From the NCBI GenBank assembly GCA_041854545.1, contig JBHACK010000123.1, positions 1-60,755 of the forward strand: 60,755 nucleotides of DNA. The letters are read 5' to 3'. The position numbers were made by a program, and so were the translations under genes. This DNA comes from Acinetobacter sp. Its GTDB lineage: Bacteria > Pseudomonadota > Gammaproteobacteria > Pseudomonadales > Moraxellaceae. This document shows positions 1-60,755 of this stretch, in pieces (within the stretch, counting starts at the first letter, position 1; every line of letters starts with the position of its first letter). The notes beneath the pieces are model-generated. The model saw only the letters and a program-made list of their open reading frames with translations, was not told the origin of the DNA and did not search any database.

Positions 1-1
1 G

Positions 2-160
2 TATTTCAACGCCATGAATAAACAAAACCAACAACAGGGATACACTCAACAACGCCAAATTATTCCACAAGGTAACCGTTTAGATTTTGCAAGCGGTGTT
101 TTCGGATTGAAACCACAACAGCCACAACAACCGCAATACATTGATGGAGAATTAGCATGA
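2..160 (+). CDS. 3' end of a truncated ORF, probably the replication initiator (lambda O-like)
   Basis: Open frame YFNAMNKQ...IDGELA* ends in an ATGA overlap with the P-like gene; function inferred from position only. Confidence 0.5.
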   Translation, partial: YFNAMNKQNQQQGYTQQRQIIPQGNRLDFASGVFGLKPQQPQQPQYIDGELA

Positions 161-828
161 ACGCATTAACACAAGTCCAAATGAATATCGCACCGAATGC
201 CATGTCTGAACACATTTTAGCGATGTTGCAAGTGTGTTATGGCGAAGAGTTTCAAAAGAAATTTGCGAACAATTCAACGCCTGAAATGCTGATTGCTGGT
301 TTAAATTTCGTGCTTGATGGCTTGACAGCTCAAGAAATCCAAAACGGATTAAATCGCATGAAAACGGAAAAATGGTGTCCATCGTTGCCTGAGTTCCGTA
401 GTTGGTGTGAAGCAGGTTCGGAATGGTGGAATGCTGAATTAGCATGGGCGAAAGGCTTACAGTTTCTCGCTAATGACAGCGTACAGATTACTACATTGAC
501 TAAATGCGTCCTTGATGAAGTGAAGTGCATTTTGGATAACGAAGGGCAATGGAACGCACATAAGGCGTTTATTGTGATTTACGATGATTATCTTGCAAAA
601 GCAAAAAAAGCTGGCAAGAAACAACGTTTTTATGAAGTTCAACAAAAACTACCTGCACCTGAAGAACTGGATAACCGTGAAGTATGCAAAGGCATTCCGT
701 CTGACTTAAGAAAGCAATTATTTAAAGCCGTTGAGCAAGAAAGAACGGTTGAAGAAATAGCAGATGAACAACGAGCGAACCGAGAAAAAACCTTGAAACA
801 TTTTCAAAAATTAGGGGAAGTAGCATGA
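157..828 (+). CDS. Replication protein P-like helicase loader
   Basis: GLNRM...WCPSLPEFRSWC motif typical of the lambda P-like family; early-region position. Confidence 0.65.
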   Translation: MNALTQVQMNIAPNAMSEHILAMLQVCYGEEFQKKFANNSTPEMLIAGLNFVLDGLTAQEIQNGLNRMKTEKWCPSLPEFRSWCEAGSEWWNAELAWAKGLQFLANDSVQITTLTKCVLDEVKCILDNEGQWNAHKAFIVIYDDYLAKAKKAGKKQRFYEVQQKLPAPEELDNREVCKGIPSDLRKQLFKAVEQERTVEEIADEQRANREKTLKHFQKLGEVA

Positions 829-1403
829 AGAAAAAGAAACAGCTACAGAAACGACAAGCAATTAATCATGCTCAAATTGCAAAAATGTGTGAATTGAAAA
901 CGCTGTCAGTTACGTTTGATATTCAGAAATTAGGCGAAAAGATGGATATTGTTGTCAGCAAAGAGAATCGCCGATTAACGCTGACTGAATTGCTTGAATT
1001 GACAAGCGGTAATTATTTACAGGCTTTGTATAGTGAAGCATTGCCATACATCAATCACAAGTGGAATGTGTCAATCAGTACAACGGTTAAAAATCGCAAT
1101 GGCGATGAAAAGCAATGTTTTACTGAGTATGACGTACCTGTGCCGTTGAGTTTTGCTGAGATGTTGGATTATGAGCAACAAAAAGCAGAGATTAACGGCA
1201 AGCGTTGGCGTGGCATTGTGGATTTTTGGTTAAGAGATATTGACCAAATTTTTGATGATGAATACGAGTGCCAAAGTGCAATTTGCACAATGACGTGTAA
1301 AGCGTATGTGTTCAAGCGTTATCTGCAAAAAGAAAAGGCGTTAATCGCTAAAGAACTTGCGGTTGAGCCATCATTGATTTTAGAAAGCAAGAATATTAAT
1401 TGA
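825..1403 (+). CDS. Hypothetical phage protein
   Basis: 192 aa ORF, ATGA-coupled to the upstream gene, RBS present. Confidence 0.7.
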   Translation: MKKKKQLQKRQAINHAQIAKMCELKTLSVTFDIQKLGEKMDIVVSKENRRLTLTELLELTSGNYLQALYSEALPYINHKWNVSISTTVKNRNGDEKQCFTEYDVPVPLSFAEMLDYEQQKAEINGKRWRGIVDFWLRDIDQIFDDEYECQSAICTMTCKAYVFKRYLQKEKALIAKELAVEPSLILESKNIN

Positions 1404-1417
1404 GTTAGGTGAAGTAA

Positions 1418-1606
1418 ATGATTGAAATTGTGAACGCAAATATCGATTTGCAAAATAAAGAAATGAGTGTAGATGTGGTGTCGTTATCTGAAAATGTTAT
1501 CCGCATTACTTTTCAGGAAAAACCTTGTTACGGTCAAGTCGTGAAAATGACGATGACAAAAGAACAGGCGACAAAGTTGGCTGAAACTATTTTAGAGCAG
1601 TTGTAA
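1418..1606 (+). CDS. Hypothetical protein
   Basis: AGGTGA RBS; in operon. Confidence 0.6.
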   Translation: MIEIVNANIDLQNKEMSVDVVSLSENVIRITFQEKPCYGQVVKMTMTKEQATKLAETILEQL

Positions 1607-1689
1607 TTTATGGCCCATTAATTTTAACCGTAACTAATTGAAAAGATTAGTTGCGATAGAAGAAAAATTGAAAAACGTGGACTGGTGAA

Positions 1690-1977
1690 ATGAAACGAAA
1701 AATCAAACAGCAACAAAACCAACGCAGAAGACAACAGCGTGAGAGTTGGGAGCTTGGCTGGGAACTTGATAAACGTAAACAGGTTGCAAACCTAGCTTTC
1801 CGAAAAATTATCATAACCACTTATTGTTTTTTGGAATTTCTCAAAGATACAGGCAAACCTGCCAATATTGAAACTTTTAAAAATGATTTTGGTTATCAAG
1901 GTGAAGATGCGGAATCAATGTATAACGCCGTGTCTAGTCGTTTAGATATGATTGATACGCTTTTATATGGGTGCTAA
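1690..1977 (+). CDS. Hypothetical protein
   Basis: GGTGA RBS; in operon. Confidence 0.6.
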   Translation: MKRKIKQQQNQRRRQQRESWELGWELDKRKQVANLAFRKIIITTYCFLEFLKDTGKPANIETFKNDFGYQGEDAESMYNAVSSRLDMIDTLLYGC

Positions 1978-2327
1978 AAAAGATGGAAGTGCCAAATATT
2001 GTACATAAGGCAGGGCGTAGTCAAGCCCTGCAATCTGAGCTAGAAGAGTTTCTGGCGAAAGGTGGCAAGATTAAAGTAATTGACAAACCGATTCAGCGTG
2101 GACTGGGTGATAAGAACACTTTTGTTGAATCAGTTAATACAGGTAAATACTTTAATTACAAATACAACAGCATTTTGCGTTCTTTTGTAAGTAATGAAGA
2201 AAACCTAAATTACCTTATCAACAAAATGGCAATTACTAAGCGAGAAATCTTGGCATACACCAAAGGGTTTAAGGTACTTACTGAGAGTTTCTATTATCGC
2301 CATTTCAGCGAATGGATTGATAAATGA
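1971..2327 (+). CDS. Protein with SutA-like RNA-polymerase-binding motif
   Basis: LEEFLAKGGKIKVI resembles the SutA core motif EEFLxxGGK(V/I). Confidence 0.5.
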   Translation: MLKKMEVPNIVHKAGRSQALQSELEEFLAKGGKIKVIDKPIQRGLGDKNTFVESVNTGKYFNYKYNSILRSFVSNEENLNYLINKMAITKREILAYTKGFKVLTESFYYRHFSEWIDK

Positions 2328-2668
2328 AAAAGAGTAAGTACGGCAATAAAAAGGTAAAGGCGTTCGGTCTTACCTTTGACAGCCAAAAAGAATACGCACG
2401 TTATCAAGAGTTGTTACTCTTGCAACGTGCAAAAGCGATTGAGAACTTGCAATTGCAAGTATCTTTTACACTTGTTCCGAGCGTTAAGTTTGCGAGCGAA
2501 AAAAGAGCAAAACGAGCTATCTGCTACATTGCTGATTTTGTTTATTGGCAAGATGGCAAGCAAATTGTAGAAGATGTTAAGAGTAGTTTTACACGAGAAA
2601 ACCCAGTGTATCGCATTAAGAAACACTTGATGATGTGGGTACATGGGATTGAGATTAGAGAGATTTGA
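2324..2668 (+). CDS. DUF1064 family PD-(D/E)xK endonuclease
   Basis: SKYGNKK...FDSQKE...YIADFVY...VEDVK motifs. Confidence 0.85.
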   Translation: MKKSKYGNKKVKAFGLTFDSQKEYARYQELLLLQRAKAIENLQLQVSFTLVPSVKFASEKRAKRAICYIADFVYWQDGKQIVEDVKSSFTRENPVYRIKKHLMMWVHGIEIREI

Positions 2669-2669
2669 G

Positions 2670-3158
2670 ATGAAGAAATTTAAAGTTGAGTATTACAAAG
2701 TACTAAACGGTCGCAGAGAGCATGAAAATCTTAAAGCGATTGTTGAAGCTCAAAATGAAGATGAAGCAATGGATAAAATTGAACAAGCGTATGCTGATTC
2801 TGTTTTTGATGTCGAATTTTTAGACGTAAAAGAAACGGTGGATACGCCATTATTTAAAAAATTCATCTTTATCGATATGCCTGATTGTTTAACGTATTGT
2901 ATCCCAGTTGAAGTGATTGCACGCAATCGTGCGAAATACTATGCACATGAATACGATGGCGATGTAATACAAAGCCTTATTGACGACACAATCCCTTTAT
3001 TCTTGGAAGATGATTACGAGATTAAAGACTGGGCAAAAAACAACATGAACTGGAAAGAAGTGGAAAAGTTTGCGGTGATTGTTGGAAAACCTGATATTGA
3101 TGATTATGACTATCAAGATACATGGGTTAATGGCGAATTTAAGATTTTGGAGCGTTAA
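2670..3158 (+). CDS. Hypothetical phage protein
   Basis: ORF track gives 2643..3158; ATG at 2670, just after the previous stop, is the likelier start. Confidence 0.65.
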   Translation: MKKFKVEYYKVLNGRREHENLKAIVEAQNEDEAMDKIEQAYADSVFDVEFLDVKETVDTPLFKKFIFIDMPDCLTYCIPVEVIARNRAKYYAHEYDGDVIQSLIDDTIPLFLEDDYEIKDWAKNNMNWKEVEKFAVIVGKPDIDDYDYQDTWVNGEFKILER

Positions 3159-3160
3159 TA

Positions 3161-3505
3161 ATGAGTAAACCAGCTTTTCTTATCTCATATATTTTTGGTC
3201 ATGTGGCTAATTTAGAGATGACTAAACTTCATTGCTTGAAACATAAATATTCAGTAAATAAGCACATAGCCAAGAAAGTGGTTAAAAAACTTAAGCAAGG
3301 TCATCTAGTGGTTTTACAACCAGATGTATCTATTAGTAATCACGGCGAAAAGATTTTTTATAACTCACATGATAAATGGTTTGTGTTGAAAATTTGTGCC
3401 AATAACAAAGTGAAGTGGGTAAAGTGTAAAAACAATTCAAAACACACTAACAGTAAGAAAAAACGCACTTACAAAATCGATAAGGTTGTTTCTTATGCAA
3501 TCTAA
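3161..3505 (+). CDS. Hypothetical basic protein
   Basis: GGAG RBS; in operon. Confidence 0.55.
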   Translation: MSKPAFLISYIFGHVANLEMTKLHCLKHKYSVNKHIAKKVVKKLKQGHLVVLQPDVSISNHGEKIFYNSHDKWFVLKICANNKVKWVKCKNNSKHTNSKKKRTYKIDKVVSYAI

Positions 3506-3788
3506 ACGAGATGAAAAGAGACTGGCACTTATCCGCCAGTTGCCGTGTGTAGATTGTGGTAAGTCAGCCCCAAACCCTGCTTGCCATTCTAATTTCCAAG
3601 AGCATGGAAAAGGTATAGGGACAAAAGCAAATGACCAGTACACAATTCCATTATGTGATAACTGTCATAAGATGTTTGACCATTACGTCAGCTTAAGTCG
3701 AGAAGTCGCTAAAAGTAAATTTGAGCAATGGCTTAGGATTACAAATGAATGGCTACTAAAGCTAGAAGATAAGGAGTTGCCGTTTTGA
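3486..3788 (+). CDS. DUF968 / HNH-like Zn-finger nuclease
   Basis: LPCVDCG...ACH...GIGTKAND..TIPLCDNCH pattern; likely start is ATG 3495. Confidence 0.8.
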   Translation: MFLMQSKRDEKRLALIRQLPCVDCGKSAPNPACHSNFQEHGKGIGTKANDQYTIPLCDNCHKMFDHYVSLSREVAKSKFEQWLRITNEWLLKLEDKELPF

Positions 3789-4279
3789 ATGTAGCGGTGT
3801 TTCCAATTTTAAGTCATGGCGATGTTACAAAAGTAATCGCTTACCTTAATCAACATCATAGCCAAGCGATTGCAGATGGTGAGCCTTTGGTCGTGAATAT
3901 CTCAACAAAGATGGAGAAACGCACCCATGCTCAAAACCGCTTGTATTGGTTATGGTTGAGCGATTTAGCTAGAGAAACTGGTAATGACAAAGAAACACTG
4001 CATTTTAATTTTAAGTACAAGTATTTAATTTCGATTTATATGCGAGATGACCCTGAGTTTAATGAGATGGCGTTATCCATCAAAGAATTAAAGAATATTT
4101 TGGGGGAAACCGACATTTTTAAAGCGATTAGAGATGGTGTAATCAGAGAAACAAGCACAACCAAAGCCAATACAAAACAAATGACCGAGTATCTCAATAA
4201 TATTTTTGATGAATGCGTGGTCAAGCATGGTATTCGGCTGAAAGTTCCAGATGATTTAGCATGGGCATGGGAAAGATGA
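3785..4279 (+). CDS. ninB: NinB/YbcN-family recombination protein
   Basis: KRTHAQNRLYWLWLSDLA and STTK...QMTEYL motifs. Confidence 0.75.
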   Translation: MNVAVFPILSHGDVTKVIAYLNQHHSQAIADGEPLVVNISTKMEKRTHAQNRLYWLWLSDLARETGNDKETLHFNFKYKYLISIYMRDDPEFNEMALSIKELKNILGETDIFKAIRDGVIRETSTTKANTKQMTEYLNNIFDECVVKHGIRLKVPDDLAWAWER

Positions 4280-4980
4280 AATCACGGCAACATAAGACAA
4301 CGTTAAATGAAACAGAACAACAAGACCTGATTGCTTTTGGTCGCCGTGTGCGTGAAGCAAGAAGAATCGTTGGCATTAAACAACCTGAGCTATATGAGAT
4401 AGTTTATCAGCGTTCACCAATGAGAGAGAATGAAGGGCGTAACCGCATTTCAGAGTTAGAAAAGGGTAAAAATAATTGCGATATTATGCGATTTAAACGC
4501 TTGTGCATTGCGTTAAATGTTAATCCTGCATTCTTACTAGGCTTGAGTGATGAACCCGAGATACGCCCAACCAATAACTACCTATCACAACTGTATCACG
4601 GCGTAACACAGCATTTTGCTGAAAATATTCAATCATTGGTTGATATGGTCGCACATCAAGCGGTTGATTATATGAACCAATTACCGCCATCTAATTATTT
4701 GGCTTTGCTTGGTGCGGTTAAAGAATACTGTTTGAGTCGTATTGCTCAAGGAGATACAGACCCACAACTGAGTAACATTATGAACCTTGTGCGACAAATA
4801 GAAGTGGCTCAAGCTCGTAAACAGATAGAAGACTTGAAATATTTAGATGATATTCAAGAAGAGTATGGCGTTGAGTTTGTCAAACAACGATTACAGCAAG
4901 TCGAAAAACAAAATACAGGTCGTACTCCAATTAATTACCAATTAGGCTTAGAGTTAGGTTTGGATTCAGAAAATGACTGA
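4261..4980 (+). CDS. XRE-family HTH regulator; candidate late-gene activator
   Basis: FGRRVREAR...ISELEKG...LCIALNVNPAFLLGLSD XRE-HTH signature. Confidence 0.7.
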   Translation: MGMGKMKSRQHKTTLNETEQQDLIAFGRRVREARRIVGIKQPELYEIVYQRSPMRENEGRNRISELEKGKNNCDIMRFKRLCIALNVNPAFLLGLSDEPEIRPTNNYLSQLYHGVTQHFAENIQSLVDMVAHQAVDYMNQLPPSNYLALLGAVKEYCLSRIAQGDTDPQLSNIMNLVRQIEVAQARKQIEDLKYLDDIQEEYGVEFVKQRLQQVEKQNTGRTPINYQLGLELGLDSEND

Positions 4981-5986
4981 GAAGAATGCAAGTAAAAAAA
5001 GTAAAACAACAGTACGTTATTCTGAAAACGTCTGGAAACTTATTCGCCTAATGTGGGAGAACACATCTCGCATTAGCTGGGACGGCGTATCTGAACAAGT
5101 ATCACAGATGACAGGTGAGAATACGCCAAGCGGTTCTGTTGTGCGAAGACGTGCCAATGCTGAAAACTGGGTGAAATACAGCACCACACTTGACAACATG
5201 ACAGGGAAAGAGTTGCATAGAGAAATTAGATTACTTGAAAAAAGAAGTGAATTAATTCAAAGTGATATAAAAAATCTGACACAAAATCTGACACAAAAGC
5301 AATCTGACAAGGAAAAACTGGAAAATACTGTCAAATCTGACACAAAATCTGACACGCAAGAAAAAGGATTACAGATTATTGAAGTAAATCAAAAGGATAC
5401 AGGCTCATGGTCTGACTATGAACAAGAAAGAGAAAAGCCGATTGACTTGCAGGAACGAAAACTCAATAAAGAAAAAATCATTAGAGAAAGACGACATCAA
5501 TCGTATGCCCTAATACAAAATGACAAATTGCTGAGCAAACTTGCATTAGAAGTAGCAGAGCATGGACGTGAAGTGCTTTTTGGTGGAAGTATAACGCTTG
5601 ATGAAGATGGTAATATCATAAGTGCTGGTGCAAGTGAAGCAGAATTAGCAGTCTTAAAATTAAAAATGGGCTTTATTAAAGATTTAGCCTATGTAAATAA
5701 CACATTATGGCAAAACCATTCTATGATGAACCAATCAACCAAAGATAACTGGGGGATTGAAAAAGATGATGTGAGTGATAAAGCGGAGCAAAATGCTCAA
5801 TTACAAGCACAAATTGACGAACTGCAATTAGAAATGAAACGCAGACAGGCGGAAGATGTATTAAATGAAAACCGCAAACAAGCATTATTACGCCAAATAG
5901 AAATCATGAAAGAAGAAGAAAGACTGATTGAGTTGGGTGGATTAAGTCCTGAAGATGAAAACTGGAATGATGAAGAAGATGAATGA
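4973..5986 (+). CDS. Putative terminase small subunit (PacA-like)
   Basis: N-terminal HTH W..IR..WE...VRRRANAENW typical of TerS; coiled-coil and acidic C-terminus; internal DNA repeats. Confidence 0.55.
   Translation: MTEKNASKKSKTTVRYSENVWKLIRLMWENTSRISWDGVSEQVSQMTGENTPSGSVVRRRANAENWVKYSTTLDNMTGKELHREIRLLEKRSELIQSDIKNLTQNLTQKQSDKEKLENTVKSDTKSDTQEKGLQIIEVNQKDTGSWSDYEQEREKPIDLQERKLNKEKIIRERRHQSYALIQNDKLLSKLALEVAEHGREVLFGGSITLDEDGNIISAGASEAELAVLKLKMGFIKDLAYVNNTLWQNHSMMNQSTKDNWGIEKDDVSDKAEQNAQLQAQIDELQLEMKRRQAEDVLNENRKQALLRQIEIMKEEERLIELGGLSPEDENWNDEEDE
5271..5355 (+). repeat. Five copies of AATCTGACA (four within 12-mers AAAATCTGACAC or a near match)
   Basis: Copies at 5271, 5283, 5301, 5332 and 5344. 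Confidence 0.9.
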
Positions 5987-6003
5987 TTTAAATTCGCTAC
6001 ACT
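5964..6003 (+). promoter_or_regulatory. Late-promoter motif GGAA-N30-TACACT
   Basis: Same spacing as the other copies; lies inside the 3' end of the upstream CDS. Confidence 0.65.
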
Positions 6004-6018
6004 ATCCACATCTAAGTA

Positions 6019-6834
6019 TTGAGTGTAGTTATGGCTAGAATCAATAATCCAGCGATAAATAAAAGCACAAGTGCGGTCAATAAACAGGCACAAAAAGTTA
6101 AACCAAGTCCAATTAGTGAGATTTATAGCAACCTTTCACCGATGAATATTTGTAGTATTACGCCGTGTGATAAAGATGGCAATGTTCTACAAAAAACAAC
6201 GGTGCAAGGATTATTTGTTGATGGGAATGAAACCATAGAAAGCCAATGGCAAACGCCTTTTGAAAATTCTAATCCTGAGCATAAATTACCAACATTGATG
6301 GCGACCTTACAATCTGGACAATTGCTAGATACGATGGGTTCGGTGTTGGGTACGCCTGTAGATGGCTCAATACACGGCGAAATCGTGGGAAAAATGGAGC
6401 AGTTAGTTGGTAAAACCAGCTTAACCAAAGTCAATACACAACAAATCTTTTTAAGCACACAATCGGTTCGCATGAGCCTAACACTCTTTTTTATTGCATT
6501 AAGAGATGCAGAAAGAGAAGTAGAGCGACAAATTGCACAGCTAAAAAAATGGTCATTGCCATTGTATTTGTATGATGGTTCAATTGTGCAAAACATGGCA
6601 GAAAATGGCGTAACGGTGGCAAATGCTTTCCCATCGGATATTCCAGAGTTTGTGGCAATTACAATACATGGTAAGACATACAAGCCATTTATTATTGAAA
6701 ATGTCAGCAATCCTCTTAAAGCCCCTATTGATAGCAAAGGGAATCGCTTAAGTGTAAGTGTTGAGTTATCAGTAATGAGCCGTCAAGCGTGGGATAGCCG
6801 TGATGTTGATAAATTATATGGGTTTTCATTATGA
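6019..6834 (+). CDS. Baseplate/tail-tube initiator protein (P1 PmgG-like)
   Basis: WQTPF, FIALRDAEREV, LKAPIDSKG motifs recalled from P1-like tail proteins; likely start is ATG 6031. Confidence 0.55.
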   Translation: MSVVMARINNPAINKSTSAVNKQAQKVKPSPISEIYSNLSPMNICSITPCDKDGNVLQKTTVQGLFVDGNETIESQWQTPFENSNPEHKLPTLMATLQSGQLLDTMGSVLGTPVDGSIHGEIVGKMEQLVGKTSLTKVNTQQIFLSTQSVRMSLTLFFIALRDAEREVERQIAQLKKWSLPLYLYDGSIVQNMAENGVTVANAFPSDIPEFVAITIHGKTYKPFIIENVSNPLKAPIDSKGNRLSVSVELSVMSRQAWDSRDVDKLYGFSL

Positions 6835-7946
6835 ACAATGAAATCTTAAAACGCTATCAACGACAAGCCTTACAGGTCATGCAGGAGCAAGTCAAAAGAA
6901 ATGACTTGTTAAAAGAAGGCAATCAACAATTTTCAGTCGAAAATAAAAGACGTTCTATTGTGCAAGGACATAACGCACAAGGGCATAGACGGCTACTTAA
7001 TCCTAGCGACATTGAAAAAGGTTTGATGTATGGCATAGATGATGTGTTTATGACAACGCTAGGCGGTGAATTGCGAGCGTTAAATACACAAGATTTATTG
7101 GCAATACGAGACAATATTGAAACGCTAAACAATCAGTATGCCAAAGGCATTACAGCTAAAAAAGTCATGCGATTGAGTTTAGGGATTGATAAACGCCGTG
7201 CAAATCAACAAATCCATTTGGTTGTGCCACTATCACTAAAAGACAATGTGGTTAAGTTTATGACCAATGCCAGCGGTGATAACAAGGCTCAAGTGCATTA
7301 TCTTCATGTTGAATTTACTACATTAAGCAAAGCCCTTTTGACTGGAGAAACGCCTGACTTTAAGGCAATAGAAAAAATTTGTGCAGGGAATATTCGTTTT
7401 GAGTGTGATTGTGGTCGCCATACATACTGGTATCGCTATTTAGCAACATTAGGCGGTTATGGTTATGGACGTTTGGAACACGCCTACCCAAAGGAACGCA
7501 ACCCATATTTAAGGGGTGTTGCTTGTAAACATGCTATACGAGTAATGCAATATATTTCATCACCTAGTTTTGCTCATTATTTACAACGAAAAGTCAATAC
7601 GCTACGTCAAGCACAAGCGATAAAGACCCAAAAAACAAACAAAACGCACTTAAAGCAAGTGGTTGAGCAACAAGTGGCAAAAGGGTTTAAGGCATTACAA
7701 CACAATATCAAACATGCCGAACAAGAAATGTTGCGTTTAGAGAGAAAACGCCAAAAACGAATTGAAACACAACAAAGACAGGCTGAGCAAAAGCGTTTGA
7801 TAGAACAGGCGAAAAAGCAAGGCAAAGAAACTGCACAGCGAATTAAGCAACAGCAAATCCAAAAAGAGCAACAGCAAATGATAGATGCGTTACGAAGAAT
7901 GGGATTTACTGAGCAACAAATCGCAAATTTTAGACGAAAAAGATAA
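6831..7946 (+). CDS. SWIM Zn-finger virion morphogenesis protein (P1 gp25-like)
   Basis: FECDCGRHTYWYRY...RNP.L.GVACKH motif; coiled-coil tail. Confidence 0.65.
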   Translation: MNNEILKRYQRQALQVMQEQVKRNDLLKEGNQQFSVENKRRSIVQGHNAQGHRRLLNPSDIEKGLMYGIDDVFMTTLGGELRALNTQDLLAIRDNIETLNNQYAKGITAKKVMRLSLGIDKRRANQQIHLVVPLSLKDNVVKFMTNASGDNKAQVHYLHVEFTTLSKALLTGETPDFKAIEKICAGNIRFECDCGRHTYWYRYLATLGGYGYGRLEHAYPKERNPYLRGVACKHAIRVMQYISSPSFAHYLQRKVNTLRQAQAIKTQKTNKTHLKQVVEQQVAKGFKALQHNIKHAEQEMLRLERKRQKRIETQQRQAEQKRLIEQAKKQGKETAQRIKQQQIQKEQQQMIDALRRMGFTEQQIANFRRKR

Positions 7947-7954
7947 GGTGTAAG

Positions 7955-9784
7955 ATGGCAATTCAATTTTACTTAACAGAAGCAGGGCAAAGAAACGCCG
8001 TGCAAGCTGAACAACTGCAATTAAAAGTCAAATTAAAAACATTGGTACTGGGTTTGGGGCAATATGATGCACAACAACAAGCACCAAGCATGACTACATT
8101 ACAACAGTCCTATACAGAAACCGCTATCCAGTATGCACATACGCATGATGATGGAACAATGCAACTGCATAGTATGATTGAAGCAACCAAAACACAAAAA
8201 ATCTATGAGCTGGGTATTTTGACAGATGACGGCACATTATTTGCGGTGGCTAGTTCGGCGGATAAAGAGTTGCTTACATTGGTTGAAAATACTCATAGTC
8301 TATTTATGCTAGGGGTAAAATTAGTTGATGTTACCGCACCAATTCAAGTGATTGTGGATAATGATACTGGTTTAGCCTTGTCGTTAATGAGAAAGATTGA
8401 AACTTGGCAAGATGTGCCGTTGGGGTCATTATTTTTAACCACGTTAAATTTTCCAAATGCTGAAGCAGTTAGAAAGTATAAAGGCTATGGGCGTTGGAAG
8501 CGTTTTGGCGATGGTCATGCAGTTATAACGCAACAACACACAACACCTGAAAGCGGTTATGCTTGGAAAAGTCGCATAGGTGCAACTGGTGGAGAAGATA
8601 CACATCGATTATCAATTGATGAAATGCCTGAGCATAAACACAGCCAAGACGATATTTTTAACAAATTCGGAAGTAAAGCGAGCGAATCTGGCTTAGGAAC
8701 AGCTGGAAGTATTGATAGTGGTAATCCTGTGAACGAATACGGTATTGGTCATGTTGGAAACCGATGGAATAGTGCGACTGAATCAAAAGTTGGTAAAAAT
8801 AAATCACATAACAATGTGCAAAGGTCTATAGTAATAGGGGCTTGGTTGCGTATTCCTGAGCCAAGTGATTTTTTATCTTTATCAGCAAATGTGGAGCGTA
8901 TTGCTGTTGGTCAAACGGCTGAATTTAGCCTAAAAACCAAGTTACCGCCGTATTTTACCGTGCCTTACCACATTACAGGTGTAACCACTAGCCAAATTTC
9001 TCATGCTGATTTAAATGGCTTTTTAACGATTGACGAACAAGGTGAAGCAAAACTTAGTTTAAGAGCTGGTGAAGATTATGTGGCTACTGGGGATAAAACT
9101 CTATCACTTAATATTGTTGATAGCGATTTATCAGCAACAGTTGTTGTGATTGATAGTGGAGAAACTGTAGCACCGACACATACCTATTATACAGGCACAC
9201 ATCAAATTACTGTTGAACCTAATCAGATTGCAACCTTTGACCTGTTCGCAGGTGGTGGCGGTGGTGGTGGTTCACGTTGGACAACATTTAGAGAAAATAA
9301 TGATGGACAAGATGGAGCAAATGTTGTCTTGACTTTAGATAACGCCAACCTAACCGCAGGCGGTGGTAGAAAAGGCACGGAAGGTTGGTGGGGTAATGGT
9401 TCACATTATGGTAACGGCTCAGCAGGTGCAGGTGGCAATAACAATATTGTTGATGAAAATAGCTTGTTTGAAATCTTGGTTAATCAACGTGGTACAGATG
9501 GTAAAACGTATAACCGTTATGAAACCCAGCGTGGGGCTGAAGTGGTTGCAGAAGCAATGGCAGGTTCTAACGCAGGCGGTAACGGTGGCAATGGCGTTGG
9601 CGATGAGCGTTGGAGTTATGGCGGTGCAGGTGGTAGCGGTGGACGTATCAAAGCTCGTTATACTAATCACGGCGAATCTGTAGTAACCATTCAATTACAG
9701 ATTGGACAAACGGCTAAAGGTGGACAACATCAGTCTAAAGGCGGTGATGGCGGTTTTGCCTATGCAACGGTGAGCGTGGTATAG
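7955..9784 (+). CDS. Tail fibre protein
   Basis: Fibre-anchor N-terminus (LTEAG...ELGILTDDGTLFA), collar-like GGEDTHRLSIDEMPEHKH, Gly-rich C-terminal domain. Confidence 0.8.
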   Translation: MAIQFYLTEAGQRNAVQAEQLQLKVKLKTLVLGLGQYDAQQQAPSMTTLQQSYTETAIQYAHTHDDGTMQLHSMIEATKTQKIYELGILTDDGTLFAVASSADKELLTLVENTHSLFMLGVKLVDVTAPIQVIVDNDTGLALSLMRKIETWQDVPLGSLFLTTLNFPNAEAVRKYKGYGRWKRFGDGHAVITQQHTTPESGYAWKSRIGATGGEDTHRLSIDEMPEHKHSQDDIFNKFGSKASESGLGTAGSIDSGNPVNEYGIGHVGNRWNSATESKVGKNKSHNNVQRSIVIGAWLRIPEPSDFLSLSANVERIAVGQTAEFSLKTKLPPYFTVPYHITGVTTSQISHADLNGFLTIDEQGEAKLSLRAGEDYVATGDKTLSLNIVDSDLSATVVVIDSGETVAPTHTYYTGTHQITVEPNQIATFDLFAGGGGGGGSRWTTFRENNDGQDGANVVLTLDNANLTAGGGRKGTEGWWGNGSHYGNGSAGAGGNNNIVDENSLFEILVNQRGTDGKTYNRYETQRGAEVVAEAMAGSNAGGNGGNGVGDERWSYGGAGGSGGRIKARYTNHGESVVTIQLQIGQTAKGGQHQSKGGDGGFAYATVSVV

Positions 9785-9787
9785 CGT

Positions 9788-10051
9788 ATGCAATATAACA
9801 AACTACATAACGCCGTGCGAAAACATATCGAACAAGAACAAGATAATGTTATCTTGTGGGACGTACTACAAGATGAAAGCCAAGACCCTACATTATTGAG
9901 TTTAAGAGCGTATGGTACACGAGAGCACGCAGATATTGTGATGATTACTTGTGGGGTTTCAGGTGTATGGCAGACTTTACCATGCACTCGAATTGTGTTG
10001 CCTTTGCTTAAAGATGTAATTGCCTTAAAACGGCAGTTTAATTCTAATTAG
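9788..10051 (+). CDS. LysM-like baseplate protein (P1 gp26 / P2 gpX-like)
   Basis: DE..D.TLLSLRAYG...LP pattern. Confidence 0.6.
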   Translation: MQYNKLHNAVRKHIEQEQDNVILWDVLQDESQDPTLLSLRAYGTREHADIVMITCGVSGVWQTLPCTRIVLPLLKDVIALKRQFNSN

Positions 10052-10067
10052 ATTCTAGTTAGAATTT

Positions 10068-10092
10068 AGCCATCTTGACAGATGGCTTTTTT
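10068..10092 (+). terminator. Rho-independent terminator
   Basis: AGCCATCT-TGAC-AGATGGCT followed by a T tract. Confidence 0.8.
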
Positions 10093-10115
10093 ATTGCTAG
10101 GTGATTTCTTGGTAT

Positions 10116-10155
10116 GGAATAGAATAAAAAAGATACAGCATAAATATCGCATAAT
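10116..10155 (+). promoter_or_regulatory. Late-promoter motif GGAA-N30-CATAAT
   Basis: Upstream of the tape-measure gene. Confidence 0.75.
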
Positions 10156-10186
10156 GGATTTATTTTGAACAAAAAATAGGTTAATT

Positions 10187-13100
10187 ATGTCAAAAATTAC
10201 AGGGCAAAGCGGTTTTGTGTATGACAAAGATGGATTTTTGTCAATTCAAGTCGCTGAACAAGTCAATACAATTGATGATAATGTTGAGCAAATTAAACAG
10301 TTTTTGTTGCAACAACAGCGAATGACTGCACATGATTTAAAGTCGCAGGTAATTCAACAGCAAGCCTTGCAACGTATGGTTGAACAACAAGATGTTCAAA
10401 TTATCAATCATCAACAAATTAGACGTAGTATCGATTCAGTACGCACGATTAGCCAAAATCAAGTGCGAACGTTGGATAATTTGTTAAATGAAAGTAAAAA
10501 ACAAACTTATGCGGTGCAGAAAAGCCATCAAGGGCAAATCATCAATCATAATGCACTAGAAAGGGCAATCAAGGAAAATACTGCAACAACAAGACGTATG
10601 AGAGTGAGTGAGCCAGCTCATCAAGTTAAACATACACATGAACCCAAAGCACATTCTACTAAATCTGTAAACACGGCGAGAGATAGTCAAGGTAGATTTA
10701 CAGCACAACCTGTAAGCCAAGTAAGTAAGCTGGCAGATGCTATACGTCACGCCAATTTTAATATGGGTGATAGCTCATCTATTGACCCTAGTATCGATGC
10801 TATTCGTGAAATAGGTGATTTATTTAGACCTGTAGGTAAGATGGCAAGCCTTGCCTTTAAGCCTTTGTCTGCTATGGCAAAGCTAAGAAAACGTAACGAG
10901 CCATTACCTAAAGAAGAAGTCGAACACAATCGCAAACAAATCAAATTATTAGAGCGTATTGCGGATAATATTTTACGCAGTAAAGATGGTTTATTATCCA
11001 AATTAGCTAGGGCTTTAGGGCTTGGCGGTGCAGGTGGTGGGCTTGATGTTGATATTGGCGGTAAAGGTAAGAAAGGACGGAATACTTCTGGCGAAGGGGT
11101 GAGTTTGCCTGATATGCCTGATAGTGATAAAAATCGCCAAGGGAAAAAGGATAAATGGTATAAAGGTTTAGGAAAGTATGGCAAAGCTGGTGGCTTAGGT
11201 GTTGCCTTAGGTGCGTTAGGTTTCTTGGATTGGAATGAGCAATCTATTCAAGAAAAAGGGGCTACTGTTGGTAATTTTGCAGGGGGTATAGCAGGTTTTG
11301 CAGGCGGTGCAATGGCAGGTGCAACCGTTGGTAGTGTTGTGCCAATTGTGGGAACTACCGCAGGTGCAATTATTGGCGGTATGCTTGGTGGTTGGGGCGG
11401 TGGCTCGTTGGGTGAAGTGGTAGGGGAAAATGTTGCTCCATATATTGACCAATGGACACAAAAACTCATTGCCTACAATCTACCTGAAAAGATGTTGCAT
11501 ACTTTCGCCGTGCCTATGGTGGGTGTGGTAAGTGCTTTATCCACGGCGGTCGGAAGTCTTGGAACACTTGCCAATAATTCTTTTAACGTCATCTCTAATC
11601 ATATCCAAAATGTAGTATCAACCGTTAAAAACCTATCAAGTGAAATTTTTGACAAGGTAAGTAAAGGTGTTGGGCAAGTGTTATCGTCTATGGCGAACCT
11701 TGTACCTGAAAGCGTTAAAAATGTCGCAAGTAATGTTGGTGGTGTGGTTACTGGTGCTTATTCGTCTGCGGTCGGTGCAACCAGTTCTGTTATGGAAAAA
11801 GTGGCAAATGGCTATAATTCTGCTGTTGATTGGACAAGTCGTAATGTGATTGAGCGTGGGGCGAATGCGGTTAATAGTATAAACACTTCAATCAGAGAAA
11901 CTTTAGGCAAGTCTGTTGCTTATACAGGTACTGCCCAAGAGTTGCATAACCAAGCAAAAAGCAAGGGGTTGTTTAAAGGAGCAACAACAGTTGATGGCGG
12001 TTTAGGTCATCAAGGAACGTATGCAGGATTAATGAACTCTAAAAATGTGATTGGTAGCAACTTTAAATGGTCGGCTGCCGTCAATGATGGTTATCACAAG
12101 CGTAAAAGTCCTAACAGTAAACACACTCAAGGACTGGCGTATGATGTTACGTTGAAAGATTTTGGCAATGGTAAGAGTACAAAAGCAGTTCAAGAATTGG
12201 TGAATTACTATCAATCTATGGGCTTAAGCGTATCTGCCAAAGCTCAAGGTTTTAAGGGTGCTTCAAATAAAACAGATGTCATGATTATTGATGAACATTT
12301 ATTCCCTAGTTCTAAATCGACTGGTTCACATCTTCATGTCCAATTCAATAGTAAAGAAAGTGCCAATAAATATTATCAAGCACAAGCAACAGGTATAAAA
12401 GCTAGTCCAACGCTTGAAACTAATGCTCATCAAATGGCTCAAATTCCTATGATGAATACGATGCTGACGGCAGGGCAAAAGGCAGGAATGAGCAATAGTG
12501 CTAAAACCAGTGCAAATATGGCTCAAGCTAAAATGCACCATCAGCTAAAAAATAACAATAAATATGACAGCATTATGTCTGAAGTGTACAGTAAATATGG
12601 TTTTACTGCTCAAGAACAAGCCATACTTAAGACCCAAATTGCACAAGAAAGCCGTTTTGACCCTACTGCTCGTTCTCATGTAGGTGCGATGGGCTTGGCT
12701 CAAATTATGCCAGCTACGGCTAAACAATTTGGTGTTTCTAATGCTTATGACCCACGCCAAGCAATTGAAGGACAGGCGAAAATCATGAGAGATTTGCTAA
12801 AGCATAGCGGTGGTAATTGGAATCAAGCATTAGCATTCTATAATGCAGGAAAAGGCTCAACCGATGCAAATACTCGATTTAATAAAGTAATGGGTTATAA
12901 AGAAACTCGTCAATATGTGGAAAATATTTTAGCCAATGTGCCTAATATATCCTTAAATGGCGTAACTGGACAAATTGCTCAAACAATGGGAGATACAGCA
13001 AGCCAAGTTGCAAGTATGTCCACAGGTGCAGTAGGAGCAATGGCAGGATTGGCAGGTATGGCAGGAGCAGGGATAGCAGGTATGGTAAATCCATTGCTAT

Positions 13101-13342
13101 TGTTACCTTTTGGGGAAGTTAAGGCACGTTATGGTACAGCTAAGGTAACTCAACCGCCAAGCCTACCATCACCGCCCAAAGCAAACGATTTACAGGTGGC
13201 AAGTGTCAAAGAGCCACTTAATACAGCCAAACCACTAGAAGTTAAAGTAACCAATACATCAAACGAAATTATTGGGCAAAATATTAGCGATAGAACGCTT
13301 GCTCATGCGATTACTGGCGGTGTTGGTGAGCGTATTGTTTAG
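10187..13342 (+). CDS. Tape-measure/structural lytic transglycosylase (P1 Sit-like) with an additional M15-type peptidase domain
   Basis: Gly/Ala-rich TM segments; SLT motifs QESRFDP..RS.VGAMGLAQIMPATA and YNAG...ETRQYV; SKH..GLAYD...HLH Zn motif. Confidence 0.8.
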   Translation: MSKITGQSGFVYDKDGFLSIQVAEQVNTIDDNVEQIKQFLLQQQRMTAHDLKSQVIQQQALQRMVEQQDVQIINHQQIRRSIDSVRTISQNQVRTLDNLLNESKKQTYAVQKSHQGQIINHNALERAIKENTATTRRMRVSEPAHQVKHTHEPKAHSTKSVNTARDSQGRFTAQPVSQVSKLADAIRHANFNMGDSSSIDPSIDAIREIGDLFRPVGKMASLAFKPLSAMAKLRKRNEPLPKEEVEHNRKQIKLLERIADNILRSKDGLLSKLARALGLGGAGGGLDVDIGGKGKKGRNTSGEGVSLPDMPDSDKNRQGKKDKWYKGLGKYGKAGGLGVALGALGFLDWNEQSIQEKGATVGNFAGGIAGFAGGAMAGATVGSVVPIVGTTAGAIIGGMLGGWGGGSLGEVVGENVAPYIDQWTQKLIAYNLPEKMLHTFAVPMVGVVSALSTAVGSLGTLANNSFNVISNHIQNVVSTVKNLSSEIFDKVSKGVGQVLSSMANLVPESVKNVASNVGGVVTGAYSSAVGATSSVMEKVANGYNSAVDWTSRNVIERGANAVNSINTSIRETLGKSVAYTGTAQELHNQAKSKGLFKGATTVDGGLGHQGTYAGLMNSKNVIGSNFKWSAAVNDGYHKRKSPNSKHTQGLAYDVTLKDFGNGKSTKAVQELVNYYQSMGLSVSAKAQGFKGASNKTDVMIIDEHLFPSSKSTGSHLHVQFNSKESANKYYQAQATGIKASPTLETNAHQMAQIPMMNTMLTAGQKAGMSNSAKTSANMAQAKMHHQLKNNNKYDSIMSEVYSKYGFTAQEQAILKTQIAQESRFDPTARSHVGAMGLAQIMPATAKQFGVSNAYDPRQAIEGQAKIMRDLLKHSGGNWNQALAFYNAGKGSTDANTRFNKVMGYKETRQYVENILANVPNISLNGVTGQIAQTMGDTASQVASMSTGAVGAMAGLAGMAGAGIAGMVNPLLLLPFGEVKARYGTAKVTQPPSLPSPPKANDLQVASVKEPLNTAKPLEVKVTNTSNEIIGQNISDRTLAHAITGGVGERIV

Positions 13343-13343
13343 C

Positions 13344-13383
13344 GGAATCATAGAAAAAAGCCTATGTGTAAATTGTGTATGAT
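13344..13383 (+). promoter_or_regulatory. Late-promoter motif GGAA-N30-TATGAT
   Basis: Upstream of darA. Confidence 0.75.
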
Positions 13384-13412
13384 GACAGTATTGTTTTTTT
13401 ATTAGAGATAAC

Positions 13413-15935
13413 ATGATGTCAAATACACAATATCTACCTTTAGGCTTTACTTTAATTAAACCAGCTCATAGTACATTTAATACTTTTGATAGTGTACATA
13501 GTACAGGGGATTGTGCAGTAGGCAAGATTCACGGCGAACAACGGAATATGCACGCCTTAGTTGTTGAAAATGCCACAGATTATGCTGATTGGACAATTGT
13601 TGAATTAAGCGGTAAAGATAGCACAGGTCAAATGATGTTTGACAGTATCGCCGTGTATGGTGCATTTGATGATATGCACGCTAAAATTTATGCCACAAAT
13701 ACAGGGGCAAAGTTGTTAGGTATGTTCGATAGTGTGGCAGGTGATGTTGTGCATTCAAATCAACATGGCTTACAACGTGCCTTGAATACTGCAACAGGAT
13801 TTAATCCTAAAAAGCCTATCCCATCATGGTATATCGATAAAATGCAAGATGTGCTTAGTGGTGAAAAGGTCATGTGGGATAGTGTTACATTAAAATCTCA
13901 CGGCGGTCGTTTAGATAATTTGTTGCTTGATATGCAACGTCATGATGATAATTGTGCTTTGGTAGAGCAGTTTGATAGCGTAGAACAAGTATTAGCCCAA
14001 TATGATGATATTGAGATAATGGCGTATGATGGCGTATTCATGACCTATTCTCAATTAGAGAAGTTTGCTAAACGGTTACATTTAGCAATGGATAATGCTT
14101 CAAAGGCAAGTAAAGTACAAGTAAAAGATGTTAAAGTATCCGACCCTTTTAAACGTCAAGGCATGGCACAAATCTTCGTTTTGTACACTTTAGACGATGG
14201 TCAAAGCGTAACAGTATTTTTACATAACCCTGACAGCACACCAGAACAAATGCAAGCCAATGATGTATTGATTGCATGGAAATGGGTGTTAAATGGTCGT
14301 GATGTAACAGGTGCGGTACAATCCACAGTACACGAAAATGGCAATACTGGAGCAAATGTAAATATCTTAGCTGGTCGCATTATGCAATTAGTGGACAAGA
14401 ACTCAGCACGTTTTAAGCGTACACAAGCGAAAAAAGAGCAACAGAAACAGGAGCTTGAACTGGCTCAACAGCGTGTAACAGAAAAACAAGCAATGCTTGA
14501 TAAATTAAATCAAGATATTGAGTTGTTGCAACAAAAATTAGATGAATTGCAAGGCTTACCTAAAGCACAAACGCAATATTCAGCAGATAACCCATACGCT
14601 CAATACGCTTCACATGATGAAGAAGTCAAGAAGAATGCTGACGATTGGGAACAGCGTAAACCTTTGACTGAAGAAATGCTATCAGAACTCAATCGAAAAG
14701 CTGAAGAGCAAGGTTTTACAACCTATATCGAAAATCATCATGCTTCACTTGGTCGATTCCAAGCAGAAAAAGAAGTAGGGAATCGTAAAGCTGAAATTGA
14801 TGGTCGTTTTAAAAATGGCGGTGAAAGTTCATTTGAAGAGCCAAGAGATTTTGCATTATCACTTTTACAAGATGGTGAATATGAAGAATATGCGTATGGC
14901 AATGATTTAGATGAATTGTTAGAAAAAGCGAATCAATGGTTAAATCAAGAGCCAAGTACGCTTGAAAATGAACCGCAAAAACCATCTCAAGTCAATGCAG
15001 GAACAGAGTTTACCACTCGTTTTGGTAACGATGTATTCATTATGCCTGATTATGAAGAAAGAAAAGCAACCTTATTGAATGCTTATAAGCAGTTTTTAGA
15101 AAAGCGTGATGACAAACAAAAAGGACTTAGTGAGCTTTTAAAGCGTTCTCAAAGTGATATTAATGAACATGAAAACAAGATTAAACATGAAGAGAGTATG
15201 CAAGAAGATTTGCAAGACGTAAATTTATTACAATATCACCGCATTCATCTAAAAGCTATCCAAGATGCCTTATCAGAATTAACTAAGTTTGTTCGAGAAC
15301 CATCTCAAGGTGCAGAGCCACAGCCTGAACCTACTCAACAGAATAGCGAACCAAGCCAAGAGCTATCATTAGATGAACTAAAAGAGCAATACAAAACACG
15401 ATTAAAGAATAAAGATTTTGAGTGGTTGGAAAACAATGCTAATCAATTAAAAGATATTTTTGGTGAGCGTATTGCTGAAGTAAAAGCGTATTTGCGTAAA
15501 GTTGGTTTTGTTAGTGATGGCGAAAATAGAATGCAAATAGGCGAATTTGGCGAGAAGAAATACGCCTTAATCCATATTGATGGTCATGCTGATTTTGGCT
15601 GGTGGACGACTTATAACATTGATGGAGCAGGTGGTAAAGGAATTGAAGACTTGCTAGATACAGAACCACAAGACCTTGCTAAGCAGATTTTTCAGCGTTA
15701 TCAAGAGTTGGTTTTAGGATTGTCTCAAAGTGATGTAGAGCCACAATCTAATAGTAAATACTCGCAATCCGATATTGATTACCTAAATAGCGTTATCAAT
15801 AAAACTATCAACCTAGAGACGGTAGATATGGATAAAATTATTGAAATTGGAGAAAAGGACGAAAATGACCCATTGTTTGAGCAAGCATTGCAAGTCATTA
15901 ATGATTACACAGATGAAATGACAAAAGATATTTAA
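13413..15935 (+). CDS. darA: DarA-like defence-against-restriction internal head protein
   Basis: PFKR.G.AQ...L.DGQSVTVFLHNPDSTP...WKWVLNGRDVT (DarA N-domain) followed by a coiled coil. Confidence 0.75.
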   Translation: MMSNTQYLPLGFTLIKPAHSTFNTFDSVHSTGDCAVGKIHGEQRNMHALVVENATDYADWTIVELSGKDSTGQMMFDSIAVYGAFDDMHAKIYATNTGAKLLGMFDSVAGDVVHSNQHGLQRALNTATGFNPKKPIPSWYIDKMQDVLSGEKVMWDSVTLKSHGGRLDNLLLDMQRHDDNCALVEQFDSVEQVLAQYDDIEIMAYDGVFMTYSQLEKFAKRLHLAMDNASKASKVQVKDVKVSDPFKRQGMAQIFVLYTLDDGQSVTVFLHNPDSTPEQMQANDVLIAWKWVLNGRDVTGAVQSTVHENGNTGANVNILAGRIMQLVDKNSARFKRTQAKKEQQKQELELAQQRVTEKQAMLDKLNQDIELLQQKLDELQGLPKAQTQYSADNPYAQYASHDEEVKKNADDWEQRKPLTEEMLSELNRKAEEQGFTTYIENHHASLGRFQAEKEVGNRKAEIDGRFKNGGESSFEEPRDFALSLLQDGEYEEYAYGNDLDELLEKANQWLNQEPSTLENEPQKPSQVNAGTEFTTRFGNDVFIMPDYEERKATLLNAYKQFLEKRDDKQKGLSELLKRSQSDINEHENKIKHEESMQEDLQDVNLLQYHRIHLKAIQDALSELTKFVREPSQGAEPQPEPTQQNSEPSQELSLDELKEQYKTRLKNKDFEWLENNANQLKDIFGERIAEVKAYLRKVGFVSDGENRMQIGEFGEKKYALIHIDGHADFGWWTTYNIDGAGGKGIEDLLDTEPQDLAKQIFQRYQELVLGLSQSDVEPQSNSKYSQSDIDYLNSVINKTINLETVDMDKIIEIGEKDENDPLFEQALQVINDYTDEMTKDI

Positions 15936-15947
15936 TAGGGGTGTAGT

Positions 15948-16703
15948 ATGTTACAAGGTTTAGCAAAAGCGAAAGCATTAAAAGAACTTAAGCAGTTACA
16001 CACTCAAAAAGAAAGCCTAAAAGGGCTTTCCCTTGCCAAAGCCTTAAAACGCATTCATGAATTGCGTAAAGATTTGGGAATGGGTAAAAAACAGGATACA
16101 GCTACCGCCGTGTCTGAATACGTTGATACGCTTATCTTTAACCAAGACCGCAAAATGTTATTGGTGCAACGTCATGCCCAAGATGACTTTATGCCAAATA
16201 AATGGTGGTTTGTAGGTGGTAAATTAGAACACGGCGAAACTGTGGAGCAAGGGGCGATTCGTGAACTTAAAGAAGAGACTGGTATTAAATTACCATCTCT
16301 CACCCTTGTTGAAAAGAAAACGTTTGACAATGGTAGTATTTCGCACCGCTTTATTGGGACTGTGCAAAATGATGTAGTGATTCATCTTGCTAAAGACGAA
16401 TTACAGGATTATCGTTGGGTAAGTATTGATGAATTATCGCAGTTTGATTTAGTTGGAAATTTATCTGATTTACAATCATTGTCCAAACAGTCTTTAGACT
16501 TGTTGGGTGATGATAATAAAGTTACCAATAATACCGTATCCAATCCTTTATATGACAGCATTCTGAATCATGAAAAGTCGATTGATTTAGATGTTTTGTT
16601 GAACGTGCAAAAGGAAATAGACCAAGACCCTAACCATTATCAAATTAATGACGTGTTGGACGAATTAGAGAAACAAGCTAGAGAGATTGGCTTGATGATT
16701 TAA
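15948..16703 (+). CDS. NUDIX hydrolase with a DdrA-like N-terminus
   Basis: Nudix box GGKLEHGETVEQGAIRELKEETG; helical N-terminus ending in LGMG; directly after darA. Confidence 0.8.
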   Translation: MLQGLAKAKALKELKQLHTQKESLKGLSLAKALKRIHELRKDLGMGKKQDTATAVSEYVDTLIFNQDRKMLLVQRHAQDDFMPNKWWFVGGKLEHGETVEQGAIRELKEETGIKLPSLTLVEKKTFDNGSISHRFIGTVQNDVVIHLAKDELQDYRWVSIDELSQFDLVGNLSDLQSLSKQSLDLLGDDNKVTNNTVSNPLYDSILNHEKSIDLDVLLNVQKEIDQDPNHYQINDVLDELEKQAREIGLMI

Positions 16704-16716
16704 TTTTTTCAGCATT

Positions 16717-16751
16717 AAGTCCCTTGCATTGAAAAATGTAAGGGATTTTTT
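16717..16751 (+). terminator. Rho-independent terminator
   Basis: TCCCTTGCATT-GAAA-AATGTAAGGGA followed by a T tract. Confidence 0.8.
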
Positions 16752-16755
16752 ACTT

Positions 16756-16794
16756 GGAACATGACAAAAAGGGGGTTTTTGCAACTGTCATAAT
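16756..16794 (+). promoter_or_regulatory. Late-promoter motif GGAA-N29-CATAAT
   Basis: Upstream of the capsid gene. Confidence 0.7.
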
Positions 16795-16812
16795 AATCAT
16801 ATCGTTTATCTT

Positions 16813-18633
16813 ATGATGAGAAATGTCTATATGAACAATGAATTTGACAAACAACAAGCGGAAATCAGCCAAGCGACAGCGGAATGCCAAGCATTTTTTG
16901 GTTCAATGTTGAACAAGAAAGATGTAAATGCTTTTGACAGCATTAGCCAAAACCAAGTCGAAAAAATGCCAAAAGTAGTACAAGCATTTTTTGACAGTGC
17001 AATTATTCCTGAAGAAAAACGTAGCTACTTAGAAAAAGCGATTCAAGCTGGTATCAAAGAATATGCTTACCGCAATGGCGGAGATATGCCATCTGCTCAA
17101 AATATCACATCAGCCTTGTATGCTGGTTTAAATACAGGTCATTACTATAAAAATGCTTTTGATTCTGCATCAGATTTAAGTCGTCATATTTCTGAAACTG
17201 AAAAGAAATTTTTTGATAGTGCGGTCGCTAATGGCAATTTCGACCAAACCGCTATTGTACCTGCTTTAACTGTTGTAACGATTGCCAACGTTATTGCTAG
17301 TTCTTCGCCTTTAATCTCGTTAATTCCAAATATTAACAAGTCTAAACGTGTGCCATTGGCGTATGTTCGCTTAACTACAGACCGTAACCATTTAGCGATG
17401 AAAAAAGGTGAATTTTTAGACGGTTCGCAAGTGGCAATGCCTTATGTTGAAGGTCGTTATGCAGTAGCAATGCAACTGGAAAGCGGTAGTACTTATAAAG
17501 CAGTATCTCACAGCGTGTATTCTGACTTTGATAAAAAGCTCATGGATACCAATAGCAAAAAAATACCATTCTTAAGTGCCAATGTATCTATCCGTTTAAA
17601 TGGTATTGAAATTGCTCACACTCGCAATGAGCATGAAAATAGTACACAAAAAGGTATTGTTTCAGCAAAAATTAAAAAGGCAAAAGTTACCATTGCTGGT
17701 GTGGAATATAGTGTTGTTTCTGCAAATGCAAATATGGATGAACGTTCAGTAAGCGTTCAATTTGACAAAGCATTGCCTGATACTGGTGTATTGTTATTAG
17801 CTCACTTGACGATTGATTATGATGCAAAAGATGAAAACAATAATTTCATCAACTATCCAGCTGGTGTGGCTCAATCTGTTACATGGGATAGCATTCAGTC
17901 CGCTCCTGACCAATTCGGCGTAACGTTGTTGCGTACATTGATTAATCAATTTGTCAATGAAATCAATTTAGGTTTATTGGCGACCGCAATGTCAATGTTA
18001 CAAGGTAAATACTTCCTTGAACAAACGTGCCGTTTATATCGTGATGCCAAAACAATCGCCCAATACAATCAAGACAAGATTTATCAGTTTGATATGTCTC
18101 GTGGTTCGATTGGTAATATTTCGGCGGCGACAAATACAACTGGCGAATTGATGGCTGAAATCTTCAAAGTTGTAGATATTGCAAAATCAGACATGATTAA
18201 GAAGACTGCTGGAGCAACCGTTTCAGTCAATATCTTGGTTAGCGATAATGTAAAACACTTACTCGCAACTTTACCGCCGGATAAATATGTACAAACAGGT
18301 GCAAGTGCAAAATATCATGAAATCGTGCGTGTAGGTACATTGTCTAATGGCATGGATGTTTATCATACGCCAAGTGAGCATGGTATTATTACCGAAGGCA
18401 ATAACACAGCAGAAATTATGATGATGGGGATTGCTAACGAACCTGCCAAATCTCTTTTTGTGGGGACGATTGTAGAAGCTCCAGTTATGGAACGAATGCA
18501 AGTCGATACTCGTGAAATCACTATGATGGCTCATTTAGACATGGTGGCAGATGTAAACCCTAATGAATATTATGCACAACAAGTGGCGTTGATTGAATTG
18601 ATTAATTTGCCAACTTTATCAACTAATAAATAA
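16813..18633 (+). CDS. Major capsid protein (P1 gp23-like)
   Basis: ~600 aa, own promoter and terminator, N-terminal prosegment with four FDS motifs, P1-capsid-like C-terminal VNP..YAQQVALIE..NLP; likely start 16831. Confidence 0.75.
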   Translation: MMRNVYMNNEFDKQQAEISQATAECQAFFGSMLNKKDVNAFDSISQNQVEKMPKVVQAFFDSAIIPEEKRSYLEKAIQAGIKEYAYRNGGDMPSAQNITSALYAGLNTGHYYKNAFDSASDLSRHISETEKKFFDSAVANGNFDQTAIVPALTVVTIANVIASSSPLISLIPNINKSKRVPLAYVRLTTDRNHLAMKKGEFLDGSQVAMPYVEGRYAVAMQLESGSTYKAVSHSVYSDFDKKLMDTNSKKIPFLSANVSIRLNGIEIAHTRNEHENSTQKGIVSAKIKKAKVTIAGVEYSVVSANANMDERSVSVQFDKALPDTGVLLLAHLTIDYDAKDENNNFINYPAGVAQSVTWDSIQSAPDQFGVTLLRTLINQFVNEINLGLLATAMSMLQGKYFLEQTCRLYRDAKTIAQYNQDKIYQFDMSRGSIGNISAATNTTGELMAEIFKVVDIAKSDMIKKTAGATVSVNILVSDNVKHLLATLPPDKYVQTGASAKYHEIVRVGTLSNGMDVYHTPSEHGIITEGNNTAEIMMMGIANEPAKSLFVGTIVEAPVMERMQVDTREITMMAHLDMVADVNPNEYYAQQVALIELINLPTLSTNK

Positions 18634-18641
18634 TTAGGTGC

Positions 18642-18674
18642 AAAGCCGTAAGGTTTAGGCTTTACGGCTTTTTT
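18642..18674 (+). terminator. Rho-independent terminator
   Basis: AAAGCCGTAA...TTACGGCTTT followed by a T tract. Confidence 0.8.
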
Positions 18675-18683
18675 GTGAAATAG

Positions 18684-18917
18684 GTGAGTGTGATGACAGT
18701 AAGCAATGATTCGTGGCAATTAGTGGTGAAAAATCATCATCATTTGCCTTTCTATGAAAGCTATAGCGGTCAAAGATTAAAGGCAAATAGCACAACAACA
18801 ATTCGACTGCCTAATGCCAAAGCATTTGAGCAAGTTAAATTAAATATTTCACATATTGCTGAATTTAAAGATTTAGAAATCATTTCGGAAAGCGAACCAT
18901 GCAAAAAAATTATTTAG
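18684..18917 (+). CDS. Small virion-associated protein
   Basis: Follows the capsid gene; similar to the next ORF (V.N...YE.Y....L.A..ST....V..N). Confidence 0.55.
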   Translation: MSVMTVSNDSWQLVVKNHHHLPFYESYSGQRLKANSTTTIRLPNAKAFEQVKLNISHIAEFKDLEIISESEPCKKII

Positions 18918-19186
18918 ATAATGGTGTAGAGTACCGTTTTAGCGTGCAAAACAATTCAAGCCGTGCGATGTACGAACCATACACAAAAACACTTTTACCA
19001 GCTTACAAAAGCACTGATTTTACGATTGTAGGTGAGCTTGCATATAACAGCGTGGTAAAGAATTTACAACAATTAGCTCAGTTGCATAAATCAACAGGTT
19101 TTGACTTTGACATCAATCAAATTGAAGTGCAGACCAGTCAAGCTACTACTGCAGATAGCAAAATCATTATCACTGTACAAGAATAG
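18899..19186 (+). CDS. Small virion-associated protein, paralogue of the previous ORF
   Basis: Shared motif with 18684..18917. Confidence 0.55.
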   Translation: MQKNYLDNGVEYRFSVQNNSSRAMYEPYTKTLLPAYKSTDFTIVGELAYNSVVKNLQQLAQLHKSTGFDFDINQIEVQTSQATTADSKIIITVQE

Positions 19187-19196
19187 GCGGTGAATC

Positions 19197-19739
19197 ATGG
19201 CTAAAGGTTTTAATTTAACTGAATTAAACGATAAACACTCTTATGTTAAGCGTTTAGTTAAAGATTTGGAAAAGGCGGTAGGTCAAAAAGTGGCAATTAC
19301 TACCGTTGCTAAAGTCAAACGCACGTCAGGGGTGAGTACTACGCCTATTACTTTTGTATTTGATGGCGGTCAGTCTTTAGAGATTTTTGTGCGTTCTCAA
19401 GGCGATGTAATTAAAGCAACGCTTAATGGCAAGGTTTTTGCGATTGTAGGGGATTTGAATAATAGTTTTGATGACCATTATAAAATTGCCATTGATACAA
19501 TTTCAGAAAAAATTACAAGTGGGCAAAAAGCATTTGAAGCCAATTTAACTAAAGTAAAAATCACTCCGCCAAAAAGTAAAAACAGCTCGCCTAAAACTAA
19601 AAACTCAGTTAGCAAGCAGTTGCAAGTTTTAGGTGAACAAGAAAAACAGCTTGATGAAGAAATCAAAAAACGTCAAGCCGTCCATGATGATTTAAGGCAA
19701 AAACTTGAAGTTGCTACTGTACAAGCAGGTGTGCGTTAG
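19197..19739 (+). CDS. hdf: Hdf-like protein (DarA N-terminal homologue)
   Basis: KRTSGV....F.FDGGQSL...GDV....LNGK motif plus C-terminal coiled coil. Confidence 0.65.
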   Translation: MAKGFNLTELNDKHSYVKRLVKDLEKAVGQKVAITTVAKVKRTSGVSTTPITFVFDGGQSLEIFVRSQGDVIKATLNGKVFAIVGDLNNSFDDHYKIAIDTISEKITSGQKAFEANLTKVKITPPKSKNSSPKTKNSVSKQLQVLGEQEKQLDEEIKKRQAVHDDLRQKLEVATVQAGVR

Positions 19740-19757
19740 TTTTTTTAGGGGCAGTAT

Positions 19758-20078
19758 ATGAAACGCAATGAATACGGCATGTATGAACACGATTTTACGC
19801 ATTATCGTGGAGATACGTTTGAAGAGTTTATTGAAACTCAAGGTATCGATGTTCAAGGCACAACGTTTACTATGCACATTGCTCCTAATTCTGGCGATAT
19901 TATCGAACCGCTTATTGAGAAGTTGAGCGATGGTATTCGCATTAAGCTATTGCCTGAAATGACTCGTGATGTAGAGTGGACAAATGCTCGTTACGATTTA
20001 CAGACAACAGATGCAAGCGGTGCGGTTAAAACTGTTTTAAAAGGCAATTTCAAGCTATTAAAGGACGTTACACGGTAA
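19758..20078 (+). CDS. BppU-like Ig-fold virion protein
   Basis: YRGDTF...YDLQ.T...G.VKTVL.G.F.L..DVTR. Confidence 0.65.
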   Translation: MKRNEYGMYEHDFTHYRGDTFEEFIETQGIDVQGTTFTMHIAPNSGDIIEPLIEKLSDGIRIKLLPEMTRDVEWTNARYDLQTTDASGAVKTVLKGNFKLLKDVTR

Positions 20079-20263
20079 TGTTAGTTCTACATCTTGGAGA
20101 TAAGCCTTGCAATAAAGAAAAGTTATTGATTAAACAAGACCAAGACCCACGCATTGTTATCTATAACGAAGCTGTCGCAAATGGCTATACAGGTACTTTT
20201 GAAGAGTTTTTTGGGCAATTATTTAAAGATAAGGCAAATATATTAGACCAAGCAGATTGGTAG
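20078..20263 (+). CDS. Hypothetical virion protein
   Basis: YNEAVANGYTGTFEEF motif common in phage fibre proteins. Confidence 0.55.
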   Translation: MLVLHLGDKPCNKEKLLIKQDQDPRIVIYNEAVANGYTGTFEEFFGQLFKDKANILDQADW

Positions 20264-20273
20264 GAGTTTTATA

Positions 20274-20846
20274 ATGGCAGAAGTTCAATTTAAAGTACGA
20301 AAAGTAACAGCAGTCCCAGTGGTTCCTGTTGAGCCAAATACTTTATTTTTTGTTGCGAATCCAAGCAGACCTGATTATGTTGAGATTTATATATCTAGCA
20401 ATACAGGGCAACAGATTAAGCGTGTTGTTAATGAAGATGACATCAAGGTGTTGATTCGCCAAGCGATTGAAGAAAATGGACAATTTAAATACGTTATTGT
20501 CGCTGACATTAACGCACGAAATACTTTGCAAAATAAGTCTCAACCAGTATTCGTGAAGAACGCAACGGCTGATTCAAGTGTAAAAAGTGGTGGTGCTTTC
20601 TACTTGTATGATGAAACGACCTCATCATGGGTAAAAGTGTCTGAAGCAGAAAGTATGGACGTGGTCATGCGATGGGCTGATATTCAAGGTAAACCAACAT
20701 CAACTCCACAAGCGATTGACACGGCGGTAACACAATCGCATACCCATGCCAATATCACCCAGTTAGATAAAATTGGTCAAGATGCTCAAGGTAATTTGTT
20801 ATTTGGTGGTAAATCGGTAGCAACAACCATTAATGATGCGTGGTAA
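20274..20846 (+). CDS. Tail-fibre-associated structural protein
   Basis: AGGAG RBS; VADINARN...V.NATAD..V.SG.A.Y and W.DI.GKP...SHTH.N motifs. Confidence 0.65.
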   Translation: MAEVQFKVRKVTAVPVVPVEPNTLFFVANPSRPDYVEIYISSNTGQQIKRVVNEDDIKVLIRQAIEENGQFKYVIVADINARNTLQNKSQPVFVKNATADSSVKSGGAFYLYDETTSSWVKVSEAESMDVVMRWADIQGKPTSTPQAIDTAVTQSHTHANITQLDKIGQDAQGNLLFGGKSVATTINDAW

Positions 20847-20852
20847 GTAAAA

Positions 20853-22715
20853 ATGGCTGATTATCCATTATTAGCACAAAAAACGGTATCATCATTACCA
20901 TCAACTCTAACGGCTAATACATTGTACTTTGTGCGTGTTGGTAATGGATTCGACTTGTATATGACCGATTCCACAGGGCAAATTGCACATAAAATCAATG
21001 ATGTAAAAAGTCCAGAATGGCAAATTTTATCTACCCAACAAAATTTAAACGATATGAAGACAGAGGGTAGATACTTCATTAATACAACAAGTAATCTTAA
21101 CGCTCCTACAACAACATGGATTTATGTTGAAGTTGAGCGTGTAGATATTAATGAAACTACCAATCGTATTCGTCAGAAAGTATGGGGCGATAATAATGTA
21201 AGAGCAGTTTATCATAGAATTTGGAACGGCACAGCTTGGACTGGGTGGGAAACAATGGCGACAGTTCAATGGTTCAATGGTACTGTAGCATTAGTAAATG
21301 ATTTGTTATTAGCAAATAAAGCCATCACAAACGGAAAATTATTATACAATGATGTTAATTTCAAACTTGGAATGAATGGTGTTGCGATTTACAACAATGT
21401 TGCAGGGGGTGGTCTTGTTATCGAACGTATCGAAAAACGACCGAATAATCCAACATCTTCTACACATGAAATTCGTATTACAAGACGTGCAAATGTTGCA
21501 ACTGGTCCAGGGCTAGGTGGATTTTGGCAAGCAATTAATTCAGCACCGAATAAAACCTTTGTTGTCAGATACTTAATTTGTTTACCTACTGGATATTCAT
21601 TAGTATCAGCAACAAACGCAACAGGAAATGGACGTATTGATAAATGGATTGGTAGTGTTGCAGGAACAGGAAAATATGAAAGTTACTACCGCTACATTCA
21701 ATGTGGTGATACAGGTTCATTTTCTACAACTGGTCATGTATATGTAACAGGTACAGCACCAACAACAGCAGATTTAGTATGGTATCTAGCACAAATTGAA
21801 TGTTATGAAGTAACAGACTACAAAAGTTATCTTGATTATGTTTATATCAAAGATGTGCGAAATGATGACCAATTGCCTAACTGGTATTGGACAAATTATC
21901 CAAGATGTGTAATCAATGAGTTTAAATTATCGACCGCTATCGGTTTAACTGGATTTCCTTTATACACTTGTTTAGAAACTCGTATAATGTGGGAAAATTC
22001 AAGCGGTGGTAGTATTGTTCAGACAGCGTATCACCCAACTGAACCCAAAAAAACGGCAATGCGTTATAGCGTAGGTGGAACGACAACAGCAACATGGTCG
22101 GCGTGGACACAGCCTTTTAACAATACATTAACTGAACAACGTGTAATAGAATTAATCAACGCAAACCGTCAATTCAATGCACATCAAGAGAAGATTCTTA
22201 ATGATTATGTGTTGATGAATACGGATAGTGATAATGATACGGTTTCCGATTATGACGAATTGAACAAATACAACACATCACCTACCGACCCTGATAGTGA
22301 TAATGACGAATGGACGGACGCTGAAGAGATTAGACGTGGTACAGACCCTAATGCTCCTAATCCACGACCTAACGCATTATTCTTATGGGATACGACATAT
22401 AACACAATGACCAAGAATACAGCAAACGACACTATGATTGTTGTTGCGAAATTGGACATTAATAATAAGCCTATCGAGCCTGTTAATGTTGTTGTTGAAT
22501 ATGGCGATGATTATTCTATTCGCATTGAGCGAAGAATAGAAAATCTCACATACAGCGGTGATAAACAAACAACTATTACTATCCCTGTTAAACAATGGAT
22601 TAATGAAGCATTCCCTAACAATGGATATAGCGGTAATCAATATTTCCGTGTATTCATTAATACTGTGGCAAGTGGTGCTAACGTATTTGGAACAGGCGAA
22701 CATTTTACATTCTAA
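20853..22715 (+). CDS. Second tail fibre / receptor-binding protein with pyocin-knob-like domains and DxDxD repeats
   Basis: LN...TEG.Y...W..WE knob-like units; DSDND repeats near the C-terminus. Confidence 0.7.
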   Translation: MADYPLLAQKTVSSLPSTLTANTLYFVRVGNGFDLYMTDSTGQIAHKINDVKSPEWQILSTQQNLNDMKTEGRYFINTTSNLNAPTTTWIYVEVERVDINETTNRIRQKVWGDNNVRAVYHRIWNGTAWTGWETMATVQWFNGTVALVNDLLLANKAITNGKLLYNDVNFKLGMNGVAIYNNVAGGGLVIERIEKRPNNPTSSTHEIRITRRANVATGPGLGGFWQAINSAPNKTFVVRYLICLPTGYSLVSATNATGNGRIDKWIGSVAGTGKYESYYRYIQCGDTGSFSTTGHVYVTGTAPTTADLVWYLAQIECYEVTDYKSYLDYVYIKDVRNDDQLPNWYWTNYPRCVINEFKLSTAIGLTGFPLYTCLETRIMWENSSGGSIVQTAYHPTEPKKTAMRYSVGGTTTATWSAWTQPFNNTLTEQRVIELINANRQFNAHQEKILNDYVLMNTDSDNDTVSDYDELNKYNTSPTDPDSDNDEWTDAEEIRRGTDPNAPNPRPNALFLWDTTYNTMTKNTANDTMIVVAKLDINNKPIEPVNVVVEYGDDYSIRIERRIENLTYSGDKQTTITIPVKQWINEAFPNNGYSGNQYFRVFINTVASGANVFGTGEHFTF

Positions 22716-22746
22716 AAAAAATGAGCCAAATAATTGGCTCATTTTT
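22715..22746. terminator. Bidirectional terminator
   Basis: AAAAAATGAGCCAA-ATAA-TTGGCTCATTTTT between convergent genes. Confidence 0.8.
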
Positions 22747-24200
22747 TACATCAACCAAGCATTTCCGATTGTTTCGGCACTACGTTGTAATTCAACTTGA
22801 ATGCTTTCATTGGTGATATATGTCCATTGATTCGGTTTATTCAAGTTTTCAACAGCTTGTACATAAAAATCACTCATATTGTCATTAAAGGCACTAATAT
22901 GATTGCGTAATAAGGTTGTAATTTCTTGTGTGTTGAACCCGTTAGCCAGCCATTGACTCGCTTTCAAGCTATTTTTTCCATATTTATCTACCAGTAAACC
23001 AATGATTTGTTCTTTTACTTGTTCAATATCATGCACGGCGGATAGCTTGCCTTGAATGTAAATTTTAAATGGCTTTTGTTCGACTTCATGAAAATTTACA
23101 CGGTCAGTATATAAACTGTCTGCATAAGCAATGGTGCGTGCAATATCTTGCTTAATCATCTCTTTTTCGCTCTCATTGATAGGGATAAAAGCAACATTGA
23201 GATGGTTAATATTTTTCCAATCTGCACCAAAATGGCGTTCATGTAAATTCTCGTTCCAAACGCTAATAAAATGACAGCGGTTCATAAATTTTTTACGGAG
23301 CAAGAAATCGAATTGCCCTAAAAATACTGCATTATCATCATAAAGTGATGGGTAACTAGCAAGTACTCTTAATTGTGAAATATTTAAAGGGTCTGCACCT
23401 GCACGCACAACAGCACCTAATTTAAACTTGATTCCTATCTTTTGTTCATCTGTTGTGTAAACATCAAGGAGTGAAGCATCTTTTAAGCGTTCGGTTTCAA
23501 CATAGCCATGACTTTCCGTCAATCCAAGTGTAAATACTTCACCTTGTTGAGCAGTCCTACCAACTCGCTCACTATCGCCAAACTCTACATAAATGCTTTC
23601 ATATTCATCTGTTGTGAGTGTCGCCGTGTAATCTAAAGCATTCACATTAAACCATTTGGGTTGTAGAGTGTAATGATGACTACTTGGCAATTCATTATCT
23701 CTTAAAACCAAGCTCGTTAGATTCATGTCGTCTTGCAACTGAATTTTAACTTGGTGAAAAGGTTCGGTTTTAGGAATCGTGTATTGAATTTCTCGATATT
23801 CGCTTTGTTCAACTGTTGTAATCAAGCTACCGTTTGGCTCAATCGTTACCGATTTAAGCAATCGCCACTTTCTAGCACCACTATTATCTTCAATTTTTCG
23901 ACCCTGTGATAAGGTTACAGGATTTACGCCATTGTTAAAAATTTCAATTTCATGTTGGCAAGCAACGGCAAGCGGTAAAACTCCTTTATTACTTGCATCT
24001 GCCAAAATTGAGCGGTCTTTTGCTTTGATAAAAGGCTCAAGGCTTGCAATTTCCATATCTTTTGACAATAAACTTAAAAACGTTGCAATTGACTTTAATT
24101 GCATAGTAATAATAGGGTCGCCAGCTTGGTAGCGTTGGCGAACTTCAATATCATCTATATTTTGTGTAAGTGCGGTTAATAATTGATTTTGAGTAAGCAT
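22746..24200 (-). CDS. Baseplate wedge protein (P1 BplA / baseplate J-like)
   Basis: 484 aa; VEFGD...G, GADPL and VWNE motifs; co-transcribed with a gp25-like gene. Confidence 0.7.
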   Translation of the reverse strand: MLTQNQLLTALTQNIDDIEVRQRYQAGDPIITMQLKSIATFLSLLSKDMEIASLEPFIKAKDRSILADASNKGVLPLAVACQHEIEIFNNGVNPVTLSQGRKIEDNSGARKWRLLKSVTIEPNGSLITTVEQSEYREIQYTIPKTEPFHQVKIQLQDDMNLTSLVLRDNELPSSHHYTLQPKWFNVNALDYTATLTTDEYESIYVEFGDSERVGRTAQQGEVFTLGLTESHGYVETERLKDASLLDVYTTDEQKIGIKFKLGAVVRAGADPLNISQLRVLASYPSLYDDNAVFLGQFDFLLRKKFMNRCHFISVWNENLHERHFGADWKNINHLNVAFIPINESEKEMIKQDIARTIAYADSLYTDRVNFHEVEQKPFKIYIQGKLSAVHDIEQVKEQIIGLLVDKYGKNSLKASQWLANGFNTQEITTLLRNHISAFNDNMSDFYVQAVENLNKPNQWTYITNESIQVELQRSAETIGNAWLM

Positions 24201-24203
24201 AGT

Positions 24204-24491
24204 TTATCCTTGATTAAATTGTGTTAGGTCAATCGTGATATTTTTGCCAATTTCAAGATACAGCTTTTTTTGTTCAAAGCTATTATCTTCTTGCCATAGG
24301 TTAATATCTACATTTGCAAGCATAGGAATATCTCGCTTAAGTTTATCAATGAACTGATTAGCAAGATTTTCTGTCATAGGCACTAATAAAAAAGCATTTA
24401 AATCCGCTCCATAACTTTGCCCATAGTACATATTGGCAGGAGTGGACAACCAATGCTCTAAAATTTGTATTAAGTCTTGATGGTCTAACAT
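24204..24491 (-). CDS. T4 gp25/W-like baseplate protein (P1 PmgA-like)
   Basis: HWLSTP..Y.G..YG.D....KLKRDIP pattern. Confidence 0.65.
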   Translation of the reverse strand: MLDHQDLIQILEHWLSTPANMYYGQSYGADLNAFLLVPMTENLANQFIDKLKRDIPMLANVDINLWQEDNSFEQKKLYLEIGKNITIDLTQFNQG

Positions 24492-24518
24492 AGTAAAAAT
24501 ATGAGAAAAATAAAGGTT

Positions 24519-24558
24519 ATTTTGGCATTTTTTAAACCTAGAATGAGCGGTTTGTTCC
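24519..24558 (-). promoter_or_regulatory. Late-promoter motif GGAA-N30-CAAAAT
   Basis: Divergent from the darB promoter. Confidence 0.65.
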
Positions 24559-24581
24559 TAGTGATAAGCAAAAGCCTTTTT

Positions 24582-24621
24582 GGAATTAGTGAAAAAACAT
24601 AGCCTAAATATTTTAGATAAT
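24582..24621 (+). promoter_or_regulatory. Late-promoter motif GGAA-N30-GATAAT
   Basis: Upstream of darB. Confidence 0.7.
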
Positions 24622-24653
24622 GTGTTTATCTTTTTTATTTCAGTATTGCGGTT

Positions 24654-27600
24654 ATGAATATTTTTGATAAAGCATTTGAGACAAGTCAAGTTTTAGACTT
24701 TTTACAAGGTAAACAACAATTAGAGCAATTATTGAATCGTCTTTCTATCTCTATGCAACCGAATCAATGGTTGGATTACATTAAAAGCATTCAACAAGGC
24801 AATAAACTTTACGATGAATTACAAGCGATTTTAAAGAAAAAAGTAGGCTACTCATTACAACATGAAGAAAACACGGCGGTTGCATTAACAACGCCACGCC
24901 GTGATACATCTCATCTTTATGTAAGCGATGAAAAGACCACAAAAACTAAACGCCAAAATCAAAACGACCAAGCATTTGCCATTGTTCAGGCTCATTTAAA
25001 TGGTCAGTTATCACTATCAGATATTAGTGATGAACAAAGACAAATTTTAGGGCGTTATACAGGCAATGGCGGTGGACTAAAGGATAATCTAACAGGGCAA
25101 ATTGGTTCTGCTCATGAATACTATACACCTATTGCGATTGCTCAAGGAATTTGGCAAGGCTTAGCCAATATGGGGTTTGGCGGTGGTTTAATGCTTGACC
25201 CATGTAGCGGTAGTGGCGTTTTTGGAGCAACCGCACCGCTAAATACCGCTGTTGATTGTGTTGAGCTGGACAAAACGAGCGGTACAGTCAATAAATTAAT
25301 TAACCAAAGTGATAGCTACAATGTAACCATTTCCAACTTTGAAAAAGTGGCTAAACAAACGCCAGATGAAATTTACGATAGCGTAGTTTCAAATGTTCCT
25401 TTTGGTGATAACCGAGAAGGTCATCAATTTGATGATGATGTTTATCAAGACCAACCTTTAGAGAATTATTTTATTTTACGTTCATTGGATAAACTCAAAG
25501 CAGGTGGTTTAGCGTGTTTTATTGTGCCAACACGTTGTACTGACGGTTTGAGTAAAAAAGAAAAACAATTACGCTATATGGCAAGCCTGAAAGCAGAGTT
25601 TTTAGGGGCGGTGCGATTGCCAAATAAGGTGTTTTCTGTAACAGGGGCTGATGTTATTACTGATGTTATTTTCTTTAAAAAGCATAGTAAAAATGCCCAA
25701 AAGAAAATTGATGATTTACTCCAATCCAATGCAAGTGTATTAAGCGAATCCAATGTACTTTGGGCTGAATATCTTGATGGACAATATTTTAAACATTCTG
25801 GGCGTAAATATGTCTTAGGTGATTTTGTTGCAAAAGATGAGAACAAATTCCGTGATGTGGACAGGGTAATGACGGATAAAAGCACCCTAGAGATAGCTCA
25901 AGCGTTGGGAAATATCAAATTTAAGGGGCGTATTGATTGGGCGTTATTGGACACAACAGAAGCCGAACATATTGTCTATCATGATGGCGATATGTTGGTG
26001 CAAAATGGGCGTACTTTACAACTACAAAATGGACAATGGCAGATTGTGCAAGGTGAACAACCAAGCGAAGATATGCAAGCCCTATATCAGCTATTTAAAG
26101 ACCCTATTTATGCGTTTAACCAACAAGCAACGTTTGAACAGGCTCAAACATTCTATCAATATTTACACAATAAGCGATTATTTAGCCAAGTACCTGTATG
26201 GTTAGAGCAAATTTATTTGGCAACACAACGTAACCAAGATTATTTTACGCCGTGTTTAATGGCAACAGCAGTTAAATTTGCCCTAGAAAATAAACAAGCA
26301 ACCGATGATTACACACAAATTTACCCAGTATTATCACAAGGCTTGAAAGATTATGCAGGTCGTTTATCTAAAATCAAAATACATCACGATGAAGTTAAAC
26401 GAACCCTTAAATTGGCACAATTACACTATAAAGATAAGCAATTTAGTGATGTTTGGCAGGGCAAAATCCAACAATTACAAGCTGAAGCAGTCAATGTTGA
26501 TTATGGCTTTGATGGTTTAATTTATAAAAATCAATCGCATTGGGTTAAATTAGAACAAGCCAAAGCCTTGTTTGGTGATGATTTTGACCCTATGAATGAT
26601 AAAGAATGGGCAATTTCTGCTGATGGTTTGAGTGTATGCCGTGCAGATGATTACTATGTCGGCAATATTGGACATTTGATTGATGACATTGAAAAACAGA
26701 TTAAACAAGCCAATCATGAACCGTTAAAAATAAAATTGCTATCTCAATTACAGGTCGCTAAAGACCGAATGATTAAGATTGATACGCAAAATATGGACTT
26801 TAATTTGCTATCGCCTTATGTGTCGCTAGAAGACAAGGTACGTTTTTTAAAGGATTATGTACATTCATCGGCATTTATTAATACAGATAAAGATGGTCAG
26901 CCTTTTATTGATTTTGAGTTTAATAGCGTTGATAGCAAACAAGATGAAAACAAAATCATCAAACGTATTACACAGTATCTTAAGTCAGGCAATTTGTCTT
27001 TAGGTGGGATAGATACTTATCTAGGCGATGAACAAGCCTTAAATGTGTTGCGTAATAAAGTGCGTACGCTCAATACTCAATTTTCAGGCTGGGTAAGGTC
27101 GCAAACATCATTAACAGAGCGTTTAGAGTATTTGGCAAATAACCCTTATAAACAATATTTTAATGTTGTAGATGATTCTCGTGAGTTGCATATCGTAGGT
27201 ATGAATCCTGAGTTGAAATTACATGACTATCAACGTGCTTTTGTTCGTCAAATGGGGCGTAATTTTCAAGGGATTAATGGTTATGATGTGGGCTTAGGTA
27301 AAACCTTTACCGCCTTAGCAAGTGTGCAGTATGTACAATCGATTGGCGTTAAAAAGAAAACAGTATTTATTGTGCCAAACGCCGTGCTTTCCAACTGGTA
27401 CAAAGAAGCAGGGCGAGCTTATTTGAGCTTAGATGATTGTTTATTTGTTGGATTGCGTGAGAAAAATGGAAAATTGAGTACAGATAGTAAATATTATGAT
27501 GAAGATTTATTGCGTATTCAATCTAACCAGCACCGTAAAATCTTTATGACAATGGAAGCATTTGAGCGTATTCGTCTAAAAGATGACACGATTGAGCAAT

Positions 27601-30600
27601 TTGAACAACATTTAGCACAAATTGATACAGCGTTTGCCCAAAGTGAACAACGTAAAAAAGACAGTAGAGCAAAAAATCGTTCTAAAAGTGTTGCCGAATT
27701 GCTTAAATCTAAAACAGGCGTTGCTCCATATTTAGAAGAATTAGGGGTTGATAGCTTGGTCATGGACGAAGCTCACGCCTATAAAAATTCATCAGACAGT
27801 TATGATTTTAAAGGGGGTAAGTACTTATCTCTATCTCCATCTTCTAATCGTGGTTTAGATTGCCAAGCAAAAGCGTGGTATATTCGTGGTATGCAGAAAA
27901 AAGGTGATGGCGTATTATTGCTCACAGCAACGCCAATTACCAATAGCCCTTTAGAAATCTATTCAATGCTGAGTCTTGCCGTTGGTCATGGTCGTGTTAA
28001 TGACTTAATGTTGTCAGCAACGGGTGCAGATGACTTCTTGAACGCCGTGTGTGAAATGCGTAATGAACCTGAATTGACGATTGATGGACGTGTTACAGAT
28101 ATGCGTGTTTTCACAGGGCTAAATAATACGCAAATGTTAAGACGTTTAATTAATCATGTGGCAACCATTAAAACCAGTGATGATGTTGGACAATCTATTT
28201 TTGTGCCATCATCGCCTGTTGATGAAAGCCAAGTTGTGTTAGATAAGGAAACATTGCAACGCTTGGACTGGTATAAAACGATTTATCGCATTGCCAAACA
28301 ATCACAAAGAAAGTCCCTTGTTACAGCTCAAGAGTTGGATATGTTGCAAAATGCAATTGAGATGACAGGAGATAGTGAAGAGTTGTTAGCCCACCCTTTT
28401 AACTTGATTAGTAAAATGTCCAATGCAATTTTGGATAAGGATTTAGATGATGGGGTAAGTCGCTACACAATTGACAGTAAACAACAGGATAAAGTGAAAA
28501 AACTTTTAGCAAAATGGAATGCAAAACCGCCAACTGAAGAGCGAAACAAACTAGGTCGATTGACTGAAAGACAGCACGTTGTCTCTGAAAAAGTGAGTAA
28601 AGATGGTGAGCCAATGTACAAGGTCAATGCCGTTGTTCGCCAAGAAGATGGGGTTTTAATCCTAGATAGTAACCAATGGAAAACACAAGATGCTTTTGAA
28701 ACAATGGCTGAAGCAATGGGGGTAAATTTAGGGGTTAGTATTAACAATAAATTGGCTGGCTTATTGGAAAAATTTAAAAAAGAACAATCCGTCCCTCGTG
28801 GTTTGGTGAAAAATGAACACGGCGAAACGGTTGTTTTACCGTATGCAAAACAAATTATTTTCTGTGATAGTTTACCATTGCACAATAAAATCCGTAACGC
28901 CTTAGTACAATATGCAGGTGTTGATAAGTCCAAAATTGCCATTATCACAGGGCAACGCAATCATGACCCTATGGATATTTTGGAGATTCAAAACGGATTT
29001 AATAGTGTTGATGATAACCGCTATCAAGTGATTATTGCTAATGAAAAAGCTGAAGTTGGGATTAACTTGCAAATTGGCACGCAAGCGATACATCATTTAA
29101 CGATTGGTTGGACGGCAGATAGTTTACAACAGCGTAATGGTCGTGGCGTTCGTCAAGGAAATTTAACTCAAGATGTCAGTATTTACTATTATGATGCCAA
29201 TGGTACATTTGACAGTATGAAAAGACGTGTGGTGAATGCAAAAGCCAATTGGATTGGTGAATTATTGGATAGCCAACACACAGGCAAGGTCAATATGAAT
29301 GAAAGTTTAAGTCGTGAAGAACTGGATTTGCTGATTGATGCCACAGGGGATAGTGAAAAAATGCTTGCCGTGCAACAGAAGATTTTAGATGTGCAACATG
29401 AACAACGAGTGCAGGAAATCCAACGTAAACAACTGGTACATATCAAGACTTTAAAAACAGAATTGGCGAATCGTAAAAGCCATCAATCGCCAGAAACCTT
29501 ATTGGCTGATATTGTGGTTGAGATTTTCAAACTAGGAGACAGTAATCCTGATAAAAAACAGCAGTTGATGAACTATCTACAGCAAGCGTTTTTGTGGAAA
29601 AATGAAACAGCCTTAGAGAGCTTAATTAATGATGCCACAAGGTTTTATGGTCGTGGAAAAATGCCACCTAGCCAAGTCCATGATAAGGTTATTTGGAACT
29701 ACAACAAACACATTCAAGTTGATGAAAACAAGCAACCAATGGTTAATGAGCAGTCTGAATTTTATCAAGACTGGCAAGAGAAACAACAGTCGATTGACCG
29801 CTTAATTACAATGGCTCGCCGTGATTTTAATGAGTTAGCACAACAAGATGGGGCTTATTCTGCTAGTATCATTGAAAATATGAATAAAGCACATGATGTC
29901 CACTTATTAAGCGATGATTATATCATTGTAACTAATGGGTTGGTTGTGTTTGAAGATAAAGGAGAAACGGTGATTGGTTGCTATATTGATTACGGCAGGG
30001 GGAACTTTGAGTATTGGGATAATAAATTAGGCATTCGCAATGCAAATTATTTATTGCCAGACATGATTAAAAATAAGCAGTTAATGGTGCTAAACCCTGA
30101 CCATGTGGATTATGATAAATACGCCCTACAAATCGCACAATGGGAAGATAGACAGCAGGTTGATTATTTTTCTAAACATAACCCACATATCGCTCGTTTA
30201 CGTCAAGCAAAAACAGACAAAATCCATCGATTAGATGTAGAAGATACTTTAGTAAAAGATGGTGATTTTTTACTGCCTTTACTAGATAAAAAATATATAG
30301 GTAAACAGCATTTAGTGCCGTTTTTTGCAAAATTGGCAGAACGCCAATCAATCTATATTGATGCGTATTTTGGGTCGTTTTTTAAAACAAAAGAAAGTCA
30401 TTTGCAAAATTTCATCAAGAAAGAGAGCTTAAGCGGTACATTTGATTTATTGTGGGAGATTGAGAAATTTTCAAAAGCATTTGATGTAAAAATGACAGAA
30501 CGTGAATTTACAATGTTGTTTAAACAATATGCGAAAGGCTATGAACTTCTTGACTCTTTTGGTGTAACTTTGGCGTATAAGGTTGCTACAGAGTTGGATA

Positions 30601-30752
30601 AACAAGATGGTGCTAATGTTGAATTTATTAATAGTCCAGCATTTGTTGATTTAGTCAAAGATTTAACTCAGGATTATTTGCCATATTTGGATTTATTTGA
30701 GCAAGTTGTTATTAATCCTATGCGTGTGCGATTGAGTAAGCATATTACCTGA
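24654..30752 (+). CDS. darB: DarB-like N6-adenine methyltransferase / SNF2 helicase
   Basis: MTase LDPCSGSGVF and NVPF; helicase DVGLGKT, DEAH, TATP, QRNGRGVRQGN; 2032 aa. Confidence 0.88.
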   Translation: MNIFDKAFETSQVLDFLQGKQQLEQLLNRLSISMQPNQWLDYIKSIQQGNKLYDELQAILKKKVGYSLQHEENTAVALTTPRRDTSHLYVSDEKTTKTKRQNQNDQAFAIVQAHLNGQLSLSDISDEQRQILGRYTGNGGGLKDNLTGQIGSAHEYYTPIAIAQGIWQGLANMGFGGGLMLDPCSGSGVFGATAPLNTAVDCVELDKTSGTVNKLINQSDSYNVTISNFEKVAKQTPDEIYDSVVSNVPFGDNREGHQFDDDVYQDQPLENYFILRSLDKLKAGGLACFIVPTRCTDGLSKKEKQLRYMASLKAEFLGAVRLPNKVFSVTGADVITDVIFFKKHSKNAQKKIDDLLQSNASVLSESNVLWAEYLDGQYFKHSGRKYVLGDFVAKDENKFRDVDRVMTDKSTLEIAQALGNIKFKGRIDWALLDTTEAEHIVYHDGDMLVQNGRTLQLQNGQWQIVQGEQPSEDMQALYQLFKDPIYAFNQQATFEQAQTFYQYLHNKRLFSQVPVWLEQIYLATQRNQDYFTPCLMATAVKFALENKQATDDYTQIYPVLSQGLKDYAGRLSKIKIHHDEVKRTLKLAQLHYKDKQFSDVWQGKIQQLQAEAVNVDYGFDGLIYKNQSHWVKLEQAKALFGDDFDPMNDKEWAISADGLSVCRADDYYVGNIGHLIDDIEKQIKQANHEPLKIKLLSQLQVAKDRMIKIDTQNMDFNLLSPYVSLEDKVRFLKDYVHSSAFINTDKDGQPFIDFEFNSVDSKQDENKIIKRITQYLKSGNLSLGGIDTYLGDEQALNVLRNKVRTLNTQFSGWVRSQTSLTERLEYLANNPYKQYFNVVDDSRELHIVGMNPELKLHDYQRAFVRQMGRNFQGINGYDVGLGKTFTALASVQYVQSIGVKKKTVFIVPNAVLSNWYKEAGRAYLSLDDCLFVGLREKNGKLSTDSKYYDEDLLRIQSNQHRKIFMTMEAFERIRLKDDTIEQFEQHLAQIDTAFAQSEQRKKDSRAKNRSKSVAELLKSKTGVAPYLEELGVDSLVMDEAHAYKNSSDSYDFKGGKYLSLSPSSNRGLDCQAKAWYIRGMQKKGDGVLLLTATPITNSPLEIYSMLSLAVGHGRVNDLMLSATGADDFLNAVCEMRNEPELTIDGRVTDMRVFTGLNNTQMLRRLINHVATIKTSDDVGQSIFVPSSPVDESQVVLDKETLQRLDWYKTIYRIAKQSQRKSLVTAQELDMLQNAIEMTGDSEELLAHPFNLISKMSNAILDKDLDDGVSRYTIDSKQQDKVKKLLAKWNAKPPTEERNKLGRLTERQHVVSEKVSKDGEPMYKVNAVVRQEDGVLILDSNQWKTQDAFETMAEAMGVNLGVSINNKLAGLLEKFKKEQSVPRGLVKNEHGETVVLPYAKQIIFCDSLPLHNKIRNALVQYAGVDKSKIAIITGQRNHDPMDILEIQNGFNSVDDNRYQVIIANEKAEVGINLQIGTQAIHHLTIGWTADSLQQRNGRGVRQGNLTQDVSIYYYDANGTFDSMKRRVVNAKANWIGELLDSQHTGKVNMNESLSREELDLLIDATGDSEKMLAVQQKILDVQHEQRVQEIQRKQLVHIKTLKTELANRKSHQSPETLLADIVVEIFKLGDSNPDKKQQLMNYLQQAFLWKNETALESLINDATRFYGRGKMPPSQVHDKVIWNYNKHIQVDENKQPMVNEQSEFYQDWQEKQQSIDRLITMARRDFNELAQQDGAYSASIIENMNKAHDVHLLSDDYIIVTNGLVVFEDKGETVIGCYIDYGRGNFEYWDNKLGIRNANYLLPDMIKNKQLMVLNPDHVDYDKYALQIAQWEDRQQVDYFSKHNPHIARLRQAKTDKIHRLDVEDTLVKDGDFLLPLLDKKYIGKQHLVPFFAKLAERQSIYIDAYFGSFFKTKESHLQNFIKKESLSGTFDLLWEIEKFSKAFDVKMTEREFTMLFKQYAKGYELLDSFGVTLAYKVATELDKQDGANVEFINSPAFVDLVKDLTQDYLPYLDLFEQVVINPMRVRLSKHIT

Positions 30753-30769
30753 CAAGTCATTGAAAATCG

Positions 30770-30797
30770 AAAAACCTAGCTTAATTGCTAGGTTTTT
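30770..30797 (+). terminator. Rho-independent terminator
   Basis: AAAACCTAGC-TTAATT-GCTAGGTTTTT. Confidence 0.8.
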
Positions 30798-30803
30798 GTC
30801 TTT

Positions 30804-30843
30804 GGAATTGTGAAAAATGACAGGGATATATTTTTGCCATAAT
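30804..30843 (+). promoter_or_regulatory. Late-promoter motif GGAA-N30-CATAAT
   Basis: Near-duplicate of the copy at 42975. Confidence 0.75.
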
Positions 30844-30879
30844 AATTAAATGTAATAACACAACACAAGGTTTTTTTAA

Positions 30880-31707
30880 ATGGCAAATAAAACAAAAGAA
30901 ATTACTTACAATCTTTATGAGCGTGGGCGTAAATATACAGGCATTGACCGTAGTGATATTAATGTTCCTTTATTGGTTAAAATGATTAATAGCCCAGCGG
31001 TACAAGAGATGGTGAAATTAGGGCAATTACATGGCTATTATGGACATCAAATTCGCCAATTGTATGGCATGACTCCGCCTGAAACCATGTTTATGAATGG
31101 CAAGACGATTCGTTTAGAGCCAGCTTTTAAAACGATTTGCTTGAAAGCCAAAGATAATGGCGATGTAAGTCATGTTGCAGAATTTTACAATAATGATTCT
31201 GGTGAGTTTGCCAAACGCCAATATCAAGCAGGGGTAGGCGGTTTTAGCACGGCGATTAGTTATGAAAAAATCGGCATGAGCTACAATCCAACTGGCTTTT
31301 ATGGTTTTGATTATGTAACCCAACAAAACTATTATGACAATATGGGAGATGGGCAATTATTTGATAGTGCAACAGCTAGAGCTAGTGAACGTGAACAACA
31401 ATTATTGCGTGAACAAATTGTGATGCAATTTGACAGCATTCACCAACAATTACAGCTCATACAAGCCAATGAGCATAGCTTAGACCTAATTCAAGAACAA
31501 GAGCGACAATTACAACGTGAAAGCAAACGCCGTGCATTGCGTGAACAACGAGAAAAAGAAATGCGTACAGGTATCAAAGGGACGATTTCTAGCTTTGATA
31601 GTGCAGTACAAGATGCCAATGATTATTTAAGACGTTTAGATGACTTAAACAAGCAACAAACCAAGTCTGAACCATCTTTAAACATACCTTTTGGCGTTAA
31701 GGGGTAA
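30880..31707 (+). CDS. Prohead maturation protease (P1 Pro-like)
   Basis: GYYGH..R, GGFS, F.GFDYV..NY motifs. Confidence 0.7.
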   Translation: MANKTKEITYNLYERGRKYTGIDRSDINVPLLVKMINSPAVQEMVKLGQLHGYYGHQIRQLYGMTPPETMFMNGKTIRLEPAFKTICLKAKDNGDVSHVAEFYNNDSGEFAKRQYQAGVGGFSTAISYEKIGMSYNPTGFYGFDYVTQQNYYDNMGDGQLFDSATARASEREQQLLREQIVMQFDSIHQQLQLIQANEHSLDLIQEQERQLQRESKRRALREQREKEMRTGIKGTISSFDSAVQDANDYLRRLDDLNKQQTKSEPSLNIPFGVKG

Positions 31708-32556
31708 GTGATGCAACATACAGCGGTGCGTAACCAAATTAAGCAGATTCAAGATGCGTGGATTAAATTATTGTTTGATTTTAGAGCGTGGTTTTTTCCA
31801 AAAACGCCACAGGGTGAACATTGGAAATTTCGCCCAGCTCATCACGCTTTGCGTGCTTGCCAATCTCGTTTGATGGACGATGCGGAGTCTATGTTGGCGG
31901 AATATCGCAAAAATGATAACCAACAACCGATTGTTGAAAATAAAGACACACAACAAGGCTCAAGCAGTTATTTGCCGATTATGCTGACAGCTAATGCAAT
32001 GTTGGATAGCTTGCCAATGGCAAGTCAAATCAATGCAACCCCTTATTTTACTGATGTGGCAATTCAAGGGCAGTTGGCTCGTATCCGTTTAGAACCTATT
32101 GCAATACGTTTTCAAATTGCATTTTATGCGACCAACCCTTATGGCGTGCGAGATGTATTAAATCAGTTTTGTACTTACTTTTCAGATGACACAAAACGTA
32201 TGATTTATGTGCCGTTTTTTGTAGGTGAAAAAGATGGTAAGCCGATAATGGAATCTTTTCGGTTTACCGCATTTGAAAATGAGTTGTTTCCAGCCGTTAT
32301 GAATGGTGAGCAGAAGAATTTAGCCGTTGGTACGGTTGATGTAACGCTTTGTGGTTGCATTCCACATGTTGTTGGATTGGATTTACATGGTTCAGATAAG
32401 ATTGATGGTGGGATTGATGGTAAAGGCAATCCATTAAATACGCCTGACTTAATCGACAAAGTGGTGATTCAAGCTGATTTACATGATAGGGAACATTGGG
32501 TAATCAAGACAGACCGTGAAACAGTAGAAACGACTATAGAGAAAAATCATGACTGA
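31708..32556 (+). CDS. Probable tail terminator/neck protein (P1 gp24-like)
   Basis: Weak recalled similarity; structural operon context. Confidence 0.4.
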   Translation: MMQHTAVRNQIKQIQDAWIKLLFDFRAWFFPKTPQGEHWKFRPAHHALRACQSRLMDDAESMLAEYRKNDNQQPIVENKDTQQGSSSYLPIMLTANAMLDSLPMASQINATPYFTDVAIQGQLARIRLEPIAIRFQIAFYATNPYGVRDVLNQFCTYFSDDTKRMIYVPFFVGEKDGKPIMESFRFTAFENELFPAVMNGEQKNLAVGTVDVTLCGCIPHVVGLDLHGSDKIDGGIDGKGNPLNTPDLIDKVVIQADLHDREHWVIKTDRETVETTIEKNHD

Positions 32557-32746
32557 TATTGTTGATAGTGCAAACGAATTAATGGAAAAGTCTGTAGATA
32601 GCCAATTACAAGAAATTTCTGCTTTATTCATTGGACAATCTTTGTTGGAATGTGAGATGTGTGGTGTTGAAATTCCTGAAGCAAGAAGAAAACTAGGCAA
32701 TGTACGATTATGTGTAGCGTGTAAGCGTGAGCAGGAGCGGTTATGA
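32549..32746 (+). CDS. TraR/DksA C4-type zinc-finger protein
   Basis: D.VD.A N-terminus; CEMCG.EIPEARR....LCVACK. Confidence 0.9.
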   Translation: MTDIVDSANELMEKSVDSQLQEISALFIGQSLLECEMCGVEIPEARRKLGNVRLCVACKREQERL

Positions 32747-33300
32747 ATTTTTTTGTACCCCAAATAGACATCTGTGTAACTTTGTTTGATAGTGCTAATC
32801 AGAATGATTATCCAACTGCTCCATTTTTGCCAAGTTCTCAGCAATTAAATAATTTGCGAAAAGCAACAGCATATTGGAAACAGCATTTTGCAAATAAGAC
32901 CTATCAATTTACAGTACAACAGCGGAATAAACCGCCTAAAACCATTGTTGTACGTTTTGATAATACCAATCATGCTTATACTGAAGCAACGACAGCTGAA
33001 GCTAAAAAATATAATCATTTGCGTGAATTTGACCAACGCAGAGCGAAAGCCATGCAACATATTTTTAGCTTGATTGAAAGTCCAAGAAGTGTATTAGTGA
33101 GTTTGGGAAATGAATTATTGATTGATGGTTTGGTTAATGGTGAACATTATGTTGTGGCATTAAGATGGAATGGTCGATTATATGATTTTTATTCTGCACA
33201 CTTTAAGCGTGAGCAACAGATTAATCAAATTAAACAAAATCAGATGATTGAAAGACGAAACTATCGTGATTATGACAAATCACCTTTAACAAAAAAATGA
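32743..33300 (+). CDS. Putative PBECR (Barnase/EndoU/ColicinE5/RelE-like) ribonuclease
   Basis: NHAY...REFDQRRAK.M..I...IE.P...Y.V......Y.F.SAH pattern; N-terminal LFDSA. Confidence 0.5.
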   Translation: MNFFVPQIDICVTLFDSANQNDYPTAPFLPSSQQLNNLRKATAYWKQHFANKTYQFTVQQRNKPPKTIVVRFDNTNHAYTEATTAEAKKYNHLREFDQRRAKAMQHIFSLIESPRSVLVSLGNELLIDGLVNGEHYVVALRWNGRLYDFYSAHFKREQQINQIKQNQMIERRNYRDYDKSPLTKK

Positions 33301-33530
33301 TGGCTGTGTGATACTCAGAGCCATCTTGCCCCTAGAGAGATAGCAAATTATGCCAGTGCAAAGTCTAGGGATTGGTACGACCTTCGTTTTTAAGACCCCA
33401 GTCCAGTATCATAGGAGACTACATCTTGTGGAAATCGGCAATCACAGCTTGTAGTCAAAGCCTATATGTGATTGTCTACGGCAGTTAATCTGTGATGTTA
33501 AACATCCATCGAACCGTCCTCGCAACTGCA
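33290..33530 (-). ncRNA. Putative ~240-nt structured, pseudoknotted RNA convergent with the nuclease gene
   Basis: Sigma70 promoter upstream, several perfect stems, terminal hairpin GATGGCT/AGCCATC plus U7, no long ORF. Confidence 0.65.
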
Positions 33531-33535
33531 TAACT

Positions 33536-33564
33536 ATTGTATAAAACATTCAAATTTTAGTCAA
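33536..33564 (-). promoter_or_regulatory. Sigma70 promoter TTGACT-17-TACAAT
   Basis: Near-consensus hexamers with a 17-bp spacer. Confidence 0.75.
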
Positions 33565-33576
33565 GGTGAATGATTA

Positions 33577-34089
33577 ATGAGTTCAAATATTGTCTTAATT
33601 GATAGCCGTGTCGTTGGATTTTCTCATGTTCCTATCCGTATTTTATCTGCCTGTATTATAGAAAGTGGTATTGTGCAAATCTTAGGTGAAAAACCTTTTA
33701 TTGAGTTTAGTAAGCAAACTAGCGAGAAGTATCGAACCATTGTCGTTACTGATTCACCTGAAATTGTACAAGATTGGAATATTGCTTTTGACCCTAAAAA
33801 GCATTTAGATGATGTGATTAATATTTACCAGCTTAGACAGCGTGCTGGATTGATTCAAATTAATGACGATGTAATGCGATATAACCCAGAACCTGTATTG
33901 CAAGTTCGGAAACTGGATAAAAATGGATTGGTACAAGAGTTTGATAGTGGTAGTGTTGAAAATGGACATATTGCCGTGTTGTTGGCAGTTTGGGCAACGT
34001 ATAAAGTCAAGCTAAATCATGATTGTTTAACGCCGTCTGCAACAGAGAAGGAGTTAGTGGATAGCACATTAATCCCTTTTACTATTTGA
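33577..34089 (+). CDS. Hypothetical phage protein
   Basis: AAGGTGA RBS; 170 aa. Confidence 0.65.
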   Translation: MSSNIVLIDSRVVGFSHVPIRILSACIIESGIVQILGEKPFIEFSKQTSEKYRTIVVTDSPEIVQDWNIAFDPKKHLDDVINIYQLRQRAGLIQINDDVMRYNPEPVLQVRKLDKNGLVQEFDSGSVENGHIAVLLAVWATYKVKLNHDCLTPSATEKELVDSTLIPFTI

Positions 34090-34091
34090 TT

Positions 34092-34131
34092 GGAACAATG
34101 CAAAAAGCATACTTTTGCAACAGGGCATAAT
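34092..34131 (+). promoter_or_regulatory. Late-promoter motif GGAA-N30-CATAAT
   Basis: Upstream of the sheath gene. Confidence 0.75.
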
Positions 34132-34164
34132 AAGTTATCGAAATGTTTGAGTTGATAAACATAC

Positions 34165-35490
34165 ATGAAAACTTATCTTAGCTTAAGTCAAGATGGTCAG
34201 TTATCACTACAAGAAAAGTTAAATAGTGATATGCCCTTACAAGTTGAAATGGACACATGGTCGTATTTGGGGGATAACACGGCGTTGGTGATTGCATTTG
34301 ATGAACGCCGTGCAAACAGTACAGCATTAGAGCATATGAAATGCCGTATCAGTTGTATTGACAAGCTGACCGATGACAAAATCTTTGAATATGGCGGTAA
34401 TTTGTCGTTATCTGAAACAGACCCTAATAGCTTGTGGAATGTGGCTTACAATAGTGGCGAATTTAAGGAATTTGCACTACATCTAAATGCAACGCCTGAA
34501 GCCTTAAATGAAGCAATCAAGGCAAGCCAAGCATTTAATGCACATAAAGCCCATAAGAAAGTATCAGTTGCTTTAGCCTTGCCTGAAGATTTACCACCTG
34601 AAACTGATATTGACACAATGGTGCAATCTTTAATCAATATTCTCAATACGCAACAACGTCCAAGTGATATTGCGTTAATCAACATGGATAGCAATATTGA
34701 TTTATTTACAGCAATTATGATGGCGAATGAAAAAATCAATGTGCCAGTAACTGCCGAACTTAATCCAATGGCAGACCCTGAAGAGTTATTAGAACTGATT
34801 GATAGTTTGCATTTGGAATATCCATTATTACAAACCATTTGGTCGCCTAACCTATGCCGTCCATCATATTTGCAATCATTGCGTGGTCAAAGTAAGCCTT
34901 GTTATGTGTTAGGGCAACTTATGGCAATGGAAGAGTTTAAAAACCGTGAAATCACCGCAGAAGGCATTGCTCCAATGTCGCAGTTTGTGGCAGGTGAATC
35001 ACACCCATTCTATTTTAAAGATGTAAAACAACGTCCTGACATTATGTTAGACGATGCGATGATTGAGCGTTTTGCACAATCTAACATCAACTTGGTGCGT
35101 TTTGTAACCTATGATACAGGTACAAAATTAGTGATGAGTGATGTGCGTTCACAGTACAACAGTAAAGATAAAAATTCTGTTTTAGATTTATTTACTTCAG
35201 CTCGTTGTGTGGCATATACCACTAACGGAGTGATGGATATTCTTAAGCGTTATATGTTGAAACGCACGCCTGATTACTTGCAATCAGCATCAAATGATAT
35301 TCAAAAATTCTTAGATGGTTGCGTAACAGAAGGTATGTTACAGCCAGCTGAAGACTTAAATGGCAAGCCGTATGAGTTCAAATTAACACCTGACCCATCT
35401 AATCCACATGAGCGTGTGCATGTTTATTTTGCACGTTGTGTCGTTGGTACGGTGCGTAGTGTAGTTTTTGATGATGTGGTAACAATATAA
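34165..35490 (+). CDS. Contractile tail sheath protein (P1 gp22-like)
   Basis: C-terminal sheath signature IN.V...FL.G....G.L......P...VHV......G..R.V. Confidence 0.7.
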   Translation: MKTYLSLSQDGQLSLQEKLNSDMPLQVEMDTWSYLGDNTALVIAFDERRANSTALEHMKCRISCIDKLTDDKIFEYGGNLSLSETDPNSLWNVAYNSGEFKEFALHLNATPEALNEAIKASQAFNAHKAHKKVSVALALPEDLPPETDIDTMVQSLINILNTQQRPSDIALINMDSNIDLFTAIMMANEKINVPVTAELNPMADPEELLELIDSLHLEYPLLQTIWSPNLCRPSYLQSLRGQSKPCYVLGQLMAMEEFKNREITAEGIAPMSQFVAGESHPFYFKDVKQRPDIMLDDAMIERFAQSNINLVRFVTYDTGTKLVMSDVRSQYNSKDKNSVLDLFTSARCVAYTTNGVMDILKRYMLKRTPDYLQSASNDIQKFLDGCVTEGMLQPAEDLNGKPYEFKLTPDPSNPHERVHVYFARCVVGTVRSVVFDDVVTI

Positions 35491-35499
35491 TTTTTTAAG

Positions 35500-36294
35500 G
35501 TGAGAAAAACAATGTTTAAACTTGAATTTGACCCAAAAGGTGAAAATAAATCAACTGTACATGCTTTTGATTCTGCAACAGGCTTACAAAATGCCGTAGA
35601 ACAAAATCAATCACGCTTAGAACAAGCAACTGATGAGCATTTTCGTCATGAAGCGGTGGATATTGTATCGACTTTATTAAGCAATGCTGAAGATGATTTT
35701 GAAGATGTATTGCCAAGTGCTTTGCTTGACGATTCGATTACTGAATCATTGGAAGATTTAGGCTTTGATGATGGCGACCATGAAACCGCTAAGCACGCTG
35801 AAAATATGTTATTAGCATGTATTACTGACTTGCTTGATGGCTTAGGCGTTGATTCTAACACCGTGCAAGATATGTTTAGCGACAACGTGGACTTGGCTGA
35901 TAGTTCGATTGAAAATGCGTGTCAAACGGCTTTAGCAAACTTACCAAGCGATGATGAAATTGATGATTTCTACACTAGCTTTGTGTATGGTGATGATATT
36001 AGTCATGAATTTGATTCGGCTTTAGCTGTAGGTAAAACAACAACAAAACAACTAGGTAGCCAAAAATTTAAATACGTTGCAGTTAAGGCTGTACGCAATG
36101 GCAAAATTACAACTGTCAATAAGCGTGTAAAAGGTCAAGGTAAAGTCAAATTATCTCCTGCACAAAAACAGGCTTTAGCGAAAGCTCAAGCAAAAGCACA
36201 AACAGGGGCTAGTAAGGCTCGCCGTGAGTTATCTGTCATTAAAGGTTTAAAGGCTGGGTTATATAAACATCATGCCTTTATGGGGAAACTCTAA
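35500..36294 (+). CDS. Probable head-associated/core protein (acidic N-terminus, basic C-terminus)
   Basis: Two FDSA motifs; KAVRNGK...KLSPAQK.AL.KA C-terminus. Confidence 0.55.
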   Translation: MRKTMFKLEFDPKGENKSTVHAFDSATGLQNAVEQNQSRLEQATDEHFRHEAVDIVSTLLSNAEDDFEDVLPSALLDDSITESLEDLGFDDGDHETAKHAENMLLACITDLLDGLGVDSNTVQDMFSDNVDLADSSIENACQTALANLPSDDEIDDFYTSFVYGDDISHEFDSALAVGKTTTKQLGSQKFKYVAVKAVRNGKITTVNKRVKGQGKVKLSPAQKQALAKAQAKAQTGASKARRELSVIKGLKAGLYKHHAFMGKL

Positions 36295-36295
36295 C

Positions 36296-36667
36296 ATGAA
36301 TCTACAACAAATTATTGACCAACGTGCCAAGACACATGGTAAATTTGAAGACAATGCTGTGGTGGTGTCTGAAGTTATGGCATCGCTTGCAGGTGGTGCA
36401 AACTTTCAATCTTTAACGACACAACAGTTTTTTGCTTTGCAAAATATTGCAGGTAAAATGGCTCGTATTGTCAATGGTGATGCGAATGAGCCTGACCATT
36501 GGACTGATATTGCAGGTTATGCGACTTTAGCTAAAGAGTGCAATGAACAGGATAAAGAAGCATTTGAAGATGAAGTGATTGTGGTAGAAATGCCTGAAAA
36601 CAAAGTCTTTAAAGAAAGTGCGAGAACACCTTTGGCATATACAAGAGCATGTGATAAGCCTAAATAG
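36296..36667 (+). CDS. DUF6378-like phage protein
   Basis: R.KTHG.F...KMARIVNGD...DHWTDIAGYATL; ORF track start is 36272. Confidence 0.7.
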   Translation: MNLQQIIDQRAKTHGKFEDNAVVVSEVMASLAGGANFQSLTTQQFFALQNIAGKMARIVNGDANEPDHWTDIAGYATLAKECNEQDKEAFEDEVIVVEMPENKVFKESARTPLAYTRACDKPK

Positions 36668-36684
36668 CAGGTTTGATTAGGTCT

Positions 36685-36712
36685 AAAAACTAGGGTTTTG
36701 CCCTAGTTTTTT
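36685..36712 (+). terminator. Rho-independent terminator
   Basis: AAAAACTAGGG-TTTTG-CCCTAGTTTTTT. Confidence 0.8.
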
Positions 36713-36717
36713 ATTTT

Positions 36718-36757
36718 GGAACAATGGAAAAATCCGTTTTTTATAACAAGGCATAAT
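36718..36757 (+). promoter_or_regulatory. Late-promoter motif GGAA-N30-CATAAT
   Basis: Directly after the terminator. Confidence 0.75.
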
Positions 36758-36768
36758 AACAATAAAGA

Positions 36769-37233
36769 TTGATAAATGGTGTTTTTATGACATTAGTTGT
36801 ACAACAGCTGGGTGAAGCAGTTGCAATTCAATATAACGGTTTAACCGATAAAAGCGTACCCAATAATGGGATTTCTACGCTAGGTAAGCCATTGTTTGTG
36901 GGTTTATTTAAACGTGGTGTTGTGGGCAAGGTGCTTACTATTCATGCCAGTAACTTAAATTCTGCTTTAGGTTATGACCCTAACAATCCATTTTACATTG
37001 CAGTACGTTCATTTTTAGATGCTAATCGTGGTAGTACGGTGCAAGTGATAAATTTAGGGCGTAAAAAAGCAACAGCATTCGCTCAACAAGATGGTGATTC
37101 TTATCACATCTTCTTAGGTCAAGAAAAAGTTACAACGCTTAGCTTAGACCAAGTAAAACAAGGTTTTGACCATGAAAAATTCAATGTTTCATGGAATGAA
37201 TTAACGCAAAAAGTCGTTATTACAATGAAATAG
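36769..37233 (+). CDS. Protein with a sheath-N-terminal-like domain
   Basis: VGLFKRG...I...N....LGYDPNNPFY; likely start is ATG 36787. Confidence 0.55.
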   Translation: MINGVFMTLVVQQLGEAVAIQYNGLTDKSVPNNGISTLGKPLFVGLFKRGVVGKVLTIHASNLNSALGYDPNNPFYIAVRSFLDANRGSTVQVINLGRKKATAFAQQDGDSYHIFLGQEKVTTLSLDQVKQGFDHEKFNVSWNELTQKVVITMK

Positions 37234-37242
37234 TGGGGAAAT

Positions 37243-37773
37243 ATGAAAGTTACCATCGCACCTGCAACAGGCTCAACAAAAGAAACCAAAGTGATTCAAG
37301 TGGATTCAGGCACAAAAAGTGTTGAAGTGGATTTAAACGATTTACCTGTGGAATTGCAATTTGCAGAACCAACAACAGGTACAGCAGAAGATGCCACAGC
37401 AAGCACGCCTTTTGAAATTCCGTCTGACAGCTCAGCAACGCCTATCGCTCGCTTAACCAAACAGACAGGTACGCACTTAATTACGACAACCAATGGCTTT
37501 AGTCAAACAGGCACAATGGAAGAATTGGCTAGTGCGTTATCTTCCTATGGTATTTCATTGACCTTTGAAGGTGATGAAGTGATGGTTTTTGAAAATCAAA
37601 ACTTTAGCCAAGTTGATGTGGAAATTACTGCTCAAGGTCGTAGCGGTCGAGTGTACGCACCAATCGAACAAGATAACAATGCGGTTGCTTTAAGCAATAA
37701 AAATGCAAAATTCCGTCTTGCAGAAAAAATTGCACAACGAGAACCTGACCCAATCCCTGATTATGTAGGTTAA
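37243..37773 (+). CDS. Hypothetical virion protein
   Basis: GGGG RBS; structural operon. Confidence 0.6.
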   Translation: MKVTIAPATGSTKETKVIQVDSGTKSVEVDLNDLPVELQFAEPTTGTAEDATASTPFEIPSDSSATPIARLTKQTGTHLITTTNGFSQTGTMEELASALSSYGISLTFEGDEVMVFENQNFSQVDVEITAQGRSGRVYAPIEQDNNAVALSNKNAKFRLAEKIAQREPDPIPDYVG

Positions 37774-37777
37774 TTGT

Positions 37778-38296
37778 TTGTTTTACCGTGCCACAATTTT
37801 AAGTTATGAACCGCACCAGCGTACTGCTCAAGTGCATATTCATGGCTTAACCGATGGAGCAAGTGATGGCTTAACTGCCACACTTGCTTATGCTATTGGT
37901 GAAGATGATAGAGACACAGAAGTATTATTGACTCAAAACCAAGATGTTTTTGTGTTCTTTGAAGGTGGACAAGCTGAAGCTCCTGTTATTGCTTTTTATG
38001 CAAGTCATGGTCATTCTGCTGTGGTTGATGTGCGTAGAATACGTCAAAAAAATATTGAAGTATTGGCAAATAGTCATCTTTTATTGCAATCCGATAGTAT
38101 GGCTTTGAAAGCTAAAACGGTAAGCATTGAAGCTGAAACGATTAGCATGAAAGGCAAAGTTCAGATTGATGGCGATGTGGAAACAAAAGGTGGAATCACG
38201 GCGACAGGTGATGTAATTGCTGGTGGTAAGTCATTAATGCAACATGGACATAATGTTTTATCTGACGATTATGGCATAACAAGTCCCCCTATTTAA
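37778..38296 (+). CDS. Baseplate spike protein (gpV / P1 gp5-like)
   Basis: OB-fold VFVFFEGG...PVI, beta-helix, and C-terminal KSL..H.H iron-binding apex. Confidence 0.8.
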   Translation: MFYRATILSYEPHQRTAQVHIHGLTDGASDGLTATLAYAIGEDDRDTEVLLTQNQDVFVFFEGGQAEAPVIAFYASHGHSAVVDVRRIRQKNIEVLANSHLLLQSDSMALKAKTVSIEAETISMKGKVQIDGDVETKGGITATGDVIAGGKSLMQHGHNVLSDDYGITSPPI

Positions 38297-38298
38297 AC

Positions 38299-39216
38299 AT
38301 GAATTATTCTGATGTTTTTTATAACGGTCTGACTGATAGAAGTAATCAGCTTGAACGTGTTAGCAATCCAGTTGGCTATCCTTTAGTGATTGGTATGTTT
38401 AGACGTGGGCGAATCCATCAAATCATGATGATTACTTTGGATAATATTGATGCCACGTTGGGTTATGACCCTAACAATCCTTACTATAACGCCGTGTTGG
38501 ATTTCTTAAGTCAAGGGATAGAAATCGTTAATGTATTGCGTGTTGCTCGTTACTCTATTGCGTATGAATCACAATATACCGCCATAATGCCTAAACGAAT
38601 GATACGTTATGACGACTTATATAGCGAAGTATTGCCAAAAGCTCATTATATTGATGATGTTTTATATAGCGATGTATTGCCTTTAGGCAATCGTTTGCAT
38701 GACGTGCTGTATAGCAATGTTATACCAATTAAAACTCAACGTATCCTAACTTCTCGTAAATATACAGGATTTGAAAAAGTCGAACGTTATTTACAAAGCC
38801 AAAAATATATTGGTTATGAGCGTGTAGGGCGAATGTTAAGCACATTGATGTATCCATATATTGATGAAGAAGTTTTAAGCCTACAAGCAACAGTTTTAGA
38901 TGGCAATCGTTATGGCATACCTGTGGACACTATGGCAATTGGTGCAACCTGTGTTGATGGTGAATTAAAGAATGTTCGCAAAGAATATATGACACCGATT
39001 GAAGATGTTTTAACAATCGGAGCGATTTGTGTTGATGGTGAGTTGAATGATATTCGTAAAGAATATATCGCACCCCTAGAAGACAGTTTAGCCATTGGTG
39101 CAACCTGTGTTGATGGTGAACTTAAACTTATCTTGATTAAATACGAAACACCAATTGAAGATACTTTGACAGTTGGTGCAATTTGTGTTGATGGTGAATT
39201 AAAGGCGGTAAATTAA
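38299..39216 (+). CDS. Repeat-rich virion protein with a sheath-N-like domain
   Basis: N-terminus paralogous to 36769..37233; three internal repeat families. Confidence 0.65.
   Translation: MNYSDVFYNGLTDRSNQLERVSNPVGYPLVIGMFRRGRIHQIMMITLDNIDATLGYDPNNPYYNAVLDFLSQGIEIVNVLRVARYSIAYESQYTAIMPKRMIRYDDLYSEVLPKAHYIDDVLYSDVLPLGNRLHDVLYSNVIPIKTQRILTSRKYTGFEKVERYLQSQKYIGYERVGRMLSTLMYPYIDEEVLSLQATVLDGNRYGIPVDTMAIGATCVDGELKNVRKEYMTPIEDVLTIGAICVDGELNDIRKEYIAPLEDSLAIGATCVDGELKLILIKYETPIEDTLTVGAICVDGELKAVN
38926..39203 (+). repeat. Four 78-bp tandem coding repeats
   Basis: TGTGTTGATGGTGA at 38950, 39028, 39106, 39184 encoding GA(T/I)CVDGEL units. Confidence 0.9.
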
Positions 39217-39217
39217 G

Positions 39218-40072
39218 ATGTTAAAAGAAAATTTAGGATTAAAAGGATTTTTTGAAATCGTAAAACGCAAAGCAGATGGTTCAATAGTAGAGACTTATGC
39301 GTTTGAAAATCTCATCTTAGATAGCGGTTTAGAAATGATAGGGTTGAGAAAATGGTTTAATTATTGTCATCTTGGTAGTGGTAATAATGAACCTAACGTA
39401 ACACAAACAGGATTAAGCAGTCCCATTGGATATTCTGGTATAGGTTTTGTTAATGAAACTTGGTCGCTAGATACTGAAGAAAAAAGTTTAACCAAAAATT
39501 ACAAGGCTCGTTTTGAAGCAGGTGTGGCTACAGGTAATATCGCAGAAATAGGCTTAGCTGATAGTAGTTCTAGTAATGGAATGTTTTTTTGTCGAACATT
39601 AATAAAAGACAATCAAGGTCGTCCAACTGTAATCTCAAAACTTGCTGATGAAATCTTGGATATTTATTACAAGTTAAAATTTGTAATTAATCATCAAGAT
39701 GTAACAGGTGAATGCTTGATTAGTGGTGAGCCATATAATTTCATAATCCGTCCTGCTTATTTGGGAAATTCAAATACTCATGATGGTATCTTTTCAAAAA
39801 ATGAAATAGGTGATATTACTGCATACCCAATAATTCAAGACCATTATAGACCTGTAAATGTCAGTAACTATACGCCTAAAAGTAATAAATTACGTTTTAC
39901 AATTCATGGCGATGTTAATATGAATTACCCTATCCGTTCAATTATGATTCGAGATATGTTGGGCTTCCGTTGGCAAGCACAATATAGTCGTAAATCAGAT
40001 GGTAGTGCCATCCCCAAAACTGGCAACAATATTGTTAATTTGCCAATTGAAGTGTCATGGGGGCGTGCATAA
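39218..40072 (+). CDS. Tail/baseplate-associated structural protein
   Basis: FENLILDSGL...GSGN.EP...GNIAEIGL...F.R.LI.D family motifs. Confidence 0.65.
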   Translation: MLKENLGLKGFFEIVKRKADGSIVETYAFENLILDSGLEMIGLRKWFNYCHLGSGNNEPNVTQTGLSSPIGYSGIGFVNETWSLDTEEKSLTKNYKARFEAGVATGNIAEIGLADSSSSNGMFFCRTLIKDNQGRPTVISKLADEILDIYYKLKFVINHQDVTGECLISGEPYNFIIRPAYLGNSNTHDGIFSKNEIGDITAYPIIQDHYRPVNVSNYTPKSNKLRFTIHGDVNMNYPIRSIMIRDMLGFRWQAQYSRKSDGSAIPKTGNNIVNLPIEVSWGRA

Positions 40073-40677
40073 TGTTCCCTGAAAATCGATTATCTACTAT
40101 TCCACACCCTGAAGAGTGGATGACAGCTCACCCAACCACATATAGCCCTTATATTGACTATGAAATGGGCGGTATTGCTTTAGGCAATTCATCGCTTGGC
40201 TTAGATGTTGTGCTTTGGAAGTTAGCTTATGACCGCATTAACGGAGAGTTACGCTTAGGCAAAGCAGATGAACAAGGCGAAGTGCTTTTAACTGAAATGG
40301 GGTTAAAAAAAGTTTCTCTTGCCTTTGATGTTAATATGAAACCTGTTTATGTGATTGAGAGAAAGACTGGTGTTAATCTCAATTACTATGACACGGAGCA
40401 ACAGCAACAAGTCGATAAGTTTTTTGATGGCATTCGTAGCCCTTATGTTTGCCTAGATGAACGTAGAGAAGAAAACCTAACTAATGCAGATGTGTGCTTT
40501 TGCTACATCAAAGGTACAAAGCTATATGTGCGTTATCAGCGTGAACGTTATTTAACAGAACATCTTTTAGCTGAATTGACTCATGAAACATCTTATATTG
40601 AACGTGTAGGAATGATGAGAAATTGGCGTATTGGGATTTCTGTTCCTTACTTACAGATGGTGGAAGATAATGAATAA
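40057..40677 (+). CDS. Tail-fibre-associated protein
   Basis: DYEMGG..L...SLAFD.NM...Y.R.Q.ERY..EH; likely start is ATG 40072. Confidence 0.6.
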   Translation: MGACIMFPENRLSTIPHPEEWMTAHPTTYSPYIDYEMGGIALGNSSLGLDVVLWKLAYDRINGELRLGKADEQGEVLLTEMGLKKVSLAFDVNMKPVYVIERKTGVNLNYYDTEQQQQVDKFFDGIRSPYVCLDERREENLTNADVCFCYIKGTKLYVRYQRERYLTEHLLAELTHETSYIERVGMMRNWRIGISVPYLQMVEDNE

Positions 40678-41266
40678 TTTTGCACAATGGCACAAACAGC
40701 TGGTTAAGCTACATGATGATATTGATATGCGTGTGCCTAAACGTACGGTTTTTACAGAAGATTATGAGTTAGGAACAGACAGTTTAAGCAATAAAAAAGG
40801 TGAAAAATCTGTTATATGGCAAGCCTATTATGATGAAGAACAATCTGCCATTATGCTAAAAAACACGGTATCACAACAGGTGATTGCCGTTTTAAATGAT
40901 ATGCAAGGAATTACCAATGTTGGTTTGGCGTTTGATGGTCAGATGAATATGCACTTATGTTATGTACAAAATGGAGTGGCTAAATTACATTGGTTTGACC
41001 ATCGCACCCAACAACATGAAACATTGGCACTTGATGGGGTGCAATATCCATGTATGACATTTGATGACATTCGCCCACAAAATGCTGAAGTTGCAACGGT
41101 TATCTTGGCGTATATGAAAGGCACAATGTTATGTTATCGTTATCTAAATGAATATTTTGCGATTGAACATGAAGTGCAAGAGATTAGTCGTGGCAAATTA
41201 TGGCAAATTGCTAGCACGGTGGCTAATCGTCTTAAATTAACATGGCAATATGTGGAGTATAAATAA
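40631..41266 (+). CDS. Paralogue of the previous tail-associated protein
   Basis: DYELG...LAFD..M...P...D.R...Y.KG..L..RY..E....EH shared; likely start is ATG 40670. Confidence 0.6.
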   Translation: MGFLFLTYRWWKIMNNFAQWHKQLVKLHDDIDMRVPKRTVFTEDYELGTDSLSNKKGEKSVIWQAYYDEEQSAIMLKNTVSQQVIAVLNDMQGITNVGLAFDGQMNMHLCYVQNGVAKLHWFDHRTQQHETLALDGVQYPCMTFDDIRPQNAEVATVILAYMKGTMLCYRYLNEYFAIEHEVQEISRGKLWQIASTVANRLKLTWQYVEYK

Positions 41267-41994
41267 TGGTGATTTTTGATAATATTCGCTTAAATGGTGC
41301 AGATTACACCATGCAAGAATTAAAATTTAGTCAAGCATTAGGCTTGTCATCTCTCAACAATAAACAAGCAGAACAACAGCTGAATGAATTTTTAGGTCAT
41401 GTGCTTGAACACCAAGTAGAAGACATAAAGATGTTGAATGTCAAAGAGCGGTATTATTTTTTACTTAAATATTTGGCTAAGCACACATCGAATCTATTGG
41501 GTATTGATGTAGATTATTATCAATATATCCCTAAACATGAACCATTATCCAATATTGAAACCGTAGATAGTTATACTTTGGAGCATGAGCAAATACGCCA
41601 ACTAACAGGTTATGATATGGAATTGTTGGAGCAGTTAGGTTTATTGAATGCTAAAGAATGGTTATCCAGTGCTTTTGCCTTACAGTACAGTAATGAACAT
41701 ATCACGGCGTTAGCTGAGCCTTTAGACCCAAGAGATGATGATTATGCTAAAAAATTTAAACAACGTTTATCTTATTTAAATGACTTGCCTATCTCTGAAT
41801 ATGATGAATTGTATGGCAATTACTTAGAGTTATTAAACCATTTAGATGATATGGACGGTTTAAAGATAAATTTTGTATTTTCTGATTCAGGATTAGTTTT
41901 GACAGCACTTGATAATCAAGGGGGTACGGCTCTCAAGCCATGCCGATTTTGCTGTTCTAGTGCCTTTGGAAGATTCTTTGAAAGCATGGTCTGA
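41266..41994 (+). CDS. Baseplate hub assembly chaperone (P1 PmgB / T4 gp26-like)
   Basis: Recalled similarity: EQQL..FL....L...ER....IRQLTG..ME.LE. Confidence 0.45.
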   Translation: MVIFDNIRLNGADYTMQELKFSQALGLSSLNNKQAEQQLNEFLGHVLEHQVEDIKMLNVKERYYFLLKYLAKHTSNLLGIDVDYYQYIPKHEPLSNIETVDSYTLEHEQIRQLTGYDMELLEQLGLLNAKEWLSSAFALQYSNEHITALAEPLDPRDDDYAKKFKQRLSYLNDLPISEYDELYGNYLELLNHLDDMDGLKINFVFSDSGLVLTALDNQGGTALKPCRFCCSSAFGRFFESMV

Positions 41995-42217
41995 TGTAAT
42001 GATGCAACACATTTGGGCATTATCGCAAAATTGCAGTATGTCTATGACAGAAGTATTGCAATTACCTTTGAGTTTTGAGAAGTTGTTTTATGCTTCTCAA
42101 GCGTGGAAAATGGCTCAAGATAAAGTGAAAGAACAAAATGAATTACAAACCATGAAGTTTAAGCAAATTAATAACCTTATTAAGGCGGTTCAGGTTTTAA
42201 TTAATTCAAGACGTTGA
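41909..42217 (+). CDS. Small hypothetical protein (T4 gp51-like position)
   Basis: Overlaps the upstream gene; start uncertain (ATG 41999 possible). Confidence 0.45.
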   Translation: MIIKGVRLSSHADFAVLVPLEDSLKAWSDVMMQHIWALSQNCSMSMTEVLQLPLSFEKLFYASQAWKMAQDKVKEQNELQTMKFKQINNLIKAVQVLINSRR

Positions 42218-42220
42218 GTA

Positions 42221-42249
42221 TTGAAAATCATGTAATTCTACATTAATAT
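42221..42249 (+). promoter_or_regulatory. Sigma70 promoter of moron gene, TTGAAA-17-TAATAT
   Basis: Near-consensus; not the late motif. Confidence 0.6.
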
Positions 42250-42281
42250 TGTTATTCTTTTATTAATTTTGTAGGTGAAAT

Positions 42282-42911
42282 ATGTTTTGTTCTCAATGTG
42301 GTTGTGAAAATCAGAACCATGCTAAGTTTTGCACACAATGCGGTACAGCATTAACACCTACTGTACCATTTGCACAAGTAACCACACCGCCTAAAATTGA
42401 GCAAAATCTAAGTGTTGATGAAGAATTTGGCTTGGTCGTAGGAAAAGCGACATATCAAGATTACTTTAAAAATAAATGGTTTGAACAAGGCAGACCTGCA
42501 AATTTACAGGATAAATATTTAAAGAAATCTAGCTTTAATTTAGCAGGCTTTTTATTTGGTTTTCTGTATATGGGTTATCGAAAAATGTATTTTGAATTAA
42601 CCTGTTATTTTGCTGTTATTGCGGTCTTGGATATTATTATTATGTATATCATGGACAAGGAAAGTGTTTTTCTATGGATTGCTACTTTAGCGAGCGTTGG
42701 AACAAGTGTTAATATGATATATTATAACTTTTGTAAGAAAAAAATTGAGCGTTTAAGAGAAATTGGTTACGACACTCAAACTTATAGGGAAAAATTAGCA
42801 GAACAAGGTGGAACTAGCGTAGCAGGTATTTTTATAGGATTATTTATTGTTTTCGGAGTTTCTATTATTTTGTATGGTTTATTTGCCCCAGATTGGTATT
42901 GGTCAGAGTAA
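42282..42911 (+). CDS. Zinc-ribbon + DUF2628 membrane protein (moron)
   Basis: MFCSQCG..N...AKFCTQCG; SFN.A.F.FG..Y..YRKMY; GGTS followed by a TM helix. Confidence 0.8.
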   Translation: MFCSQCGCENQNHAKFCTQCGTALTPTVPFAQVTTPPKIEQNLSVDEEFGLVVGKATYQDYFKNKWFEQGRPANLQDKYLKKSSFNLAGFLFGFLYMGYRKMYFELTCYFAVIAVLDIIIMYIMDKESVFLWIATLASVGTSVNMIYYNFCKKKIERLREIGYDTQTYREKLAEQGGTSVAGIFIGLFIVFGVSIILYGLFAPDWYWSE

Positions 42912-42922
42912 ATTAACAACTT

Positions 42923-42947
42923 AGCCCACATGAATGTGGGCTTTTTT
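42923..42947 (+). terminator. Rho-independent terminator
   Basis: AGCCCACA-TGAA-TGTGGGCT followed by a T tract. Confidence 0.8.
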
Positions 42948-42974
42948 ATTAATTCCGCCGTAAAACTTTAGGGC

Positions 42975-43014
42975 GGAATTGATAAAAAATGATAGGGTAT
43001 ATTTTTGCCATAAT
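42975..43014 (+). promoter_or_regulatory. Late-promoter motif GGAA-N30-CATAAT
   Basis: Near-duplicate of the copy at 30804. Confidence 0.75.
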
Positions 43015-43044
43015 ATAAATGTAATCACATAAGGTTTTTAAATT

Positions 43045-43599
43045 ATGGCAAATATTCATAGTGTCGCAAATGGCAGACGATTGTCTGCTCGTAAAGTCAT
43101 TATGCAAACAACAGCAACACTAAAAGGAAATGTGTGGCGTAAAGTTGTCTTGTATGCAAATCCTAATAACCCACAAGAACCTGAAGACGTATTGAGCTTT
43201 GAAGCATTACAATTATCACAGCAGGACGAAGCGGATTATAAATACAATGAACTCATGTCTGCTTATGTGTTGTTCGATAAATTTCATGGCGGATATATGC
43301 ACGACAACGAAACCATGAATAATCCTGTTGATATATCAATTTATGCTCAAATTGAGTTAGCAGATGGAAATCTAACATTTGATGAGCAAGTACGCACCAT
43401 TCCTGATGAACAGTTAAAAATTGGCGATTTAATTGCGATTGCCATTCCTTTAAGAACCGATATTGAACAAGATGATACTGAGCCTTTGATTGTTTGGTTT
43501 GAAGTGGTTGGTATTGATGGTCAGTCCATGTTAAGTGATTTTGGGCGTAAATTTTTATTAAATCGCCGTGATGATTTAATACAAGCGTTATTTAATTAA
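43045..43599 (+). CDS. Probable neck/head-closure protein (P1 gp7-like)
   Basis: Late promoter; weak recalled similarity. Confidence 0.4.
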   Translation: MANIHSVANGRRLSARKVIMQTTATLKGNVWRKVVLYANPNNPQEPEDVLSFEALQLSQQDEADYKYNELMSAYVLFDKFHGGYMHDNETMNNPVDISIYAQIELADGNLTFDEQVRTIPDEQLKIGDLIAIAIPLRTDIEQDDTEPLIVWFEVVGIDGQSMLSDFGRKFLLNRRDDLIQALFN

Positions 43600-43612
43600 G
43601 AAAGGTTGAATT

Positions 43613-46600
43613 ATGAAAACAGCACAACAACGTATTGAGCATTTAATTCGTGTGTTTAAAGAAAGACAAGAAATAGAGAAAGACGTTCAAGAGTTGGTAG
43701 GTCATGCTTTGTATAAAAAGAAACCTACCATTACGCAAATTGCACCTGTTAAACAGTCCATCGCTGAAACGTCCGAAACGTATAATAGTCAGGTTTCTTT
43801 TGATACGAATATAACAAATCATCAAATAGATATAGATGTCAAATTAGTGATTGATGAAAATCTTACACCTAAAGAACGTAGAAAAGTAGTTGAAAAGTGG
43901 TTGCGTGAGAATTTACAGGGCAAGACAATTACTTCTGTTGATGGGAAAAAGATTTATTTTAACCGTGCATTAAGTGTTGAACATTTAGCACATGATAGTC
44001 GTGCAAGTTATTTAGATGCAAAAGCGGTTACGCATATCGTTGAAGTATTGACACAAGGTAAATTCATTGAAAAGCAATCTTTATACAAAGAGCGTAATGA
44101 TGGGATAATTGCCTTTCATGTTTATCAAAAATGGGTAAATATTGATAATTACAGCGTTTTATTGCAAGTAAAAGCAGGGGAATTTGATGATGGCAGAATT
44201 GCCGTGTTTGGAGACTTGGTTGCTTATGCTAAGAAAATAATAAAACAGGGTATCACTCCTAACGATAATCAATTACTTGATGGCGTTTTGACAATGTCAA
44301 AGGAATTTATCCCTGTTCAAGAAAATAATAGCATAATTTTTGATAGTGTTCAACATAAAACGGAATGTGCATTGCTTATTTTACAAGTGCTTGATGAACA
44401 TGGACAAGACATCACTCAACATGTTTTAGATGAAAACAAACCTTATTCGAGCCTGATGACAGGTCGTAGCAATAAGGTTAAAACCGCCAAAGGCACAAAA
44501 CTAGATACGGTTTTCGCTATTGTTGAAATTGACGATGTTATCGCCAGTCATACAGAAACAGGTACAGAAAACCCACAATATCCACAAGCACTACAACCAA
44601 GAGACCGTAGCCGTGAATCATCTCAAGCATGGGTACAAAAAACAGCGAATAATTTAGACCCTGAGAGTTTAGGTCGGACTGGACGTGCAGATACAGGCTC
44701 TCCAATTGTAGGTAGCGATTTAATTGTGGAAAGTGGCAATGGTCGAACAATGGCAATTAAATTGGCTTATAAGAACGGAAAAGCCGATGAGTATAAACAA
44801 TGGTTAATTGATGAAGCAGAGTATTTTGGTTTTGATTCTGAACAAGTTGAGCAATTTAGACAGCCAATTTTAGTTCGTATTCGCCAAACAGAAATTGACC
44901 GTGCGACTTTTGCAATTGAAGCAAACCAAGATGACAAATTAAGTTATACTGCAACTGAACGTGCCAAAAGTGATAGCAAACGCATTACTCAAGAAATGTT
45001 ACACTTATTTGAGCCAAGTGATGATGGCGATTTGCTTGCAATGAGTAACCGTAAATTTATTAGTGCATTTTTGGCAACTTTAGGAGATACTGAATCAGCA
45101 CAATACATTGACAAAGATGGACGACCAACACAGGCTCTGATTACTCGTATTAAAGCAGGTTTATTCGCAAAGGCGTACAATGATGACCGATTGCTTGAAA
45201 TGATGGCTGACCATAGTAAACCTGAGTTACAAAATATGCTTAATGCCTTAAGCCTTGCCGTCCCTAAATTTATTGAAGCACAAGCAGTCAATAAAGGGCA
45301 TACACAAGAAGTAGCAGAAAGTATTGTTGATAGTATTGAACAATCCATCAATGACCAAGTAAAAAATGCCATTGTAGATGCGACCAACATGATTATATCT
45401 GCAAAACGGAATAATCAAGCGATTCATGAATATGTACAGCAACAAGGGTTGTTTGACGATATTGATGAAAATATTGCAAAATTAGCTATCTTTATTGCAA
45501 CTAATCAACGTAGTGCCAAAAAGATGGCAACCCTATTTAAGGCGATGGCTGAGAAAATTGAATTATATGCGATTGATAGCCAAACTATGGGGCTATTTGG
45601 CGACCCTGAACCAATCAATTTAGAAGATGTTGTCAATTATGCGTTTGATGTTTTTGATAAAAATTATGCTGATAATAGTATGACATTATTCGATAGTGCC
45701 AAGCAAGAGGAAGATAATATGGGCGATATTGAATCAAAAAAACAACGTATTCAAAACTTAATCCAGCGGTTTAAACAATTGGATAACCCTGATTTAGTAT
45801 TTTTACTAGATGTGGCTAAACAGAGGTTAGACAATATGCGTGAACATGATGTAGGTGAGCGGTTAAAGCAAATTGTTGCTCAAGATAATCCAATGTTAAA
45901 TCCTTATATTCCTAATGCAATTCTTGGTTATAGACAGGCTTTGGCACAAGTTGTAGCAAAGTTAGAAGATAATATAGGTGATTCTCAATTAGAAAACAAT
46001 ATGATTAGTTCTCATAGTCCAAAAAATCAAATTAAAGTGCCAGATATTTATAAAGGAGCTAGTTTTGAAACAACGAATACAATTAGCTTCAATGAATATT
46101 TGGAAGACTTTTTAGATTTACATATTGGTCTAATGGGAAGAGAAGAGCTGGCTGAAGCTAGACTTTCTTACAATAAATTCATTGAAGAAGCAAAGAACAA
46201 GAAAACACCTAAACAGCAAAAAGATGAATGGTTTTTTGCTGAAAAGGACAATAAACAAGCTATGCTTGAATATCATGGTATTACCGAAGATGTTTTTGAG
46301 CAAATTACACTTGAACAACTTGCATCAATTCGTACAAGTAAAGATTCTGTGGGTTATAAAGACCCAAAACGCCAATTATGGCACGATTATCGTGTTGCAT
46401 TAACTCAAAAGATTAGAGAGCATTTCAAAACAACTAGAGTCAAAAAAACTGCAAATGGTGAGTTAAGTGGAACACCTAAACAGGTCAAATGGGCTAAAAG
46501 TTTAAGAGATAGATTTGTACAACAAGTAACAGGTGATATTGCAACACTTGCTAGAACTGCTTCGGTAGCACAAAAAGCAACTTTCTGGATTAATCATCGT

Positions 46601-46651
46601 GATTCATCTATTGCAGAAATAACAGCAAAACTTTCTAGAAAAACACGTTAA
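43613..46651 (+). CDS. ddrB: Polyvalent protein: LPD3-like nuclease domain + DdrB-like ParB domain + C-terminal GTPKQ..WA domain
   Basis: NPQYPQALQPRDR...G.PIV....VESGNGRT (DdrB-type ParB); N-terminal I.F....EH....I.E.L..G....FH.Y pattern. Confidence 0.65.
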   Translation: MKTAQQRIEHLIRVFKERQEIEKDVQELVGHALYKKKPTITQIAPVKQSIAETSETYNSQVSFDTNITNHQIDIDVKLVIDENLTPKERRKVVEKWLRENLQGKTITSVDGKKIYFNRALSVEHLAHDSRASYLDAKAVTHIVEVLTQGKFIEKQSLYKERNDGIIAFHVYQKWVNIDNYSVLLQVKAGEFDDGRIAVFGDLVAYAKKIIKQGITPNDNQLLDGVLTMSKEFIPVQENNSIIFDSVQHKTECALLILQVLDEHGQDITQHVLDENKPYSSLMTGRSNKVKTAKGTKLDTVFAIVEIDDVIASHTETGTENPQYPQALQPRDRSRESSQAWVQKTANNLDPESLGRTGRADTGSPIVGSDLIVESGNGRTMAIKLAYKNGKADEYKQWLIDEAEYFGFDSEQVEQFRQPILVRIRQTEIDRATFAIEANQDDKLSYTATERAKSDSKRITQEMLHLFEPSDDGDLLAMSNRKFISAFLATLGDTESAQYIDKDGRPTQALITRIKAGLFAKAYNDDRLLEMMADHSKPELQNMLNALSLAVPKFIEAQAVNKGHTQEVAESIVDSIEQSINDQVKNAIVDATNMIISAKRNNQAIHEYVQQQGLFDDIDENIAKLAIFIATNQRSAKKMATLFKAMAEKIELYAIDSQTMGLFGDPEPINLEDVVNYAFDVFDKNYADNSMTLFDSAKQEEDNMGDIESKKQRIQNLIQRFKQLDNPDLVFLLDVAKQRLDNMREHDVGERLKQIVAQDNPMLNPYIPNAILGYRQALAQVVAKLEDNIGDSQLENNMISSHSPKNQIKVPDIYKGASFETTNTISFNEYLEDFLDLHIGLMGREELAEARLSYNKFIEEAKNKKTPKQQKDEWFFAEKDNKQAMLEYHGITEDVFEQITLEQLASIRTSKDSVGYKDPKRQLWHDYRVALTQKIREHFKTTRVKKTANGELSGTPKQVKWAKSLRDRFVQQVTGDIATLARTASVAQKATFWINHRDSSIAEITAKLSRKTR
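44235..44318 (-). ncRNA. Putative ~80-nt antisense hairpin RNA embedded in the CDS
   Basis: Promoter TTGAAC-17-TATTAT (44325-44353); end stem AACAGGG/CCCTGTT, inner stems and a U tract. Confidence 0.5.
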
Positions 46652-46685
46652 AGATAGCTTAATCAATTTTAAGTAAATTAAGACA

Positions 46686-46722
46686 AAAATAATCGATTTT
46701 GAGCAATCAAAATCGATTTTTT
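46686..46722. terminator. Bidirectional terminator
   Basis: AATCGATTTTGA-GCAA-TCAAAATCGATT between convergent genes. Confidence 0.7.
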
Positions 46723-47614
46723 ACAATTTACCTACCCAAAATTTACTCATCATGGTTGTACCTTGACCAAAGCCATCACCTTTGAATACATGGGCAGATG
46801 TGATAATAACCATCTTTTCATCGCCAATCTGCACCAAGTCTCCTGCCTGTAATTCAAACATCAATGGACGTAATATTGTGCCTTGTATCATCAACACTTT
46901 GGACATATTTTTGATTTGACGGCTATCAATTTGCCCACGTTGTATTATTTGTTGGTTTTTAAAGGTGTCATCACCTAATACTGTTGAACCGTCTTTATCA
47001 ACACTTAATACGCTTACTTTTTGGTTGTCTATTAGGGCTTGGCTATGCACACGTTGTAAAGATGTGCTTTCAAATATATATTTGACTTCTTGCTTAAATA
47101 ATTCATCAATTTTAATTGCCCATACCTTATTGTTCCTTAAACAAAAAACACAGGCTTCTGATTGCATGGCATGGGCTAATCGTTCTGTTGGTAATACGCC
47201 CTTAAAACAGACAAAATAGGGGAGTGGAACATCAACTGAACCAAGTGCAATTTTTGCCCCTAATGCTCGATAGACTGAGTTAAATGATGTATTGCGTAAA
47301 ATAACGGCTTTATTGCTTGCGGTAATTAATGGTTCACAACCTACTGGAATTGCCACACCTGCTATACCGCCTATAGGCTGACCATCTTTGAGCGTATCAC
47401 TATGTAAAGCTGATAGCTTAATCACCACATATTCTGTGGTTAAATCTGCCACATATAAACGACTATTGAGTTTTAGATGTTGTTGCGTATCTGCCGTTAC
47501 TCGAACAGCAAACTCAAAACTTGAAGGCACGGCGACTAAATCCGTGCGTAATACGGCATGAATAATATCATTGGCTAAAATAGGATTATCCATGCCTTGT
47601 ATTTGAATACGCAT
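46721..47614 (-). CDS. Baseplate hub protein (P1 gp6 / gpD-like)
   Basis: LRTDL..VP...E and L.AGD.V.IG....VI....H motifs. Confidence 0.55.
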   Translation of the reverse strand: MRIQIQGMDNPILANDIIHAVLRTDLVAVPSSFEFAVRVTADTQQHLKLNSRLYVADLTTEYVVIKLSALHSDTLKDGQPIGGIAGVAIPVGCEPLITASNKAVILRNTSFNSVYRALGAKIALGSVDVPLPYFVCFKGVLPTERLAHAMQSEACVFCLRNNKVWAIKIDELFKQEVKYIFESTSLQRVHSQALIDNQKVSVLSVDKDGSTVLGDDTFKNQQIIQRGQIDSRQIKNMSKVLMIQGTILRPLMFELQAGDLVQIGDEKMVIITSAHVFKGDGFGQGTTMMSKFWVGKL

Positions 47615-48075
47615 TAATATTTAATTCCTATGTCTAGTGTAATAGGGGGCTCAACAAAGGATTCTCGTTGCAGTAATTGGCGTGCCTGTATATACATATT
47701 TTGGGCTTCAGAAACAGACATACCGAACTGCTCACCGCCTAAGCTACGGCTACTTTCCATCATTTGAGCTTGTTTAACATCACATTTAGCCAATACAACA
47801 GGTTGAATAATTGCCCATTCAAAGGCTTCTAGTATTAAATGCTCATCGATTTCAATTAAGTGTTTGGCATTGCGTTGAGCATAGAGTAATGCCCAACTTG
47901 CATAATATTGCACTTCACCGAGTACCGCAGTTAGAACATCGGAATGTAGTAAGGAATAGCCGATTTGTAGCAACTCTTCATGTAGTTTAGTGGCAAATTC
48001 GCCAACTTCACCTGCAGATAAAGATAAATAGACATCTTTTCGCATAGGTGGTTTGTATTCTGCTACGCCGTGCAT
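47614..48075 (-). CDS. Probable head-tail adaptor
   Basis: Helical protein in the portal operon; inferred from position. Confidence 0.4.
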   Translation of the reverse strand: MHGVAEYKPPMRKDVYLSLSAGEVGEFATKLHEELLQIGYSLLHSDVLTAVLGEVQYYASWALLYAQRNAKHLIEIDEHLILEAFEWAIIQPVVLAKCDVKQAQMMESSRSLGGEQFGMSVSEAQNMYIQARQLLQRESFVEPPITLDIGIKY

Positions 48076-48371
48076 TATCCTGCTACTCCAGATGTTACAT
48101 AAATTTGAACATCATTACCGCTTAATACTTTATAGCGAATACTATGCCAAACGTGCTGACGGAATGGCTCGCTATCAGGCACACCAGCTTGCATGGTTAC
48201 AATCGGAATCCAATGCTCATCTTTGTGTACATCAGGGTTAGGAACGTTAGAGCCACTAAACTCTACTGTTCCGTTTAACACTTGATAGTTAAAAATAGCT
48301 GAACCGCATTGCGTTCGCATTGCAACATCGCCTGTTTTTTTCTCAACTTCATTAAAAAGTAAAAATGCCAT
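48075..48371 (-). CDS. Hypothetical virion protein
   Basis: GGAG RBS; beta-rich. Confidence 0.6.
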   Translation of the reverse strand: MAFLLFNEVEKKTGDVAMRTQCGSAIFNYQVLNGTVEFSGSNVPNPDVHKDEHWIPIVTMQAGVPDSEPFRQHVWHSIRYKVLSGNDVQIYVTSGVAG

Positions 48372-48373
48372 CT

Positions 48374-48778
48374 CTATTCTCCAAATTCTTTAATTAAGTC
48401 TGATGAATCTTGTTTGATTGGATTAATGCCTAATTTCTTTTGCTTTAGGGAAATAATGCACAATGTAATACTGGTTAGTAATTGGACTTTGCAAATTAAG
48501 AAATACAACAACATGAATAAGAATAATGGAAACCCATTTGCTCCAAAGCTCACTAATACGTCATACATTGTAACGAGAATCAGCATTACCAGTACCATAA
48601 TCAAAACCAATGCAACAATAAAGCTATCAATACATTGTTTAATGATGTAGTTTTTTTGTACTGTATTTAGTGCATTAAATGCCACAATAGCGGTTGTTTT
48701 TTTACGCCATCGCACCGCACAGAACACAAAATAAACTAAAAACAGATTTAATAATATGCTTAATATGAGATTGCTCAT
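48374..48778 (-). CDS. Three-TM membrane protein
   Basis: Three hydrophobic segments; ATGA-coupled to the portal gene. Confidence 0.6.
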   Translation of the reverse strand: MSNLILSILLNLFLVYFVFCAVRWRKKTTAIVAFNALNTVQKNYIIKQCIDSFIVALVLIMVLVMLILVTMYDVLVSFGANGFPLFLFMLLYFLICKVQLLTSITLCIISLKQKKLGINPIKQDSSDLIKEFGE

Positions 48779-50406
48779 GTGTTACCGCCTTGTTCATCAT
48801 CTTGCACTAAATCGTCATCATTATTTGCCAAGTCATCATCAATAGAGTCGTCATCATTCGCCTTGTCTGATTCATCTTTTTTAGCTAAATCTTTAGCAAT
48901 TGATTTTGCGACTTCATAATCAAAACCACCATTACGTTCCAATAAGTCCGCCATAACTGGTTCACTTAAACCTGTTTCTTTGAGTTGTAACATGGTTGCC
49001 ACTTGTAGTGATAATGCACCCATACGAGCTTGATTATTGCTAATGATTTCGGTCATGGCTGACGATTGGTCGCTATAGAATTGAATATCCCATACATAAT
49101 CCTGTTCATCGTCAAACACTTCACCATACACCTGCCCCCAATCTAAGGCGATTAAATCATTAAGCATGGCTTTACAGGCTTGGCGTATCATCATTGAGCG
49201 TTTCATAATTTGTGATGATGTATGGAAACTTGCTCCATCACCTAGTCCCCCTGCAAGCATATCTGCCCAACCGACCATACTGGGGTCTAGCCCTAGACCA
49301 CCCATTAATAGGCGAACATTGAGCATAAAGGTTTCAATGTTGATTGGTGATGAGCGTTGTCCTTTTATATCTCCCATTGGACTAATGACTTGTTTATCGC
49401 TAGATACAGGCAATAGATGGTAATTTGTTGCATATAAAGATTGTCCACCTTTGAATGCACTGGTAATAAATTCTTTATGGCGTGTTAATGTGTCGGTAAA
49501 ACCAGTAATCCATGCTTGGCGTTGAGCTGGCGACATAGCACTCATATCAACCTGTAAAAAAACTTGCTGTACCGCATCTGCAATCTGCTGACTGTTCATA
49601 GCTGATAGTGTAACCATGATGTCATCATATATGCGTTCAACTTCTGCACAAAATGAACCGCCTACCTTAGCAGGTACAATAGGAATATCATCTAAATTGT
49701 CCGACTGTAGCACTTTGCCCATATACAGTTGTTGAGCGTAGCCTTGTTGCTTAATATCTGTCATGCGTGGCATTTTCATTCTTAGCATTTGTAAACGGCT
49801 GAGTTTGGCAATTTGTTTATACCAGTTATCGCTTTCTAGTACATGAAATGCAACAGTTTCGCCCACATGTTCATAGGCTTGAATTAATGGGGGGTAGGTG
49901 AGTTCATTACATAATAGCTTGGTAATGCCTTTGCCTTTTTCGCTATACACTCGTACATAACTATCACCAAAGCAAATAGCATCTCGACAAATTTTTACGA
50001 TATGTTGGTTAATTAGGCGTTGTAAATGTGGGATACGTTGCTCTAATTGTTCAACATATTTTTTTTCAGTAGGGCTTAAATTGTCATGTTTTAGCCGTTG
50101 TGCAGGTGTAATAAAAACTTGTTCGCCTGTTGCTGGGTCGCCACCTAAGGCAGCCGCCACATGAATCCCCATTGCTTCTGCAATTGGTGCAAAGCGTAGC
50201 ATTTGTTCCCATTTACTGTAGATTTCTTTGCGTGTGCGTGCTGGATTTTTTTCATCGATAAATGTCCCTAATGAAAAAGGGTTCATCATATCTTGTGAGC
50301 GTAAAAGGTTTTCTTGGCTTGCTTGTGCTATTTGGGCGTTATATGGTTGCGTATCCTGCAACAAAATCTCAATGCCTGAATTAACCAAATCAGAAAAAAT
50401 GGACAT
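48775..50406 (-). CDS. Portal protein (P1 Prt-like)
   Basis: R..IY...EQM...AM.IHV.AAL; FGDSY.R.Y; LGLD.SM.GWAD...GGLGDG; acidic tail. Confidence 0.8.
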   Translation of the reverse strand: MSIFSDLVNSGIEILLQDTQPYNAQIAQASQENLLRSQDMMNPFSLGTFIDEKNPARTRKEIYSKWEQMLRFAPIAEAMGIHVAAALGGDPATGEQVFITPAQRLKHDNLSPTEKKYVEQLEQRIPHLQRLINQHIVKICRDAICFGDSYVRVYSEKGKGITKLLCNELTYPPLIQAYEHVGETVAFHVLESDNWYKQIAKLSRLQMLRMKMPRMTDIKQQGYAQQLYMGKVLQSDNLDDIPIVPAKVGGSFCAEVERIYDDIMVTLSAMNSQQIADAVQQVFLQVDMSAMSPAQRQAWITGFTDTLTRHKEFITSAFKGGQSLYATNYHLLPVSSDKQVISPMGDIKGQRSSPINIETFMLNVRLLMGGLGLDPSMVGWADMLAGGLGDGASFHTSSQIMKRSMMIRQACKAMLNDLIALDWGQVYGEVFDDEQDYVWDIQFYSDQSSAMTEIISNNQARMGALSLQVATMLQLKETGLSEPVMADLLERNGGFDYEVAKSIAKDLAKKDESDKANDDDSIDDDLANNDDDLVQDDEQGGNT

Positions 50407-50440
50407 ACCTTAACCGATTTATAAGTAAATAATTGCTTAC

Positions 50441-50480
50441 AGTATGTCATAAGCTATCTTTTATTTTTTTAACTTGTTCC
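50441..50480 (-). promoter_or_regulatory. Late-promoter motif GGAA-N30-CATACT
   Basis: Upstream of the portal gene. Confidence 0.75.
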
Positions 50481-50485
50481 AGTAT

Positions 50486-50525
50486 GGTAGGTGTTAAGTG
50501 TAAGGCTTTAGCGTTGTGCTAAACT
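50486..50525 (+). promoter_or_regulatory. Degenerate late-promoter motif GGTA-N30-TAAACT
   Basis: Same spacing, one mismatch in GGAA. Confidence 0.5.
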
Positions 50526-50555
50526 ACACAAAATATTTATGATAGAGTAATTTGT

Positions 50556-50969
50556 ATGACTGCTTATCTTTACACCTTATCAGCGATTGAACGTCAAAAA
50601 CTGGTTGCAGATAAAACCGCAAGTTTTGTGGCAACAACAGGTAAAAATGCAGATGATTTTTTGGCATTCGCCGTGCAAGTGATTCTAAAACGTTTAGAAA
50701 AAAATGCTAAAAGCTATGTGCAATATGGTGTGTATTGGTCATCTCTTAAAGAAGTTTTGATGAAGTATAGTGATAAGTTTAAATCGCCAGCTCAACAATC
50801 GGTGATTGATATTTATCGTGGTGATGATGATTTACAGACGGTTATCTTGGCTGATGACTTCCGTACAATGTATATGGCAACTCAATTACAAGGGACGAAT
50901 CGTTTTATGATAACAACAGATGGCGATATGTTGAGTGTATTTGATGAAGAAATGGAATTTTTTAAATGA
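50556..50969 (+). CDS. ulx: Ulx-like protein (P1 DarB-packaging helper)
   Basis: RL.KN...Y..YG.YW..LK..L...IYR......T.I.A matches recalled P1 Ulx. Confidence 0.6.
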   Translation: MTAYLYTLSAIERQKLVADKTASFVATTGKNADDFLAFAVQVILKRLEKNAKSYVQYGVYWSSLKEVLMKYSDKFKSPAQQSVIDIYRGDDDLQTVILADDFRTMYMATQLQGTNRFMITTDGDMLSVFDEEMEFFK

Positions 50970-51688
50970 CAATTAAGGAAAGTGTTAAACGTGTTGCGAA
51001 AAATGCAGTTAAAGGAACTGCTCAAGCCATACGCAAGCCAACCCAATTAGGTATTTATGGCGGTTTGACTGCGATACAAGCTCAAGCTCTTAGCCGTGAA
51101 CTAAGCGAATTGGATATTTTGATGACTCCCAACTTTAAAGTGGAGTTATCCCCTTATGACCCATCGAGCAAAATTGCTAAGTTGCAAGTGCAATTATTGA
51201 ATGGTTTGCATCAAGCATTAGCAACCGCTAATCGTAGTGTTGTTGATGAGCGTGTAAATCTGCCTTTATTTGCTCAAAGTAGTAAGTATGGTCAATATAT
51301 TCAATATCTAGCGACTGATGTTGATGTATCTTTACTTGATGCACAAAGTGATGGCGTGCAAGTGGGTTCAATGATGTTAAATCATTTAACTGGTAATAGC
51401 ACAGGCGAAATTAGCATTACATTTATTGAAACTCGTAATGCGATGATTCTTAATTCAGCTAAGGCGATTGCTGGTATTATGTTTAATAGTGATGGTACTC
51501 AAGCACCGCCTATTGATTATTTAATGAAACTCAAAATTTCAGCGATAGACCGTCATAATCATTTGGCGGTGTTTGATAAAACTTGGGTTGTGTCTTTGCA
51601 AACTGGGTCAATTAGCTTTAGTTCTGGTGATATAGGACGTGCAAGCACTCAGCTTAATTTTGTAAAAATGTTTCCGATGTTAGCGTAA
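50966..51688 (+). CDS. Tail-tube initiator/baseplate junction protein (P1 Tub-like)
   Basis: A.D.......VG......T....GEI......N.DGT...P..YL pattern. Confidence 0.55.
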   Translation: MTIKESVKRVAKNAVKGTAQAIRKPTQLGIYGGLTAIQAQALSRELSELDILMTPNFKVELSPYDPSSKIAKLQVQLLNGLHQALATANRSVVDERVNLPLFAQSSKYGQYIQYLATDVDVSLLDAQSDGVQVGSMMLNHLTGNSTGEISITFIETRNAMILNSAKAIAGIMFNSDGTQAPPIDYLMKLKISAIDRHNHLAVFDKTWVVSLQTGSISFSSGDIGRASTQLNFVKMFPMLA

Positions 51689-52303
51689 ATCTACAATATT
51701 CAATACTCTTGCAACACACGCTACGCCTAAAGGGATTTGTTCATCAACAGGCTTGGATACAACATGTAAGAAAATATTAGCTGGAATGACGTTCCTTAAA
51801 GTTGGAGCGACTTGCATTGCTTCTTGTATGTCTTGTACTTCAGATAACAATAAATGGTAGCGACTTGTTGCAAAACTATCATCATTTGGGGTGTAATGCC
51901 ACGCATGTGGATATAGGTCAATATGTCGAATACTGTGATAAATTGGCTTTAGTTCCCATCGATTTGCCCACAACATAGAAAGTACAAACTCTAAAAATCC
52001 TAACCCACGTTTTGAGCCAACAGCTAACCAACTCGCATAGATAGCACGCATAACTTGGTCAGATACAGATTTTCGTTTGAGAATGACCAAGCCATCACGT
52101 TTAGAGAATAATTCCACAACTTCACGGCTTGCCAAATGCGGTGAGCCATAATCAATTAAATCTTGAACCTGTTTCTCAAAATCTTGTGTGAAAACACGTT
52201 GCATGGCGTTAAATAATGCCGTTTCTGTTCCTGTTTGTTGGAAATGATTTTGGAGCGGTTGTAAATAATTCGTCATAGTTAAATACCAAGAAAAATATTT
52301 CAT
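51680..52303 (-). CDS. Baseplate wedge protein (P1 gp16 / P2 gpI-like)
   Basis: KRGLGFLEFVL.MLW...PANI motif; likely start 52276. Confidence 0.6.
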   Translation of the reverse strand: MKYFSWYLTMTNYLQPLQNHFQQTGTETALFNAMQRVFTQDFEKQVQDLIDYGSPHLASREVVELFSKRDGLVILKRKSVSDQVMRAIYASWLAVGSKRGLGFLEFVLSMLWANRWELKPIYHSIRHIDLYPHAWHYTPNDDSFATSRYHLLLSEVQDIQEAMQVAPTLRNVIPANIFLHVVSKPVDEQIPLGVACVARVLNIVDLR

Positions 52304-52343
52304 ATTATTAGGGATTTTTTTAGGGCTAAAAATGCAAAATTCC
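52304..52343 (-). promoter_or_regulatory. Late-promoter motif GGAA-N30-AATAAT
   Basis: Divergent pair with the copy at 52360. Confidence 0.65.
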
Positions 52344-52359
52344 TAAGCTGTTAAATGTT

Positions 52360-52399
52360 GGAATAGAACAAAAAGCAATCAAGATTATTTATCTATACT
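52360..52399 (+). promoter_or_regulatory. Late-promoter motif GGAA-N30-TATACT
   Basis: Upstream of the tube and terminase genes. Confidence 0.75.
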
Positions 52400-52431
52400 T
52401 TGCCTATTCATAATGTGAAAGGTAAAAAAAT

Positions 52432-53100
52432 ATGGCAAAACCTAATATTAAGCCATCAATGGAGCAGTTTTATGCTGACTTCTTAGTGATTAAACAACTA
52501 TCATCACCTTTACTACAGTGTCAAGGAATGTTGGTATTAGATGGTCATGAAGAATCTCGCTTTTTTATTAAATCAGGCGTACGTCCAATTATCACTTATA
52601 CTGAACCTGTTGAAGTGCATTATGCAGGTGGTCATGTTGGTATCTCAAGTGGCGTTCCTAAAACTAACCATCAAGGTGCAATTCAAGTTATTGAAACAGA
52701 AGCAGGTCATGCTCAGATGTTAGCGGAAGGGATTGCTCTTCAAGGCGGTATCACAAATGCTTGGTACTACGATGGTCGTATCGACAACTTTAGCCGTGTC
52801 TATCGTTTACATGATGTTGCTTTGACTTTTGAATCGACCGAATTTGATTCTGAAAGTAAATCTCAGGTGATGATTATTAACGGTCAAATGTCATACAACT
52901 ATTTTGGTACATTTGTAGATGCCAAGAGTGGCAATTTAACCACGAATGCAGGTCAAAACCAACAAGTCGCTCAAGTACAACAAGGTATGTTGCAGAAAGT
53001 GCAAAACACCTTAAATACGGTGAATAGTTTTGCTAATTTGGCTGGTCAAGCAGTTGGCTTAGCAAATTCGGTTGGCTCTTTATTTGGTCGCCGTGCATAA
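52432..53100 (+). CDS. Tail tube protein (P1 BplB-like)
   Basis: L...GHE......P.....VE...G......G......ET..G pattern recalled from BplB. Confidence 0.6.
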   Translation: MAKPNIKPSMEQFYADFLVIKQLSSPLLQCQGMLVLDGHEESRFFIKSGVRPIITYTEPVEVHYAGGHVGISSGVPKTNHQGAIQVIETEAGHAQMLAEGIALQGGITNAWYYDGRIDNFSRVYRLHDVALTFESTEFDSESKSQVMIINGQMSYNYFGTFVDAKSGNLTTNAGQNQQVAQVQQGMLQKVQNTLNTVNSFANLAGQAVGLANSVGSLFGRRA

Positions 53101-53108
53101 GGTTCACA

Positions 53109-54671
53109 ATGGCTTTAGTCGCATTATCCAAACGTCTGGAGTGGTATCGTTTTTGTTTGCGTTATCAGCATGACTTGTTTGGTTTTGCGATTGAAGTCTT
53201 AGGTGTACAACCAACATGGCAACAGAAAATTTTATTCCAAAGCATTTCTATTGCAGGTAGCCGTACAAGTGTAGCATCTGGTCATGGAACAGGCAAAACA
53301 ATGTCCGCAGGGATAACCGCCCTGTGGCATTTATTGTGTTTTCATAACTCTATTATGCTATTTACTGCTCCGCAGATTAACCAGCTAAAAAAACAAGTAT
53401 GGAAAGAAATCGGTTTAAATTTAGACCGCTTGCGTGCCAATCCTGAATATGCTTGGCTTGCTGAATATGTCGTCTTTCAATCAGATTTAGTTTACATTCG
53501 TGGCGAAACAAAACAATTAGATGCAGAAAACAAGTCAAAATGGTGTGTAAAAGCAAAGACAGCACCTAAACACAGTCCTACTAATATTGCAGGGGAGCAT
53601 GGTGATAATTACATGCTATGGGGTGATGAAGCATGTGGTATTGACGATGAAGTCATGAATGTTGTGATGGGGGCATTAACCCATGCTGATAACCGTGCAG
53701 TACTCACCAGTCAGCCAGCTCGTGGCAATGGTTTTTTCTTTGACACACATCATAAATTAAGTTACAAAGTTGGAGGAGAGTGGATAAGTTTAACTTTTAA
53801 CGGTGAATTATCTCCAATCGTTAGCCCTAAATCACTTAGGGAACAACTTTTAAAGTATGGTAGCAGAGATGACCCACAATATAAAATCCGTGTGCGTGGT
53901 GAGTTCCCTGAGCGTTTAGACGAATTTATTATTACAACATCAATGGTTGATGACACTTATAAAGGCACTTCGCTTAAAGAAGAACATCAAGAGTATGGTT
54001 ATATTATTTCCGTTGATGTGGGCGGTGGTGTAGGTCGAGATGATTCTGTTGTCGTTGTGGCAAAAATATGGGGGGAACAGCATTGGGGTCGCCGTGCAAG
54101 ACGTATTGAAGTGATTGATATTCCAATGTGTAAGAACACAGGAGATTCAGCCAATATTTTTGGTGTGATAAATGAGTGTTTGGTAACTTATGATAATGCA
54201 ATGGTTGTGGCAGATACCAATGGGGTAGGGAATGAACTAGGGAAAATGCTACAACAGGCAGGAATTTATTATAAGCCAGTAAAATGGGGCGGTGCTTGCT
54301 TTAATAACGAAAATAAAAAATTGTATGCAAATCTGCGTACACAGGCGTATGTGTGCTTAGGTCGTGCCATGAAAGATGGGCGATTTAAAATGAAAACAAG
54401 AAAATATGCCAATAAATATCAAGACCAGATGATTAAGATTCCTTACAGCTTTGACGACCAGTATCGATACAAGCTAAAAAGTAAAGGCGATATGGCAAAA
54501 GAAGGGATTAAATCTCCTGACTTAGGCGATGCTTTGGCTTTTTTATTCTTGGAAGGAGTTAGCTATTCTGTTGCTGATAGCAATAAACAATCTGATGAAT
54601 TAGGCACTCAACGTAGTGAAAGACAGCAACAATTTGCTCAATTACAAGGGGTTGATATTAGCAATTTGTAA
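53109..54671 (+). CDS. Terminase large subunit (PacB-like)
   Basis: Walker A SGHGTGKT, Walker B WGDEA, nuclease SVDVGGG and SPDLGDA. Confidence 0.92.
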   Translation: MALVALSKRLEWYRFCLRYQHDLFGFAIEVLGVQPTWQQKILFQSISIAGSRTSVASGHGTGKTMSAGITALWHLLCFHNSIMLFTAPQINQLKKQVWKEIGLNLDRLRANPEYAWLAEYVVFQSDLVYIRGETKQLDAENKSKWCVKAKTAPKHSPTNIAGEHGDNYMLWGDEACGIDDEVMNVVMGALTHADNRAVLTSQPARGNGFFFDTHHKLSYKVGGEWISLTFNGELSPIVSPKSLREQLLKYGSRDDPQYKIRVRGEFPERLDEFIITTSMVDDTYKGTSLKEEHQEYGYIISVDVGGGVGRDDSVVVVAKIWGEQHWGRRARRIEVIDIPMCKNTGDSANIFGVINECLVTYDNAMVVADTNGVGNELGKMLQQAGIYYKPVKWGGACFNNENKKLYANLRTQAYVCLGRAMKDGRFKMKTRKYANKYQDQMIKIPYSFDDQYRYKLKSKGDMAKEGIKSPDLGDALAFLFLEGVSYSVADSNKQSDELGTQRSERQQQFAQLQGVDISNL

Positions 54672-54686
54672 TAACTGGATAACTGT

Positions 54687-54725
54687 GGAAGTTGCTAAAA
54701 AACTAAATTAAAAAAAATAGATAAT
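54687..54725 (+). promoter_or_regulatory. Late-promoter motif GGAA-N29-GATAAT
   Basis: Upstream of the lysis cassette. Confidence 0.65.
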
Positions 54726-54765
54726 AACATGAAAATTTCAATGACTATTATTTAAGAAGTTAAGA

Positions 54766-55146
54766 GTGTTTGAGTATATGCCTGAAAAGTTGTCCGCATT
54801 GCCGTGGCTAATTAAGTTATTAGCGTTAGTAGCTGGCGGTGTTATTTGTTTGGCTCTGAGCGGTGATATTGACAAAGATGGGTACATCAAAGTTACTCGT
54901 GGTGTCATCTTAAGATTCACTTGCTCAATGTTTATCGGTTTGTATTTTGGTGAATTTGCGATTGACCACATGAATCTGGAAGGTTTAACGCATTTCGCTC
55001 AAGGTGCAATTTTGATGTTGTTTTCTGTTTTTGGTTTATTGATTTTGGGCATTCTATATCGTGCAGTCCAGCTGACATTGCAAGAGAAAACTTTATCAGA
55101 AATTGTAAGTGAAATTAAACAAACGATTTCAGCAATTTTGAAGTAG
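54766..55146 (+). CDS. Putative holin (3 TM)
   Basis: Three TM helices; in the lysis cassette. Confidence 0.6.
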   Translation: MFEYMPEKLSALPWLIKLLALVAGGVICLALSGDIDKDGYIKVTRGVILRFTCSMFIGLYFGEFAIDHMNLEGLTHFAQGAILMLFSVFGLLILGILYRAVQLTLQEKTLSEIVSEIKQTISAILK

Positions 55147-55158
55147 AAAGGAGTAGCC

Positions 55159-55494
55159 ATGTTTATTGATGAAAATCCTTTTAAGTTTAAAAGTGTTACG
55201 TTGCCTTTAATTGGCAGTATCTTGTTAGGGGTATTGCCAATCGTATTAGAAAGAGCAATGCACACACGATTAATTCCGCCTGAATATCATGCGTTAATTG
55301 TGAGCATTGTTCTACCAACATTGTCATTTTACGGTCGCATGGTGTATCAACCTGAACTGCATAAAGATGCGTTAAAACAGCGTTTATTAGAAGATTTAAA
55401 GACGTATTCTGATAGACATCAAGATTTAAATGAGCCACCTAAAAAGCGTGGTCGCCCAAAAAAGGTGAAAAGTGATGAGCAAAACATTGACTGA
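55159..55494 (+). CDS. Second holin/antiholin-like protein (2 TM) with a basic AT-hook-like tail
   Basis: AAGGAG RBS; two TM helices, GR.V.QP motif, PKKRGRPKK. Confidence 0.55.
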   Translation: MFIDENPFKFKSVTLPLIGSILLGVLPIVLERAMHTRLIPPEYHALIVSIVLPTLSFYGRMVYQPELHKDALKQRLLEDLKTYSDRHQDLNEPPKKRGRPKKVKSDEQNID

Positions 55495-56110
55495 TGAACA
55501 AGTAAAAGTGATTGCTGAACAAAACGGCTTAGAATTTGCGGTTGTGAAAGCAATTCACCAAGTAGAAAGTAAGGGTGAAGGCTTTTTAGCCGATGGCAAG
55601 CCTAAGATTTTATTTGAACGGCATCAATTTTATAAACATTTGCAAAAGTTGGGCTATTATACTTTATCTCGACAAATGTCAGCTATTCGCCCTGATTTAT
55701 GTCATCGTAAGCCTACACCTAAAGGCGGTTATGGCAAAGTTGGCGAACAACATCAACGGCTTAATGATGCGATTGAGTTAGTATTGAAAGTCCGCCCTGA
55801 TGCCGATGAAAATCTGCAACAGGCGGTGCGTGAATGTGCGTGGAAGGCTTGTAGTTGGGGCTTAGGTCAAGTAATGGGCTTTAATCATAAGACGGTTGGC
55901 TTTGATAGTATTGCTGATTTTGTAACAGCAATGGAAACGGACGAAGCAAGCCAGTTACAAGCCATGATTAATTATTTAAAATCGGCAGGTCTTGAAAAAG
56001 CGATGAAAAACAAAGATTGGCGTAAAATCGCACAAGCATACAATGGCGTTGAATATGCTAAATTTAATTATCATAATCGTTTAGCTAGTGCATATAGTGC
56101 GATTGTGTGA
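55472..56110 (+). CDS. Endolysin, N-acetylmuramidase (DUF3380)
   Basis: VES.G.GF...PKILFERH.F; SWGLGQVMGFN; YNG..Y....Y..RL. Confidence 0.9.
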   Translation: MMSKTLTDEQVKVIAEQNGLEFAVVKAIHQVESKGEGFLADGKPKILFERHQFYKHLQKLGYYTLSRQMSAIRPDLCHRKPTPKGGYGKVGEQHQRLNDAIELVLKVRPDADENLQQAVRECAWKACSWGLGQVMGFNHKTVGFDSIADFVTAMETDEASQLQAMINYLKSAGLEKAMKNKDWRKIAQAYNGVEYAKFNYHNRLASAYSAIV

Positions 56111-56116
56111 TATTAT
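56108..56116 (+). promoter_or_regulatory. Extended -10 promoter TGaTATTAT for the mini-array
   Basis: Overlaps the endolysin stop codon, directly before repeat 1. Confidence 0.5.
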
Positions 56117-56204
56117 TAAGTTTACTGCATAGGTAGCTTAGAAAAGCTAGCATAAGTATGTCTTAAATCATAAAAAGTTATCTACCGCATAGGTAGTTAA
56201 AAAA
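56117..56204 (+). CRISPR. Type I-F-like mini-array: two 28-bp repeats and one 32-bp spacer, no cas genes
   Basis: R1 TAAGTTTACTGCATAGGTAGCTTAGAAA; spacer AGCTAGCATAAGTATGTCTTAAATCATAAAAA; R2 GTTATCTACCGCATAGGTAGTTAAAAAA. Confidence 0.82.
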
Positions 56205-56236
56205 ATCCCCTAACTTTTTTGGTTAGGGGATTTTTT
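56199..56236. terminator. Bidirectional terminator after the mini-array
   Basis: AAAAAATCCCCTAAC...GTTAGGGGATTTTTT. Confidence 0.85.
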
Positions 56237-56253
56237 AAGAAACTTATTAGAAC

Positions 56254-56523
56254 TTAAACTGAAAGTCCAAATAATGAAAATGCTGAACGAGCGAATACAA
56301 GGTCATTGTATGGGTCTTCAGGCATATCAGCAAACTCTTGATGAGTTAATGTTACAGTACCCATTTTATCTAATTTAGCGAGCGTACGTCCGCTAATAAT
56401 ATATGCTTTTACAGTTCCATCTTCCATTTTGTCGAATGCTACACGACAAAGCAAAGGTTTCCCATTAATCTCAACATCTAATCCGATTGTTGAGATATGT
56501 TTGACGATTTTTGGCTTTTTCAT
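56254..56523 (-). CDS. Small hypothetical protein, candidate anti-defence/Acr
   Basis: AGGAG RBS and a strong operator-containing promoter. Confidence 0.7.
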   Translation of the reverse strand: MKKPKIVKHISTIGLDVEINGKPLLCRVAFDKMEDGTVKAYIISGRTLAKLDKMGTVTLTHQEFADMPEDPYNDLVFARSAFSLFGLSV

Positions 56524-56529
56524 ATTTAA

Positions 56530-56626
56530 AACTCCTGCCCATAAGGCGTTGGATTGTTGATTTGGGCTTTCGCCCTGTTGATGAGCTTATTATAAGGTAA
56601 CGTACGTTACCATGCAAGTACTTTTT
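56530..56626 (-). repeat. 97-bp direct repeat, copy 1: promoter, palindromic operator, leader hairpin and RBS
   Basis: One mismatch to 59472-59568; TTGCAT-17-TATAAT enclosing GGTAACGTACGTTACC. Confidence 0.95.
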
Positions 56627-56844
56627 TAAATATTTTTCATTTTTTTTACAGCTTTAATAATGAATAATTTTAACTGCTTGTTTTTTTTAGCTGTATCTAG
56701 AATTTCAGCTATCTCAATTTCTTCTTCATCGTCTAAATAGAAATCAATAACGTAACGTCTTACTTTTCTTTTTTCAGCGTAACGTTGTTGCTTGTTTTTT
56801 TGTTTATGGTTCACAAACATTCTCTCCAAAGACAAAAGCCACAT
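56626..56844 (-). CDS. Small ribbon-helix-helix-like DNA-binding protein (candidate Aca-like repressor)
   Basis: QQRYAEKR..RRY.IDF......EI...L......L..FI..A pattern; likely start 56820 after GGAGAG. Confidence 0.5.
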   Translation of the reverse strand: MWLLSLERMFVNHKQKNKQQRYAEKRKVRRYVIDFYLDDEEEIEIAEILDTAKKNKQLKLFIIKAVKKMKNI

Positions 56845-56848
56845 CTTA

Positions 56849-57250
56849 CTAATGATGTGGCTTGTGATTAAACATTAAAGACATCACAACAATAAGTTCA
56901 TCATGATGCATTTGAACGAATTTTCTGTTATGAACAGGTAATAACCAGCCACTTATGCGACTGTTTGAAAGTTTTAGCTCACTATTATTAATCAGCTCTT
57001 TGAGTTGTTGGTTATCAATATCTAATCGTTGCATAGTGAGCATTAATACATCATTTGTATTTTGATTATCTAAATCTTCCAACAACATTAATCCTGCTTT
57101 TTTATGATGAAGTAATTCTTCATCTAAAAACAAGTAAATATCTGATTGTTTGCTCTCAAACTTTCTGCAAATCGCACGATAATTTGCGTAAGCAATATTT
57201 GCATCACTTACGCTATGGTCTAAAGTTTGATTGATGAAAATATGATACAT
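56849..57250 (-). CDS. Protein with a C-terminal DUF1456/YehS-like HTH
   Basis: NDVL......L......L.........S.S.I.GWL......F..M..DEL. Confidence 0.5.
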   Translation of the reverse strand: MYHIFINQTLDHSVSDANIAYANYRAICRKFESKQSDIYLFLDEELLHHKKAGLMLLEDLDNQNTNDVLMLTMQRLDIDNQQLKELINNSELKLSNSRISGWLLPVHNRKFVQMHHDELIVVMSLMFNHKPHH

Positions 57251-57308
57251 AATATCTCTTGATTAATCAAAAAATAATAATAGTGTATCATATTTATCTT
57301 GGTGATGA

Positions 57309-58208
57309 CTATCTCAACATAGCAATAGTGTGAGCGGTCATTTGGTGAGCATACCACTGCATGAGCTTTCTTCGCTCATCAGTATATTTAGCTTTATTGT
57401 AAACGCCACGCACACCATTTATTTTGTGTGCGAGACAAGTTTCAATAACATCATCTCGCCACTTATTGCTCTCATAACAATAGGTAGCAAAAATATGACG
57501 AAATCCATGTAGGACTTGGCGACCGCTATAGCCTGCATGATGAATTGCACGGCTAAGAGCGATAGCATTAAATGCTTTATTTTTCTTTATTGGTGATGGA
57601 AAAATAAACTCGCTTGTTGGATATTGTTGTTTTTGTTCATTTAGCAAACGAATAACAATATCAGAAAGTGGAATAATATGTTGTGAACGCATTTTCATAC
57701 GTTCCGCAGGAATCGTCCATGTTTTATTTTTAAGGTCGATTTCCGACCATTTTGCATTTAGCACTTCACTACTACGAAGTGCTGTAAAGAATAAAATAAG
57801 AAACGCTCGTTTTGCTTGAACACTCAGTTTACCTTTACAATTGACCGCATTAAAAAAAGCGGTCAATTCATGTGGTTGTAAAAAAGAATGATGTTTTTCT
57901 GTATGTCTAAAACATACAGTTAAAATATCTGTTGCAGGATTATGTTGGATATATTCAGCTATAACAGCATAGCTGAATACTCTTTTAATCATTTGACAAA
58001 CAATGCGTTCTGTCTTTGTTTTTTGCTCTGTTTCTAGTTTTTGGCAAATAACAAGAATATGAGCAGGTTTGATGTCTTTAATCAACATATCCCCTAAAAT
58101 AGGGAATATGTGGTTATTAAAGATTGCTAAACGAGCATCTTGGGTTTTTAATACCCAAGATTTTCGATTTTTTTCGTACCATTCTAAGGCGATTTCTTTA
58201 AACAACAT
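57309..58208 (-). CDS. int: Tyrosine recombinase/integrase (P4-like, no arm-binding domain)
   Basis: Catalytic residues R (LRSSE), K (RMK), HGFR, LAH and Y (VYN). Confidence 0.88.
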   Translation of the reverse strand: MLFKEIALEWYEKNRKSWVLKTQDARLAIFNNHIFPILGDMLIKDIKPAHILVICQKLETEQKTKTERIVCQMIKRVFSYAVIAEYIQHNPATDILTVCFRHTEKHHSFLQPHELTAFFNAVNCKGKLSVQAKRAFLILFFTALRSSEVLNAKWSEIDLKNKTWTIPAERMKMRSQHIIPLSDIVIRLLNEQKQQYPTSEFIFPSPIKKNKAFNAIALSRAIHHAGYSGRQVLHGFRHIFATYCYESNKWRDDVIETCLAHKINGVRGVYNKAKYTDERRKLMQWYAHQMTAHTIAMLR

Positions 58209-58218
58209 GGCACTCTCC

Positions 58219-59025
58219 TTATGCCCAACGCAAGATTCGTTCTTGCGTTTCTTTATTTAATAAATTCCACGCAATTAAATCTTTTCCTGTGAATTTCTCA
58301 GGCTTTATTTTTTTACTATGGTATTTATTTAGTAAATACATCTCTGGTGATGTAGTTTTAAACATCTCTTTGTATATAAGTTGTTCAAAATTTGGATTAC
58401 GTTGTGCAAAATAATAATAAGCATCGTCATCACATCTAGTGTGTGATTCATTGTTTTGTTTTGCAAAATATTTTACACAATGAGTCTCACCCTTACGGAT
58501 TAGATAATCCGCTTGATTTTCCCACCAGTGCATATCTGGCGGTGCATTGGTTTCCAAAAGTACGGGGTTGTTTTTTCGCTCTTCAATGCTATGCGGTAAA
58601 GCAAAAACACTTCTTGCACCATCATAAAATGCAAAATATTCATTAGTGTCAAGGTTTTTAAATACGCCGTGCATATTACCACCACAAGAGCGGTAAGCAT
58701 ACAATTGGCGTGTATGGTCAATAAAATACCCCCAACTTGAATAAATAAATAAGTTGCGGTCTTTTGGTGCGACAAGATGTGCTTTTTCGCCCCAAGTATT
58801 GTCTGCTACTTCATAGCAGATATTAAATGGGAAATTATTGTCATCTTGTGCGAAAGCGTACAAGTCTAAGAAATTTTGACGTTTATTGGCATCAAGTTCT
58901 TGCAAACGAATCGTAGATGAAGAACGAGCATGTGGCTTGTTGTAATAATCATTCGGGGCAGTAATTACAGCAAGAGTTTTAAATTGAGCGAAAGTTTTGC
59001 GAGAAATTGGTAATACAATTTTCAT
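58219..59025 (-). CDS. Hypothetical protein
   Basis: 268 aa; AGGA RBS; 10 bp upstream of the integrase. Confidence 0.7.
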   Translation of the reverse strand: MKIVLPISRKTFAQFKTLAVITAPNDYYNKPHARSSSTIRLQELDANKRQNFLDLYAFAQDDNNFPFNICYEVADNTWGEKAHLVAPKDRNLFIYSSWGYFIDHTRQLYAYRSCGGNMHGVFKNLDTNEYFAFYDGARSVFALPHSIEERKNNPVLLETNAPPDMHWWENQADYLIRKGETHCVKYFAKQNNESHTRCDDDAYYYFAQRNPNFEQLIYKEMFKTTSPEMYLLNKYHSKKIKPEKFTGKDLIAWNLLNKETQERILRWA

Positions 59026-59056
59026 TTTTTAAATCCTAAATTTTTAGTAAAACAGT

Positions 59057-59088
59057 CCTATAAAGACAGTTTAAGCTGTCTTTATAGG
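59057..59088. other. 13-bp inverted repeat (terminator or operator)
   Basis: CCTATAAAGACAG-TTTAAG-CTGTCTTTATAGG. Confidence 0.6.
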
Positions 59089-59105
59089 GTTATTTTTGAG
59101 TGTTA

Positions 59106-59465
59106 TTAGTTGTCGCTGATTTCTTCTTGAGCTATATGGATTATTTCATCAACTTTGTTCCACACAGCTTTGCGGATGCCCATTCCTTGTGGGCGGTTGA
59201 TGATTGCCTGTTCTAGGCTCCAGCGACAAGAGTTAATATCCATATTGAATGGAAGATTAGAGAAAAAACAGATGGCTTGTTGGCTTTTGATTTCCCACAA
59301 TCCTAACTCGATGTTTCCTTGAACATCATCTAATAATGCAGTTACATTGCGTGGATTTGTGGCTAACCATTGCTCATACATTTCTGGCACGTCAGAAATG
59401 CTCAAGTCTGGAATGGTCATATTGTGCTTTTTAAGATAGGCTTCACGGATTTGTTGTAAAGTCAT
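59106..59465 (-). CDS. Small hypothetical protein, candidate anti-defence/Acr
   Basis: Driven by the second copy of the promoter cassette. Confidence 0.7.
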   Translation of the reverse strand: MTLQQIREAYLKKHNMTIPDLSISDVPEMYEQWLATNPRNVTALLDDVQGNIELGLWEIKSQQAICFFSNLPFNMDINSCRWSLEQAIINRPQGMGIRKAVWNKVDEIIHIAQEEISDN

Positions 59466-59471
59466 TTTGAG

Positions 59472-59568
59472 AACTCCTGCCCATAAGGCGTTGGATTGTT
59501 GATTTGGGCTTTCGCCCTGTTGATGAGCTTATTATACGGTAACGTACGTTACCATGCAAGTACTTTTT
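59472..59568 (-). repeat. 97-bp direct repeat, copy 2
   Basis: See 56530-56626. Confidence 0.95.
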
Positions 59569-59587
59569 GCTATTTATTGACTATATT

Positions 59588-60199
59588 TTATTCTATTATA
59601 GAATGCTCCAACAAGCGACTTACAATCATAGTCTTCATTGCGATATGAAAAGAGCAGTATAATCCTACAGCCAAACCCAAATAATAATAAACAATCTCAT
59701 TGTAAGTAGTTAGTGTAATCCAATTTGTATGGATAGGTACAAATAAGCAAAAATCAAGTAATAAGTAAACTACAAATGCAAGAACAGAAATGATTTTATA
59801 TTTTCTATTGCTGAACAAGATATTAAACTTAATTGAATGACTAGGTTTAATATCAACGAGCAAAAAAGGAAAACAATCATAAATATTTTTCGCATTATCT
59901 TCCAAATCATTAACATTTCTATCTATTAAGTGAAAGATAAGTTGAAATTTATATTTATTGTGTAAAAGTAAAGTATTCAGCCTAGCTTGAATAACACTTG
60001 CAGGCATATTTTGATTTTCTTTAAACTCATTGTATAACTCATGTATTTTTTGAATGTTTTCTAATTTTTCATTATATATAACTTTTAAGTTATTATTTAT
60101 TTTGTATCCACGATATAATCTATAAATAAAGTATATGAAAAAGGCAATCAATGAATATTCAGTATAATTTTGAAAACTGGATAAAATAGAAGAGTGCAT
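59588..60199 (-). CDS. Very AT-rich three-TM membrane protein (moron)
   Basis: One N-terminal and two C-terminal TM helices; promoter-like TTGCAA-17-CATGAT at 60282-60310. Confidence 0.65.
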   Translation of the reverse strand: MHSSILSSFQNYTEYSLIAFFIYFIYRLYRGYKINNNLKVIYNEKLENIQKIHELYNEFKENQNMPASVIQARLNTLLLHNKYKFQLIFHLIDRNVNDLEDNAKNIYDCFPFLLVDIKPSHSIKFNILFSNRKYKIISVLAFVVYLLLDFCLFVPIHTNWITLTTYNEIVYYYLGLAVGLYCSFHIAMKTMIVSRLLEHSIIE

Positions 60200-60312
60200 A
60201 TATCACCATGTTTGAAAATAGGCAGAATAGAGCAGGTTTATTTTTCAGTAGACCAATAGTAGACTTCTGACTTATTGTTATATCATGCCAAAGATTGAAA
60301 TATATTGCAAAG

Positions 60313-60346
60313 AAAAAGAGATTGAATCACTCAATCTCTTGTTTTT
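60313..60346. terminator. Terminator hairpin downstream of the tRNA fragment
   Basis: AAGAGATTGA-ATCAC-TCAATCTCTT flanked by A and T tracts. Confidence 0.65.
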
Positions 60347-60394
60347 TAATAAAATTATTGCTATATCTTGTAATAGTATAAGATTTTTAGCTTA

Positions 60395-60434
60395 ATTATG
60401 AGTCCGCTGCTCTAACCGACTGAGCTATAGGCCC
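60395..60434 (-). tRNA. 5' half of tRNA-Ile2 (CAU), truncated after the anticodon loop; prophage att junction
   Basis: GGGCCTATAGCTCAGTCGGTTAGAGCAGCGGACTCATAAT, then no T-arm or acceptor 3' strand. Confidence 0.85.
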
Positions 60435-60449
60435 GATAAAGATGGGCGT

Positions 60450-60478
60450 ATTATATAGAAATCAAAATTAAAATACAA
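60450..60478 (-). promoter_or_regulatory. Host stable-RNA promoter TTGTAT-17-TATAAT with GC discriminator
   Basis: TATAAT-ACGCCC directly upstream of the tRNA fragment. Confidence 0.7.
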
Positions 60479-60595
60479 TAGGGAAGATGTAAGATGATAT
60501 TGTTAAACTCTTTATTTTCAAAAGATATTTTAAAATTTTAGAGAAAACCGTTGATTCTCATCATTATTATTTAAAACGGTTTTCTCTTATGATAC

Positions 60596-60754
60596 TTAAC
60601 AAGCGACTTTATGAGTCCACGTTGTGCGTGAAAGTGTAGTAATCATCATCGCATGACCACGTTGATTGACTTCAAAATCAACACTTTGACCAAGTTTAGG
60701 TAAATCTTTTGCCATCCATTGAGAATAAGAAAAAACAAATTGTTGTTTTCCGCA
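60596..60754 (-). CDS. 3' part of a host gene, possibly a cold-shock-like OB fold
   Basis: Open frame CGKQQFVFSYSQW..DLPKLGQSVDFEV...C*; inverted repeat GAGAAAACCGTT at 60541-60586 downstream. Confidence 0.45.
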   Translation of the reverse strand, partial: CGKQQFVFSYSQWMAKDLPKLGQSVDFEVNQRGHAMMITTLSRTTWTHKVAC

Positions 60755-60755
60755 A

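What the first reader, a model, noticed from the sequence alone, without database searches (positions are those of the whole stretch)
56108..56236. Stand-alone type I-F mini-CRISPR unit with exactly the parts needed for one 60-nt crRNA
Seen: two 28-bp I-F-like repeats flank a 32-bp spacer, between an extended -10 box and a strong terminator, with no cas genes in the window. The degeneracy looks functional. Repeat 1 keeps the 8-nt handle CTTAGAAA and keeps its stem through two U-G wobbles (TTACT-GCATA-GGTAG). Repeat 2 keeps GTT plus a perfect CTACC-GCATA-GGTAG hairpin but has lost the handle. Known: Cas6f (Csy4) cuts 3' of this hairpin, which would release 56137-56196, the canonical 60 nt. Inference: the prophage borrows the host Csy complex to target a competing element, repress a promoter (the spacer is AT-rich), or act as an RNA decoy (Racr-like). 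I saw no convincing protospacer in this window by eye.
Basis: partly seen in the sequence, partly recalled or inferred. Interest (0 to 1): 0.9.

Follow-up and report, generated by a model that had tools for sequence, protein, structure and literature searches.

The report
Phage guide RNA against rival's integrase
A P1-like phage carries a tiny two-repeat CRISPR unit that matches its likely host's type I-F system, and its single spacer matches the integrase gene of an unrelated small mobile element (a filamentous phage or a 4-kb plasmid-like circle), so the phage likely borrows the host's immune machinery to keep that rival out.

Summary
Real, and the target was found. The unit lies behind the endolysin gene of a P1-like phage contig. 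The binned genome has cas3, csy1-4 and three arrays; repeat 1's last 18 and repeat 2's first 20 bases equal the host repeat exactly. The spacer's reverse complement encodes FYDLRHTYAS, the catalytic box of an integrase family of filamentous phages and 3.5-4 kb Rep_3 circles. A 1,267-base contig from another study matches it at 33 of 34 letters with a CC PAM, supplied by an invariant Trp codon. Two relatives keep the scaffold with other spacers; two lack the unit but keep the terminator. A distant P1-like phage has the same layout aimed at sister terminases. Best reading: a swappable guide that borrows host Csy-Cas3 against a rival (0.72). No expression data; the exact carrier of the matched integrase is unresolved. 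New variant of viral mini-arrays. The scan noted an integrase-matching phage spacer on other DNA before (e1-6022155, unchecked, target not found there).

The parts
55472..56110 (+). Endolysin gene (N-acetylmuramidase); its TGA stop supplies the TG of the extended -10
   Evidence: Pfam PF11860 E 5e-54; PHROGs endolysin; sequence
56108..56116 (+). Candidate extended -10 promoter, TG-n-TATTAT; a start site would fall near 56122-56124, at the foot of the repeat-1 stem
   Evidence: Seen in sequence; not listed by the two-hexamer scan; no difference listed here in relatives X3 and X4; activity inferred
56117..56144 (+). Repeat 1: first 10 bases diverged, last 18 equal to the host repeat; weak stem 56122-56136 with two U-G pairs; 8-base handle 56137-56144
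56145..56176 (+). 32-base spacer; reverse complement encodes FYDLRHTYAS, the catalytic box of a small tyrosine-integrase family
   Evidence: translation; protospacer contig with CC PAM, 33 of 34 letters; family alignment
56177..56204 (+). Repeat 2: first 20 bases (GTTAT plus perfect hairpin) equal to the host repeat; handle lost into the A-run of the terminator
56137..56196 (+). Predicted mature 60-base crRNA (8 handle + 32 spacer + 20 repeat)
   Evidence: length; canonical I-F sizes from PMC10651486 and PMC10097628 passages; processing inferred
56200..56236 (.). Two-way intrinsic terminator between the endolysin and the facing 89-aa ORF; older than the unit
   Evidence: fold z -5.19; kept in relatives that lack the unit (table 5 and 5c, record 15)
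56254..56523 (-). Facing 89-aa ORF of unknown function that shares the terminator
   Evidence: no PHROGs or Pfam family

Best explanation
The unit is a one-spacer CRISPR cassette on a P1-like phage, built from the inner halves of the host's type I-F repeat, whose spacer matches the catalytic box of a rival element's integrase, and it likely makes one 60-base guide that the host's Csy complex and Cas3 would use to destroy that rival. Steps: (1) shown: cognate repeat halves, host cas3-csy1-4, protospacer with CC PAM in an integrase gene, no match in the phage or the assembled host. (2) Inferred: transcription from the extended -10 or by read-through from the lysis genes; Cas6f cuts after both hairpins, binding stabilising the weak first one; Csy loads the guide; Cas3 degrades the double-stranded form of the rival. 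(3) Inferred: the spacer is swapped by recombination with host arrays, the 18- and 20-base host-identical halves serving as homology arms. (4) Open: whether the matched integrase sits in a filamentous phage or a 3.5-4 kb Rep_3 circle.
For: Host repeat halves identical in 24 and 26 genome copies; intact cas3 (cut by the contig edge), csy1-4 over cut-off. Spacer BLAST rows fall in integrases: 6 of 17 phage rows, 9 of 20 listed plasmid rows of 42. Run X5 record 10 lies on 56145-56178 with 1 other letter, PAM side ends in CC, flanks translate to the flanks of integrase P0014, whose contig has the same 1,267-base length. The stretch holds the 4 best-conserved 11-residue windows of 265 and the PAM Trp is in 120 of 120 homologues. 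Relatives X3 and X4 keep the scaffold with other spacers; X3's one listed scaffold change turns a U-G pair of the first stem into U-A. L043 shows the same layout against sister terminases, CC PAM, 4 mismatches in L036 and L038 against 8 in itself. No self target: best match in the genome 9 mismatches.
Against: No RNA or interference data. The first hairpin has pairing probability 0.0 in four predicted transcripts because the handle pairs with the first spacer bases; a start site inside the stem would remove it. The position of the single mismatch is not shown and could be in the seed. Named relatives of the target differ at 6-10 of 32 positions. No match within 3 mismatches in 300 family genomes, none in viral contigs. 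The phage-host link rests on binning and repeat identity; cas1 was not found in the 93% complete assembly. X3's scaffold change is on one contig of depth 4.3.
Confidence: 0.72

Rival explanations
1. Passive capture: the phage picked up one repeat-spacer-repeat unit from a host array by recombination; the inner halves stay host-like because they are the exchanged part, and the unit brings no benefit.
For: The conserved parts are exactly the arms flanking any host spacer; the terminator predates the unit and two relatives lack it; the first stem is weak.
Against: The diverged 5' arm of repeat 1 still pairs with the 3' arm; promoter-like and repeat-1 bases show no listed change in X4 and one pair-keeping change in X3 while the endolysin drifts by several percent; an independent P1-like unit has the same geometry and a self-avoiding target.
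Confidence: 0.1
2. RNA decoy: repeat 1 is not cut, so the transcript carries spacer-length RNA plus the perfect repeat-2 hairpin and soaks up Cas6f and Cas7f as an RNA anti-CRISPR does.
For: Weak, out-competed first stem and a handle that pairs with the spacer start; RacrIF1 works through the RNA upstream of a Cas6f hairpin (PMC10651486 passages).
Against: A decoy needs neither an intact handle, an exact 32-base spacing in phage and relatives, nor a PAM-flanked near-perfect target. None of the 21 host spacers read matches the phage; no anti-CRISPR family among the 37 ORFs scanned with Pfam.
Confidence: 0.1
3. Silencing rather than cutting: Csy binds inside the integrase gene of diverged family members and blocks its expression or primes the host to take new spacers against the family.
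For: All eight family loci compared keep the CC PAM but have 6-10 mismatches, mostly at third codon positions.
Against: The closest target is near perfect and cas3 is present; most distant targets have seed mismatches.
Confidence: 0.05
4. Cracr-type regulator: the guide represses a host cas or toxin promoter through a short PAM-proximal match.
For: Same divergent-first, conserved-second repeat layout as CreA and Cracr; such prophage units are reported for Acinetobacter baumannii and Moraxella osloensis; the cas1 promoter is not assembled.
Against: 1 site with CC plus 9 matched positions in the genome against a mean of 6.1 for 60 shuffled spacers; at most 4 in the cas3-csy1 gap; seed differs from the host's own regulatory unit; the spacer is full length and codes for integrase.
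Confidence: 0.03

Closest known systems
Virus-borne CRISPR mini-arrays for inter-viral conflict (Medvedeva et al. 2019, PMC6858448; review PMC11656645; model PMC7099407; Faure et al. 2019 known only through these)
   Same: One spacer, no cas genes, host-type repeats, protospacer in another mobile element, no self target, different spacers at the same locus in relatives.
   Different: Those passages describe repeats identical to the host's and targets that are mostly closely related viruses (one SPV1 spacer hits an integrated plasmid). Here each repeat keeps only its inner half, and the target is an unrelated element of the filamentous-phage or small-plasmid kind.
crRNA-like regulators CreA/CreR and phage Cracr (PMC10097628; bioRxiv 10.1101/2024.10.29.618823; 10.1101/2023.03.03.530964)
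   Same: Divergent first repeat that keeps a hairpin and handle, conserved second repeat, type I-F, Moraxellaceae hosts.
   Different: Their spacers are short or only partly matched and hit cas or toxin promoters (products of 46-54 bases); here the spacer is 32 bases, near-perfect to a coding sequence of a rival, and no promoter match was found.
RNA anti-CRISPR RacrIF1 / solitary repeat units (PMC10651486)
   Same: Phage-borne I-F repeat mimic behind a promoter, Cas6f hairpin.
   Different: Racr is a solitary repeat whose product lacks the 5' handle; this unit has two repeats, a handle and a target.
ICP1 phage type I-F CRISPR-Cas against PLE satellites (recalled, not read here)
   Same: A phage aims type I-F guides at an unrelated small mobile element.
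   Different: ICP1 brings its own cas genes and arrays; this phage brings about 90 bases and would rely on the host's proteins.

Membership tests
Virus-borne CRISPR mini-array (conflict type) | One or two spacers on a virus without cas genes | tested here: met
   One unit; no cas family in 67 ORFs by PHROGs, 37 by Pfam; the contig may be an incomplete genome
Virus-borne CRISPR mini-array (conflict type) | Repeats identical to the host's over their length | tested here: not met
   22 of 28 and 25 of 28; only the inner 18 and 20 bases are identical. Hence filed as a variant, not a plain member
Virus-borne CRISPR mini-array (conflict type) | Spacer matches another mobile element with the cognate PAM and spares the carrier | tested here: met
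   33 of 34 letters, CC PAM; no site within 8 mismatches in the own genome
Virus-borne CRISPR mini-array (conflict type) | Target is typically a closely related virus | tested here: not met
   Target family lies in filamentous phages and Rep_3 circles; the phage's own recombinase is of another family
Virus-borne CRISPR mini-array (conflict type) | Transcribed, processed and active through host Cas proteins | not testable with these tools
   No RNA run listed; folding casts doubt on the first stem
crRNA-like regulator (CreA, CreR, Cracr) | Divergent first repeat and conserved second repeat, both with hairpins | tested here: met
   definition from PMC10097628 passages
crRNA-like regulator (CreA, CreR, Cracr) | At least 9 PAM-proximal bases shared with a CreA/CreR spacer or matching a cas or toxin promoter | tested here: not met
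   criterion from section 7 of the Cracr preprint; the cas1 promoter is missing from the assembly
RNA anti-CRISPR (Racr, solitary repeat unit) | A solitary repeat; product without 5' handle | tested here: not met
   Two repeats 60 bases apart with an intact handle
RNA anti-CRISPR (Racr, solitary repeat unit) | Inhibits host interference | not testable with these tools
   Needs an assay

The most novel reading that the evidence does not exclude
P1-like phage-plasmids of Moraxellaceae carry a reloadable 90-base CRISPR cartridge: two half-repeats that are at once the minimal processing signals and the homology arms for taking spacers from host arrays. This copy aims the host's type I-F system at the invariant catalytic box of filamentous-phage integrases, so a tailed double-stranded DNA phage wages CRISPR war on single-stranded DNA phages (and their small companion circles), at a site where the PAM cannot change without losing an invariant tryptophan.
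Probability: 0.4. Interest if true: 0.72.

Novelty: new variant of a known kind. Interest (0 to 1): 0.58.

Why it matters
Viral mini-arrays are described mainly as weapons against close relatives, and a bacterial case with target, PAM, cognate host system, alternative spacers and an empty allele all in hand is directly testable. It would extend the idea to conflict between unrelated virus types: filamentous phages can block tailed phages, and CRISPR targeting of an integrated one killed the host in Pseudomonas (PMC6813254 passages), so such a guide would decide which elements can share a cell. It also shows the trimmed repeat layout known from regulatory CRISPR-like RNAs apparently used with a full-length cutting guide, and points to a poorly described family of 3.5-4 kb integrase circles.

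Tried and rejected
Exact two-repeat pattern, spacer core and degenerate protospacer in IMG/VR: 0 hits each. Degenerate protospacer in 185,579 species genomes: 2 hits in unrelated taxa, 7 and 11 mismatches, no CC. Spacer within 3 mismatches in 300 family genomes: 0. P0014 relatives: 0 in viral contigs, 1 of 60 genus genomes at 36%, 2 of 130 family genomes at 55%. An apparent integrase motif on the own contig is the spacer itself. 18 endolysin loci: no unit; four end at the gene. 80 P1-like terminase loci (about 20 kb each, not whole genomes): 1 true unit (L043) and 1 chance-like hit inside coding DNA (L046); 0 in three shuffles of all. 246 genus genomes with the unit's DNA: matches are host arrays, terminators or a distant integrase without PAM; of 18 loci looked at none was shown to be a like unit. 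The 86-87 base contigs in X5 and X7 are host array units, not phage alleles. Host spacers (21) match neither the phage nor any fetched locus. No RNA holder listed, which says nothing on expression. A 10-base stretch shared by the spacer and the host's regulatory spacer lies outside the seed and was set aside as chance. The spacers of the X3 and X4 alleles were not read out, so their targets are unknown. The Csy4 substrate paper was not held and a search found nothing on U-G pairs in the stem.

Full report
Observation. A handle, 28-36 bases and a GTT-led hairpin occur once in the window and 0 times in 300 shuffles. Rfam gave 0 matches. The terminator folds at z -5.19; the promoter is only an extended -10, not listed by the scan.

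The carrier. The window is the whole contig C123 of a 2.28-Mb, 238-contig assembly. PHROGs on 67 ORFs gave DarB-like, Hdf-like, Ulx-like, PmgG-like, portal, sheath, terminase and endolysin families and no cas gene; Pfam added DarA and ddrB domains. The terminase is 52-60% identical to Acinetobacter phage and plasmid records and 32% to P1 PacB. It is a P1-like phage; whether integrated or a plasmid is not shown. A host CysRS hits Acinetobacter baumannii best (74%, in a collection with few chromosomes) and the Csy3 cluster includes Moraxella porci and M. pluranimalium, so I infer a Moraxellaceae host.

The cognate system. Contig C164 carries cas3 (open to the contig edge), csy1, csy2, csy3 and csy4, all over NCBIfam cut-offs; cas1 was not found in this 93% complete assembly. 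Three arrays (C21, C25, C180) share a 28-base repeat with 32-33 base spacers. Repeat 1's last 18 bases are identical in 24 host copies and repeat 2's first 20 in 26; the outer parts have diverged. None of 21 host spacers matches the phage, and the phage spacer has no site within 8 mismatches in the genome.

The target. BLAST of the spacer gave weak hits that fell often in integrase genes (6 of 17 phage rows; 9 of the 20 listed of 42 plasmid rows). Its reverse complement reads FYDLRHTYAS, and a following Trp codon would give the CC PAM of type I-F. The integrase of Moraxella osloensis plasmid pSKB0120-9 reads FYDLRHSYASW, with CC in place and 8 mismatches. Of the 120 best homologues listed (of 203), 12 read FYDLRHTYASWL. 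Laying public runs on the unit then showed the protospacer: in run X5, of another study than the possible source run X1, a 1,267-base contig lies on 56145-56178 with 1 other letter and no gap; the letters on the PAM side end in CC, and both flanks translate to the flanks of integrase P0014, whose contig is also 1,267 bases. The call does not show which letter differs; it is probably near an end, and the seed cannot be excluded. The four best-conserved 11-residue windows of 265 all overlap this stretch, and the Trp is in 120 of 120 homologues; only 20 of 379 CC or GG sites in L025 genes lie in a Trp codon, a post hoc figure.

What carries the integrase. Of the family loci with context, L025, L026 and L141 are filamentous phages (Rep_trans, inovirus coat B, DUF2523, Zot; L026 only Zot), and L004, L027, L028 are one kind of 4-kb Rep_3 circle. 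In a tree of 53 chosen rows, P0014 and P0121 group with P0009 (3,589-base contig) and P0012 (7,923), within the clade holding L025; near-identical integrases sit on both 9.3-kb and 3.7-kb contigs. Contig lengths tie the P0018 cluster to the small circles but did not place P0014. The carrier is therefore a filamentous phage or such a circle, about even odds.

Relatives of the unit. X3 record 1 (869 bases) and X4 record 7 (732) span the locus; all listed differences but one lie in the spacer, so they hold other spacers in the same scaffold, while X4's endolysin differs at some tens of positions. The one exception, in X3 at depth 4.3, turns the top U-G pair of the first stem into U-A. X2 record 12 joins the endolysin stop to the terminator with 32 other letters (short side 21 letters, so weak alone), and X5 record 15 shows the same junction: an empty allele, which makes the terminator older than the unit. 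As a hint only: X1, with the unit, has no other contig on the spacer, whereas X5 has the target and the empty allele, and X2 has the empty allele and an unlisted contig starting at 56145; X2 and X5 are one study.

A second case. Among 80 P1-like terminase loci one, L043, has the same build: stop codon overlapping TG-n-TAnnnT, a weak first stem 5-7 bases later, handle, 32-base spacer, perfect hairpin, terminator. Its spacer encodes the terminase start of sister phages: best sites have CC in 79 of 80 loci, 4 mismatches in L036 and L038, all third-codon positions, and 8 in its own gene. That is the classical related-virus pattern and shows that the layout is not a one-off. A wider pattern scan gave 15 viral loci; of the five with one or two matches that I read, L148 is another two-repeat unit before a terminator, and the others are L043 itself or longer arrays.

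Results against. The first hairpin scores -0.9 kcal/mol against -5.5 for the second and has pairing probability 0.0 in four predicted transcripts, because the handle pairs with the start of the spacer. Cas6f binding or read-through from the lysis genes could rescue it; divergent first repeats are processed in CreA (PMC10097628). How Cas6f treats a U-G base pair I could not check. No RNA run was listed. The conserved halves are also what recombination with host arrays would keep, a route proposed for phage mini-arrays (PMC7099407), so the pattern alone does not prove function. The regulatory rival failed: 1 site with CC and 9 matched positions against a mean of 6.1 for shuffled spacers, at most 4 in the cas3-csy1 gap.

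Literature seen. Passages only: PMC11656645, PMC10651486, 10.1101/2023.03.03.530964 (67), PMC6858448, PMC10097628, PMC6813254, PMC7099407. Abstract and sections 7 and 10: 10.1101/2024.10.29.618823. Faure et al. 2019 and ICP1 are second-hand or recalled. These describe mini-array targets as mostly related viruses, with one plasmid target in SPV1. Listings of seven searches showed no report of a tailed phage's mini-array aimed at a filamentous phage; the library lacks most subscription papers, and supplementary tables of viral mini-arrays were not seen. The scan's notes hold one similar integrase-matching spacer without a found target, no look-alike of this DNA and nothing on filamentous targets.

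Verdict. A real, host-cognate, single-guide unit with a found target; most likely a borrowed-immunity weapon (0.72). It works like a viral mini-array but fails two of that family's described features, so it is a new variant. Interest 0.58.

Noticed in passing
L043:9790-9950 (= L117, IMG/VR contig of 66 kb): Independent half-repeat I-F unit just before the terminase of an Acinetobacter-type P1-like phage; its spacer matches sister terminase genes with CC PAM (4 mismatches) and spares its own (8).
   Followed up: yes
G000:C164:2261-2470 (L138): The host's cas3-csy1 gap holds a CreA/CreR-like unit on the minus strand with a 14-base spacer matching a CC-flanked site about 75 bases away at 13 of 14 positions, the mismatch at position 6. 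A toxin was not looked for.
   Followed up: partly
L004, L027, L028 and clusters of P0011, P0018: 3.5-4 kb Rep_3 circles share near-identical integrases with 9-kb filamentous phages; they may be satellites or integrating companions of those phages.
   Followed up: partly
window 56520-59590: A 2.9-kb segment with a tyrosine recombinase and four unknown ORFs is flanked by 129-base direct repeats (89% alike), each holding the same 16-base palindrome; looks like a mobile cassette or repeated promoter.
   Followed up: no
G000:C180:1544-1936: The array's first repeat is separated from the rest by about 390 bases that include a small ORF-like stretch, an insertion inside the array.
   Followed up: no
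L148 (IMG/VR contig of 36 kb): Another two-repeat I-F unit whose second repeat lacks the handle and runs into a terminator; target not searched.
   Followed up: no
L141:8676-9288: A RelE-type toxin-antitoxin pair sits between Zot and integrase in a Moraxella-group filamentous prophage.
   Followed up: no
G000:C21:7631-7691: One host spacer is duplicated in tandem.
   Followed up: no
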